Assembly (NCBI RefSeq): GCF_902713615.1
Contig: NC_052158.1
Span: 18,906,546 to 18,970,545, forward strand
From: Scyliorhinus canicula
Lineage: Eukaryota
Reading direction: 5' to 3'
Length of the DNA: 64,000 nucleotides
The notes beneath the pieces were generated by a model. The model was not told the origin of the DNA and searched no databases. It worked only from the letters and a program-made list of their open reading frames with translations. Made by a program: the position numbers and the translations under genes. This document shows positions 1-64,000 of the stretch, one piece after another; positions within the stretch are counted from its first letter, which is position 1, and each line of letters opens with the position of its first letter.

Positions 1-192
1 CAGGAAAGCGGAGGTAGTTTTAACTGATCTATATTTGTATTGTTAAATGTTGTAGATTTAAGTGAATTTAATTTAGTTCCTTGTGTTAGAAAGAGTATAC
101 GACTAAAGTTAGATTCATGTTAAACAAAGGTATTTCACGTGGAGCTTTTGGTTGAGTTCGACCTGTGTTTCTACTGTGTCCAGAGAGTTTAC

Positions 193-410
193 AATAATAA
201 TCTTTAGTGTCACAAGTAGGTTTACATTAACGCTTCAATGAAGTTACTGTGAAAAGCCCCTAGTGGCCACATTCCCACGCCTGTTCGGGTTCACAGAGGG
301 AGAATTCAGAATGTCCAATTCACTGAACAACGTGTCTTTCGGGACTTGTGGGAGGAAACCGGAGCACCCGGGGGAAACCCACACAGACACGGGGAGAACG
401 TGCAGACTCC
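193..410 (-). mobile_element. tRNA-derived SINE, 5' part missing (HE1-like body with the GGAATGTGGCGACTAGGGG-type tail)
   Basis: Reverse complement matches the body and tail of the full copy at 47967-48280. Confidence 0.8.
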
Positions 411-1190
411 ATCCGTGGTGGTGACCATGGGGGCGAAGCTTTCGGCCATGGGTCAGAATGTTCAAGGCCTGGGCAGTCTGTTGCGGCAGTGGCCAAGGCC
501 CAGGACAGAGCTGCCCTATTACAGGGAGCCAAGTACAAAGGTTGCTCCTCCAGAGCATGGCCCAGTCACAACGGGTAATGGCTGAGAGAGTCAGCGGCAT
601 TGCCCAGGCGCTGACCGATGTGGCACAGACCCAGAAAGAGTTGGCTCACTCCCTATGCTCCATGACCGCGAGCATCGAGACCCTGTTTGGGGCATGGGAC
701 TCCAGGACTGGCAGGGCCAGGTGGTGGGAGAACCTCAGGGGTTAGCTCCACATGCACCTCCGTCCCATGGAGTAGCCCAGGGGCTATCAGGCACCCTGAG
801 GGAGGAGGAGGTGATGAGGCCTGTGCCGGTGACTCTCGCAGGGGAAGTTGCAGAACACCGCAGCACCTCGACTCCTCCTCCTGTCCTTGGTGCATCTGGT
901 GGGCAGTGGACAGAACAGGGTGGCACCATGCCACCTGGTACACCCAGGCAACAGCTGGGCCCATCCAGAACCAGTCACCCCAGTAAACGGCCGCCGAAGG
1001 GGACCCAGGTCACAGGGTAGGAATCGCAGCAGGCTACCTCCACACCTGATGTAGTGCCTGGGGATCCACCTAGACGTAGCATTGGGGCCCATAAGGACAG
1101 GAAGGTAGACACCAGCTAAGTTGGCATAGGTGGAACACAGGATAGTGTTAGGGACGAAGGCATAAAGCAGTATATATACATGTTTACAGA
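411..1190 (+). mobile_element. Degraded PIF/Harbinger-associated (Myb/SANT partner gene) remnant
   Basis: Broken low-complexity ORFs resembling the remnants at 9.5-11 kb and 29 kb; no intact ORF. Family assigned by pattern recognition only. Confidence 0.4.
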
Positions 1191-4100
1191 CCATGGCCCA
1201 GCACGAGGGAACGAGAGTAGCAGAGAAGGGAGAGCAAGTGAGAGGGGAGCAGGGTAAGATGGGGGAAGAACGGGCAGAAAACCGTAGAGATCGGGGGAGG
1301 GAGAAGCGGGACAGTAACTACCAAGAGGGGGCAGTCACTGCACTAGCAGGAAAGCTAGCGCCGGAGGCATGCAGCAAGGCAGGGCCACGGCGCTCCCCCA
1401 ACAGGGGGGGCTGCGCCAGGCGGGGGGGGGGGGGGGGAGACCACTCAACAGAGGCAGGAGAGCAAACGGTGATAGGAACGGGGGAATGCGAGACAAAAGA
1501 GGGGTAAATGGGAGAGGGGAGGATGGGGAGGATAAGGGGAGGGAAAAGGGGGGGATGGGGAGGATAAGGGGAGGGAAAAGGGGGGGATGGAGAGGATAAG
1601 GGGAGGGATCGGGGGGGGTGGGACACCGGGAAGGAGAGACAAACAAGGCAAGAAAGAGAATAGCAGTATGGCTACAAAGTGCCACAACCAAGGGCTCAGA
1701 ACAAGGAATCACTGCAAGCATCCACCCAATACGGTCTCTGGGCGAAGGGAGACCCCAGCTGCAGGGGACTACCCCCGTGGCGGACGCACAGTGGGCGGCC
1801 ATGTTGGGTGCCCCCTGGACAAAGGGAAACCCTCGAGCGCAGGGATCCGACCACATGGGGAGAACAGTGACATCGACCATCTTGGACGGCCTCCTAACAA
1901 GGGGGAAACCCGGAGGGCAGGGCCGCGTACAAAAGGTAAATATGGTTGATCCCATAGGAGCGGGGAGACAGAAGCCCCCGACCAGGATAGTCACCTGGAA
2001 CGTAAGAGGACTCAACGGCCCAGTGAAAAGATCCAGAGTCCTCACCCACCTAAGAAACATGAAAGCAGACATAATCTTCCTCCAAGAGATACACCTGAGA
2101 GAGCAGGACCAAGGAAGAAAGGGTTGGATGGGACAGACCTACCATTCCTGCTACGGGACGAGAGCCAGGGGGGTGGCAATACTGATCAGCAAACGTACGA
2201 TGTTTAGGGAGACCAAGACGGTTATGAACCCGGGGGGGGGTCAAAGGAACTCAGTCACTTCATGGAGCAGATGGGAGCGGTGGACCCCTGGAAGTTCATC
2301 CACCCAGGGGATAAGGAGTTCTCCTTCTTCTCCCCAGCACACAACGTATACACCAGAATTGACTTCTTTGTGGTGGGGAAAACGGTGCTTTCGGGGATAG
2401 ACGAAGTGGAATATTCCGCAACTGTGATATCAGACCCCGCTCCACATTACATAGACATGAGGCTGGAGATGGACAGGGCCCAACGCCCCACATGGAGGTT
2501 GGACACTGCCCTACTCGCTGACAAGGCCTTCAACGAAAAGATATTGCGGGCCGTAGCAGAGTACATGGAGAACAACCAAAACGGGGAGGTCTCACCCTCC
2601 ACGTTCTGGGAAGTGCTAAAGGCCGTATTGAGGGGAAATTATGACCTTCAAAGCGCGAAGAGACAGGGAGGAAAGGGTGGCTATGCAGCAGCTGTCGACT
2701 CCATACTGGAGGTAGACCATAAATACTACGAGGCCCCGACCGTAAAGCTCCTGGCGGAGAGGAAAGAGCAACAAAGGAACTTTGACCTGCTCTCCACCAG
2801 TAAAGCAGTGCACCAACTCCACCAGACACGTGGGACCCTATATGAACACTGAGACAAAGCCAGCCACCTGTTGGCACACCAGCTGAGGAAGCAGGAAGCC
2901 ACCAGAGAAATTGCACAAATCAGGGATACTAGAGGCACATTAGAAACAGAATCAGAGAAGAACAACACAATCTTCAAGGCCTTCTATCAAGGGTTGTGCA
3001 CCTCAGATCCCCCAATGGGGGAGTCTGGGATGAGACAGTTCCTTGATGGACTGGACATGCCAGTCATATGAGAGGGCAGAAAACAGGGCCTGGAAGCACC
3101 ACTAGCACTGGGAGAGATCATGGAGAGTATGAGCTCCATGCAAGCAGGGAAGGCGCCGGGACCGGACGGACTTCTACAAACAATTTGCGACAGCGCTGGC
3201 CCCACACCTGCAGGAGATGTTCACGGACTAGCTGGCTAAGGGCATGCTGCCACCCACGCTAGCACAGGCCTCAATCTCGCTGATACCTAAGAAAGATAAA
3301 TACTCAACGGAATGTGGGTCATATAGACCCATCTCACTGCTGAATGCAGACGCCAAAATACTGGCCACAATCCTAGCCAAAAGGCTAAAGGACTGCGTAC
3401 CAGAGATGGTCGCAGAAGACCAGACGGGCTTTGTCAAAGGTAGACAGATAACCTCGAACATGAGAATACCAGGGGTGATCGTCTCCCTAGATGCAGAAAA
3501 GGCCTTCGACAGAGTCGAATGGAAATACCTCATAGAGGTACTAGAGCGGTTCGGGCTTGGAACAGGGTTCACCTCCTGAGTAAAACTCCTATACAATGCT
3601 CCCATGGCGAGTGTATGGACAAACAACACCAACTCCCGATACTTCCAGCTGCACAGGGGCACCAGACAAGGATGCCACTGTCCCGGCTGCTGTTCGCCCC
3701 AGCGATCGAACCACTAGCAATCGGGCTCAGAGCAGCAAAACGTTGGAGGGGGATCCAAAGGGGCGGCAGAGAGCACAGAGTCTCACTCTATGCAGATGAC
3801 CTGCTCCTCTACATTTCGGACCCACAGAGCAGCTTGGACGGGATCATTGCGCTCCTGAAAGAGTTTGGAGCCTTCTCGGGCTACAAACTCAACATGAGCA
3901 AAAGCGAGATCTTCCCAGTACACCCGCAAGGGGGGGGGGGGGCAGCACTAACGGGACTGCCGTTTAAACAAGCCCGACACAAATTCTACTACCTGGGGAT
4001 CCAAATAGCCCATGACTGGAAAGGGATCCACAAATAGAACCTCACCAGTCTGACAGAGGAAGTAAAAAAGGACCTGCAAAGATGGAACACACTCCCATTC

Positions 4101-4680
4101 TCCCTCGCGGGGAGAGTCCAGGCGATCAAAATAAACGTACTGCCCAGGTTCCTCTTCCTGTTTAGATCCGTTCCAATCTACATCCCCAAGGCCTTTTTCA
4201 AAGCGCTGGACAAACTAATCATGGCGTTTGTAGGGTGGGGGGGGGGGGGGCGGTGGGGGGGGGGGGGGGGGGAAGAATGCTGGGATCCCAAATAAGGTCC
4301 TGCAAAAAACAAAATCAGGGGGGGGTTAGCCCTCCCGAAACTACAATTCTACCACTGGGCGGCAACAGCCGAGCGAATAAGGGGATGGATCCAGGAGCCA
4401 GAAGCCGAGTGGGTGTGTGGAGAGGAGGCCTCCTGCGTGGGGACCTCCCTCCGGGTCCTCGCCACGGCGGCACTCCCATCCCCACACAAAATACACTCCA
4501 GCAGCCGATTGCCACCCTCCAATCCTGGAACCAACTACACCAGCAATTTGGCCTGACCAAAATGTCGGACAAAGCTTCCATCTGCAACAACGATAGATTC
4601 ACACCAGCGCTGACTGACGCCAACTTTAAAAAGTAGGGACACTGACAGTGAGGGACCTATATACGGACAGCAGGATCGCA
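1190..4680 (+). mobile_element. L1/Tx1-clade LINE, 5'-truncated, ORF2 disrupted
   Basis: APE endonuclease motifs (IVTWNVRGLN, DIIFLQE, YTRIDFF, SDPAP) and RT motifs (KAPGPDG, YRPISLLN, SLDAEKAFDRVEW, LYADDLLL) are spread over several frames with stops. Confidence 0.9.
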
Positions 4681-4687
4681 ACACTAT

Positions 4688-4846
4688 TGGCCATGCTAAA
4701 TTGCCCCTTTTGTGCCCAGGGATGTACAGGTTAGGTTTCTGTCAGGCGGGAGAGTGGGCCTGGGTAGGGTATTCTTTCAGAGGGTCGGTGCAGACTTGAT
4801 GGGCTGAATGGCCACCTTCTGCACTGTAGGAATTCTATGGTTCTAT
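4688..4846 (+). mobile_element. HE1-type SINE, 3' fragment
   Basis: TTGGCCATGCTAAATTGCCCC through GGGCTGAATGGCC...CTGTAGG...TTCTATG, as in the other HE1 copies. Confidence 0.75.
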
Positions 4847-5254
4847 TTCGTGGTTCGAGGAAATCTATGCAACCACGGGAGAATGTGCAAACACCAGAGT
4901 CACCTTAGGTCTGAATTGAACACAGGTCCCTGATGGTGTGAGGTTGCAGTGCTAACTAATGTGCCACCGTGTTAAATATGTTTCTACCTTGTTTACTTCA
5001 GTTACCCTATTCATTTATAATTATCTCCTAATTAAATGTTGTGCTCTAATGTTTCAGTAAGATATTTGTAGAAGTTTGTAAAGTTTAATGTGAAACATTT
5101 ATTAACAAAAATAATTTTATCAATACAAACTTTGAAACCATGTTAACTTATCGTTAACTTCAGCTGAACAATGACATAAAACTGCCTCAACTTTAACAAA
5201 TTTCTTGCAATAAAATATATTTCCTCAGTTAAGCATAATGGTTCTATCTGTCTA

Positions 5255-5420
5255 TAAAGGGGAGGGAGGGGGAAAAGAGGGCTGGGAGGACGGAAGAGGG
5301 GAAGGGGAGTGAGGAAATAAGGGAGAGAAGTGGGGAAGGGGATGGAAGGGAGAGAAGAGAGGGAGGGAGGGAAGAGGGGAAGGGAAAGGGGGCATAGCGA
5401 AGAGGGGAGGGAGGATGGGG
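5255..5420. repeat. Purine-rich (GA) low-complexity tract
   Basis: Almost only G and A. Confidence 0.9.
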
Positions 5421-5759
5421 AGAGTTTTGGCATATCAATTGTCAAAGTTACAAGCTCAAAGTATCTGAAGAGCAGTATCCTGGTAAATATGGTGTGGGTA
5501 ATTGATTTCCTTCCTTGCCAGGCAGAGATGTAGCCTGACTACAGATTTTGAATGTGCACTGGATTCTGCAATACCTGTCAGAGAGATAGTTCACATTAGT
5601 TTACTGGAGGAATGTTTGCGTCAACTAACTTTGAGAACTTTATTAAAGCATTTGAAGTAATCACTGAGGCTTGTGAGGATAACCATTACATCAGCGAGAC
5701 TCTTAAACAACACAGCTTAAAACACATTTCAAAACTCGAATGCGCTTTAGCTCTGAATC

Positions 5760-6290
5760 TGCAGGGAAGACGGTCATGCTAACGTTAGTGTCCTTGAAGG
5801 AGTCAACAGCCCCAGTATCAAGGCCATGATCATCCAAAACCAACTCCACTGGGCCACCCATATGCTTAGGATGTCAGAGTGCCGATTGACAAAGCAAAGC
5901 TTCTTTACCCAGCTCCAGGAAGGATCCCGGACAACAGGAGGACAAAGGAAGCTCTTCAAAGTCACCTTTAAGGCTTACCTCAAGAAATGGAACATAGACG
6001 TCAATGCCTGGGAGACCTTTGCTCAGAAGAGACTTACTTGGAGGAACCTCCTGATTGAAGGGTCACAATTCTTCGAGACACCCAACGGCAAAAGGAGGCC
6101 TGGAGAAGGAGCCTTAGAAAGGAATACCCGTGGCCTAGAGTTCAAGGACTTATGCAACATTTGGAAACTCCTGCCAAGTGAAGATGCAGCTCTAGGATCG
6201 GCTGATCAGCCACGCTGGGACCCACAGTAACACGTGACCAGTAACACGGAGTATCTTAGGTAGACAATCATACCCGTTAGCAAGTGATCA
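5760..6290 (+). mobile_element. RTE-clade LINE 3' fragment
   Basis: ORF 5826-6230 QLHWATHMLRM...GGQRKLFKVTFKAYLK...W..LL resembles the RTE C-terminus. Confidence 0.75.
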
Positions 6291-7112
6291 CAGCATTCTA
6301 TCCTTTATAGTTCCTTTAATGGAACTAACATCCTCATGACAAACCAAAGTTTCAAAAAAAATCTTTATTTCACTTTGTGACTTCAAACTCACTTCATACT
6401 GTAAAATATCCTTTATACACCCCTTACCCTCAAACAAAAAACCAACCCCATCCACCCCACGCCTTTCTCGTGGCAACCCCTCACTTCACTCCAGTAAACT
6501 AGACCGCCCAGCTAGCATGGTGGCCCCGCCCAAGGCTTCCAACCATCCTTCCTCCCACCACTTCCACTTCCCCCACCCCCCGACCATCCCAACGGCTTAC
6601 CTCTAAAGAGTAAAAAAAGGCACACTCATCATTGCTCCCCCCTTTTGCCGTTGGGCAAGGGCCTGCCCTGGAATACCACACACCAAACACTTAAAAAAAG
6701 CACAGAAACCTCCTCCAAAGTTCAATGTCTTCACACTCCTCCAAGTCCATTGTCCCATATAAATTCCATTGCCTCCTCTGGCTGGTTGAAAAAGGAAATA
6801 AAGGAATCAACAGGAAGGACCCTTACACATGAATATCCGTGGACCGGGGGCAAAGTCGTGAATGAGCACTGGGGCAGCCAATCAGAGGTAGCCCTGGCGG
6901 CATGAATCTTGTGGAGACGTTTTTTTAAAATGCCTAACAATACAGCATGAAAACCCACCCTTACTGCCAACCGGCTAAATACTGCTTTTCCTGACCGCGA
7001 TTGAACTCAACAAATACAGGGAGAATTCTGCTCTTTGTCCGAAACAGGAAGTTCTGCCTTTATGACTTCTGTCTTCCTGGTATTAATTTTGTGAACATTT
7101 CTGCTGTTCTAG

Positions 7113-8086
7113 TACTAGTTGTCAGACAAACAATGTGACAAATCAGGAAGTATGGAGGAGTCAACTGAGGTCGGTCTGAGTGTCATTGGAGAAAATATTG
7201 AACCTGATGTGTTTTCAGATAATGTCACCAATAATCAGCACGTAGATCTGAAATAAGAGTGAAATGAGAAATACACTCATTTGAAAGTATGGGGTTTTAA
7301 ATATATTTTTTGAAAACAGGAATATTTTATTTCAGATCCGTTCGAATGAGTAAAGATTCGCTGTATGAAAGGCTGAAGAGCTAGTTATAGATCAATTTTT
7401 GCAGCCAATGGTAAAATATGAAATACATGAGATCTCACTGAGATACAACACAATAGTTTTATATATTGACATTCAATTATGGTAAAACTGTAATAAAGAT
7501 TTCAATTTTAATTTTGCTCTTATAGTGCAGAACTCATACAAACATCTGTAAATCACAGCTGTTAAAATCACAAAGACTAACATTTTCTGTATTGCCTCAT
7601 CTACAGGGGCAGCAGGGTAGCATGGTGGTTAGCATAAATGCTTCACAGCTCCAGGGTCCCAGGTTCGATTCCCGGCTGGGTCACTGTCTGTGTGGAGTCT
7701 GCACGCCCTCCCCCTGTGTGCGTGGGTTTCCTCCGGGTGCTCCGGTTTCCTTCCACAGTCCAAAGATGTGCGGGTTAGGTGGATTGGCCATGCTAAATTG
7801 CCCGTAGTGTCCTAATAAAAGTAAGGTTCAGGGGGGGTTGTTGGGTTACGGGTATAGGGTGAATTTGAGTAGGGTGATCATGGCTCGGCACAACATTGAG
7901 GGCCGAAGGGCCTGTTCTGTTCTATGTTCTACAGTAAACCAAGATATTCTTTTTCACATTTATTGTTTTATGTACAAGAGTCAGACAACTTCTTTGCCAC
8001 TAGTTTATTTTATGATTAGTTCTTCCACATCGGAATATGAGCATATTCCGTATTCTCATCAGGAAAATGCAGCTTCCTTCCAGTAG
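7113..8086 (+). CDS. Candidate last three coding exons (7113-7149, 7336-7349, 8020-8086) of a receptor-like gene
   Basis: AG/GT-bounded segments with compatible phases (2-0, 0-2, 2-stop) give TSCQTNNVTNQEIRSNDSSTSEYEHIPYSHQENAASFQ*. AATAAA at 8151. Confidence 0.35.
7606..7931 (+). mobile_element. Full-length HE1-type SINE
   Basis: tRNA-like head with A box and B box (GGTTCGATTCC), conserved GGGTTTCCTCCGGGTGCTCCGGTTTCC core, and a CR1-like tail ending TTCTATGTTCTA. Confidence 0.9.
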
Positions 8087-8844
8087 TTCCTGTGGATGCA
8101 GATAACTTTATCTCACTACAACACAGCAGGATTGTTTGTTGATGAGACCAAATAAAAGATCACAAATTACGCTAACAAATAACAAAGTTGCATTTCTGTA
8201 GCATCTTTAACATGATGAAATGACCCAAGGCAATTAATGGGGGTTGAGATATGGAGATGTTCAGGAAGGAAACCCTGGGATTACTGCAAATTGTACATCT
8301 CCACTCTATTCCATTAATTTTACAGACAAAAAGATCATGGGCTGGAGGCAAAATTTCACTTTCTACTTACAGAAGGCGTGGTGGGAGGATGGAGTTAAAA
8401 ATTGATCCTTTTATGAATGTAAATTGTTGAGAGAGCGAAATCATATGAGAAAGATGGAGAAACAATATGAGAAATATTTATTAGTATTTTAGTCTTCTTT
8501 CAACAAATATAAATGATAGCAATGTAACTAGTGTAATGATTACAACGTATTTCAAAGTGTGAAGATTAATTTGTGTGTATGCAGTACCTGTTAAGTACAT
8601 TTGTCCTTGAACATGATAAGTTGATTTTTTTTTCAGCAGCTAACTGACAAGTTGATAGGTATCCTTCTTTTCATTTTTTTTGTACAAAAAGAGGCAACTT
8701 CTGATTTACTTCCACAATTTCTGTTGTGCCTCTTCATCACTAATAGAAGGTTGTGGAAGGGCTAAAATTATCACTTACTAGTTTCTACCAATTTTTCATC
8801 CATCAATTCCATCAGCCTATAATTGTTTAGGAGTCTGGTAAAGA

Positions 8845-9390
8845 TGTGAAAGTGTTGGCTGAGTTAATGGCGGGGAGGTTGGAACGATGCGTTCCGGGGG
8901 TGGTTGCGGAGGACCAAACGGGTTTCGTGATGGGTAGGCAACTTTCCAGTAACAGGCGGTTATGTGATCATGACCTGGTTGAAAGGACGGGTACCGGAGG
9001 TGGTGGTCTCCATGGACGCGGAGAAGGCTTTTAACCGGGTGGAGTGGCTGTATCTGTTTGAGGTTCTGGGAAGGTTTAGGTTTGGGCCAAGTTTATGGAG
9101 TGGGTGCATCTGCTGTAAATGGCCCCGGTGATGAATATAGGGACAAATGAGATGAGTTTGCGGAGCTTCGGGTTGCACAGTGGAATGAGGTAGGGGTGCC
9201 CGCTGTCACCGCTGCTGTTCGCGCTGATGACAGAGCCCTTGGCAATGGCCCTTAGAGGGGTCAGCAGAGTGGCAGAGGATTGCAAGGGGGGAGTAGGGAA
9301 TACCAGGTATTGCTGTATGCAAACGACCTGCTGCTGTTCGTGTTAGAACCGTTGGAGTGTATAGGGAGAACTATGGGCTTATTAGAGAGG
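8845..9390 (+). mobile_element. L1-like RT fragment
   Basis: [33 protein letters not shown] and YANDLLL in broken frames. Confidence 0.8.
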
Positions 9391-9519
9391 TTCAGGGCCT
9401 TTTCAGGATTATAAGTTGAATGTGGGGAGAAAGCGAGTGTTTGCGGTGAATGAGGCGGGTCGGGGGACCCAATCTGGGGGTGTTACCATTTTGGGTAGCC
9501 AGGGGTAGGTTTAGGTAAG

Positions 9520-11050
9520 TGAAGACCAGCAGCAGGGCCTCCAGTGCCACCTGGGATGCAGTGGCAGCGGCCGTCAGTTCTGGCAGCATGACCAGGAGGA
9601 CCGCTGAACATACAGGAAAAACCTGGTGAAGGAGCAGCCCTCCGAAAGCTTGTGGTTTTAGATAAAGCTGTTGGACTTTAACCTGGTGCTTTGTGACTTC
9701 ATACTGTAAAGGAAGAAGACCAATGGCTTTCACCAAGCTGCAAGGGTAAGTTAAGACCGGCCCCCTCGCACCCCCAGACCTCCACCCCCCCAACCAAGTT
9801 AGCAGCTGATACCCCACACCCCCCCCCCCCCCAATCCGATCACTGTGCTGTGCCCCACCCCCCCCTCCCCCAATCCGATCACTGTGCTGTGCCCCAGCAC
9901 ACCCTGGCAACCAGCAGCACAACCCCTCCATGTCCAGGTGTGGTGCCCACACATGCCACCTACCACAGACCCCCCCCCCCCCCCCCCCCCCCCCGTTGCA
10001 CCAAGCGCACGGCTCACAATTTCCTATCTCTGGCCCAACAAGAGAGGCTAGCTCGTAATACATGGGAAATGGCCCAGGCAGATGGCGGAGTTCCAGATAT
10101 CAGAGTCCTCACCCCCCTATGAGGAAGGGCCCTGGAGATTGTGGGGTTGACCGAGGAGGGAGCGTCACCAACAGCGAGGTTGGCCTGCCACAGAGGTGTG
10201 GATCCAGCGCCCCTTCACCCAGGTGACCTACCTGAAGTGAGTTGTTTGTGTCAGGCAAAATGATCCCTCTCTCACTGACCACTTCTCTCGCAGTATCTCC
10301 ACCTGATGGGGCTGGGCCATCTCGCGTCGCCCCCTTCCTGCAACTAAAGGAAACAACTTGGATGAGAGCCATTGAGGCATCACAGCTATCATCCCACTCC
10401 TACCACTGCAGAGACACACACCTTTGTGTGTGACATTAGTGGCCAGGTTTCTGGGGCACAGCCTGATGAGCACCACACAGTTGCTGATGTACGTCGGGTG
10501 AGGCCGGAACATCTAGGGAGGCAGCAGTTGGAGGTCTGCTGGATCCAGGACGTAGCTGAGTCCTGGTCAGATGCCAAGTCTCTGGGCAAGGATATCTGGA
10601 AGCTGTTGCAGACGCTGGGACATGGTCGTGGCTTTCAGGACGGGATGTTAGCGACACTCTGGCAAGTGCCAGGTGGATTGGAAGAGTCCCAAGGGCTACG
10701 GGCACAGGAGATGGCATTGGCTATGCATGGCACCAAGGTCAACATTGCTAGGGTGGTGACCGCAGTGGAATGCTTGAAGAACGACATCACTGTCCTGGGT
10801 GATGGTGCCCAAAGCATGACTCAGTAATGGCCATGGCTGAGGGCCTCGACATACCCGTGTTGCTGAGGGACATGTCCCAGACGCAGCAGCACATTGGGGA
10901 GCATCGTTGATGGTCAACATCACAGTGCAGACAATGTGGTGCTACAAAGATTGGCAAAGTCAGATGATTCAGAGGCCTCTCGAGTTTACTCCAGCTGCCC
11001 CGCCATCCCATGGAGACCCCCATGGCCCTACGAGCACCATCTAGGAGGGG
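9520..11050 (+). mobile_element. PIF/Harbinger Myb/SANT-gene remnant containing a Penelope fragment at ~9621-9712
   Basis: SSRASSATWDAVAAAVSSGSMTRRT resembles a Harbinger Myb-like domain. 9621-9712 matches the Penelope-end motif at 33383-33460. Confidence 0.5.
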
Positions 11051-11129
11051 CAATTATTGCGGGTCTGGCATATGGTTCAATACAGGGCCTAGCATCGAGC
11101 ACTGCCAGTTGATCTGTGGGCCTACACCA

Positions 11130-12250
11130 GAAAGCTCCCGAAGCTGAGCGATGAAGATAGTGTCCTATTGTGGGGGGCATGGGTAGTCGACTCGGAGCAG
11201 GGTTGTATATCTTTGCTAAAGAACTCCATGATGGGCACTCAGGGGTGGTCAAAATGAAGATGCTGGCTTGCTGCTACGTTTGGTGGCCCGGGATGGACTC
11301 GGAGACCGAGAGTGGCCCAGCACTGCGGCCCTTGCCAAGAGCACCAGAAAGCTCCACCGAAGGCTCCGATGCACCCTTGGGAATGGCCGGGAAAGCCTTG
11401 GTCCGCGTCCACGTGGACTTTGCCAATCCGTTCCAGGGGCAGCATTCCTTGTCCTGGTGAATGCCCACTCCAAATACTCCACCGGGTACAGAAAGCGAAT
11501 ACACGAACGGCTGCGACACAATTTTAGTCTGCAAGGACTACCCAATGTCCTGGTGTGCACAAACAGGGCAATGCTCACCAGTCAAGATTTCAAATTGCTC
11601 ATGGCTGCAAATGAAATCCGGCATATGAGAACTGCCCTGTAACACCCACCCTCCAACGGGTTGGCCGTGCGGGCAGTCCAGACTGCCAAGCAGGCTATGA
11701 AACAGATGACTACTGGACCTTGGGAGATGAGGCTGGCTTGTTTCCTAATCGGACGACCCCGCATTCCACCACTGGGGTTGCACCGGCAGAGTTACTAAAG
11801 TGTTGACAGCTCAGAATTCGCCTCAGCCTCGTTTTCCCCGATGTCGGTGTACAAATCCATCAACAGCAGCCTGCTCCTGGATGGACTCACATTGGCGACG
11901 CAGCTTCGCACCTTTGAACCTAGTGGCATGCTCTAGGTTTGGAATTTTGCTGCTGGAGCAGCATGCACCCCTGTCGTGGTCCTCCGGGCGATGGATCCGG
12001 TCTCCTTCTCGGTCCAGATGCAAAGGTGTGAAGCCAGCCGCCAACTGGACCACATCCTGCGCCGTATACAGGATCCACTGGAACAGGTTTGGGGTGCCCA
12101 TGTACAGTCCTCCTCACCACCCAGGGGGCCCGCTGAGGCACAGCTCGCCGTTGCCATCACCTGTCGGGCATCGGGAGTCCCAAGTGCTCGACACACCCTC
12201 AGGACCATCCAACGATGATGGCGATGACAATAACTCGGACATGGACACCG
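11130..12250 (+). mobile_element. Ty3/Gypsy integrase fragment, degraded
   Basis: ELHDGHSGVVKMKMLA..YVWWPGMD, C..CQ, PWEWPGKPW, RVHVDFA and SNGLAVRAVQT, all frameshifted. Confidence 0.8.
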
Positions 12251-12257
12251 GCCCACC

Positions 12258-12422
12258 CAGGACACTAAGGGCAATTTATCATGGCCAATCCACCTAACCT
12301 GCACATCTTTGTGACTGTGGGAGGAAACCGGAGCACCCGGAGGAAACCCACGCACACACTGGGAGGATGTGCAGACTCCGCACAGACAGTGACCCAAGCT
12401 GGAATTGACCCTGGGACCCTGG
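12258..12422 (-). mobile_element. HE1-type SINE body, split by the provirus; its head lies at 21210-21243
   Basis: Joining 12258-12422 to 21210-21243 restores a continuous SINE. Confidence 0.85.
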
Positions 12423-13019
12423 TGTCGTAGTCAATATTTTCCCCGCGTCTGTACTGTGATAGAGAAATTCAAACAGCATTCATTAGGTAAGCAAAACTGA
12501 ACTTTATTAACGAATTAGAACTGCTAGCAGTAATGGCTGAGACTTGAAGTCGGAAGGCAGTCAAGTACAAACTGCTGAGTCCGTCCCAAGTTTGCGATAT
12601 TACAGAAGAATAAGATGATTTTTATACATTATAGGATCAAGATAACATGAATACAGCTTGGTCAGGAATTTGATCGAAAGTAAAACATAAGTAATAATCA
12701 TTGCAATGGCGTCACCTTGCTGACGTTTAGGGGACTGGGGTCTCATATCATTATCTTGTCTTTGTTTTAAGAAATGGACAAATTTGTTTACGTACAGGAA
12801 GAGACCGTTTTTTAGCTTGTTATGTATTGAGACTGCTCTAGTCTCATGATGAACACGCCTTATCCTAGAGTTTCAGAGTCACCCAGTTCTCAGGTCAAGT
12901 TGACCTTGGCCTGCTAGTATTTGTGCCTTAGGTTATGCGAAGTCAGTTTAAATTTAATTGTACCAAGAAACTTGACTGGTTTTCCCATCATGCCATTATT
13001 TGCTTCACACAATACCACA
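12423..13019 (-). repeat. 3' LTR of the class I ERV
   Basis: Direct repeat of 20608-21205 with about 18 differences counted by eye. Preceded on the minus strand by the PPT AAAAGGGGGGAG (13020-13031). Confidence 0.95.
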
Positions 13020-13059
13020 CTCCCCCCTTTTGTCATATCATGACAACCAGCTAAATAGG

Positions 13060-14000
13060 TATATCCATGATTCGTTTGAAAATGCATTTGCACAAGCAGG
13101 CAAGCAATCCTATCCCTAGTAGCATTAGTAGAAGTAGAATAAAGGCCTTAAAAATCGAGTCAAATAATCCATGACCCAACCACCCTAGCCCACCCTAGGT
13201 GGGTTATAGTCGTGAAATTCACTGCCAATTTCTTGAATTTGAGCAGCCTGTTTCTTAATATGGTCGGCCAGGTTAGTGATATTTTCAGAGCCATCTGGAA
13301 TGTAAGTACAGCACTCTTGGCCTATGATAGCGCACGTTCCTCCCTGTGAGGCTAACAGATAACCCAAAGCCAGTCGATTTTGTAATGCCACGGTCCGGAC
13401 AGCCACTAGCTCAGCTGAGACCTCGGCCAGTGCCTGTCCAATGTCCCTGGCTTCTGTTGCCGTTGCGTTTGCCAGATGTTCCAATGCTGAGGCATGTAGA
13501 TCAGTTTGTTGGATGCCTTGCCTCTTCCGTACAAGGGAAAGGCCATCATAAGGAACTGTTCCGTTTTAGAAATTGTTCTTTTTGCTCACGAGGGGGAGTG
13601 CTTAAGGGTGGGTAGGTGACGCATTTGGGGTACGACGTATCCCAAAAAGCAGGATCCTGTCCAATCAATGGGGAGCCACGGATATGCTTTAGTGCCGCAT
13701 ATGAAATGGGTTCCATTGTAGGCTGTAAAATCATCAGCTGATGTCAACCAGGGGATTATATTGGTAGGTTGCACCTACTTTGCCCCATTAACTTTCCATT
13801 CCCTGATTTATTAAAACATATGGAACCTTGAACATTATACGAGTGGACAGTGAGGGAGGGTGGAGTTAGGGCATGATTATAGGTAGGTTGATACAAAGCT
13901 GAAAATTTATTCATGTCATAGCCAACAGATCTCCATATTTTCATATTCCCCCATCTCCCCTGATGCCTGTTTGATTTTGTCGTAAAATCCATTCAACTGT
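13060..14000 (-). pseudogene. env: env remnant (SU C-terminus plus TM)
   Basis: Furin site with CGA->TGA (S*AKR), fusion-peptide region, ISD VALQNRLALGYLLASQGGTC, CX6CC (CAIIGQECC) and a hydrophobic anchor ILLLLMLLGIGLLACLC. Confidence 0.9.
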
Positions 14001-14225
14001 CTCTGCGGTATGAAAGGGGAGAAGTTGGAGAGGTATTCCTTCCCTTGAATGGACGGGGATGTGGGTACAAACCCAACACTTGCTAATATTCAATTTTTCG
14101 GCGTAAAGATATGACATATGTAAATAGGTATTGGAAGGCAGGTCTCGTTTAGTTCGTTTTTTTTACTACCGAGTGGCCATTAAGGCTAAGTAGTCCAGAA
14201 AGTCCAAAAATTATACTGAAGATCT

Positions 14226-17200
14226 TCATCCTGTGTTCTCATCTGGATTGGAGACTATCTTCTTGCAGTCGGATAGATGTATCCAACTGGAACGTTCTTC
14301 AAGTTTGACCGAAGTTGGCGTCGTCAGTAGTACGAGGAAGGGTCCGCTCCAGCATTGTCCTTGTTTCTTTCTGTCCCAGTTTTTCACCAACACGTGGTCT
14401 CCGGGTTTGACCACTGGATATCGAGGGACGGCTGTCCCTGTCATTACTGGTAGATGTACCTGTTTTACCTGTGAGTGGAGAAACTTCAAAGAAAGTGTTA
14501 ATTGCTTCAAATAGTTCTGCATTTGTTCCCCCATCACATGGAGGTCTACTCCCTCTAGGGGTTTTTCATGGGCATCCCAGGGAGTCCTCATTGGCCGACC
14601 ATAGACTATCTCTGCAGCTGACAGTCCGGTCCGCGAATGGGTAGTCATCGCATGTGAAACAGTGCCAAGGGTAATACTTTTAGCCAATTTAACCCAGTTT
14701 CTTCAGTTAATTTAGATAATTTTTCTTTTAAAGTCCCGTTGGCTCTTTCCACGATTCCTTCTGCCTGCGGGTGATACGCGCAGTACAGTTGCTGTTTAAT
14801 TGCGAGTGCTTTGCACAATTCAGTATTGATCCGAGCTACAAAATGTGGTCCATTGTCTGAGCTAACCATTTTGGGTACCCCAAAACGAGGAATGACTTCC
14901 GTTAACACCAACTTCACTACTGTATGTGCCGTACAATTAGTTGTGGGGAAGGCTTCAATCCATTTACTAAACACATTGATTATTACTAAACAATATTTAT
15001 AACACTGTGCTTTTGGCAATTCAATAAAATCAAGCTGTATACAAGCAAAAGGACCATCTGGCAAGGGAGTGGTTCCTGGAGGGCATTTAATACCTTTACC
15101 CTTATTATGTTTCATGCAAATTACGCATCGATCCAGCCGCTGTATTCAAATCTGGGTGCCACCAAGTTTTTAGGAGTAGCTGTACCACTCCCTCCTTGCC
15201 TAGATGGGTACAAGAATGCAAATAATCAACAAGTACCGGCAATAAAGAATTCTGAATACAAACTTGACCAACTGGAGTCAGCCAGCGGTCTCGTGTCAAG
15301 GAGTGCGAACACCCCATTGACTTCCATAGTGTTCGCTCAGAATCAGAGGCGTCCCTCTGTAAATTTTGAACTTCAGCTATCTCTGGCATGCCTTTGTCCG
15401 CAATGGAGGTACCTGGTTTAAAGCCTGATTAGCCCCACTGGGAACAATTAAAGAGGTTGATGAGGCTGCACTTTTAGCCGCTGAATCAGCACGGGCATTT
15501 CCTAATTGAACAGGAGTGGCCACTTTCGTGTGCGCAACGCATTTAATAACTGCCAATTTACGGGGAAGCTGAATAGCATCGAGGAGATTTTTAACCCAAA
15601 GAGCATTTTGAATGGGAGTTCCCGCAGAGGTGAGAAAACCTCGCTGTTGCCAGAGGCGGCCGAAATCATGGGTCACGCCAAAGGCATACCTAGAATCAGT
15701 GTAAACATTAGTACTTTTGTCTGTGGCCAAAATACATGCTCGAGTAAGGGCGAATAGCTCGGCTTTTTGTGCAGAGACAGAGGTCTGGAAGGCTGCTGCT
15801 TGTTGCACGTCAGTGTCGGTTACCACAGCATATCCCGACTGTGGGATGCCAAATGGGGAAATGGAGGAACTGCCATCAACATAAAAAATTAGATCTGGAT
15901 TATCAATAGGCCTGTCTGTTAAATCCAGGCGAGGTGCGGAAAGGAAGTGATTCCGAAGCAAACAATCGTGTGGTGGTTAAGGTTATCGGGGGGCTATTCG
16001 AGGAACACAGCAGGATTTAAGGTTGAACAATAATGAAACGAGAGGTAGGGGTTTTGCAATAGTGAAACCTCATAGCGGCTCAATCGCGCTTGAGTCAGAT
16101 GCTGGGTTTGCTGAGACGTTAGGAGAGCCACGATAGAGTGTGAAGTATGCACTTGTACTGGTTGGTGAAGAGTCAGATTAGAGGCTGCCTGGGCTAACAA
16201 ATGGACAGCAGTAAGAATTTGGGTGCAGGGAGGTAGATTGCAAGCTACAGGATCTAATTTGGTAGAATAGTAGGCGACCGGGCGACGCCGGTCACCGTGC
16301 TCTTGTGTCAGAACACCAGTGGCACATTGATCAAGAACATTAATGTACAACTGAAAGGGTCTGTCATACATAGGTCGTCCTAGTGCTGGGGCGGTAGCCA
16401 GGGCATGTTTCAGAATAATGAAAGATTGCTTTGCTGAATCGGGTAGTTCAAACTTAAGAGGAGCATTTTGAAAGGAGTACGGAGTTAATTCTTTAGTATG
16501 GACAGTAACATTCGGAATCCATTGTCTGCAAAAGTTGACTAATCCTAAAAAGGCTCGCACCTGCTTGGGCGATGTAGGAAATGGGGTCTGCAATATAGGA
16601 GTAATGCGTTCCTGAGTAAGGGAGCGATCAGTATCACTTATTAGGACACCCAAAAATTTGACTTGTCGTTGGCCTTTATGAACTTTAGCGGGTGGGATCA
16701 CATATCCCCATGAATGGAGACGGATGAGCAGGAAAACAGTGTCACGCTGGTTAGCGATGAAGTCAGGGCTGGCAAGGAGTTAGTCATCAACATATTGAAT
16801 GATGGTGGAGCCACCAGGAGGTGCTAATGTCGCTAACTGGGAGTGCAATGCCTGTGAGAAAAGGGTTGGACTTCCATTAAGGAAATGATCAGCTTGTCCT
16901 CGTAGTGCAGCTGCCAGAAATCCCAAGGACTTGGCACTGTAGCCTTCATTGACAGAAAGGGTCACGCGGGGTGACACAAGTCTCGACTGACACCATAGGC
17001 TGTGGGGTAAATCGACAAGAAAGGTAGACCCTTTTTTTGTCTTGGTAAATGCTCTCCAAATCGGGCAAGCATCCTGTATGATCGTAGCAAAGAGTGACAT
17101 GTGGATTGGGAATATCTAAGGGAGGTAAAAAGTGTGAGGGATCAAAATCAATCGGCCACCACTGTGGAGTAGTGAATACAGGAAAATTTCGAAGCTGGGC

Positions 17201-17310
17201 CTGCGGGATAGGTGATATGGTAATGCCGTTATCAAGGCTTGGGCAACTATATTCTCTCATCTGGACTCTATCGGGTGTTTTAATAGCTGTGCCCGTGTCA
17301 TTTAATCTTT
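14226..17310 (-). pseudogene. pol: pol remnant (possible PR, 2H-like segment, partial RT, tether, RNase H, integrase)
   Basis: QYVDD*, RPVAYYS, FYVDGSS...SAQKAEL...YTDSRY, QLDFIEL...SDNGPHF...GIVERAN and WSGPFLVLL, with stops and frameshifts. Confidence 0.95.
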
Positions 17311-17574
17311 TGTAAGACTTCCTGCAGATTTTAGATTTTTATTTTTTTAAACAGTGGTACTCAGGGTTAACGTTAGCTGCCAGCATAGAACAGAGAGCAA
17401 TCAGGCGCTGGCTCAGAAGTTATTAAATTCTGCAGCTGGTGACCTCGTATTTGAGACAGTTCTATAAACATTCCATTATCAATGCACTTGTATTACCGCT
17501 CCGAATTTGCAGTGTCTCTCTGCCTAATAAGGTTAGGTGTCACTAGTTGAGGTGCATCCTCAACTAGCTCATCT

Positions 17575-17760
17575 GGGGCTGATTTAGCTCACCAGGCTAA
17601 ATCGCTGGCTTTTAAAGCAGACCAAGCAGGCCAGCAGCACGGTTCGATTCCCGTATCAGCCTCCCCGGACAGGCGCCGGAATGTGGCGACTAGGGGCTTT
17701 TCACAGTAACTTCATTGAAGCCTACTCGTGACAATAAGCGATTTTCATTTCATTCATTTC
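17575..17760 (+). mobile_element. Short tRNA-derived SINE (GGGGCTG...TTAGCTCA head) inserted in the ERV
   Basis: Same family as 30985-31150 and 46825-47005; ends in (TTTCA)n. Confidence 0.85.
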
Positions 17761-18369
17761 ATCCTTCCTGGGAGAGGGCTATGAGTAGTCAATTTTCAAT
17801 GTTTGCTATTTAACCAGTTTTTTTTTAAAGAGAAATTACTGGATGTTTATTATTATTTTTTCTATTTCAAATGAACTGAACCACCACCGAGCCTATCTGG
17901 AGGGCCTGAAACGATCTGAAGTTATTTTAGACAAGAATCCATTGTTAAATTCATAACCGTAATCTTGTATTGACTTTGCTTCCCTTTTTTCATTTTGGGA
18001 GATTTGTCATCCTCAGATATTCCTGAACAAAAACTAAAGGAGTGCTTTAGCCCCTTTCTGATCAAGGTGGATAGCCTAACTTGATTCTTTTCCCATATGC
18101 GCATTCCGTTTTCAAGACCTGTCAATTCTATACCCAATTTTAATTCTTTATCTTGGCAGCTGGCTAACAAGGAGGCATCCTTCAATTTTGGACAATATTC
18201 CCTCCATAGAGCAACTAACTTTTTAGCAGTTGACCCCCTATTATTTCCCCAAATCACTTGTTGAGCTTCTATTACTGTTGATAGGTCTTTAGTTCCCCCC
18301 AGTATTGTTCACACAGCGTTTGCAGTACGCTGCCATTTTCAAAAGTTGTATCTAAAGTTTTACCCATTG

Positions 18370-20127
18370 CACCCCTTGTCTGATGCCAGATGGTCCTTCC
18401 GATTACAATTTTAACAATTGATTAAGGAAATGTGATGTTTTATGTCAGGGTCCGCACGCTTTTTGCCCTGTTTGTGTTATTAAGCAGAGTTATCCGCATC
18501 TGCAAGAGATTATAATTTAAATCACGGAGTAATCGCGCTCCATACAAACCAATTAACAGCTCGAAGGTGACACCGTAAAGATTCTATGTCACCCGCCTTA
18601 CAAAGTTAACGGGAACCTTTTATCGCGAAGGTTTCAGGTAATAACAAGGACCATGTTGGCATCGATATCTCTTTACCTCTTTCAAATAATCACAGCATGA
18701 AACATAATTTTTAAAGTCAAAGTCTGAAAAATGAAATATGAATTCTCTCCCTTATCTATCTCTCTCCCTCTCTACGTAACTCTGTCTGTCTTTGGAACTC
18801 TTGTTGCTCTTTCTCTTTATCTGCCTACCTCTCCATCTCTGCCTCTCCCTGACTCGCTCTCTTTCGCTCTCTCAACTTCGCTGTCTCTAACAGTTCCTGT
18901 CTCTATCCTTGGCTCTCTCTCTCCTTCAATCTCTTCCTCTGTCTCTCTTTCTATCTCTTGGATTCAGCCCGTGTCCTTGGGGACAAATTTTGAACAAAAA
19001 CATTTCATTCTCCTTCGAAAACTTTATCTGTGTTATTCCATTTAAGTCAATTTGCACTGATTAATTTTAGAGGCATTAGCTATTCTTAGAGACATATTTC
19101 TTCTTTGTCAATTCAAAAAAGACCAACTGTCTGCTGAAATGGTTAATGTTTCCTACAGAATCTAAGGGGCGGAGAACGTGGCGTGATGCCATTTACGTCT
19201 TTTCACGCAATCTAAAAACTTATTCATATTTCAATTACTCTTATTTGTAAAGTTACTTTCTTTTAAACTGATATAGTGTGAACTGAACAATTTTGAAAAG
19301 CTTGGGAACATCTGCAAGAGGAATTATGAATGTTTTGCCATTAGTTTAAAAACAATTCGAGTACGCATTTTGTTGTCCTTTAGAAGAACCACTTGTTATC
19401 ATAATAAGGCCAGTACAACATTCCAAGCAGTAGTCAGTTTACATCATCTGATCTACTAAATTTCGTTCAAAAGCAATGTTAAACTTTAGTCATTATTGCC
19501 AGCATGCTTCTAAATTGGTAACTCATTAACTTTACTTCCATAATTCTCTTATTGTTGATCATTTAATCAACACCTTTTAGTCAATTATCATGTCTTCCGT
19601 AGAGAAGGGTTGTTCGATATTTACGGCTTGCGTCTGTGACCGAGTGCGTGTCGCTAAGGGGGACACGTTAGCAGGAGTTTCATTGGTAATGGGATCAGAA
19701 GGGGGAGTCACGACTTGGGACAGTAGAATTGAAGGATCGGGGAGGATGAGGGTGGGGTCCAGGGTTCAAATCCTCCTCGTCTTCCATATCGCCTGAATAT
19801 GGGAACATCGGCATGCCAGAGCAACTGGGAGGATCCTCCTTTCCTATAATCTTACGAGCTAGCCCTAATTTCCTACTGGCAGGAGGTTTGTTATTGCCAG
19901 ATTGCTTTTTATCATTTTGGCTGTTTTCTATCCCAAAGCTCACATTACAATTTTAAAGTCTCCCAATCTTTCGCTTTACCGTTCACACACACATTAATCC
20001 CTGTTTGCGGGTGTTATCTCTCAAACTCATTAATAGTGATTGTTCGTTGCGTTAAGTGGACTATTTTTTTCTAAACACATGAAAATAGAGGGGAATTGCC
20101 CCTAGCTTTGTCTAAAGTTTGTCGCAT
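18370..20127 (-). pseudogene. gag: Heavily degraded gag
   Basis: ATGCGACAAACTTTAGAC start (M[R/G]QTLDK), Pro-rich segment with SPLATRTRSQ, an E/R/K-rich charged segment (18.73-18.96 kb) and a decayed zinc knuckle C*NCNRKDHLASDKGC near 18370-18416. Confidence 0.55.
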
Positions 20128-20587
20128 AATGTCAGTAAAAATGTGCCCCTGGCAAAAAAAATGCTCAAAAACAATTTCTGGTACCAAATCAAATTGGAGG
20201 GTCCTTGACCCCAAAAAAATTACTGACAGGGACCCTGACCCAAAAAACTTAATCAAAGGTTCCTGACCCAAAACTTAATCAAAGGGTCCCTGACCCAAAT
20301 TTATTGACAGCCTGTATAAACCTGATCCGGATAGAAAATGAGATCAGCAAGGTCCCTGACCTGCGGCTAATCACACAAAAAAAATGTACTCACAGTCAAA
20401 TTTAGATTTGAGAACCGTCACCTGTTTAGTTACTTCCATCAGGGATGAGGGGTCGCAGCACAGATCCGAGAGAGAGAGAGAGACCAAGGTCAATCATACC
20501 TTGTGCCGGCGTCTGTCTCTGTACTCCCGTCGTGGCCTTGATCACTTTTTCTCAGTCCCTCACAGAAGATCACTTCAGGATATTGAA

Positions 20588-20605
20588 TTTTTTCTCGCAG
20601 CACCA
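20588..20605 (-). promoter_or_regulatory. Primer-binding site, degenerate, best resembling tRNA-His
   Basis: TGGTGCTGCGAG directly after the 5' LTR, compared with the tRNA-His complement TGGTGCCGTGAC. Confidence 0.6.
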
Positions 20606-20607
20606 AA

Positions 20608-21205
20608 TGTCGTAGTCAATATTTTCCCCGTGTCTGTCTGTGATAGAGAAATTCAAACAGCATTCATTAGGTAAGCAAAACTGAACTTTATTAACGAATT
20701 AGAACTGCTAGCAGTAATGGCTGAGACTTGAAGTCGGAAGGCAGTCAAGTACAAACTGCTGAGTCCGTCCCAAGTTTGCGATATTACAGAAGAATAAGAC
20801 GATGTTTATACATTATAGGATCAAGATAACATGAATACAGCTTGGTCAGGAATTTGATCGAAAGTAAAACATAAGTCATAATCATTACAATGGCGTCACC
20901 TTGCTGACCTTTAGGGGACTGGGGTCTCATATCATTATCTTGTCTTTGTTTTAAGAAATGGGCAAATTTGTTTACGTACAGGAAGAGACAGTTTTTTTTA
21001 GCTTGGTATGTATTGAGACTGCTCTAGTCTCATGACGAACACGTCTTATCCTAGAGTTTTAGAGTCACCCAGTTCTCGGGTCAAGTTGACCTTGGCCTGC
21101 TAGTATTTGTGCCTTAGGTTATGCGAAGTCAGTTTAAATTTAATTGTACCAAGAAACTTGACTGGTTTTCCCAACATGCCATTATTTGCTTCACACAATA
21201 CAACA
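20608..21205 (-). repeat. 5' LTR of the class I ERV
   Basis: Direct repeat of 12423-13019. Confidence 0.95.
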
Positions 21206-21349
21206 CTGGAGCTGTGTAGCGATTGTGCTATCCACAATGCTGCCATTGGATTGGCCATGCTAAATTGATGGGGTTACGGGAATAGGTTGGGGGATTGGAC
21301 CTAGGTAGGGTTCTCTTTCAGAGGGTCAGTACAGTTGATAGGCCGAATT

Positions 21350-22526
21350 TCCGATTTCCGATTGCCGAATAGACTAACTGGTATATAGTTTCCTGCTTTC
21401 TAACTCTCTTCTTTCTTGAATAGACGTGTGGCATTTGTGGTTTTTCAATCCACTGGAATATTTCCAGAATCTGGGGAATTTTGAATGATTAGGATCAATG
21501 TATCCATTGTCTCTCCACCCATTTTGTTTAAGACCCTAGGATGCAGGCCACCAGGATTTGTAAGTCTTTATCCCATTAATTTCCTAACACTTTTTCTCTC
21601 ATGATCATGATTGTTTTAAATTCATCCCCTGATTTAGCTGTCAGCATTTCTAATATTCTTGTGATGCATTCTGTATCTTCGATGGTGAAAGCAGATATAA
21701 AATAATTGTTCAACCTCTCCGCCATTTCCTTCTTTTCCATTCTTAATTTATAGTCTACTCTCTAAGGAATCAATGCTCATTTTAGCTACTCTTTTCTCTT
21801 TTATATACTTATCAAAGCTTTCACTGTCTGCTTTTATCCTTCTTGCTAGTTTTCTCTCATACTTCAATTTCTCCCTGTTAATTATTCATTGTTTGTAAAA
21901 TGTTCCCAATCTTCTGTGCTATTGCTAATCTTGGCTTTGGCAGCATTGTACATCTTTTCTTTCAATTTAATGCTATCATTAATTTCCTTAGTTAGCCATG
22001 GATGGTGTATTTTTCTTATGGAACCTATCTTCCTCAATGGAATGTATCTTTGTTGAGAAATATCTTAAATATCTGCCACTGCTTCTCTCATGTCTCACCT
22101 TTTACCTTATTTTCTTATTTTACTGCTGTCAACTCTGGCTTCTTACCCATATAATCACCTTTATTTAAGGTTAAGTCACTAGCTTCAGACCCAAATTTCT
22201 CATCCTCAAACTGTGAAATTCAAACATGTTATGATCACTCTTACTGAGAGGATCCTCTACTATCAGAATATTAATTAATCTTGTCTCATTACATATAAAA
22301 AATTCTAAAATATCATGCTCCTGGTTGGCTCCAAAATGCATTGTTCAAAGAATCTGTCCCAAATGCAATACAAAGTCATCCTCCAGGCTACATTTGCCAA
22401 TTTGATTCATCCAAACTATATGAGAATTAAGATCATCCATAATTTTGACACACTTTTTTTAAAAGGCCCCCATTATTTCTTGAGTTATACTCTGTCATAC
22501 AACATTAAAGGGCCGATAGACCACTT
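21350..22526 (-). mobile_element. Old degraded CR1 fragment, continuing at ~24290-24500
   Basis: Reverse complement resembles CR1 ORF2 sequence; no open frame. Confidence 0.55.
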
Positions 22527-24273
22527 TTTAAAAAAAAAAAATTTTTTATATTCTCCTTTTTCACATTTTCACCCAACAATAAACAATAACGAGTGCAATA
22601 TGAATCCCCATTTCAATAACACCGATCCCATCCTCCCACCAAACCCCAGACATTGGCCCGCATGTTAACATAAACAAATAACAAAAAGTAATCAGGAATC
22701 ACCCATAGTCACCATTAACACATACACTCCCCTTCCCCCCAACCCCCCTAATGGTCGATGTGATCCAATTCTCGAAAGTGCACAATGAATAACGCCCGTG
22801 AATTGTAAAATCCCTCCATCCTTCCCCTCAGTTCAAATTTGACCTTTTCAAGCGTTAAGAATTCCAGCAGGTCCCCCCGACACGCCAGGGTACAGGGTGG
22901 AGAGGTTGATCTCCACTCTAACAGGATCTGCCTTCTGGCGATTAAAGAGGCAAAGGCTACAACATCTGCCTCTGTCCCGTTTCCAACCCCGGCTCGTCCG
23001 ATGCCCCGAATATGGCCTCCCGGGGACCCGGGTCCAGTTTCACGTGCACCACTTTAGAAATTACCCTAAAAACCTCCTTCCAGTAATCCTCCAGCTTTGG
23101 ACAGGACCAAAACATTGAACGTGATTTGCGGGGTCTCCCCCTCAACGTTCACATACATCTTCTACCCCCTCAAAGAGCCGGCTCATCCTCGCCCTTGTCA
23201 GGTGCGCTCAATATACAACCTTCAGCTGTATCAGCTCCGACCTCGCACATGAGGTGGAGGCGTTCACCCTCCCGAGCACCTCACACCAGAACCCCTCCTC
23301 CATACCCTCTCCCAATTCTTCCTCCCACTTTCCCTTGATCCCTTCTAGTGGTGCTTTATCCTCTTCCAAAATAGCCCCATAAACCACTGTTACTACTCTC
23401 TTCTCCAGTCCCCCTGCCGTCAGCGCCTCTTCCAGCAATGTGGAAGCCAGCTCTACTGGGAAGCTCTGTATCTCCTTTCTTGCAAAGTCTCGAACCTGCA
23501 TGTATCTAAATATTTCCCCCTGCTCCAGCCCATACTTCGCTCCCAGCTCCTTCATACCGCAAAACAACCCCCAAGAAATAAATCTTTTAGTGTCCTAATT
23601 CTTTTCTCCTCCCATCTCCGAAAATTTCCATCCCACTTCCTTGACTCAAATCTATGGTTCCCCCGAATCAGCATTTCTCTTGACCCTGCCCCCAACCCGA
23701 AGTGCTGTTGAAACTGCCTCCAAGCTCTCAACGGACTCCCTGATATCTCCCCGGGGCTGTTGGGAGAGGCGCTGTTGCTAGCACCTTCATTCCCGACCCC
23801 CTACCCAAATTCTCGTCCATTCTGACCATTAGGGGTCAACCTCTCTGACCCAGATCCATACCGTCGCCACATTCACCGGCCAGTAATAATACATCCGGTT
23901 TGGAAGACCCAAACCCCTGCCTGTCTTCCTCTCTGTAGTAGCACCTTTTTAATTCTGGCCTCCTTCCCTCTCCATATAAACGAGGTAATCATCCCTTCAA
24001 TCTCTCTAAAAAATGCCTTTGCCAGAAAAATCAGCAGGCATTGAAAAATAAACAGGAATTGCGGCAGCACATTCATTTTAACTGCCTGTACCCGACCCGC
24101 CAGCAACAGAGGGAGACCATCCCACCTTGCCAGATCAGCTTTCACCCTTCCCACCAAACTAGAAATGTTGTACCTATGGAGCTCCCCCCCCCCCATCTCA
24201 AGCAACCTACACCCCCAGGTATCTAAAGTGAGTCCCTTACAGAATGGCAGCCCCTCCCCCCTCCCCCAACCCC
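22527..24273 (-). mobile_element. 5'-truncated L1-like LINE with 17-bp TSD
   Basis: RVQAVKMNVLPQFLFIFQ and HMFWSCPKLEDYW. TSD GGGCC(G/A)ATAGACCACTT at 22510-22526 and 24274-24290. Confidence 0.9.
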
Positions 24274-24974
24274 GGGCCAATAGACCACTTAAGCAATGAT
24301 TTATTTCCTTTGTTATTTATTTTCCCCATCCAAACTAATTATACATCTTGATCCTCCAAATGCAGATCAATTAACCGCATTGTACAAATCTTATTCTTTA
24401 CTAACTGGCACCCAACCTCCTTTTCCTGCTTTTCCCATCCTTCTGTGGTCAAATATTCAGCATTTAGAATGCAAGTATTCATTTCCCAGCCATTGTCACT
24501 TTGCATAATGCGGTGATAATGGGACTGTTAAATAATCATAGAAATCTACCTCTATCAATTAGTCTGTAACACACCCAGAAATGACACAATAAAAATACAA
24601 ATATATGCTCTAGGGGGCGTGTCCTTACTTGTTTTAACTCTCCCATGCTCACTGGACTTATCCTGGACAGTGTGCTCTGGTGTGTGCCTGCTTCAGCTGG
24701 GATCGCTAGTCCTGGCTGAACTTGGGTGGGAAACATCAGGAGCGTCTCAATGAGCCCAGCAGTGCTGCTGAACAGAAGGTCTGGATCAATAATTGTTTTC
24801 AGCTTTGGTAAGGCTAATAATGGAGGAACGGCTGATCATTTTGTGAAGAAATGACAGGTCCCTTTACACAGCAACTTGCAGGATTTTGTTTGAGTGCATC
24901 AATTATGGAGAGCACCATTAATGCACCAATATTTTGCCAGCAGGTTCTGGCCCAACTGAACTGTATTATCATTA

Positions 24975-25145
24975 CGCTTGGTGCCTCACGACGCCGCAGA
25001 CCCGGGTTCAATTCTGGCCCCGGGTCACTGTCCGTGTGGAGTTTGCACATTCTCCCCTTGTCTGCGTGGGTTTCACCCCCACTACCCAAAGATGTGCAGG
25101 CTAGGTGGATTGGACACGCTAAATTGTCCCTTAATTGGAAAAAAA
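24975..25145 (+). mobile_element. Short HE1-related SINE variant
   Basis: tRNA-like head, shortened core and an A-rich end; a related copy lies at 34215-34390. Confidence 0.75.
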
Positions 25146-26089
25146 GAAGTGGGCATTCTGAATTTTTAAAATACGTTAAGCTTGTAATATAGATGCAATG
25201 ACCACAAACAGTTATTTTTTATCAGTATCTTTCTTCTGTGCCAACGCCTTTGTCCACAAACACATATGCCTGTTACCACAATGTCTGTGACGTAGTTTTC
25301 CATTCTTCAATCTATTGTAATTAAACGTTTGGTCAACACATTTGTCATAAATGTCGATGTTTAGTGTTCCATCACAACTGTTTTACAATGTAGACGGAAA
25401 TGTTCAATGCTGCCCTGTACACTCTGCACAACCAGGACTTTGCTGCTGTAATTAAAGAACAAATGACAGTGCTCTGATATTACAATAACTATTAAGATAA
25501 GAACTGTATAGCCTGAACTTTACCCATTAATTTTAGTATACTCAAATACTGAATATCAAACATGTTTTGTAGTGATAGAGGGGTCTATAATTAGAGGGAA
25601 TAAAGCATACCTTGTTGTGAGAACTAAGATTGTCAAAAGATGTGCTGCCTACCCAGTATCATGGAGGGAGAAGGTCTAGATATCGTGATCCATGTTAAAT
25701 GACGTAGGAAAGATTAGAAACTATATCTTGGTGGAGGCTATTAAGAGTTGGGAGCTATAGTGAAAGGCCATATGCAAACTGGCAAGGGGACAAAGTGATT
25801 AGGGCAATCAGCATGGGGCCAAAGGAGTGACAGGAGAAAGAAAGGTTCCATTTCAAAGGACATTGGTGCCAGTTCTGGGTCAGAAAGGAACTTTATCATT
25901 GGGGTGGGTTGAGCCTGAACTGGTCTGAGATTAGTGTCATAATGAAAAGAGCTGTAACTAAGAATTAAAACTAAACATAGGCGAGAGAACTGCTGGAAGT
26001 TACATAAACCTGAAATAAGAGGATTAGGAAATGAGGGCAACGGTCAACCTAATAACGAAATATAGATAACATAACTGGCTAATCAGCAG

Positions 26090-27660
26090 ATAAATGGCAC
26101 ATTTTTCCCACCCTGTTGCTCCCGACACTGATCCCGTTGCACTGGGTGAATAGGAGGAAAGTCCAAAAACGAATTCTCACCTGTCGCAAGTGAGTTTGCA
26201 ATTCACAAGGCCGGTTCTCGATTGTGAGATCTGGATCTCAACCAAAATGGCAAGAACCACATTAAGCCTAATTTGCATTTATTTCAAGCTCATTGCAAGA
26301 TTGAAATCAAATGCAATGGCCTCCCGGGAGTCACCCCCCACCCCCAGCGACATATCACACGGGTGTTATTTAGTACTTCTCTACAGAAACAAGGACCTGG
26401 CGCAATGGCTACCGAGAGGAAGTGAGTACCCTCGCCATTAACCGGCATGCAGCTCCAGGGCACCAGAACCTTGGCCACAGTGCACTGTGTATTTGGGGAA
26501 GGGGGGTGTGTGTGACTGGAGTTGTTCTGGAGGCTGGAGGGGGCCAGATTCGAGGTTGCCTGTGGGCTCAGGGGAAAGGGTTTTGTGACTGTGAGGCCTT
26601 CAAGCCATGTTTAAATATTGTGGAGGCCCATAGCAAGGGCTACCACTGCTGAAACCTGCCTATCCTACCAATCTCCCCCAGGACAGAGCCAGGCTGCAGC
26701 TTCACTCATGAAAGTCAATTCCACTCCCTTTGACAGTGAGCGCCCTTCAGGCTATCTCAAGGGAGAGATTAGTCTTGTTAGTTGTGAGAGCACTTCACGC
26801 TTCTGAATTCTCAAGTGCCTCCTCAAAGGAACAGGTGCCCTGACTGAGAGGATAATTAGTGGACTGGATGTCCAGGAAACTTTGATGCCTGAACAGTGTG
26901 CCTGTACTCTCGCAGCATCAGCACCATTGAAGGCAGCTATCAACAATCAAACACAAAAGAGCAGGGCTTCACCACTGAGGATCCTCTCGCAGCTAAAGGG
27001 TAAGTGTCTGGATGAGCAGAGGACATGTGAGCACAAGCTCCTTAATGTTGCTGGCACAGGTCTGGGATCTAGGGGCTCCTGATATGGCCAGGAGTGATTG
27101 TGCAGATGAAAAGTTTGCCAGCACAACTGGCTCACTGGATGGCACTCTGAGAGAAGGTGGGACAGCCATGGTAACAGTCGGGGAGGTTTGAAAGATGGCA
27201 GGGTTCTGGGATGGAAGACCTAACTGACTGTCAGTCTCTCTCTCTCTTTCTGTAATTCCTTCCAGATATAAAAATGAACATTGATGTCAATCCCCCGGAC
27301 GTCCTTGTTCTGCTTGTTGTAGCCAAGGCGGGCAAACACTGAAGAAGACAGCAAGGCAATGCAGGCTGGAGGCCTGTGCAGGGGGTTGCTGCATACCCTC
27401 AAGCGTCAGCCACCCATCAGGCTGAGGATGGGGCCAGAAGGGGAGACCAGCGATGTGTCAGGGTGTACAGAAGTCGTCGGTCATTCATTGAGCTGATGGA
27501 CAGCATATGTTGCAGAGGTCAACAGAGAGACAGGGCAGTACCTGTGCCACATCCTCACAGACATGACATCCCATGGAGGAGGAGAACACCTGCTGTTGGT
27601 GGCCACTACAATCCTACATTCTACAATTGTCAGCCCACAGGTGCACCCAGGAGGTGACGA
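26090..27660. mobile_element. Degraded Harbinger-like element
   Basis: Terminal-type sequence resembling other shark Harbinger-like repeats; no intact ORF. Confidence 0.35.
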
Positions 27661-28829
27661 TGAAAGGAAAAAAAAACCAAATAATTAAGAATGGATGCTG
27701 AAGAGCTAAGCCATGCGTAACTTAATAAGATATAACTTTTTTTAAACTATACTTCAAAAAAGTAGAAAAGTTAATATACCAGCTGTTATATACTTAGATT
27801 TTCTGAAACCTTTGCAAACCCACCACATCGTACTCCTATTATAAAAGTCAGTGGAGTCTGGGTCAAATAGTTGAATGAATGACAAAGTGGCTAGAAATAG
27901 AAAGCCAATACAAAGCTAAAGGATAGATCTTTAGATTGATGGAAAAATCAGTACAGTTATTCCAAATTCACATTCATCATTTGAATTTAGAAAGAAGTAG
28001 CTCAAAATTAAACCTTCGAGTGGATACACGAGGTGGTGGACTGTGGGAAAGGGCATGGTTCAAGGTTGCAGAGAGATTATACAACATCAAAAAGTGAAGT
28101 TGAGACAAATATATTTTAATATAAATGGATAATGGATTTTATGTGGAGTGATTCATTGTGGTACGAAAAACAGAACCACTAAGGAATGATAAGCCGTCAA
28201 ATAACAGCAAAATACTGCAGATGCTGAAAATCTGAAGTAAAGACAGAAAGTGCTGGATAAACTCAGCAGGTCTGGCAGCATGTGTAGAGAGAGAAACACA
28301 ATTAACATTTCCTGTCCAATATGATTCTTCTGAACAAGCTTGTCCAAGGGTCATATGGAAACATCTGCTTTTCTTTTGGAATAATAAACTGATTGGGTAG
28401 TATTGCAAAGAGATCTATGGGTACTATGGTGGACAGATCATAAAAAGAGGCATTGCAGGTCAGCAAAGCAATTAAAGTTACTTATACAGCACTGGGATTT
28501 ATTTCTAGGGTATATCATTCAACAGTGGCAAAACTATTTTAAACTTGCATAGGAAACCCGATACGGCTGCATTAAGAATCCTGTTATCTCGACCAATTTT
28601 GATCTTTGTTGTATAAAATGGACTTAGAAACATTGGAGAAAGTGCAACAAAAGATGTAAAATGAAGGTACCAGAACTGAGGACAAGGATATGGGGGTGGA
28701 TATTCCAAAACAGCTTTTACGCTGGTGAGCTTTCTTTGATTGATTCTCTGCCCCCGCCAATGATGTAACAGGAATCCTAATTTGGAAACCCGACTTACAG
28801 GTAAAAAGATTAGCATGCACAAGTTCCAT

Positions 28830-30460
28830 GCCATATTGTTGGAGGGTGACCTATAATTGGCCTACCCGCAGTCAGATCCCAGACTGGTGGAGGGGTGGCT
28901 GAACTCAAGATCTTGACAGACTTTGAGGAGAGCACACTTCAGCTGGTCGGTGAAGACACGGACTGTTCCTGTGCTGATGGCGCGTTTGGCAGCACTCAAC
29001 CAAGTGAAGATCTAGCACTGCCGCATCTATCAGCCTACCATGCTGTGAGTGACATCTCCTGTGTCATCAATCCCTGCTATTGACCTCTTCTTCTTTTGCA
29101 GCCACAGGAGCAGGATTCACTGACCCAGACCTTGAAGAATCATCACAGTGCACATCCACATCCATATCCACATCCTCATCCACAATAATAAAGATTATTA
29201 TTATCCTCCACTAGTGCAGAAACACACACTTCTGTGGGACCACGTTCTCGAGTTACCTTGGGGTCACAATCTGGTGAGCACATTGGACATTCTGATCCAC
29301 AGCAGGCAGAGGCAGGGACATCCCAGGGTGTTGGCACTCGAGGATTGCTGGAGGCCAGGAATCTGTTAGGAGATGTGCCTCTGGACTTAGTCACTCCTCA
29401 AATGCTGGAGCACCAAAGGCAAACTTGGAAAAATCAGGAAGGGATATTTGGTACACTCCTCAGATTACAAGACAGGATGTAGGAGTCCATCTGCCTTCAG
29501 ACTGAAGTAATCGTGCTGGGATGTGAATGCATCAAGGTCAACATTGGTAGATTGGTGACTGCCGTGGAGACCTTGTCCCAGGACATCTATCCTGTACTGC
29601 TACAGAAGCTGCACTCAATAGCAGGGACATTTGCTGACATCCAACAATGTCACCACTGGAGGGGGGGGGGGGGGGGGGGGCAATTCATCAGGACCTCACT
29701 CCAGCTCACACATAGGGAAGAAGATCAGCTGGTGCACACACCAGGATTAACACCCAGGTGACTCTGGGAGAGTCTGTTCCAGCTAAATCCCCTCTTCCTG
29801 TGACCCCATCAGCTCCAACTCTACAGGCTGAGAAGGGAGGCACTGCCACACAGCGAGACCCTGACAGCAGGCCAGGACCCTCCAGGTCTCAACCCTCCAG
29901 AGGATGCATGGTTTGGTTGATCCAATCAAAGTGCACAAAGTTGTGTGTCCTTGCAAAGATTGCACCCATCACTTTCTGGTTGCACCTGTGTGCGGAAGCT
30001 TGTGGAATCCCACAGAGGTCACCTGTGGACCCTTGAAGAAGCCACAGGCATAACAACGTTCAGAGACACTGGGAGTGTTTGCCCTCCAAGTCCCTGTGGC
30101 ACCAGATCCTGCAGCAGGTGGCAGATATGTCCAACCAGTTCCTTGGATATACATTCCCTACGGTGACATTGATATGTCAAGGACAGTCTGCATATCCTGG
30201 TCCTAGCAATATGCCTATGAGCAACAACTCTTGAGGGTTCATCCTTTGCATCCAGGAAAAGTCCTGCCACCCTTTCCTCTTGACGGTTCTGCTCCTCCCT
30301 TTGGCGAGCAAAGCACAGCCACTGACATCTTCTCTTCTGCCTTTGAGCGGGAAGAGTGGCAGCGAAATCACCAGGCTCCAAGCACCTGATGGTGTTCCTC
30401 AATGCAGTATCAAAGACAGAGACTTCACAGTTAGCTTATGTCTGCTGATAACCACTCTTT
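28830..30460. mobile_element. PIF/Harbinger remnant: Myb-partner remnant (+) converging on a transposase N-terminal remnant (-)
   Basis: Minus strand 29900-30450 decodes across frameshifts to HARBI1-like ..YA.G.FQG..GDLCGI.QASAHRC; the plus strand resembles the remnants at 0.4-1.2 and 10 kb. Confidence 0.55.
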
Positions 30461-30984
30461 GTCCATCCGTCATCTGCAGCTGCCTCTCAAACCCCATTGA
30501 CTCATGTCCTGGCCATAACTTTGATGCCCAGTCCTTCATTTTCAAGCTGGTTCAGCAAGACTCCACAACACCACTTCCTTACAAGATGTGACTGAGTCGG
30601 AGCAGCTTTTGTCACTTGACTGAACCCTGAACTCTCATTTCAGGTGCAGCATCGTCCACACCTTCACACCAAGGCCTTGCATTCAGCCTCGTCCATTGGG
30701 GCCACATCAATAGAGTGAAGGATTATGAGAAGTATCCTCGGGCAGTGTGCCATGGTCACCTTTCTTCGGGGATAGTGTTGCTAGTTCAGTTTGACAATAG
30801 TACAGCCACACAAAGCACTCATTGAATTTGGAAGTCTATGTACCAATGTTTAAATGCTGAGCAGCAATCACCGGCACTCTCACACATAAGTGCTGCTTGA
30901 GTGGGAACAATTGTGTGACTAGTCTGATTCCAAGCATGTCAATTCGGCTCAAACTAAACAGTCTCAGCTGCCACAGAGTGCTTA

Positions 30985-31150
30985 GGGGCTGGTTTAGCAC
31001 AGGGCTAAATAGCTGGCTTTTGAAGCAGGCCAGCAGCACGGTTCATTTCCTGTACCAGCCTCCCTGAACAGACGTCGGAATGTGGTGACTAGGGACTTTT
31101 CACAGTGACTTCATTTGAAGCCTACTTGTGACAATAAGCTATTTTCATTT
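30985..31150 (+). mobile_element. Short tRNA-derived SINE
   Basis: Same family as 17575-17760. Confidence 0.8.
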
Positions 31151-31779
31151 CATCCTTGACATGTGATTCCATTTGACTTGCCTTTGCCTTCTGACATTCC
31201 CCCCACCCCACTGTGATTGTGTGGCATCCTCAGTCTGTGCTGATTTCACCACCACACTCCCCAATCACATTGAGGTCCATGCCCCGGGTTTCCCTTCCCT
31301 CCCGTCAGGCCTGCACTGAAACCCAAACCTCAGGCTTCCTTTCCCTTGGACCCCTTCAAGCCTGCACTAAAGCCTGTATCCCAGTGCCACCAGGCAGCTG
31401 CTGAAGAAGCTGCTGTGAAGAGTTGCCTGTACTGAGAGAGTGGATGGAGTGTGATGGAGAACTCAGCATTGCAGCAACTGATTGGAGCAAATGGCTCAGA
31501 TACTTTCAAAAGGAAACTGGACAACAATACGATAGAACAGAGAATGGAAAGAGTTTGTGAAAAGCTGACAGGAGGCAGAAAGATTGGGGCCAGACTCCCT
31601 GTGTCTGTGATGTGGTCGATACACTTCAGCACAGATTAGTTGTACCCAATTGACTCTTTCTATGCTGCATATTGACAGTAGAAAAAGTCAAGCAATAAAC
31701 AACGTTTCTATCAATAAGCCACAGGCTGATCTGAGTGTTATTCAGTTATAATGACACTGTGCAAACATTGTGGGGGTTA

Positions 31780-32085
31780 TTTCATAACACGGAGTGCAGA
31801 AGGAGGCCATTCAGCCCATCGAGTCTGCACCAACCCACTTAATGGTTGATGCCTCACTTAATCCCTCGCTTTCACCCAACCCCATAACCACTGCTAACTT
31901 TTTTTTGGTACGGGCAATTTATCATGGCCAGTCCACCTAATCTGCTCATTTTTGGGCTGTGGGAGGAAACCAGAGCACCCCCACGCAGACCCCGGGAGAA
32001 CAGACAGTGACCCAGCAGGGAATCGAACTTGGGACCCTGGCTCTGTGAAGCCACAGTGCTAATCACTTGTGCTATCGTGCTGCTT
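31780..32085 (-). mobile_element. HE1-type SINE
   Basis: Reverse complement has the tRNA-like head, a partial core and TGGCCATGATAAATTGCCC. Confidence 0.75.
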
Positions 32086-32411
32086 CAGTAATTGTGGCTG
32101 GAGCAGGTTGGCCAAAATCCAAACTATGATCTTCTAAAGCAAAATCTTAATTCAGAAATTGTCCTTTTTGATGTGAAAGCCATCAACGTTGCTCTGTTGT
32201 TTAAGCCCACCTCCCCCAGACTTCTGAGACTCTGTCTGACATTTACTTCTTTACAGATCGCGCGTCCATCAATGAATATGATGGAAATTCGCGACTTAAA
32301 CCATAGAAGGAATGGGAATCTTTTCGGGCCAGCCTTTCGGCAGTACTGGGAAAGAATTGGGAATTCCGGTCTCAACATCAAATAGCCAGTCAGGTAAAAT
32401 AATCCATTTAC

Positions 32412-32491
32412 TTTGCGATAAAGTATTCCACTTATCCGACTATCCTCGGGATCATTCCTCTCTCCTGTTTGTTTCTGAGTTCGCTTACAAC
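32412..32491 (-). CDS. Ig-domain gene, candidate cytoplasmic exon (GCKRTQKQTGERNDPEDSRISGILYRK)
   Basis: Acceptor ttttctcctttAG and donor GTAAAT. Phase 1 is the only open frame, matching the phase-1 end of the TM exon. Later exons are unresolved. Confidence 0.55.
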
Positions 32492-33309
32492 CTAAAGGAG
32501 AAAACCCTTGTTAATGTGTCTCTGGGATTGTTCAATTACTAGTCTTGGAATACTCAGTATAAATCAATATTTCCAAGAGTGGGAGAAATAAACAATAATC
32601 TAACATCTGCTGTGGAGTGTGTGTGTGTGGGAGGGGGTGGGGGTGAGGGAGGGCTGGGGGCGGGTAGGGACATATTTTATTAGAGATAGAGTGAACATTG
32701 AAAAGAAATACGGACTGACCATGGCGAGCTATCTCATAAAATAAGTAATATCTAACAACTAGTTGAATACTTTGATATGTACCGAAAGTTATGGAGAAAC
32801 AATGAATAATGGAAAATGTTAATAAGAATGAGCGCGCATGAAATTGGATGCATCATATGGGCATTGTTGTGGAATTGATGAGGAGCTGGGAGACAAGGGG
32901 TAAAATTATATATGTACCCTTCTTGACAGGTTGTATAAGTGTCCCCCCACCCCCACCATCACCAAGGATCTATCCATACTGAGGTTATATTTTTAAATAA
33001 CCTAGTTGAAGTAATAGAAAGTAAAATAGCCAAGTTTGCTGATGGTAGTAAATTAGGCGACACCGTAAATCATGCAGATAGGATGGATGTTGCTCAGAGA
33101 TACTGATAGATTAAGTGAATGAACTACACTGCAGCAAATTAAGTTTAAGGTGGGGAGTATGCCTTTGCGTTGTGCCGAAGAAATACTAAAAGATAGTGGA
33201 CAGGTACAAAAGAATTAATAAAGTTAACAACATTTGGTGGTTTTTTTTATCCTCAAGCAGGCGCTCCAGTGGCCTGGCATTCAAATCTGAACACAACAGC
33301 ACGTGAAGA

Positions 33310-33465
33310 ATAGATGATGTGGAGATGCCGGCGTTGGACTGGGGTGAGCACAATGAGAATTCTTACAACACCAGGTTAAATTCACCTGAAGAAGGAGCAG
33401 TGCTCCGAAAGCTAGTGTTTGAAACAAACCTGTTGGACATTAACCTGGTGTTGTTAGAATTCTTA
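33310..33465. mobile_element. Penelope-like element end with inverted arms
   Basis: About 25-bp inverted arms (AGAATTCTTACAACACCAGGTTAA / TTAACCTGGTGTTGTTAGAATTCT) flank a hammerhead motif. Confidence 0.65.
33383..33417 (+). ncRNA. Minimal hammerhead ribozyme motif (Penelope type)
   Basis: CAC-CUGAAGA-A-GGAGC(AGU)GCUCC-GAAA-GC-UA-GUG: both core boxes, a 5-bp stem II, palindromic AGCU stem III and a CAC/GUG stem I. Confidence 0.6.
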
Positions 33466-34214
33466 CGAAGAATATATGGGCTTTGGAGAGGATGGCATTG
33501 TGACTAAAAGGAATAATTTACCAGGGCAGGTTACAGGTATTAGGCAAGTATTTCCTTGGTCTATATGCATAAGGGTTGGTCTAATTGAGGTGCTTCAGAT
33601 AATTGAAGGATTTAACAGAACTTAAGTGAGAGAGCAATCAGCTCATCTCCTCTGATGAGAAAATGGTATTATCACCTCACAATCTTGCGCTAGGCCATTC
33701 AGGAATGGTGGCACAAAAAATATCATGTCTAATAAAATATTAAACTCGCCCCATAAATACTGTTGAGGCTGCGTTTTAATTCAAACTTTCAAAAGTGAAA
33801 TTAATAAATGTTTGTGCTGTAACACTATTAAAGGAAAATGGAAGCAAAGTGGATATGTAGAGTTAAGATACAAATCAGTCATGATTTAAACAGAATACTG
33901 ATACAGGTTTCAAGGACTAAATGGCTTCCCCTGATTGGCATGCTCTGTTTTATGCATCAGAAGCACTCAATTCACACTATATTCCATCCACGTGTATCAA
34001 TTGATTTAATTCTAACTCTTCCCATGTATGGGACAGTAGGTTGGATGAACAGCAACAAATAAAATAAATAATATTACAAGAATGACTGACTAACGAGGAT
34101 TACCGTTACTTTCAAATTATGAAACCCACCGCTGGAAAGATTTTTTTATGCATTCATGGGATGTGAACATGGCTGGCTGGCTGGCTCAGCTTTTTTTTCC
34201 TGTTTTTATGAATT

Positions 34215-34390
34215 TAAAGTACCAAATTTTCCTCCCAATTTAGAGTGGCCAATCTACCTTCCCCCGCACATCTTTGGGCCCTCGAGGTGAAACCCACGCA
34301 AACACGGGAAAATGTGCAGTGACCCGGCGTCGAACCTGGGACCTCAGCGCTGTGAGGCAGCAGTGCTAACCACTGCACCACCGTGCCGCC
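34215..34390 (-). mobile_element. Short HE1-related SINE variant
   Basis: Reverse complement resembles 24975-25145. Confidence 0.75.
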
Positions 34391-34602
34391 AGCGTTTAAT
34401 GTCAATTGACTTTCAACTAAATGGCTTGGTGGCCATTTCAGGCGGGCATTAAGACTCAACCACACCGACTCCTTCCATTTCCATGATGCATAGAAGAGCA
34501 TTTTAGATTAACGTTGAGAGTTAATTCTATATTTAGAAAGTAGAACAAATATAGAGAGAGTATTGCAGGCTACCTGCAGCGAGTCACATTGTTGCTGCTT
34601 AC

Positions 34603-34698
34603 CTCTTCGCATTTTCACAATCAGACACAAGACGATTAAAAAAACAGCAAGACCAACAGGTGGAAGGATGACTTCAAGTACCGATGTTCGTTTTGCGT
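34603..34698 (-). CDS. Ig-domain gene, transmembrane exon (DAKRTSVLEVILPPVGLAVFLIVLCLIVKMRR)
   Basis: 96-nt phase 1-1 exon with acceptor acAG and donor GTAAGC; hydrophobic helix followed by basic residues. Confidence 0.85.
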
Positions 34699-35879
34699 CT
34701 GTATTTGTGTAATGTGTAACATTTTAGTTATTTCATTGACCTTCGACCACTGCTAAGTGCTGTTACTGTAAAGTAATTTAGGAGTGGAAGCATTGATTTG
34801 AAGAATTGGGACTTCAGTTACTTCACGACTTACATTTGATTTCTACATTCTAGACGATCGTCATAACTGAATAAAAGGTGTCTAATTATTCATTTATATA
34901 TTAATTGAATATGGATCCTCGTTTTTTTTGTTTGCTTTACTTTGCAATCTGCTTACACGAGGAAAGGTTTTAGGCGGCAATACCTGCTCGAAACACGCCC
35001 GCACTAAGTTAAAATTGACTCATATAACTCATTAAACATGTATATCTATTTGTTATATACTGAGCTAATGACCTTAGTTCCACTTATAATAATTGAGCGA
35101 GCTGGAATACCATGGAATATTATCGGTAAGGCAACAAATGTGAGTACAGCAATGGGTATGGCTTCATGTAAAGTTCTATGTGGCCAACCACCTCGATTAC
35201 TTAGTAATCAAATGTGAATCTCAAAGTAACTGATGTTCCAATTCTCCAAACAAAAGTTTTCCTCCCTAAGTTAGGATTGTGCAAACTTAGTTTCAACTTT
35301 TTCCGAGATTAATTTCCATGTCAGGACTTATAATGTAAACTATTGAGGTAAACCTATCATAATATATTCCTGTGACATTGCTCTACACAGTATTTTAATG
35401 AAAGCATGAAAATATGTCACAATGAGGCAGACAAATTGGCCCATCTAGCTGATCATCCCATAAAGCCCACCATCCCCCATTCTAATATCTAATTGCTCTT
35501 CACATGACACCAGAGTGTTTCTACAACACCCCGACCCCAAACCATGCAAGGCATTAATCTTGTGAAAAGTGTTTTCTTAAGCTGATCTTAACTTTTACCA
35601 ATTTTAACTATACCCTTTTGTATTTCAGTTAAAATTAGAGGAACAATAACCTCCTCACAACAGTGCGCAGAAGATCATTGTTGGTATCTATGGATAACCC
35701 GCATTTGTGCACAAAAGGTAAAATTTCAAAGGTTGACAATGACGTAAAGTTAGAAAAAATCGGCGCAGACAACAGGTTAACATAGGTTAATTTTACATAG
35801 ATAAACGCCAAGTGATCCACTGTGCATCAGCCAGATAAAGAAAGTAAATATAAATCAATTTAAACAGTTCTGAATGGGG

Positions 35880-36480
35880 TGCTGAACACAATCTTTGAAG
35901 ATCAAAGGACAGTTGAAAAGACTTAAATACAAGATCCTCGGCGTTATACCGAGAGGCATAGATTTCAAGAGCATGGAAGATATGCTAAATCTTTATGAAA
36001 CTCTGCATAGTCTGGGCTGGAGTTTTGTGCCAGTTCTGGGCACCCCACTTTAGGAAGGATGTTGAACCTTAGACAGGGTGCTGAGGGAATTTACTGGGGA
36101 TATAATATTATGTGGAAAGATTAGAGCGATGGCGTGGTTCTCCTTAACACAGAGAATTGTAAGAGATGTATTCAAATGCATGAAAGGTTTTGATTTAATA
36201 AATAAAGATAAATAATTCCAGTGCCAGATGTGTTGGTAATGAGAAGACACCGATTTGTAATTGGAAAAAGTCCCAGAGGTGGCACAAGGGGAAAAATCGC
36301 TGCAAGATGTTAGGATTTGTGAATGCACTGACAAGCAATGATGGAAACAGATATAAGAATTTCAAAATGGAATTGAACAGATAAGTGAAGTGGAAACATT
36401 TGTATAGCGCTAAGGACAGAGAAGGTGAACTGATTTGATATCCCTGTCAGATAGTCTGGAAGGGCACAATGGGTCTCCTG
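35880..36480 (+). mobile_element. Old degraded CR1 3' fragment
   Basis: Decayed RGIDFKSMEDML.LY...FWAPHFRKDV. Confidence 0.65.
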
Positions 36481-36818
36481 TATTCGATCATTCTGCTGGA
36501 TTAATACTGATTTTAATTTAGTGAAATGACCTGAAGGGTATATGATTTCCTGAATAGGCCATTATTAAATTCAAGATTCACCCTTTCAGTTTTCAATCAA
36601 GTGCATTGAAATATATGAAGCGATATACGGCAGGAACAGCTTTTAATGTGTATTAAATAACCTTACACCAAAATTCTAGAAAATAACATCCAAAAAGTCT
36701 GAAATAAATTATTTACTTAACGTAGACTTCTTCAATTAGTGCTGGTCAAATTAAAGCATCGTGAGAGGAAATTATCTTAATAATTGAGGAAACATATTTC
36801 ACACAAGGAAGTACCTAC

Positions 36819-37184
36819 CCATTCTAGACCCGGATTGGGGCTGTACTGTTAACGTCAGTTTCGTCGTTCTTGTCCCCCCTGAGTCGGCAATGGTTAATTC
36901 ATAAATCCCGCTGTCATTAAATTGTAAATCTTTCAGCAACAATGAGGCATTTTCTGGGGGAAATTCAACTCGATGTTTGTAATGATCAGAAATAGTGTAG
37001 TAACCACGTTCAGTGTTGTCGCTCTTTGGTAGACATTTATATTGCACAATTCTAGTCCCAGTTTTGATCCATGTAATCCGGAGGTAACCGTCTGAGTCGG
37101 AGACTGTGTAAGAGGCGGATAGGAGCACAGACTGACCAACGGTTCCATTCACACTGTCCTGGTTCACCCTCAGTGTTACAGCGG
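36819..37184 (-). CDS. Ig-domain gene, IgV exon (CD2/SLAM/CEACAM/HEPACAM-like N domain)
   Basis: 366-nt phase 1-1 exon: VNGTVGQSVLLSASY...ITW...YKHRVEF..NASLLLKDLQFNDSGIYELTI...LTLTV. Acceptor tttAG, donor GTAGGT. Confidence 0.92.
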
Positions 37185-37867
37185 CTAAAGGTGGAGACAA
37201 TCATTGTTTCAATATCAAGACACAACATCTGAATAATAAACATAAACATTATTTAAACTAAAGTGGATAACTGTATATAATTGAAATAAACATTAGCTGC
37301 ATCTTCGATATTTCCACTCCACATGGTGATGGTCCTGGATCAGTAAGGACAATGCTTGGAACATTCTACTCCACATTTCACTGTAACTAGAGAGTTCCCA
37401 ATAGCAACAATCCATAGTAACATTGTACTAATATTTGTGAAAGAACTAACTGACATTACATCTATAAATCTTTTCATCACATTTACACACCGACTGGTTG
37501 GGGATCTCGGGAAGATGTAAAAACTTGGATCGATTGTGTGAACCAGCCGGCGGGAATTATTCTGACCAGTTTTACTTCAGCAAATTGTCATTCGGTTCAA
37601 TGTGTCCAAGCGCTGGTTGTTTAAAAATTAGACCCACTTTCCCGCGCTTTCTCAAAAGCCTTGCGATTTTTGTTCAGTGTTTTTCAAAATGAACATTAAT
37701 AAGGAAAAAATTAGTTTTGCCACTTAATGGCTGCAAATATATTTCGTTAAATTATAGTTTTCCTCAAAATTATACCCTGATGTCTTATCCCAGACAATCC
37801 CTCCAACTCTTTCACAATCCAAGCAAATGGAAAAGTTTACATTTTGTACAGGAATAGTAACACTTAC

Positions 37868-37943
37868 CAGTCAGAGCAAATAGATTGCAAGTGAAAAGGT
37901 AAACAGCACACACTCTTGAAGTCCCATTTCTTTTCAATGACAT
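37868..37943 (-). CDS. Ig-domain gene, signal-peptide exon (MSLKRNGTSRVCAVYLFTCNLFALT)
   Basis: 25 codons plus 1 nt, ending at a perfect GTAAGT donor and in phase with the IgV exon. Confidence 0.8.
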
Positions 37944-39179
37944 TTTATTGCAGATTCTGTTGAACTCTCTCCAGTTGAGTTTGGTGAGAGGCAATGTTCA
38001 GACCCTGTCAATGTAAGAAGTATCAGCAGTGATGTCAATCCAAACTCTTGTCCGGGAAACAGGATGAGGTAGAGTCACAACACAGAGCAACATTCATCTC
38101 AATTTCTGCATTGGCCAACCCCCAATTTATTTCCTGTTATCTGAAAGCGATGCTTGAGACTCTGAAGCCTATTTCCAAGCTGCGATTTGAAGACTTCAGA
38201 GAGTGAGGTTGTTCTGGGGTCTCCTATCCCACCAACATAAGCTCGGTAGAAGATTGAGTGAAACATGAAAAGTGGCCTCTTTGTTTGAATACACTACCGG
38301 CCGAATTTCCTGATGCCGACATTGGGGAATGTGGAGACAGTCACCACTTTTGTACCCGAGTTCCTTCGGAAATTCTGACACATGCACATGCGGTAATTGC
38401 CCGGGAAGTTTAAACTTCCCACGGGACCTCCCAAGAATGTCTCCAGTACAAACCTCAGAATCAGAGGTTGGGGCCTCTTACGTGACACTTCCCCAGATAC
38501 TCACCTGAGTTTTCTCTGGCTGTTCATTTCTGGGGTAGGTCAGTGATTAATAGGAGAGCGGAGCTCACCCACCCACCACCAACTGATTACCCACACACTC
38601 ATCCATCTCTCACCAATTGGACTCATCCATGTTACTATTGCCATTTCTAGTGTCTAGAGACTGAGTGGTCCATCCGGTTTTATTCATTTTCAACTGCAAT
38701 TTAATACAACTGAGTCATTGCTGAGCTTGCTGAACAATTTCAGGTCAGAGAAAAGCCATTACTGGTGGGCCTGAGGTTCATGTCGGTGAAATCGGATATG
38801 GACAGCAGATTTCCTTTCTGAAGGGCAAGAGTAAACCAGTTGGAGATTTGCAACATTCAATGATAGTTAGTAGCTTTTAATGCCAGGCCTGTGAATTAAA
38901 TATAGATTCCACCAACTGCCAGAGTGGGAGTTGAATTAGAGACCCGAGAACAATGGTTCTTAAAGCGGGTTTTGTGGAACCCTGGGGTTCTGCGGGGACC
39001 CAACCCGAGAAGAGTAGACGAGTCAAGGCGAGAGGACATTGCGGGGTGGGGAAGGAGAAAAGAGCCGAGGCTGGAAATGGGGACCCCCGAGGAGGGTTGA
39101 GACCTAGGTCGGGGGGAGCACACAGAAGAGCCGAGGCCAAGGGAGGGCCAAGAGGAGGATGTGGCCGCAAGTGGGCGAG

Positions 39180-39500
39180 AGAGGGTGATGGTGAGAGAGT
39201 GGGTGTTGGTGAGTGAGAGTGATGGTGAGAGAGTGACAGTGAGAGTGTGAGTGAGGATGGGTAAGGGAGTGCGTGATGGTGTGGGTGAGAGTGAGTAAGG
39301 ATGAGAGTGGGTGATAGTGAGTGAGAGTGATGGTAAAAGAGTGAGAGTGTGAGTGAGGATGGGTAAGGGAGTGAGTGATGGTGAAGGTGATTGAGGGTGT
39401 CAGTGGGTGAGGATGGATGAGGATAAGAGAGATTGGGTGATGGGGAGAGTGTGCGAGGGTGAGAGTGGGTGAGGATGAGGGATTGTGTGTGAGTGGGTGT
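39180..39500. repeat. GA/GT-rich low-complexity tract
   Basis: Degenerate GTGAGAGT-type repeats. Confidence 0.85.
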
Positions 39501-39554
39501 TCCATTACAAATAACACCAAGATAAGGCTTGGAAGTATTCCTTGAACATCAAAA

Positions 39555-40130
39555 CGTCTACAAGTTTGCTGATGACATGACCCGAGTGGGTCGGATCTCA
39601 AACAACGATGAGTCAGAGTACAGGAGGGAGGTAGAGAACCTATGGAGTGGTGTAACATCAACAATCTATCCCTCAAGGTCAGCAAACCTAAAGAGTTGGC
39701 CATTCACTTCAGGAAGCGAAGGAAATTCGGCATGTCCACATTGACTCTTACCTATTGTTACCGATGCATCATGGAAAGCATCCTATTTGGCTGCATCACA
39801 GCCTGGTATGGCAACTGCTCGGCCCAAGACCATAAAAAACGAGAGAGAGTCATGAACACAGCCCAGTCCATCACACAAACCCATCTCCCATCCATTTACT
39901 TTGTCTACACCTCCTGCTGCTTTGGTAAAATGAGCAACATAATCAAAGACCCCTCCCACGGGTTGTTCTCTCTTCCAACCTCTTCCATCAGGCAGAAGAT
40001 ATAAAAGTCTGAGAACACACACAAACATTCAAAAACAGCTTCTTCCCCGCTGCTACCAGACTCCTGAATGACCCTCTTATGCACTGAACTGGTCTCTCTA
40101 TGCATCTCTACTGAGTAGCACTACACTCTG
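39555..40130 (+). mobile_element. Rex1/Babar-like LINE 3' fragment
   Basis: KFADD..VGRISNNDESEYRREV, WC..NNLSL.VSK.KEL and YRC..ESIL.GCITAWYGNCSAQD. Confidence 0.75.
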
Positions 40131-40519
40131 TATGCTCACCCGATGTCTTTGTCTATGTATTTAACATGACCATAAGACATAGGAGCAGTATTAGGCCACT
40201 CGGCCCATCGAGTCTGCTCCCCCATTCAATCATGGCTGATATTTCCTCATCCCCATTCTCCTGCCTTCTCCCCATAACCCCTGATCCCCTTATTAATCAA
40301 GACGTTTACATTGTGTATCTAACGCATGTCCTATGTTTTTCATGAATGGAACAATCAATCTGTACTGTATGCAGAACAATACTTTCCACTGTACCTCAGT
40401 GCACGTGACAATAAACCCAAATCCAAGTTCAAATCCAAATGTACATATATCTCACAGAAATATCTTTGAAGTTTGTTTTGTATGTTTGTACCTTATGTGC
40501 AATAATGATCAATTATTTG

Positions 40520-41346
40520 TGGTTTAATTCTTCAATATAATAAGAATGTTCCTCAGGAGTTCATTCAGTGCTCTTGGGAGGTCAAAAGGGTTCTGCTGCT
40601 GAAAACCACCTGGTGATGGACCTGAACTGTCAGTGGCTGCCACTTCCTGCCAGGCAGCACTGGCTGCTCTGTGGCTAACCCTTTGAGCCCCTCGGATGAA
40701 CACGGCATCCCATCTGGTCTCGACTGCATCCACCAATCTGGCCAGGTTGGCATGCCTGAATCATGGGGCTGGTTTCCTTGGTGGCATGGCTGTGGGCTGT
40801 GTGGGATTTGCTATGCAGGATCTGTTGAAGTGCTGCACCCCCTTATCAGCTGGGAGCTGGCGGGCGTGGTACTGGTGAATCAGCTGGTGGGAACATCATT
40901 TGCACTGTGAAGCCCATGGGGCCTCCTTAAGTGAACCAATTCATGTTTGATGCCGGTGACGGCCTCGCCAGGTCGAGCATCAGGAAGCTCACACCAGTTG
41001 CTGCTCGCTACCACATTTAGAAGCTTTTCAGTTGCACATTTTCCCTGTGTTGTCGTGGGTCTTGCCCCCACAACACAAAGATGTGCAGAGTAGGTAGATT
41101 GGTCACGCTAAATTCCTGCAGGAGAATGGACATGTAGTCAGTGGGAGCGATTGGTCAGTCTGTATGGCATTAACAACTCATGTATGACAGGTCATCTGGC
41201 TGGGGGCCGGTGGATCATCACCTCTGTGGCACACACCAACCCCTTGTTAGCAGAAAGCTGACAGGCGCAGTCCCAGCGAATCAGTCATTTGTGGTGCGTA
41301 GCCCACGTGCCCTCACTAAGTGAACCAATTATAATTTGATACCAGT
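40520..41346. mobile_element. Harbinger Myb/SANT remnant and associated repeats, continuing at 42247-42340
   Basis: Minus-strand MVDAVETRWDAVF...SAAWQEVAA is a Myb-like motif; there is a local duplication of ~110 bp. Confidence 0.55.
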
Positions 41347-42246
41347 CCAAGGAGGAGTGAGTTCAGGTAACTTCAGGTTAGGGACTTTACGCAAAATGTC
41401 TGGAGGGAGTTCCCTAGGTTGCCGGGATACACACTGCTGGAGCGACTGCTTCTTCCAGATGTGGAAGAGGAGGGAAGAATTGGGGATATATACAAATGGC
41501 TGGTGGAGCAGGGAGGTGAGCGGGTGGTGAAGATCAAGAAGAAATGGGAAGCAGAGTTGGGAGGGGAGATCAACTGGGGAGTATCGAGTGAGGCACTGCG
41601 CAGGGTCAACGGGACCTCCTCCTGTGCAAGGCTGAGCCTGATACAGTTTAAGGTGGTGCACAGGGTGCATATGACTCGGGCGAGAATGAGTGGGTTCTTT
41701 CAGAGGAGTGTGAGAGGTGTGGGCGGAGGCCAGCGAATCATGCACACATGTTTTGGGGTTGCAAAAATTGGAAAGTTTCTGGACGGGGTGTTCATGGTCT
41801 TAGCCAGGATAGTGGAGGAGGAGGTGGACCCGGACCCTTTGGTGGCGATATTTAGTGTTTCACAGAAGCCGGAGCTCATGGAGAGGAAGAAGGCTCATGT
41901 AGTGGCCTTCGCCCCTCTGACTGCACGGCTGCGAATTTTGCTGGAGTGGCGATCGGCATCGCCACCAGGGGTAGCGGCTTGGTTGGGTGACCTGTATGAC
42001 TTAATGCATTTGGAGAAGATAAAGTATGAGTTAAGGGGGTCTGCAGGGGGGCTTAAAGAAAAGGTGGGGGATGTTTGTGACCGTGTTTGAGGAGCTATTC
42101 GTCGCAGGGGGGGTGGGGAAGGTGAAAAGGGGGAAAAAATTGTACAGACTATATGGTTGATTGTTGGGAAGTATGTTTCCCAGGGTGTTAATTTGCTGTA
42201 ACCTGTTTTGATACATGTTTGTAATAAAATACATTTAAAACAAATC
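41347..42246 (+). mobile_element. 5'-truncated L1-like LINE with 12-bp TSD
   Basis: LIQFKVVHRVHMT...MSGFF plus a 3' UTR with AATAAA. TSD TTTGATACCAGT at 41335-41346 and 42247-42258. Confidence 0.9.
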
Positions 42247-42999
42247 TTTGATACCAGTGACGGCATCGCCAGGTCAAGCATCAGGAAGCTTGTGACAGTT
42301 GCCTCTTGCTACCACACTTAGAAACGTTTCCATTAAATTGCACCCTACATCTGAATGTGTCATCATCTCACTGTTACACGAGGGAGATATTGGGAAATTG
42401 AGTCCAGAAATGAGACCCCAATGTAGTAGGTGATTTAGGGGTTAAATTTCCCATGAAAATAAAACCAGCCAGCAGAGTCAGAAAGATACACCCACACCTG
42501 GCCAAGATACGTTATCCAGGTTTGACTGAAACTCATTAGTGGGAATGCACAGGATGCCCCTAGATCCATTGTTCTTCGGGACACTCATGCCTGACCAGCT
42601 ATTAGCCCATTACGAGCCTGATGGCCTCTTTGTCCGTCAATCAGAGATTAGTTCCATATCAATAGCATGGCTGTGTTCTTTTGTATGATCAGGAATGGGC
42701 CATCAGACAGCCAAGATAACATTGATGGGTTCCAGTCTGGAAACCCAAGCAGAGAACCTTTGTTTGAGGGGCTGGGCGGAGCTTAGAGAGCAAACAAATG
42801 CTGTTTTGTACAGTTACGCAGGAGAAGTCTTTGGAAATTGAACGAGGGAGGTCACGAATGGTACAAAGCAGAAGACCTTGGGAAATCAACCAAGAGAGCT
42901 CGTGAAAGAAGCTGTCCCAGATACAGAACTTCAAAAAGAGGTCGAAACAACCTTGACTTACGGTGCAGAATTGCTTCGTAAATACAAGTATCATCTTTG

Positions 43000-43740
43000 C
43001 TTGTCTATATAAATGGAATGAGAGCTCATAAGTTCATGAGATATACGAGCAGAATTAGGCCATTTGGCCCATCAAATCTGCTCTGCCATTCTATCATGGC
43101 TGATATGTTCCTCAATTTTACCTACAATGCAACAAACCAAAAGCTGGATTACAAAATCAGCCAGAGCATCTCCTCCCTAGAACACATGGCCTAGGAGCAG
43201 TAGGCAATTTTGCCTCCCGAGCCTCAATGTGATCATGGCTGATCCCATCCTGGCTTCAACTCCACCTCCCTCCCAATTCTCCATAACCCTTCAACCCATT
43301 ACCAATAAAACATCTGTCTCACTCCTCCTTAAATTTACTCACTATCCCAGCATCCACCGCACTCTGGGGGAGTGAATTCCACAGATTCACAACCCTTTGG
43401 GAGAAGTAGTTTCTCCTCAAATCTGTTTTAAATTTGCTACCTCTTATTCTAAGGTTATGACCTCATTCCAGAATGCCCCTCAAGAGGAAGCATCAGCTCC
43501 ACGTCTACTTTATCCATATCTTTTACCATCTTGTATAACTCAATTAGATCTCCCCTCATTCTTCTAAACTCTAGAGAATATAGACCTAAACTGTTCAAAC
43601 TCCCCTCATATGAAAAACCCCTCATCTCTGGAATCAACCTAGTGAATCTCCTCTGAACTTCCTCCAATGCCACTACATATTTCCTCAAATAAGGGGACCA
43701 AAGCTGTGCACAATACCCCAGGTGTGGCCTCACCAATGCC
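43000..43740 (-). mobile_element. CR1 3' fragment(s)
   Basis: ORF 43455-43736 VRPHLGYCAQLWSPYLRK...LEEVQRRFTRLIPEM. Confidence 0.85.
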
Positions 43741-44004
43741 TTGTGTGTGCTGTGTGTTAAGGTTAAGAAATTACATGTAATCTGTTAGTGTTTGGGTTGA
43801 AGTTTAAAAGTTTAAATATTGTTTTTTCTTTTCTTTTAATAAAGTAGAATTTACTCTCCTGTCCTGTGATCCAGGTGTGGGCTTCCGAGTGCACCATTTG
43901 TCCTCAACTCTCTGCTCTTGTTGCTGCCCAATAATGGTTAGTTTCTCAGGTCTCGCTATAACCCCACCATTAATCAACACCACAGGCCCCTATCAATCCG
44001 CATA

Positions 44005-44115
44005 TCTTGCGTCTGTATGGGTTTCCTCCAGGTGCTCCGGTTTCCTCCCACAGTCCAAATGAGTGCAGGTCAGGTGAATCGGCTGTGCTAAATTGCCCCT
44101 TAGTATCCATAGGTT
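44005..44115 (+). mobile_element. HE1-type SINE split by the MULE, continuing at 46133-46255
   Basis: AAATTGCCCCTTAGTATCCATAGGTT resumes as CCATAGGTTAGGTGGGTTAC after the transposon. Confidence 0.85.
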
Positions 44116-44414
44116 CGTGTGCGGACAATTCGCCGAAAGACAATTAGCCGACGGACAGTTGGCCGACGGACAATTGACAGACAGGACAATTCGCAGACAG
44201 GACAATTGGCCGAAAGACAATTGGCCGACAGGCAATTAGCCGACAGACAATTGACAGACAGGACAATTGGCCAACACTTATTAAAAATAAAAGAATAAAA
44301 GGGATAGGCGAAATACAAATACAACAAATTATTTATTAAATATGATTTATTAACGATTATTTAAAAAATTACTCATTTATATAAAAAAACACAGGAACAG
44401 TCTATTAAAAACTC

Positions 44415-45750
44415 TTACATACAATTATGTGCACGTGCACGGAAAAATTGCAACCCATCTTCAGCATTGTAGTTGAGTACAAGTTTTTGGAGTCTTTTCT
44501 TGAGGCGAATGTATTTTTTGTTTTCCCTTGCCACATCAGCCCCTGATAATGCCTGTTCTATTATAATTTCAGTGCTTGACTGTTCAATCCTAAGCTTCTG
44601 AATTAATTTGGATAAATTAGGGTGATGGACATTGACTCTTCTACTGAAGGCGTGGTGCCACCCTTCTAGCGAGTTGTTAGTTTTTGGGAGATCACTGAGA
44701 ACTCTGGAGTGACATGACCATAAATAAATGTCAAATATTGGGCGTCGACATCTACCGCGTTGCATGATTCCTACCCATGTACACTCGAAATAAGACAGGA
44801 ACTGCTCCAAAATTTCATCTGTTTGTGCATCTAAAGAATGAAGAAATTGTTCAAACAAAACAGCAACATCATCAGGTGGTACGAAAGCTATCGCTTGCAG
44901 CTGTTTTATAATGAAAGCATTTTCTCGGTCGCTGTACCACGTTTGTAAGCCTGTAGTCTGTATCTTGCGCCATAAACACTGGCCAAAGTGAAAAAAACAA
45001 CCATACACAGAAACGTGAGGTAAATGTTTTTTGATGCTGTTTATAGCTGCTTTCTCAAAGTCCACTGTAATAGACGTCACATTTAAATTCCTTCCCTCTG
45101 TAATGAATTTAAATATTAAATCATAATTCTGTTCACTTTTACTGTTTGTTACACAATAAAGTAGTGGCACTGTTTTACGTTCAGAAATTAGTACATGGAT
45201 CGTGTATAGCTGCTTACCCAAAGGCGCAGAGTCAAAAGTCCCGTCACAAAACCATTCGGTTTTCTTGGACAAAATTTCCAAATTTTTCAACGTACCAAAT
45301 ATAGAAACATCTTCATTTGCATAGAGTAAAAAATCATCACCTGTTGGAGTCTTATATAGTTCTTCCTCACTTATTACTGGTCTTTTTCGTCGCACCGTAT
45401 GCTTGAGAGAGTCCTTTTTTGGTAATGCTCCGACAATGGTCAAGGGGATATCGGACGTTAGATTATCAATGATAGAGCTTGGAAATTCAGATTGGAAGTT
45501 CAGATTGTGCAGCAAGATGTTTTATTTCTTCTTTAACTTTTGAAGCTTGATTCTCAATAGGTGTTGGTGGATGCGAGTGTTCAGAAGACGTTCTGCTAAT
45601 TTCCTCATCGATCATTGTCATTCTTGCGTTGCAGACTTTACGATTTGCGCATCTCCAATAAGTCTTTGATTCCCTGGTTTTGTCAATAATATAGGCGTAT
45701 CCCTCGAACAGAAGCTTTTTGCTTCCTTGCTCCGTTTTGACAAACTCCAT
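44415..45750 (-). pseudogene. FLYWCH plus MULE DDE transposase with one frameshift
   Basis: FEGYAY...YWRC...CNAR...HSH, then WFCDGTF, VDFEKAA, CFFHFGQ and TNNSLEGWH. The frame break coincides with a 13-bp tandem duplication near 45481-45510. Confidence 0.9.
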
Positions 45751-45785
45751 GAATGATACTGAAGGGCTTTGAATAAGGTCTTGAC

Positions 45786-46030
45786 ATTCATTTACAATTG
45801 TTGAAGTACGTAATTTGGTATAACTATTTTAAGCGGGTTCCCTGTCGACTAATTGTCTTGAAGTCTTGAAATTCATTTACAATTGTTGAAGTACGTAATT
45901 TAGTATAACTATTTTCAGCGGGTTCCCTGTCGACTAATTGTCTTGAAGTCTTGAAATTCATTTACAATTGTTGAAGTACGTAATTTAGTATAACTATTTT
46001 AAGTGCAACTATTCCCTGTCGACTAATTGT
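45786..46030. repeat. 85-bp tandem repeat, ~3 copies, inside the MULE upstream of the ORF
   Basis: ATTCATTTACAATTGTTGAAG recurs at 45786, 45871 and 45956. Confidence 0.9.
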
Positions 46031-46824
46031 CCTATCGGCCAATTGTCCTGTCTGTGAATTGTCCTGTCTGTGAATTGTCTGTCGGCCAACTGTCCGTCGG
46101 CTAATTGTCTTTCGGCGAATTGTCCTACTACCCCATAGGTTAGGTGGGTTACTGGGATAGGGCAGGGGAGTGGGCCTAGGTAGGATGCTCTTTCAGAGGG
46201 TTGGCGCAGACCCGATGGGCCAAATAGCCTCCTTCTGCACTGTAGGGATTCTATTCATAAAGCCAAGATCCTGATTGACTTTACAACCACTATCTCAACC
46301 TACCCTGCCATCTTCTTTTGCTTTGTGCGTATACGCCCCAGATCACTCTGTGCATACTTTAAAATTTTAACCATTTGTTTGTATTGCCCTTCCTCATTCC
46401 ATCCACCAAAATATACTTTACCCTTCTCTGTGTTAAAATTCATCTACCTGTCCTTTTTACCAGCCTGTTTATGTCCTCTGATATCTATCAGTATCCTCAC
46501 AGGTCAATATTCAATATACTTTCTGGTTTGTGCCATCTTCAAATTTTGAAACTGCCCAGCACATCTAGGTTGAGGTTATTAATATATATGAAGAACCACA
46601 GTAGTTCAATGAATGAAAGGCTTCACTCCTGCGCCTTGCAAATTTAACATTCTTTAACCCAAGAGTTCTGAGAATTGACAAGAGCTTAATTTGAAACCAG
46701 ATTTGAATCTATAGGTTGAGCAATGCACCCATGCAAGAGACTCACATTCAGCTGGCTGCAAATGACCAGGCCAATGTTCATTGTGGGTTCATGTGGTAAG
46801 GTTACTGGCCAGGCCACATCCTCT

Positions 46825-47005
46825 GACTGCACAGGGCTAAACCGCTGGCTTTGAAAGCAGACCAAGGCAGGCAAGCAGCACGGTTCGATTCCCATAACAG
46901 CCTCCCCGAACAGGCGCCGGGATGTGGCGACTAGGGGCTTTTCACAGTAACTTAATTTGAAGCCTACTTGTGACAATAAGCGATTTTCATTCATTTCATT
47001 TCACT
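46825..47005 (+). mobile_element. Short tRNA-derived SINE
   Basis: Same family as 17575-17760. Confidence 0.8.
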
Positions 47006-47966
47006 TCAAATGATCCTTTTACCATGTTGTTAAAATTCTCGAAAACTAGGTTGATAGACTGATCAAGATTTTAGTCTTAGCAGTTAGAGGCTTTGTACTG
47101 TGAGGCAGATTGTACAGTATTGATCAAAGGGAAGCATCTGCATCTTTTAAGTCACGATTTGAAAAGTCATGAGGGTGGGGCGTGCTATGTGGTCTCCTAG
47201 TGTGTCGGGTAGGGGAGGAGTAACGAGGGTGAGGGGTTCTCAGAAAATCAGCATGCATGTGGCCACAAGAAGAGGAGGGGTCAGGTCGAAAAAGAACATG
47301 GGACATCAACAACAATGGGTTCAGAGAACAGGACAGAAATATCTACATCTAAGACGATGAGCTCATGGGGAGCATGGATAATGAGGAATGGGAATTAGGG
47401 GTCAGCGAAGATAGAGGAAGTTGGGAGGAACTTGGTGGCTGGCTGGAGGAGGTTGGAAGCTGGTCTTCCATAAGAAGCGCAGCAGGACCATTTTCAATAT
47501 TATCTTCGAATGACGCAGTTGAAAAATAACACAAAACAAAATCAGTCAGGTAGGGGACTCAGGATATGTGGGAGTGTAAAGAAATAAGGGTGATAATATG
47601 TGGTATAGATGCAAGAAACTCATTTAAAAATTGCCTTTCAGTAAACCTAAAACAAGCTCCATTTTCTAAGAACAAAGTTGACCAAGCAGACATATGGTCA
47701 ACACTTTCACATCCATGTGACATTACTGATAAAGAGTACACACATCTAGAATGCACTATTCTAAGGATCCTGACAATGGCAACTCACACTACAGTGCCAT
47801 GCTAGTTTAGATAAGTAAAACCACAATCTTATTATCTTACTGGACATGATGCATTAACCAAGCAGTTTGGCCAACATGACCGTTATCAAACTCTAGTTTT
47901 TCAAGAATAAATTCACAAAAAACATTTCTTAGAGATTAAATTGGGGACCTAATTATATCAGGAGTG

Positions 47967-48280
47967 GGGCGGCGTGGTAGCTCAATGGTTACCACTGTTG
48001 CTTCACAGTGCCAGGGACCCGGGTTCGATTCCTGGCTTGGGTCACTGTCTGTGCAGAGTCTGCACGTTCTCCCCGTGTCTGCGTGGGTTTCCTCCGGGTG
48101 CTCCGGTTTCCTCCCACAAGTCCTGAAAGATGTGCTATTAGGTGATTTGGACATTCTGAATTCTTCTTAGTGTACCCGAACAGGCACCGGAATGTGGCGA
48201 TCAGGGGGTTTTCACAGCAACTTCATTGCAATGTTAATGTAAGCCCACTTGTGATACTAATAAAGGTTATTATTATTCTC
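47967..48280 (+). mobile_element. Full-length SINE with HE1-like head and core but a different tail
   Basis: HE1-like 5' part followed by GGAATGTGGCGA...TTCACAG.AACTTCATTG...(TTA)n. Confidence 0.85.
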
Positions 48281-48949
48281 ACCTAATATGGGGATAATGA
48301 TTTGAGGTGGTCCAGTATAGAATGAATGACTGTCTTCTACACCACCTTTTAATTATACAACACTAAAATATCTCAGCACCATTTAAATAATTAGGTTTTG
48401 TTGGGAGAGAATGTTGTTGGTGGTCACCTCCATGTCAGATTCATCTTAAACCAAACGAGTCTCACACCGTCGGGATCAAGATAATATTACTTTGATGTTT
48501 GATGGATATCCAAATTCTCTATTAAGTCTAGTATTTGTATGAAGTAAAAGTGTAATTTTGGATTCTTTTATATAAATAGGAATTAGTTGTCTTTTCTTTC
48601 TGGGATATTATGTAAGTGTTGTGATTTGTACTCTTTGCATAACAACCAAATTGACTGCTTTTTCAGAATATTAAATTCATATGTTTACTTAAAACTGAAA
48701 AAGTCTCATGTAACATCCTGCATTAAACACTCTCCGATCCCAACTCCTCTTCCCTTTGGTGAGGGAATAATTTCTGAGGTGGTCTCATGCAGACCCTTAT
48801 AATATCTGGGAAATTACAATCTAGCTAAACAAAACAATTGAAATTTAGACTACCCGGAGGAAGGTAACTGTTATAACCCCACGATATCCTTGGGGATGAT
48901 CCGATTAATCTCCCTATGAACCTCTTGGAATACATGCTCCCCTGCTGAG

Positions 48950-49366
48950 GGCAGCGGCGTGCAGAGGGGGGGGGGCCGATGGTGCGCTGGCCCCGGGCAG
49001 CCATTGGATGGGGGCAGCACCGCGGTCGGGTGGAGCGCGCCTGCGCACCGCGGTCGGGTGGAGCGCGCCTGCGCACCGCGGTCGGGTGGAGCGCGCCTGC
49101 GCACCGCGGTCGGGTGGAGCGCGCCTGCGCACCGCGGTCGGGTGGAGCGCGCCTGCGCACCGCGGTCGGGTGGAGCGCGCCTGCGCACCGCGGTCGGGTG
49201 GAGCGCGCTTGCGCACCGCGGTCGGGTGGAGCGCGCCTGCGCACCGCGGTCGGGTGGAGCGCGCCTGCGCACCGCGGTCGGGTGGAGCTTTGGACTCGGA
49301 GGCTGGAGAGGGAGCACAAAGGGCGCGAATTCTCCAGAATCGACGGCAATGCCACCATGGGTGAGT
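48950..49366 (+). promoter_or_regulatory. Candidate CpG-island promoter and first exon ending GCCACC-ATG-G/GTGAGT
   Basis: Reverse CCAAT box (ATTGG 49003-49007), repeated GCGCCTGCGCA and GGGTGGAG motifs, a perfect Kozak ATG at 49357 and a consensus donor at 49361. Confidence 0.65.
49017..49288. repeat. GC-rich 28-bp minisatellite, ~9.7 copies
   Basis: Unit GCACCGCGGTCGGGTGGAGCGCGCCTGC, nearly perfect. Confidence 0.97.
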
Positions 49367-49701
49367 TTTATTTATTCTTTATCTTTATCTTTTGATCTAT
49401 TTTAAAACTCTTCTCTGCACCCTCTCTGTAGCTGTCAACTTACTAAACTGTCGTGCCCAGAATTTGACATTTGGGCCAGGGGCACCCATTTGGGACAGAA
49501 CCAGTATTTTATAAAGATTCATCATGGCCTCTTAACTTTTGCCCTCTTACCCTTTATACTTAAAGCCCAGGGTCAGCGGCGTGCAGAGGAGATTCTCAGA
49601 GACTTGACTGCAAGCTGCTGGAGCTCGGATCTTGAACAGAGCTTTTATATCTGGATTTGGGGACCCTTTATGCACTGGCATAGTGCAAAAACAGGCCCCA
49701 C

Positions 49702-50086
49702 ATGACCAGGGTTTTGTGAAGAAGAAGGGATCTGGAAATGTGTTGACTGTGAAAATTATATTTGTGGAAATTGGGTGAAGTAGTTTGATGAGACTTGGTG
49801 CTAAAGCTTTAGAGAAATGAAGATGGAATTTGATTTGAAGAAGTTCAACGTTTTGAAGGATATTGTGGCTGAAATGAAAGCGATACGTGCTGAATGAGCT
49901 GACCGAAATGTGTGAGATATGTCTTTGTATCTGCTATGTGTAATTTATCGGTCATATTATTGCAATTTTCCTGTTAATTCATGTTTAATTTACGTTGATT
50001 TTGGTGTGATTGCTAATATAAAAGTGAAGTCTTGTATATTGGTCTTAGTTGGGTTCTTTGTAGTTGTTTCCACAAGGGTCATAACA
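49702..50086. mobile_element. Possible truncated solo LTR
   Basis: Begins ATGACC and ends GGTCATAACA (partial terminal inverted repeat); no TSD found. Confidence 0.3.
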
Positions 50087-50299
50087 GTATTTTCATGACG
50101 TTGCTGCTCTTATCCTTCTCCATGGGGGTTGCAGAGGAGGGAGGCACAACTTTTGAGACATAACATCTCACCCATTGCTGCAAAGCAAAATGACTGAAGA
50201 AGAGAACAATACCTCTAGAATGCCAGCGCTAAGGGGAAATTGACTAACTCTTACAGCGCAATTTAACCTCAGGCAGCCATCCTATACCTTAGAAATGAC

Positions 50300-52735
50300 C
50301 TAGAGCAGCTTGGGGCCTGTCGTGAAGGTGAGTGAGTGCCTTTAAATTTGCTTACCTTTCACCGGGAGCAGGGTTTGAGGGAATATCAGGTAAGCTCTTC
50401 GTTTCTTTTTCTTCTTCTTATTTTTTTTTAAATCTAGAGGTGATGTCAGGGAAGGCAGTACAATGCTCCTCCTGCAGAATGTTTGAGGTGAGGGACGCCG
50501 TCAGTGTCCCTGCTGATTTCATCTGTGGGAAGTGCACCCAACTCCAGCTCCTCAAAAACCGTGTTAGGGACCTGGAGCTTGAGCTGGATGAACTTCGGAT
50601 CATTCGGGAGGCAGAGGGGGTCATAGATAGGAGCTTCAGGGAAGTAGTTACACCAAAGACTGGAGATAGATGGATAACTGTAAGAGGGACTGGGAAGAAG
50701 CAGTCAGTGCAGGGACCCCCTGCGGTCGTTCCCCTGAGTAACAAGTATACCGTTTTGGATACTTGTGGGGGGTCGACTTACCAGGGGTAAGCCATGGGGT
50801 ACGGGCCTCTGGCACGGAGTCTGTCCCTGTTGCTCAGAAGGGAAGGGGGGAAAGGAGTAGAACATTAGTAATTGGGGACTCAATAGTCAGGGACACAGAT
50901 AGGAGATTTTGTGGGAGCGAGAGAGACTCACGTTTGGTATGTTGCCTCCCAGGTGCAAGGGTACGTGATGTCTCGGATCGTGTTTTCCGGGTCCTTAAGG
51001 GGGAGGGGGAGCAGCCCCAAGTCGTAGTCCACATTGGCACTAACGACATAGGTAGGAAAGGGGACAAGGATGTCAGGCAGGCCTTTAGGGAGCTAGGATG
51101 GAAGCTCAGAGCGAGAACAAACAGAGTTGTTATCTCTGTGTTGTTGCCTGTGCCACGTGATAGTGAGATGAGGAATAGGGAGAGAGAGCAATTAAACACG
51201 AGGCTACAGGGATGGTGCAGGCGGGAGGGATTCAGATTTCTGGATAACTGGGGCTCTTTCTGGGGAAGGTGGGACCTCTATAGACAGGATGGTCTACATC
51301 TGAACCTGAGGGGCACCAATATCCTGGGGGGGAGATTTGTTGGTGCTCTTTGGGGGGGTTTAAACTAATTCAGCAGGGGCATGGGAACCTGGATTGTAGT
51401 TTTGGGGTACGGGAGATTGAGAGTATAGAGGTCAGGAGCACAGATTTGACTTCGCAGGAGGGTGCAAGTGTTCAGGTAGGTGGTTTGAAGTGTGTCTACT
51501 TCAATGCCAGGAGTATACAAAATAAGGTAGGGGAACTGGCAGCATGGGTTCGTACCTGGGACTTCGATGTTGTGGCCATTTCAGAGACATGGATAGAGCA
51601 GGGACAGGAATGGTTGTTGCAGGTTCCGGGGTTTAGGTGTTTCAGTAAGGTCAGAGAAGGGGGCAAAAGAGGGGGAGGTGTGGCGCTGCTTGTCAAGGAC
51701 AGTATTACAGTGGCAGAAAGGATGCTAGATGGGGACTCTTCTTCCGAGGTAATATGGGCTGAGGTTAGAAACAGGAAAGGAGAGGTCACCCTGTTGGGAG
51801 TTTTCTATAGGCCACCTAATAGTTCTAGGGATGTAGAGGAAAGGATGGCGAAGATGATTCTGGAAAAGAGCAAAAGTAACAGGGTAGTTGTTATGGGAGA
51901 CTTTAACTTTCCAAATATTGACTGGAAAAGATATAGTTCGAGTACATTAGATGGGTCGTTCTTTGTACAATGTGTGCAGGAGGGTTTCCTGACACAATAT
52001 GTTGACAGGCCAACAAGAGGCTAGGCCACATTGGATTTGGTTTTGGGTAATGAACCAGGCCAGGTGTTAGATCTGGAGGTAGGTGAGCACTTTGGAAACA
52101 GTGACCACAATTCGGTGACCTTTACGTTAGTGATGGAAAGGGATAAGTATACCCCGCAGGGCAAGAGTTATAGCTGGGGGAAGGGCAATTATGATGCCAT
52201 TAGACATGACTTAGGATGTGTAGGTTGGAGAAGTAGGCTGCAAGGGTTGGGCACACTGGATATGTGGAGCTTGTTCAAGGAACAGCTATTGCATGTTCTT
52301 GATAAGTACGTACCAGTCAGGCAGGGAGGAAGGGGTCGAGCGAGGGAACCGTGGTTTACCAAAGAAGTGGAATCTCTTGTTAAGAGGAAGAAGGAGGCCT
52401 ATGTGAAGATGAGGCGTGAAGTTTCAGTTGGGGCGCTTGAAGCGAGGAATGATCTAAAGAGAGAGCTAAGACGAGCAAGGAGGGGACATGAGAAGTCTTT
52501 GGCAGGTAGGATCAAGGAAAACCCAAAAGCTTTCTATAGGTATGTCAGGAATAAAAGAATGACTAGGGTAAGAGTAGGGCCAGTCAAGGACAGTGGTGGG
52601 AAGTTGTGTGTGGAGGCTGAGGAGATAAGCGAGATACTAAATGAATACTTTTCGTCAATATTCACTCAGGAAAAAGATAATATTGTGGAGGAGAATGCTG
52701 AGACCCAGGCTATTAGAATAGATGGCATTGAGGTG
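50300..52735 (+). mobile_element. Young CR1 LINE copy A, interrupted by the LTR element
   Basis: ORF1 has a CxxC...CxxC finger, a leucine zipper and an SGNH esterase (IGDSIV, HIGTNDI, DGLHLN), frameshifted near 50775. ORF2 APE (YFNARS, AISETW, GDFNFP, SDHN) stops abruptly at ...GAGGTG. Confidence 0.95.
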
Positions 52736-53746
52736 TGTTGCACGTTTTACTTGAGTGTATTACGCGTTTATTGGAGTGTATTAACACGCCTCCGTTTAAA
52801 GGCCGTGTGCTTAACACTGCTACAGCTCTGTGTGTGTATTTTCAGCTCGGAGTCGCCAGGTGCCGTATCTAGACACCTCACAAGTATTTCAAGGTCAGGT
52901 TCAAAGTAATAAAACTATACACCGATTAGTAAGTTCAAACGATCAATATTTATTATACAAATATAATAAATACGCATGCATACGCTAAAGACTAATACTT
53001 ATTACTACTATTAAACGACTAAATACTCATCTAAGTAGGAACCAGCAAGGTCAGGGGACAAGGCCTTTGTTCCTTTCTGGGCTGCACCTTCTGTTCACTA
53101 ATAGTCGAATACTGTATAAGTAATGCCGGGTTCACGTAGCGAGCATCGTTTTGGCACTTACTGAACGATGGCTGGTGCTCAACGGCTGGTGATGGGAGAC
53201 AGGATCAACGGCTGGAGTCGGAGTCAGGATACAACAGCAGATCTGGGCCAGAGTCAAAGCAGCAGTCCAAGCCGGAGCACAAAAACAGACAGAACCATGT
53301 GCGGGATCTATCTTTATAGGGCCTTCAATGCCGTGCCTTTTCGGGGCGGGCCTTTACCTGCCATGTATCGATTGGGTTATTTCCCAATCGATGTCTTACA
53401 AATCCCCCAATCTGAGGGTCTCTTCTCGATGGGTGGGGCAGTCTCTAGGGTCTTTTGTGATGGATACTTCTGGTGCCGTTTCGTCTGGGCGTCCACTCAA
53501 AGTATCCATTCAAACCCAAATGTTGCTATTGTGTGTGCCCAGATCTGGATTGCCTCATTACTATGCAAAGCGTTTTGCTATTTACACCTTTGGTTGAGAT
53601 CTTCCACCTGGCCATAAACTAGTTTCGTTACGTGCAGAATGCTAATTAGCCTTTGCAGACTGCTTGTCCTGGCTAAAACTGTTTTCTCCCTACAGTCTTA
53701 GCAGTTCTCCATTTTGTTAGCCCAGTGTCCATCTTAAGTGGCTACA
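52736..53746 (-). repeat. 3' LTR, 1011 bp
   Basis: TGTAGCC...GCAACA ends, TATAAA 53318-53313, donor GTAAGT 53161-53156 and AATAAA 52954-52949. Confidence 0.85.
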
Positions 53747-54106
53747 TTCCCTCCTTGTGATCCTCACAATAAAAAATTGTGAAGGATCACCTAAGCACGT
53801 TGCTTCGAGTGCTTCTGGGTGCCTTCTTTGTGTTCCCTGACCTCGGCAAGTTCCTGGGCGTCTATTCTGTCCTTGACTATGGGAAGAAAATTTTTTACCT
53901 GACATCTCTACTTGGCGCTATGTCAAAGGGGACATGCATTACCAAAACCGGGAACCTCTACCTATCACAACTATCCTTATCTTACCTTAAACATTTTATT
54001 ACAGTCTAAACCTTATTCATTCATACCACATTACATAACATTTCCTGACTCGGCAGTCGAGTCCAGGACAATATAATACATGGGTATCTTTTATTCACAT
54101 AGTGCT

Positions 54107-54451
54107 TTATTCATCAAGGGGCAAGGGGGATTGATGAAACCGAAAAATAGGGGATCGAACTCCATAGACGGTTGAGGGGCAGGAACGGGAGGCTCTCCTT
54201 TTCCATTTCCTCAACCTGAGGGTCTGTACGATTATGCAGAGGATTGCGATCACTAGCATTGATTCAATCACATATGACATGGAGTACCATGTCATAAATT
54301 TTGTGCACCAGGTCTGAACTTCACTGATCAGAGCTGAGCACGGGGGAGTTGGTGTGAGGGAAACATTGACGGCGGGGGTTGTGGGGGAAACGTGCCTTTC
54401 TTCCACACATACAAATACAACATTTAACAGTAATAGGTGGGCTTCCATCAT
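54107..54451 (-). CDS. 114-aa predicted single-pass membrane protein in the env position
   Basis: accATG start, hydrophobic N-terminus, NVS sequon, TM YVIESMLVIAILCIIVQTL and basic RLRKWKRR. Upstream TACTAAC branch point and AG acceptor. Confidence 0.65.
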   Translation of the reverse strand: MMEAHLLLLNVVFVCVEERHVSPTTPAVNVSLTPTPPCSALISEVQTWCTKFMTWYSMSYVIESMLVIAILCIIVQTLRLRKWKRRASRSCPSTVYGVRSPIFRFHQSPLPLDE

Positions 54452-55410
54452 GGTCTTCTCTTCGTTCTCTTTCTCTTCCTCCTGTATGGCCGATCCTTGC
54501 TGTGAACCCTCTTTCGTCCTTTGAAAGCTATGGGATCAAGCACAGTATCTGTCAATACACAGTTTAATATCCGTACTTGTTAGTATATCTGTCCTCTAAT
54601 TCCAATTGACCCATTAAAATGACTGGCCAAGTCACACCCTGTGACTCCCCTCTTTTTTTTTTCAAAAGCGAATTTAATGAACAGAATACACCTAACAACT
54701 TTCCTCCTGCGAGCCGTCTCGCAGGCTTTGCTAATTTACCATCCGAATGTTCCTGGATGTAAATAGCATGTGGGATGGCGGCCTAAGGGCTGCCTAACGA
54801 AAAATGAAAACAAATTTGAAAGAAAAGGTCGAATGGGTTGCGTATGGGCCGCTACGGGTACGATTTGAATGGGATCCCCGGGTAAGGCGTGCTGTGCCAT
54901 ACCCGAGCTTGGCTGACCAAAGTGGGTTCTCAGACAGGGTGGGTCCTCAGTGCCGTTTGTCCACTGCCTGAGTAACCTGGATTAAACGGGCAAGAATGTG
55001 TTTACCGTGGGTTTGCAGCCTCTATTCACCGAATAGAGGGGCACCTAAAAACAAGGGAGGAGCCAAGATGCTCCAACATCTGAAAACAGTGAACTGAAGT
55101 TCTCAGAGGTATCTGCAGATAAACTAGTGTGCGTGTAAGGCGGTCACAAGCCTTACAGCTGAAAAGATTTCCAATCAAACCATTGGGTTGGGAACCAAAG
55201 TTCTCAAAGGTATCGGCGGACAAACTAAAGTGCGTGCGAGGTGGTCACAATATTTTCAGCTGAAAAGAAGGTGTCCAGCCTCCAACTGAACCAATAACAT
55301 TGAAACAAACAAACATAAACTCACAAACAAAACATACGTGCAGGTTCCATCAGAAAGGACATCGCTTCCCTCAAGCGGTTGCTATTTTACATCATCTGGA
55401 CACCTCACTT

Positions 55411-58400
55411 TTACTCTGCCTCTGTGAACAGGGTCACAAAGGGGTTGCCGTATCGGGATTCAGACACCGTGTCGTCCAGCTCTCCCGGATCCCACACCCT
55501 TGTGTGGATCAGGCATGAAATTTTTGAATTATGTGACCGGGGGTCACTTTCGTCGTTGCGGACAAGTCTGTACGAATTGCCCCTGTGCCAGAGTGTTGGG
55601 TCTAAAAGTGAATGGGTATTGTCGGGGTAGTCGGGGTCGGGTGGTGGGTCTGGGTTTTTAATATAAGTGACTTCCATGGGGTCACTGGAGTCGGGGTCAT
55701 AGTCGCTGCAGTGTGGGCTGTAGTGTGGTGTGCTGTGGCTGTCCTCAGAGTCAGTGTCTGTATCGCTGTCTCTGCTGCGGCAGCTTGTGGGCGTTTCGGG
55801 GCGTGGTCTGTCGTGGTCAGTGGGCGGAGTCGTGGGCGAGTCCGATGAAGAACTGGTCTGTGAGGGGGATGGTGGAAACGTGTCTCTAGTGGGTGGGGCG
55901 AGGTGTTCTGCTGCGTCTAGCAGGACATGGTGTGCATGGTTGGACTGTGTTCCATATGCCTTTAGCTGGTTAATATGGAACCACGCGGTCTTTCCATTGG
56001 GATATTTTACCTTGTAAACTGAGGGGCTAATTTTATCCAAAATTGAATATGGGCCGGAATATTTTGGTGCCAAAAAACTGCTGGGGTTGTATACAGATAG
56101 CATTACCTGTTGCCCAACCTGGAATCCTGTGGGGTGGACGGTCTTATTAAAGCATGCTGTGCTTCGTCTACGCCGTTTCCCTAGTTGAACTGCGGCTGCG
56201 ATCTGTGCAGACCTCACAGTCTCAACCAGGTCTTTAACAGCCTTTTCATGTGTGAGGGCCGTCACTTCGGGGCTAGTCATGTCCAGTCCTAAAAGGAATT
56301 CTGTACCTTTCATAGGGTGTCCGGTCATGAGTGTGTGTGGTGTGTATCCTGTGGAAGTTGAAACTGTATTTCTGATAAACATGAGTGCAAATGGGAGCAC
56401 TGAATCCCATGTTGAGTTGTTCTCTTGAACCATTTTTCTAAGTGTGGATTTTAGGGTCCGATTCATGCGCTCTACAATCCCGCTGGACTGTGGGTGATAC
56501 GCAATATGAAAGTTTTGTTTGATGCCGAATATAGTCAGGACGTTCTTCATGACACGTCCTGTGAAGTGAGATCCCTGGTCCGAATCTATACTTCTGGGTA
56601 AACCCCATCTCGTGAAGATGTGGTGGGTCAGGATCTTTGCAGCTGTCTTAGCTGTATTTGTTCTAGAGGGGAATGCCTCTACCCATTTGGTAAAGGTATC
56701 GATTACCACCAGAACGTATTTATGGCCATTCCTACAAGGGGGCAATGGTCCTATAAAGTCGATCTGGAGGTTTGTCCAGGGGCCATTAACTGGTCGAGTA
56801 TACCGAAGCTGTGCCTTTTTAGAATACCTCTCCGGGTTATTCTGGGCGCAAATAAGGCAATTCTCGATGTAGTGAGTTACATCTGTCCTTAGGTTAGGCC
56901 ACCAACAGAGCTGCCTGAGGTGCCTCGTGGTCGTGTCGATTCCTTGATGTCCATGCCCGTCATGGAACAAAGCAATCATTTGATTCCTGTCCTGCTGCGG
57001 GACCACATAAAGCTGGTCCTTGATGATCACACCCTCATGTGTGGTCAGTGTGTGTCTGAACTTGTCAAACTGAGGCACAAAGTTGCCTTTAAAAATCTCC
57101 CTGAGATCCTCATCCTGCTTCTGTGCTTCAGCTAAATCCTTGATATCGGTCTGTGAGACTTGAACTGCGCTCACAGGGGCGCTAGCTGGTGTGCTAGCTG
57201 GGGGTGTCCACAAGTGTCCTCGCCTGGAACCTGCCTTAGCCAGTGCGTCGGCTTTTACATTCCCAGGGGGGGATGACCTATGGTGGCTTCTAACTTTTAT
57301 AATGCCGAAGGTTCTGTCCTTCGCTTTATCTAAAATGTGGCGGAGTAAAGGGGCTGATGGAAGGGGTTTCCCGTCTGCGGAGACAAAACCTTGTGTCCTC
57401 CACAGGGGTAGAAAATCTGTTAGACTGTTGCAGACATATAGACTGTCCGAATATATGTCCGCTGGGCTTGGGAAAGAATCGGGGTGGTCCACTATATAAG
57501 CTATGGCCGCGAGCTCTGCTGCCTGCGCGCCTAAGTCACCTGGCAATTTTAACGCTATTTCTTCGAGAGCGCAACCCTGCGCGTCCTCGACATAGATGCC
57601 GCATCCCGTGATACGCTCACCTTCTAAAACCGTGGATGAACCGTCCACGTATATCCGTAGTGGTCCACATGTGTCTGTGTGTTGGGGGCTTTGTCTTGGG
57701 TTCCCTATCTTCCTGGGGGGTGTCTTCGCTATGAAGGGTCCTGTGTTGTGTAGGGGTGCTACAATTTCACATTCATGGGGCTGTCCTGGATATTGGAGGT
57801 TGTCGGCTAAAAATGTGTGTGTGCGGGTCCGTTTAACCGTAATGTCCCGTCCTTGTAAGAGTAGTGTCCACCTAGCTGCCCTAATCTGGCTAACTGAACC
57901 GCCCTTCAGTCGACCGTCTAGGAGTAACTGTGTGGGGGTGTGCTCGGTCAAAATAGTGATGGGGTTGAGTCCGGTAATGTACGAGAAGTACTGAACTGCC
58001 CAGAAAACTGCTAGGAGGTGCCTCTCACAGGCTGAAAATCCCTGTTCTACTGGGTCTAAGAGTCGGGAGGCATAAGCCACTGGTCTTAGCTGCTCGTGCC
58101 GTTCCTGAAGTAACACGGCCGAGAGGGTCAGATCTGTGCCCGCTACCTCTATTGCATAGGGGGAAAGGTGGTCTGGGACTTGTAGCGCGGGTGCTGCGCT
58201 AAGGGCTCTCTTTAACTCCTCCACAGCCTCTGTATGCTGCGGAAGCCATTCCCAGGGGGCTCCTTTCTTAAGGAGGTCTGAGAGTGGGGCTGCCTTTGTC
58301 GCGAATCCGTCGATGTGGTTCCGACAATAACCAACCAGTCCTAAGAACGACCGGAGGGCTGAAACATTCTGGGGAAGGGGCAATTTGACAATCGAATCAA

Positions 58401-59638
58401 TTCTTTTGAATTCGATCTCGCGTTTGCCGTGTGTATGACTGTACCCAAATACATCACTTTATTTTCCAAAATCTGGGCCTTTCTTGGGTTAACTTTACAT
58501 CCAATTGAGGTTAAAAGTTCCAGGAGCTCGGCCAGAAGCGTAATGTGCTCTGCCTTTGTGTCTGTCTGCAGTAGTAGGTCGTCTACATACTGTACCAGAC
58601 ATTCGGGGCGGGAAAATTTTTCTAAACCATTCGCCAGCTGTCTGTGGAAAATGGAGGGGGAATTGTGGAATCCTTGTGGAAGGCATGTCCACGTATACTG
58701 TTGTGCTTTGAAGGTGAAGGCAAATTTGTACTGGCACGCCTTTGCCAATGGGATTGACCAGAAGCCGTTGCTAATGTCCAATACCGTGAAAAATTTGGAG
58801 TTGAGTCCCTTTTGAGCATGGTCTCGGGACTTGTTGCTACCGTGGGGGCTACTGCTGGGGTTACTTTGTTGAGTTCCCGATAATCGATGGTCAGACGCAA
58901 TGATCCGTCGGGCTTTCTCACTGGCCAAATAGGGGCATTATTGGTCGAGGCTACTGTTCTAAGCACACCTTGCTCCAATAAGCTACCTATCACTTTCTCT
59001 ATTTCTCCCTCTGCTTCTAGGGGAAATCTGTATTGTTTCTGTGGTCGGGGGTCAGGTCCGGTAACGTGAATTTGTCCAGTCATTCTGCCGCAGTCGTGCC
59101 GGTGACTGGCAAATGCTGTCCTGTGTTTGTGTAATACTGCCTTTACTTGTCTGTCCGTGTTTAGTGCAGTCAGGTCAAATGAATAGTCTCCTACTGCGCT
59201 AATCCTATTAGCGTACTCTCCTACTGTGAGAGTAGCGGGTGCTCTGTCCGATCTTGCCATTCGCCAGACACACTGGTTCACTGGGTCGAACGACAGGCTA
59301 TGGGCATTCATAAAATCTATCCCCAGGATGTGTTCTGCTGTCCGGGGAAGATTTACTAGAACGACGGGGTGTTTGGTGGAAATGTTCCCTAGCTGGATTG
59401 CTACGGGTGCTGTAATGTGTCCCTGCTGCGAGTGTCCTGTGAAACCGCTAAGTGTGATGGTGGAGGTGGTCGGCCACGTGTCTGTCTGTGCCGTGGTGGT
59501 GGAATTAATCGTGGTGCGGGACCCTCCTGTGTCCCAAAGTAACTCTATGGGCTTCCCTCTAACCTTAGCTGTGACTACCGGTCTTCCGGATTGATCCCAA
59601 AGAGTGTCACAGACCCAAGTGGGGGAGCCCGAACACCG
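55411..59638 (-). CDS. pol: Pol (PR, RT, tether, RNase H, integrase, C-terminal tail), open except for two 1-nt frameshifts near 58812 and 58432
   Basis: LLWDTGGS; PQKQY; LTIDYRELNK; LDISNGFW; LPQGFHNSP; YVDD; RPVAYAS; IYVDGSS...AELAA...YSDS; HHCC; IDFIG/DSDQG/ERMN; YSGPY. Confidence 0.92.
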
Positions 59639-60083
59639 TCAGTCCGTCCCGTCCACATTGGTCTGTCCTGAATGTATCCCTATACTATGGATTGGTTTGG
59701 CTTTATTCCTATTCAGAGTGCCTGTCTGCTGGCCTCTCTGTGATCTCTGGGGTGCATTACATTCCTTAGCCCAATGTCCTAACTGGCCACAGTTGTAGCA
59801 TTCCTGCGACTTCTGTGGAGGGCTGTTCTTTCCTTCATTTACCCACGCGGGGTTTTGGTGCGCTCTCACTGCCTGAATGTCCGCTGTAGCCTGAGCTTCT
59901 TCTGGGGATTTCACTTTGCCTCTGCCTTGAACTGATTGCTCCCAAGCGCGGGACAATCTTTTCAGGACCCACTTCTCATTATGGGCCTCTTCTGAGGGGT
60001 CATAGCTGTTGCAAGCACTCTGTTCTGCATCTGTGGCATGGGAAATTATGGTGCGCGTCCATTTAACCATATTTTCATGGTTC
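59639..60083 (-). CDS. gag: Gag C-terminal part with one CCHC zinc knuckle
   Basis: CYNCGQLGHWAKEC; ends with TGA in frame with pol; cut at ~60083 by the CR1 tail. Confidence 0.88.
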
Positions 60084-63000
60084 ATAGAACATAGAACATA
60101 GAACGATACAGCGCAGTACAGGCCCTTCGGCCATCGATGTTGCACCGACATGGAAAAAAAAACTAAAGGCCATCTAACCTACACTATGCCCTTATCATCC
60201 ATATGCTTATCCAATAAAATTTTAAATGCCCTCAATGTTGGCGAGTTCACTACTGTTGCAGGTAGGGCATTCCACGGCCTCACCACTCTTTGCGTAAAAA
60301 ACCCACCTCTGACCTCTGTCCTATATCTATTACCCCTCAATTTAAGGCTATGTCCCCTCGTGCTAGCCACCTCCATCCGCGAGAGAAGGCTCTCGCTGTC
60401 CACCCTATCTAACCCTCTGATCATTTTGTATGCCTCTATTAAGTCACCTCTTAACCTTCTTCTCTCTAACGAAAACAACCTCAAGTCCATCAGCCTTTCC
60501 TCATAAGATTTTCCCTCCATACCAGGCAACATCCTGGTAAATCTCCTCTGCACCCGTTCCAAAGCTTCCACGTCCTTCCGGAACTCAATCCCTCTACCAA
60601 TAAAGGCCAACACACCATAGGCCTTCTTCACAACCCTATCAACCTGGGTGGCAACTTTCAGGGATCTATGTACATGGACACCGAGATCCCTCTGCTCATC
60701 CACACTACCAAGAATTTTACCATTAGCCAAATATTCCGCATTCCTGTTATTCTTTCCAAAGTGAATCACCTCACACTTCTCCACATTAAACTCCATTTGC
60801 CACCTCTCAGCCCAGCTCTGCAGCTTATCTATGTCCCTCTGTAACCTGCAACATCCTTCCGCACTGTCTACAACTCCACCGACTTTAGTGTCGTCTGCAA
60901 ATTTACTCACCCATCCTTCTGCGCCCTCCTCGAGGTCATTTATAAAAATGACAAACACCAACGGCCCCAGAACAGATCCTTGTGGTACGCCACTCGTAAC
61001 TGAACTCCATTCTGAACATTTCCCATCAACTACCACTCTCTGTCTTCTTTCAACTAGCCAATTTCTGATCCACATCTCTAAATCACCCTCAATCCCCAGC
61101 CTCCGTATTTTCTGCAATAGCCGACCATGGGGAACCTTATCAAACTCTTTACTGAAATCCATATACACCACATCAACTGCTCTACCCTCGTCTACCTGTT
61201 CAGTCACCTTCTTAAAGAACTCGATAAGGTTTGTGAGGCATGACCTACCCTTCACAAAACCATGCTGACTATCCCTAATCATATTATTCCTATCTAGATG
61301 ATTATAAATCGTATCTTTTATAATCCTCTCCAAGACCTTACCCACCACAGACGTTAGGCTCACCGGCCTATAGTTACCGGGGTTATCTCTACTCCCCTTC
61401 TTGAACAAAGGGACCACATTTGCTATCCTCCAGTCCTCTGGCACTATTCCTGTAGCCAATGATGACCTAAAAATCAAAGCCAAAGGCTCAGCAATCTCTT
61501 CCCTGGCTTCCCAGAGAATCCTAGGATAAATCCCATCCGGCCCCGGGGACTTATCTATTTTCACCTTGTCCAGAATTGCCAACACTTCTTCCCTACGCAC
61601 CTCAATGCCATCTATTCTAATAGCCTGGGTCTCAGCATTCTCCTCCACAATATTATCTTTTTCTTGAGTGAATACTGACGAAAAGTATTCATTTAGTATC
61701 TCGCTTATCTCCTCAGCCTCCACACACAACTTCCCACCACTGTCCTTGACTGGCCCTACTCTTACCCTAGTCATTCTTTTATTCCTGACATACCTATAGA
61801 AAGCTTTTGGGTTTTCCTTGATCCTACCTGCCAAAGACTTCTCATGTCCCCTCCTTGCTCGTCTCAGCTCTCTCTTTAGATCCTTCCTGGCTTCCTTGTA
61901 ACTATTAAGCGCCCCAACTGAAACTTCACGCCTCATCTTCACATAGGCCTCCTTCTTCCTCTTAACAAGAGATTCCACATCTTTGGTAAACCACGGTTCC
62001 CTCGCTCAACCCCTTCCTCCCTGCCTGACTGGTACGTACTTATCAAGAACATGCAATAGCTGTTCCTTGAACAAGCTCCACATATCCAGTGTGCCCAACC
62101 CTTGCAGCCTACTTCTCCAACCAACACATCCTAAAGTCATGTCTAATGGCATCATAATTGCCCTTCCCCCAGCTATAACTCTTGCCCTGCGGGGTATACT
62201 TATCCCTTTCCATCACTAACGTAAAGGTCACCGAATTGTGGTCACTGTTTCCAAAGTGCTCACCTATCTCCAGATCTAACACCTGGCCTGGTTCATTACC
62301 CAAAACCAAATCCAATGTGGCCTCGCCTCTTGTTGGCCTGTCAACATATTGTGTCAGGAAACCCTCCTGCACACATTGTACAAAGAACGACCCATCTAAT
62401 GTACTCGAACTATATCTTTTCCAGTCAATATTTGGAAAGTTAAAGTCTCCCATCACAACTACCCTGTTACTTTCGCTCTTTTCCAGAATCATCTTCGCCA
62501 TCCTTTCCTCTACATCCCTAGAACTATTAGGTGGCCTATAGAAAACTCCCAACAGGGTGACCTCTCCTTTCCTGTTTCTAACCTCAGCCCATACTACCTC
62601 AGAAGAAGTGTCCCCATCTAGCATCCTTTCCGCCACCGTAATACTGTCCTTGACTAGCAGCGCCACACCTCCCCTCTTTTGCCCCCTTCTCTGACCTTAC
62701 TAAAACACCTAAACCCCGGAACCTGCAACAACCATTCCTGTCCCTGCTCTATCCATGTCTCTGAAATGGCCACAACGTCGAAGTCCCAGGTACCCACCCA
62801 TGCTGCCAGTTCCCCTACCTTATTTCGTATACTCCTGGCATTGAAGTAGACACACTTCAAACCACCTACCTGAACACTGGCACCCTCCTGCGAAGTCAAA
62901 TCTGTGCTCCTGACCTCTATACTCTCAATCTCCCGTACCCCAAAACTACAATCCAGGTTCCCATGCCCCTGCTGAATTAGTTTAAACCCCCCCAAAGAGC

Positions 63001-64000
63001 ACTAACAAATCTCCCCCCCAGGATATTGGTGCCCCTCAGGTTCAGATGTAGACCATCCTGTCTATAGAGGTCCCACCTTCCCCAGAAAGAGCCCCAGTTA
63101 TCCAGAAATCTGAATCCCTCCCGCCTGCACCATCCCTGTAGCCACGTGTTTAATTGCTCTCTCTCCCTATTCCTCATCTCACTATCACGTGGCACGGGCA
63201 ACAACCCAGAGATAACAACTCTGTTTGTTCTCGCTCTGAGCTTCCATCCTAGCTCCCTAAAGGCCTGCCTGACATCCTTGTCCCCTTTCCTACCTATGTC
63301 GTTAGTGCCAATGTGGACTACGACTTGGGGCTGCTCCCCCTCCCCCTTAAGGACCCGGAAAACACGATCCGAGACATCACTTCCCCTTGCACCTGGGAGG
63401 CAACATACCAAACGTGAGTCTCTCTCGCTCCCACAAAATCTCCTATCTGTGCCCCTGACTATTGAGTCCCCAATTACTAATGTTCTACTCCTTTGCCCCC
63501 TTCCCTTCTGAGCAACAGGGACAGACTCCGTGCCAGAGGCCCGTACCGCATAGCTTACCCCTGGTAAGTCGTCCCCCTCACAAGTATCCAAAACGGTATA
63601 CTTGTTACTCAGGGGAACGACCGCAGGGGGTCCCTGCACTGACTGCTTCTTCCCAGTCCCTCTTACAGTTACCCATCTATCTCCAGTCTTTGGTGTAACT
63701 ACTTCCCTGAAGCTCCTATCTATGACCCCCTCTGCCTCCCGAATGATCCGAAGTTCATCCAGCTCAAGCTCCAGGTCCCTAACACGGTTTTTGAGGAGCT
63801 GGAGTTGGGTGCACTTCCCACGGATGAAATCAGCAGGGACATTGACGGCGTCCCTCACCTCAAACATTCTGCAGGAGGAGCATTGTACTGCCTTCCCTGA
63901 CATCACCTCTAGATTTTAAAAAAAACAAGAAAAAGAAAAAGAAATGAAGAGCTTACCTGATGTTACCTCAAACCCTGCTCCCGCTGAAAGTTAAGCAAAT
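60083..64000 (-). mobile_element. Young CR1 LINE copy B, nearly full length, inserted in gag
   Basis: Open 309-aa ORF1 (62977-63906); ORF2 APE-RT in three frames (FADDTK); (TTCTATG)n tail. Near-identical by eye to copy A. Confidence 0.97.

Follow-up and report, generated by a model that had tools for sequence, protein, structure and literature searches.

A small membrane-protein gene kept by selection in the env slot of an env-less endogenous retrovirus of the catshark

Endogenous retroviruses (ERVs) without an env gene are usually seen as retrotransposons confined to their cell, whose membrane functions were lost. Precedents for a small or borrowed membrane-related gene in such elements and their relatives are nonetheless known, and include sORF2 in insects, nectin3 in place of env in CrocERV31, and the small accessory ORFs of SnRV, as far as the accessible portions of the respective reports describe them. 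The sORF2 proteins of Drosophila MDG1 elements are reported to reside in protrusions that carry capsids into the oocyte; in the available part of the same work some lepidopteran sORF2 genes are placed after pol, the screen asks for at least three K/R in the 15 residues after the transmembrane segment (TM), and two Drosophila sORF2 proteins are given without a myristoylation motif (10.1101/2025.03.14.642691). The FAST fusogens, to which sORF2 proteins are compared below, are type III proteins according to the title of a reference listed in PMC12945298. In CrocERV31 (ERV4), env was likewise replaced by a membrane-protein ORF under purifying selection, which is, in the part of the paper available, a recognisable host gene with three Ig domains (PMC4299795), whereas the ORF described here encodes 114 aa and no host source was found for it.

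We analysed a 64,000-nt stretch of the genome of the catshark Scyliorhinus canicula (contig NC_052158.1, 18,906,546 to 18,970,545; the window, in whose own positions all coordinates are given), where the finding belongs to a minus-strand LTR retroelement; all features listed here are given on that strand. Comparison of the LTR pair delimits a 3' LTR (TG...CA) at 52736..53746. Its 5' partner follows immediately after the end of the window, and over 1012 columns the two are separated by 13 substitutions and 2 gaps. The element is flanked on both sides by a 4-bp target duplication, CACC, and lies within one LINE; a second LINE (60085..64000), foreign to the element and presumably of the CR1 type judging from its RT, endonuclease and tail, interrupts its gag. 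Downstream of this insertion are the 3' portion of gag, which encodes a single CCHC knuckle and ends in an in-frame TGA ahead of pro (59639..60084); pro-pol, encoding protease, RT, tether, RNase H and an integrase with a long acidic tail (55411..59638); a non-coding block conserved at 77-90% identity between subfamilies (54690..55050); the small membrane-protein ORF, 114 aa plus stop (54107..54451); and a polypurine tract recognised from its sequence (53747..53756). The LTR has a TATA at 53318 and an AATAAA at 52949..52954, with the RNA ends of a sibling mapping about 20 nt downstream of the latter. The window copy is damaged, with a frameshifted RT and an in-frame stop in gag.

As to classification, the element most resembles SnRV, a likeness of the RT that was judged by eye: among the RT rows in the accessible part of the PMC7947760 supplement, the SnRV row had the longest runs in common with the element, in a visual comparison rather than a tree. 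In both, pro-pol continues in the frame of gag behind a stop codon and Gag has a single CCHC knuckle, according to the available portions of PMC2717909 and PMC1224870. They also share a tether plus RNase H, small 3' coding capacity (in SnRV, small ORFs expressed from subgenomic RNA) and a tRNA-Arg primer site. In the catshark, 18 of 18 primer-site nucleotides are complementary to the end of host tRNA-Arg(TCT) plus CCA in one of four copies of the subfamily called B below, the other three and the window element having variants of the site. SnRV itself uses an Arg primer, and a class III frog ERV goes by the name XtERV-S. The stop between gag and the in-frame pro-pol is a TGA in the window copy and in all four siblings read, and its context differs (TGA-CGG in the element against UAG-GGC in SnRV, in the part of PMC13517186 available). 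Pfam recognised the zinc knuckle (PF00098) in one stretch of Gag; a charged stretch that looks helical by eye was also noted. Against solved structures, the protease-RT-RNase H of a sibling scored 221 bits with MLV-type, 214 with foamy and 136 with Ty3 proteins. Together with the RT motifs, these scores led us to reject a foamy-like or a Ty3/Gypsy placement. A catshark element, ERV-Spuma.0-Sca, is said to group with foamy-like fish ERVs in the accessible part of PMC10699275. Lokiretroviruses share with the element a dual RNase H and an aquatic vertebrate host, and PMC7947760 reports none from the cartilaginous fish screened there; unlike them, the element has no F-like env in the slot, and its RT lacks the Loki-specific motifs when compared by eye with the Loki rows of that alignment, and such an assignment was rejected as well. 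The element departs from SnRV in having no env, one 3' gene only and an endogenous life at high copy number, and because the env gene is missing we file it as an SnRV-like, env-less ERV and not as SnRV.

The slot between pol and the 3' LTR holds, in the window copy, no env-sized frame on either strand, as the preliminary description of this sequence had stated, and the ORF itself accounts for the longest run of codons without a stop (142) on the strand of the element. None of the hallmarks of Env (an SU-TM precursor of several hundred residues, a cleavage site, a fusion peptide, a heptad/cysteine loop) was recognised there. An ORF of such length alone occurred in 106 of 2000 resampled intervals, which makes length by itself not rare; an ORF of at least 114 aa combined with a TM and a basic patch occurred in none of the 2000.

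Searches of the genome returned thousands of candidates (2675 in a first-look DNA search, 5572-6943 in protein searches), numbers that are not copy numbers, and from these we studied 106 loci: 30 of subfamily A, chosen by DNA likeness to the finding, 40 of subfamily B, for which pol alone guided the choice and whose 3' region is about 80% identical, and 36 that belong to subfamilies C, D and E, were selected by protein likeness and are 66-79% identical. The ORF is whole in 28 of the A and 39 of the B loci, and 20 of the 36 C-E loci pass a strict full-length filter; a sixth subfamily (three loci) and a second catshark species also have it, all named relatives of the small protein being from Scyliorhinus. 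Wherever a locus extends far enough, the layout is the same: integrase tail, about 0.9 kb of non-coding sequence, ORF, short 3' region and LTR. In the seven of those 20 C-E loci whose pol end was recognised by script, pol stop and ATG are 868-986 nt apart, with no ATG frame longer than 67 codons in between, and most remaining C-E loci align colinearly. No env and no longer form of the ORF was found among the 106 loci of the five subfamilies. The family also shows signs of recent copying, with stop-free pro-pol matches in 78 distinct places and four B copies whose two LTRs are 0-3 substitutions apart over about 950 nt. It is thus almost certain that an env-less family with thousands of candidate copies was recently copied and retains this small gene.

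The ORF is a real gene, kept by purifying selection in five subfamilies. Rates were computed pairwise from natural copies, broken ones being excluded. Between A and B (28x39 pairs) dN/dS was 0.20, 0.24 and 0.27 at transition weights of 1, 2.5 and 4, with binomial p of 3e-7 to 2e-5 on mean counts, and the other five frames gave 0.5-5.6 in two test pairs; for pol the ratio stood at 0.07-0.09, with 0.30 in its acidic tail. The constraint between these subfamilies is tightest at the membrane-proximal helix, the TM and the basic patch (core pN 0.046 at a pS of 0.44), leader and tail being less constrained (tail pN 0.20). A comparison across the five subfamilies, with 8 A, 8 B, 7 C, 6 D and 7 E copies, gave a dN/dS of 0.24-0.47 in every one of the ten pairings (p 4e-7 to 6e-3), and 0.07-0.27 in the membrane core, at a dS of up to 1.2 and with protein identity as low as 49%. 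Within young subfamilies the ratio was 0.33-0.45, mostly non-significant. Frameshifting indels per kb per copy amount to 0.08-0.10 in the ORF versus 1.8-10.6 in the flanks, counts that are non-independent and include homopolymer slips. At the synonymous level the ORF has diverged as far as pol or farther (dS about 0.5 versus 0.36-0.44), and 36 of 66 differences fall at third positions in a test pair. The preliminary description had argued for a purposely expressed mini-envelope, fusogen or accessory protein in place of env, and had named three results that would speak against it, namely decay at neutral rates in sibling copies, a want of spliced reads, and siblings exposing the ORF as the remnant of an ordinary env. 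That a small membrane-protein gene has been retained there on purpose is supported. Because the ORF is under purifying selection in five subfamilies, its flanks have about 17 to 130 times as many frameshifts, and the siblings examined hold no longer env form, two of these three tests were passed; the remaining one is taken up below.

How the gene would be expressed is suggested by signals on both sides of gag-pol, and it is likely that an LTR transcript is spliced from a donor in R to the second of two AGs upstream of the ORF (AG2), the first (AG1) being a possible site as well. The GTAAGT donor that had been claimed for the R region is indeed there, at 53161 (53156..53161 in the 3' LTR copy; the one that would serve belongs to the 5' LTR, past the window end), and its location inside R follows from the TATA at 53318 and the RNA ends of a sibling, with poly(A) loose ends and read ends at about 52930, adjoining the AATAAA at 52954. 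Of the 106 loci, 91 have it at the corresponding place in the LTR (24/30, 40/40, 8/12, 9/12 and 10/12 by subfamily), some misses being truncated LTRs. Its flanks diverge while the motif stays, the LTRs of A and B alone differing by about 30%. On the acceptor side, 103 of the 106 loci have two AGs 18-21 nt apart (21 nt in the window copy). AG1 (54549..54550, exon start 54548), the acceptor originally proposed, is conserved and could be used in A and B, but database models of relatives favour AG2 (54528..54529), which we consider the more likely of the two; its exon would start at 54527, and TTGAC at 54555-54551 is a candidate branch site. In gene model P0046 an exon outside the element is joined by GT-AG to AG2, a junction read in the genome; P0047, with upstream exons about 100 kb and 185 kb off, yields a protein that enters at AG2 despite a frame open through AG1; and protein homology places the entry of P0048 and P0051-P0055 at AG2, P0049 and P0050 being compatible with it. 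These models, known here as database entries, belong to other subfamilies and are joined to host exons, none via the LTR donor. In C-E an ATG lies between the two AGs in 29 of 33 loci, and entry at AG2 therefore skips it; A and B have none there (0/70), so that AG1 is still possible in these two, and AG2 of subfamily B is a weaker AAG.

The other elements of the splicing proposal fared unevenly. The TACTAAC put forward as a perfect branch point is present (54579..54585), but is weak evidence, its first T being private (2 of 30 close siblings, 0 of 40 B loci); the motif also came up by chance in 91 of 2000 resamples. Its CTAAC core is mostly retained, in 85 of the 103 loci with both AGs, but in none of nine in subfamily D. 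The ORF's ATG would be the first AUG past the acceptor, as claimed, there being no ATG from 54548 to 54451. The intervening purine-rich leader (54452..54527) is judged non-coding, because its length varies both between and within subfamilies; for the same reason, a length that does not preserve the frame, we dropped the idea of a Rev-like exon in an Arg-rich frame of the leader that ends in a stop overlapping the ATG of the ORF. The check for reads joining the LTR donor to 54548 came out empty: among the matches listed from two raw RNA runs of unstated tissue (X24 and X23, with about 1% and 32% of the runs read), with one A copy (that of the window) and one B copy as targets, no donor-acceptor junction was seen at AG1 or, likewise, at AG2. 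Unspliced reads cover the acceptor about 16-32 deep in X24 and about 130-500 deep in X23, and element-sense RNA prevails over the ORF of the window copy in the stranded run (16 versus 1). Among the indexed runs no RNA run was listed as containing the sequence, and contig runs X1, X2, X3 and X6 speak to presence only; much of the element RNA may be passive transcription of old copies. A third candidate acceptor, the AG at 54795-54794, follows a long pyrimidine tract in 16 of 16 aligned copies and lies inside the conserved non-coding block. In this block, a z of -1.9 and changes on both sides in 2 of 60 pairs leave an RNA structure not established, and Rfam returned no matches. As a separate observation, several host genes have database models in which the element's acceptor opens an alternative final exon; a TM and tail are thereby appended to isoforms of a HEPACAM2-like gene, SUGCT, CFAP36, a B3GAT1-like gene, KIAA1958 and a galectin-domain gene.

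The encoded protein is very probably exposed at the cell surface, with a signal peptide that is cleaved off, a glycosylated stalk, and a basic patch and tail on the inner side. All of the traits first attributed to the 114-aa ORF are present, namely a hydrophobic leader, an NVS sequon at aa 29, RLRKWKRR and a hydrophobic peak at aa 57-78. Across the copies the protein is 114-118 aa long, with a single TM after the leader. The predicted signal peptide (aa 1-18; 54398..54451) is a hydrophobic leader in 23 of 23 aligned natural copies, with a (-3,-1) cleavage site by hand rule in 21, the window copy not being one of them. It is followed by a stalk rich in S/T/P (aa 19-47; 54311..54397), with an N-glycosylation sequon at the invariant Asn29 and an S/T/P content of 44-63% in all 23 copies; an aromatic, amphipathic membrane-proximal helix (aa 48-59; 54275..54310) with invariant Trp48, Cys49, Phe52 and Trp55; a predicted TM helix (aa 60-78; 54218..54274) with invariant Glu63 and Gln76; the polybasic RLRKWKRR (aa 79-86; 54194..54217); and a cytoplasmic tail (54110..54193) with a conserved Tyr/Ser-Pro/aromatic motif at aa 96-111. 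Invariant positions in the 23 copies cluster at Asn29, Trp48-Tyr60, Glu63, Gln76, the basic patch and the tail motif. Of the two cysteines said to mark the ectodomain, Cys38 and Cys49 are both present, but only Cys49 is invariant there. The apparently cleavable signal peptide and the glycosylated stalk point to a type I topology, with about 40 residues left outside the membrane after the cleavage predicted by hand rule. AlphaFold2 gave two helices, the leader and one long helix spanning residues 39-90, with a TM pLDDT of 86-93 and a pTM of 0.30-0.34. On an ideal helix, Glu63 and Gln76 are about 140 degrees apart, and hence do not form a single polar face.

With the FAST and sORF2 proteins, as these are described in the accessible literature, the catshark protein shares a short (about 60-200 aa), single-pass build, an amphipathic ectodomain motif and a juxtamembrane polybasic patch, and with sORF2 also an env-less host element. 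Size and single TM agree, the 15 residues past the TM contain 7-8 K/R in all 23 copies where at least three are asked for, and an amphipathic patch is indicated by a moment of 0.59 over 11 ectodomain residues in the two copies computed. The myristoylation motif MGxxxS/T is missing, with Gly2 in 0 of 23 copies, as is the alternative, a palmitoylated membrane-proximal dicysteine, there being a single TM Cys; and the predicted topology is type I, not type III with an ectodomain of about 30 aa. Since two defining features fail, the protein is not a FAST member, and the FAST-like topology noted initially holds for the TM, the polybasic patch and the amphipathic ectodomain but not for myristoylation or orientation. 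FAST proteins are not known to have a cleaved signal peptide. Compared with insect sORF2, the host is a vertebrate element of retrovirus type and not one of Metaviridae, and the gene is probably spliced, whereas MDG1 transcripts are given as unspliced in the available text of 10.1101/2025.03.14.642691. The catshark protein, known here from sequence alone, has no homology to either group, and profile, Foldseek viral library, solved-structure and Pfam searches connected it with no fusogen, whether by sequence or by fold, in agreement with the lack of FAST homology stated at the outset.

Further searches for relatives led back to the catshark. A single-sequence homologue search among proteins of 62-200 aa confirmed 0 of 8 candidates. 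A profile search of 1.84 billion representatives returned four matches, and one of longer proteins nine, with three common to both; all ten proteins are catshark gene models, the nine longer ones all end in the small ORF, and no homologue outside catsharks was found in either search. The best score in a protein atlas was 0.87, below the lead level of 0.9. Pfam had nothing above cut-off, immune-adaptor families included; a lead to TMEM156 (16 of 23 members, best E 9e-4) was below cut-off and was dropped, and of six matches behind it the five fetched were all further copies of the element. No solved-structure chain matched the profile at E<=10, which leaves a likeness to TM segments of immune adaptors, which had been considered, without support, and the Foldseek viral library gave no match at E<=0.001. 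The same genome does contain env-bearing ERVs (78 matches to PF00429), whose integrases are distant, at about 28-40% identity; 14 env pieces from these ERVs scored at best 3.0 bits against the small protein, which is no similarity. In the literature searched, which comprised sources other than subscription journals and Repbase, we found no description of the gene, nor any vertebrate ERV in which env has given way to a small gene for a TM protein.

Several explanations of such a gene have to be weighed. That it is a chance ORF, or that its conservation reflects an overlapping RNA element, is hardly credible and is refuted by the selection, frameshift and resampling results: the length alone does recur in resamples and a conserved non-coding block lies nearby, but synonymous divergence is at least that of pol while the amino acids are kept, with the share of third-position differences given above. 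It is improbable, too, that the gene is a shrunken env, in which signal peptide, helix, TM and tail survive a large internal deletion to act as an anchor or Gag-targeting stub, an idea that concerns origin and would be compatible with the explanation we prefer. Position, predicted splicing and the order of parts match such a deletion, and SnRV has an env (in the accessible part of PMC12193657); yet no longer form turned up in the 106 loci of the five subfamilies or among the longer database proteins, and the env pieces from this genome, the set that was compared, bear no resemblance to the protein. Equally improbable is a protein like the class IA viroporins, whose oligomers would form a small pore, either assisting the release of particles or modifying compartments of the secretory pathway. 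An aromatic cluster on the N-terminal side, a TM in the middle and a basic C-terminal part correspond to what is described for rhabdovirus proteins of the BEFV alpha1 type, whose genes are likewise located behind the glycoprotein gene (PMC4334499, in the part available), and the invariant Cys could link subunits. The published description, as far as that part goes, has no signal peptide or glycosylated stalk, however, and the catshark protein further differs in its TM Glu and retroviral context, shows no single polar face, and found no homologue in the Foldseek viral library, solved structures or Pfam.

A stronger competitor, though still unlikely, is an accessory modulator of the host: the protein would bind a host membrane protein through its TM Glu/Gln, in the manner of Vpu or of an adaptor decoy, and its tail would route the partner, so as to shield expressing cells or particles, with spread being intracellular or by means of the Env of another virus. 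The invariant polar TM residues and conserved tail motif suit this role, signal peptide and glycan site resemble those of ordinary type I proteins, env-bearing ERVs exist in the same genome, and SnRV has several small accessory ORFs expressed from subgenomic RNAs (in the part of PMC12193657 available). On the other hand, neither a solved chain nor an immune-adaptor Pfam family was matched, the env-bearing elements are those with distant integrases, and no part varies more freely between A and B than the tail, which would do the routing (its pN is 0.20, that of the core 0.05). The same anatomy suits viroporins and accessory proteins too.

The explanation we tentatively favour, at somewhat less than even chances, is that of a selected env-slot gene for a predicted type I glycoprotein, likely spliced, that acts as an Env-independent membrane factor for passage from cell to cell. 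Under this model, the LTR transcript would be spliced from the R-region donor to AG2 (54527), removing gag-pol and making the ORF's ATG the first AUG; the signal peptide would be cleaved, the stalk glycosylated and the protein delivered to the cell surface, with some 40 residues outside, the aromatic helix at the membrane and the basic patch and tail inside. It might then cluster at cell contacts, where the tail would recruit capsids or actin and the membrane would be destabilised, and particles could enter adjacent (germ) cells, in the way in which sORF2 serves the MDG1 elements of Drosophila; these later steps, drawn from that analogy, we hold slightly more tentatively. A membrane step of some kind is probable, because a retrotransposon confined to its cell would gain little from a surface glycoprotein. 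The tight constraint on helix, TM and basic patch and the agreement with the sORF2 screen speak for this model; the empty junction search, the missing myristoylation motif and the departures from FAST and sORF2 in signal peptide, stalk and ectodomain length speak against it. The boldest version, in which a vertebrate retrovirus lineage abandoned Env and reached thousands of copies by means of a new mini-fusogen with a signal peptide, passing directly from soma to germline, as the Retroviridae counterpart of insect sORF2 and a small fusogen of a new structural type, is rather doubtful, if marginally less so than the accessory role.

What the catshark element adds to the precedents is an env-less lineage, at high copy number and copying until recently, that retains a surface glycoprotein gene over a synonymous divergence above 1 and in two species. 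A glycoprotein gene so retained under selection implies a membrane step in the life cycle that was not recognised before. If the protein should prove to be an accessory one, it would hint at host restriction in sharks. If it is a transfer factor, germline infection independent of Env, shown so far in flies, would reach the retroviruses of vertebrates, and the small size of the protein makes this idea directly testable.

Between the acidic extension of the integrase and the 114-aa ORF, the element carries on the minus strand a non-coding block (window 55050-54690) that is conserved between subfamilies, with 77-90% identity across them, while synonymous sites of the same subfamilies differ by 0.5-1.2. 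The block contains a polypyrimidine tract and an AG, which in most subfamilies is followed by GT, and hairpins are predicted in it, with compensatory changes nearly absent. It is possible that this block is an export, packaging or splicing element. Immediately upstream, at window 55250-55050, lies the most variable internal region of the element in the sibling comparison, where a short tandem duplication differs in copy number among siblings.

Just 3' of the ORF and 5' of the LTR, three AATAAA hexamers are present on the minus strand (window 54111, 54095 and 54000), one of which is conserved in subfamily B. Reads run on beyond all three, so it is not apparent that they serve as poly(A) signals. 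Past the window end, in the sequence that holds the 5' LTR (L031), the primer site is found at 2828-2851, with 5 nt between it and the LTR end, and its sequence differs among element copies around a match to tRNA-Arg. A second primer-site-like sequence was seen inside U5, near window 52860. The leader 5' of gag has TACTAAC followed immediately by AG, in A and B copies alike (L031 ~2680-2690, and loci L145-L148).

The 3' end of gag (window 59641-59636, minus strand) is a TGA stop followed by CGG; this readthrough context is listed for VEEV and coltivirus and differs from the UAG-GGC of SnRV (PMC13517186). The low-complexity acidic extension of the integrase (window 55960-55411, minus strand; ~190 aa) terminates in a conserved segment and has a dN/dS of 0.30 in A vs B; the two nearest database Pol proteins lack it.

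Env-bearing ERVs are present elsewhere in the catshark genome (L082-L091); their env frames are gamma-type and reach at most ~560 codons, and their integrases are distantly related. Within the window, a direct repeat pair of 97-98% identity (12454-13021 and 20638-21207, spaced ~8.2 kb) is probably another young LTR element. An 87-aa FLYWCH zinc-finger ORF (45487-45750, minus strand; E 4e-16), adjoined by three tandem repeats of 85 nt (45778-46032), probably represents a DNA-transposon fragment. At 48961-49344 there is a GC-rich tandem array of a 28-nt unit, with open frames on both strands.

In database gene models of a second catshark species (P0049-P0055), the ORF of the element forms an alternative last exon of host-gene isoforms, the proteins concerned being HEPACAM2-like, SUGCT, CFAP36, B3GAT1-like, KIAA1958 and a galectin-domain protein. 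As modeled, this element-derived last exon gives the host isoforms a transmembrane segment and a tail.
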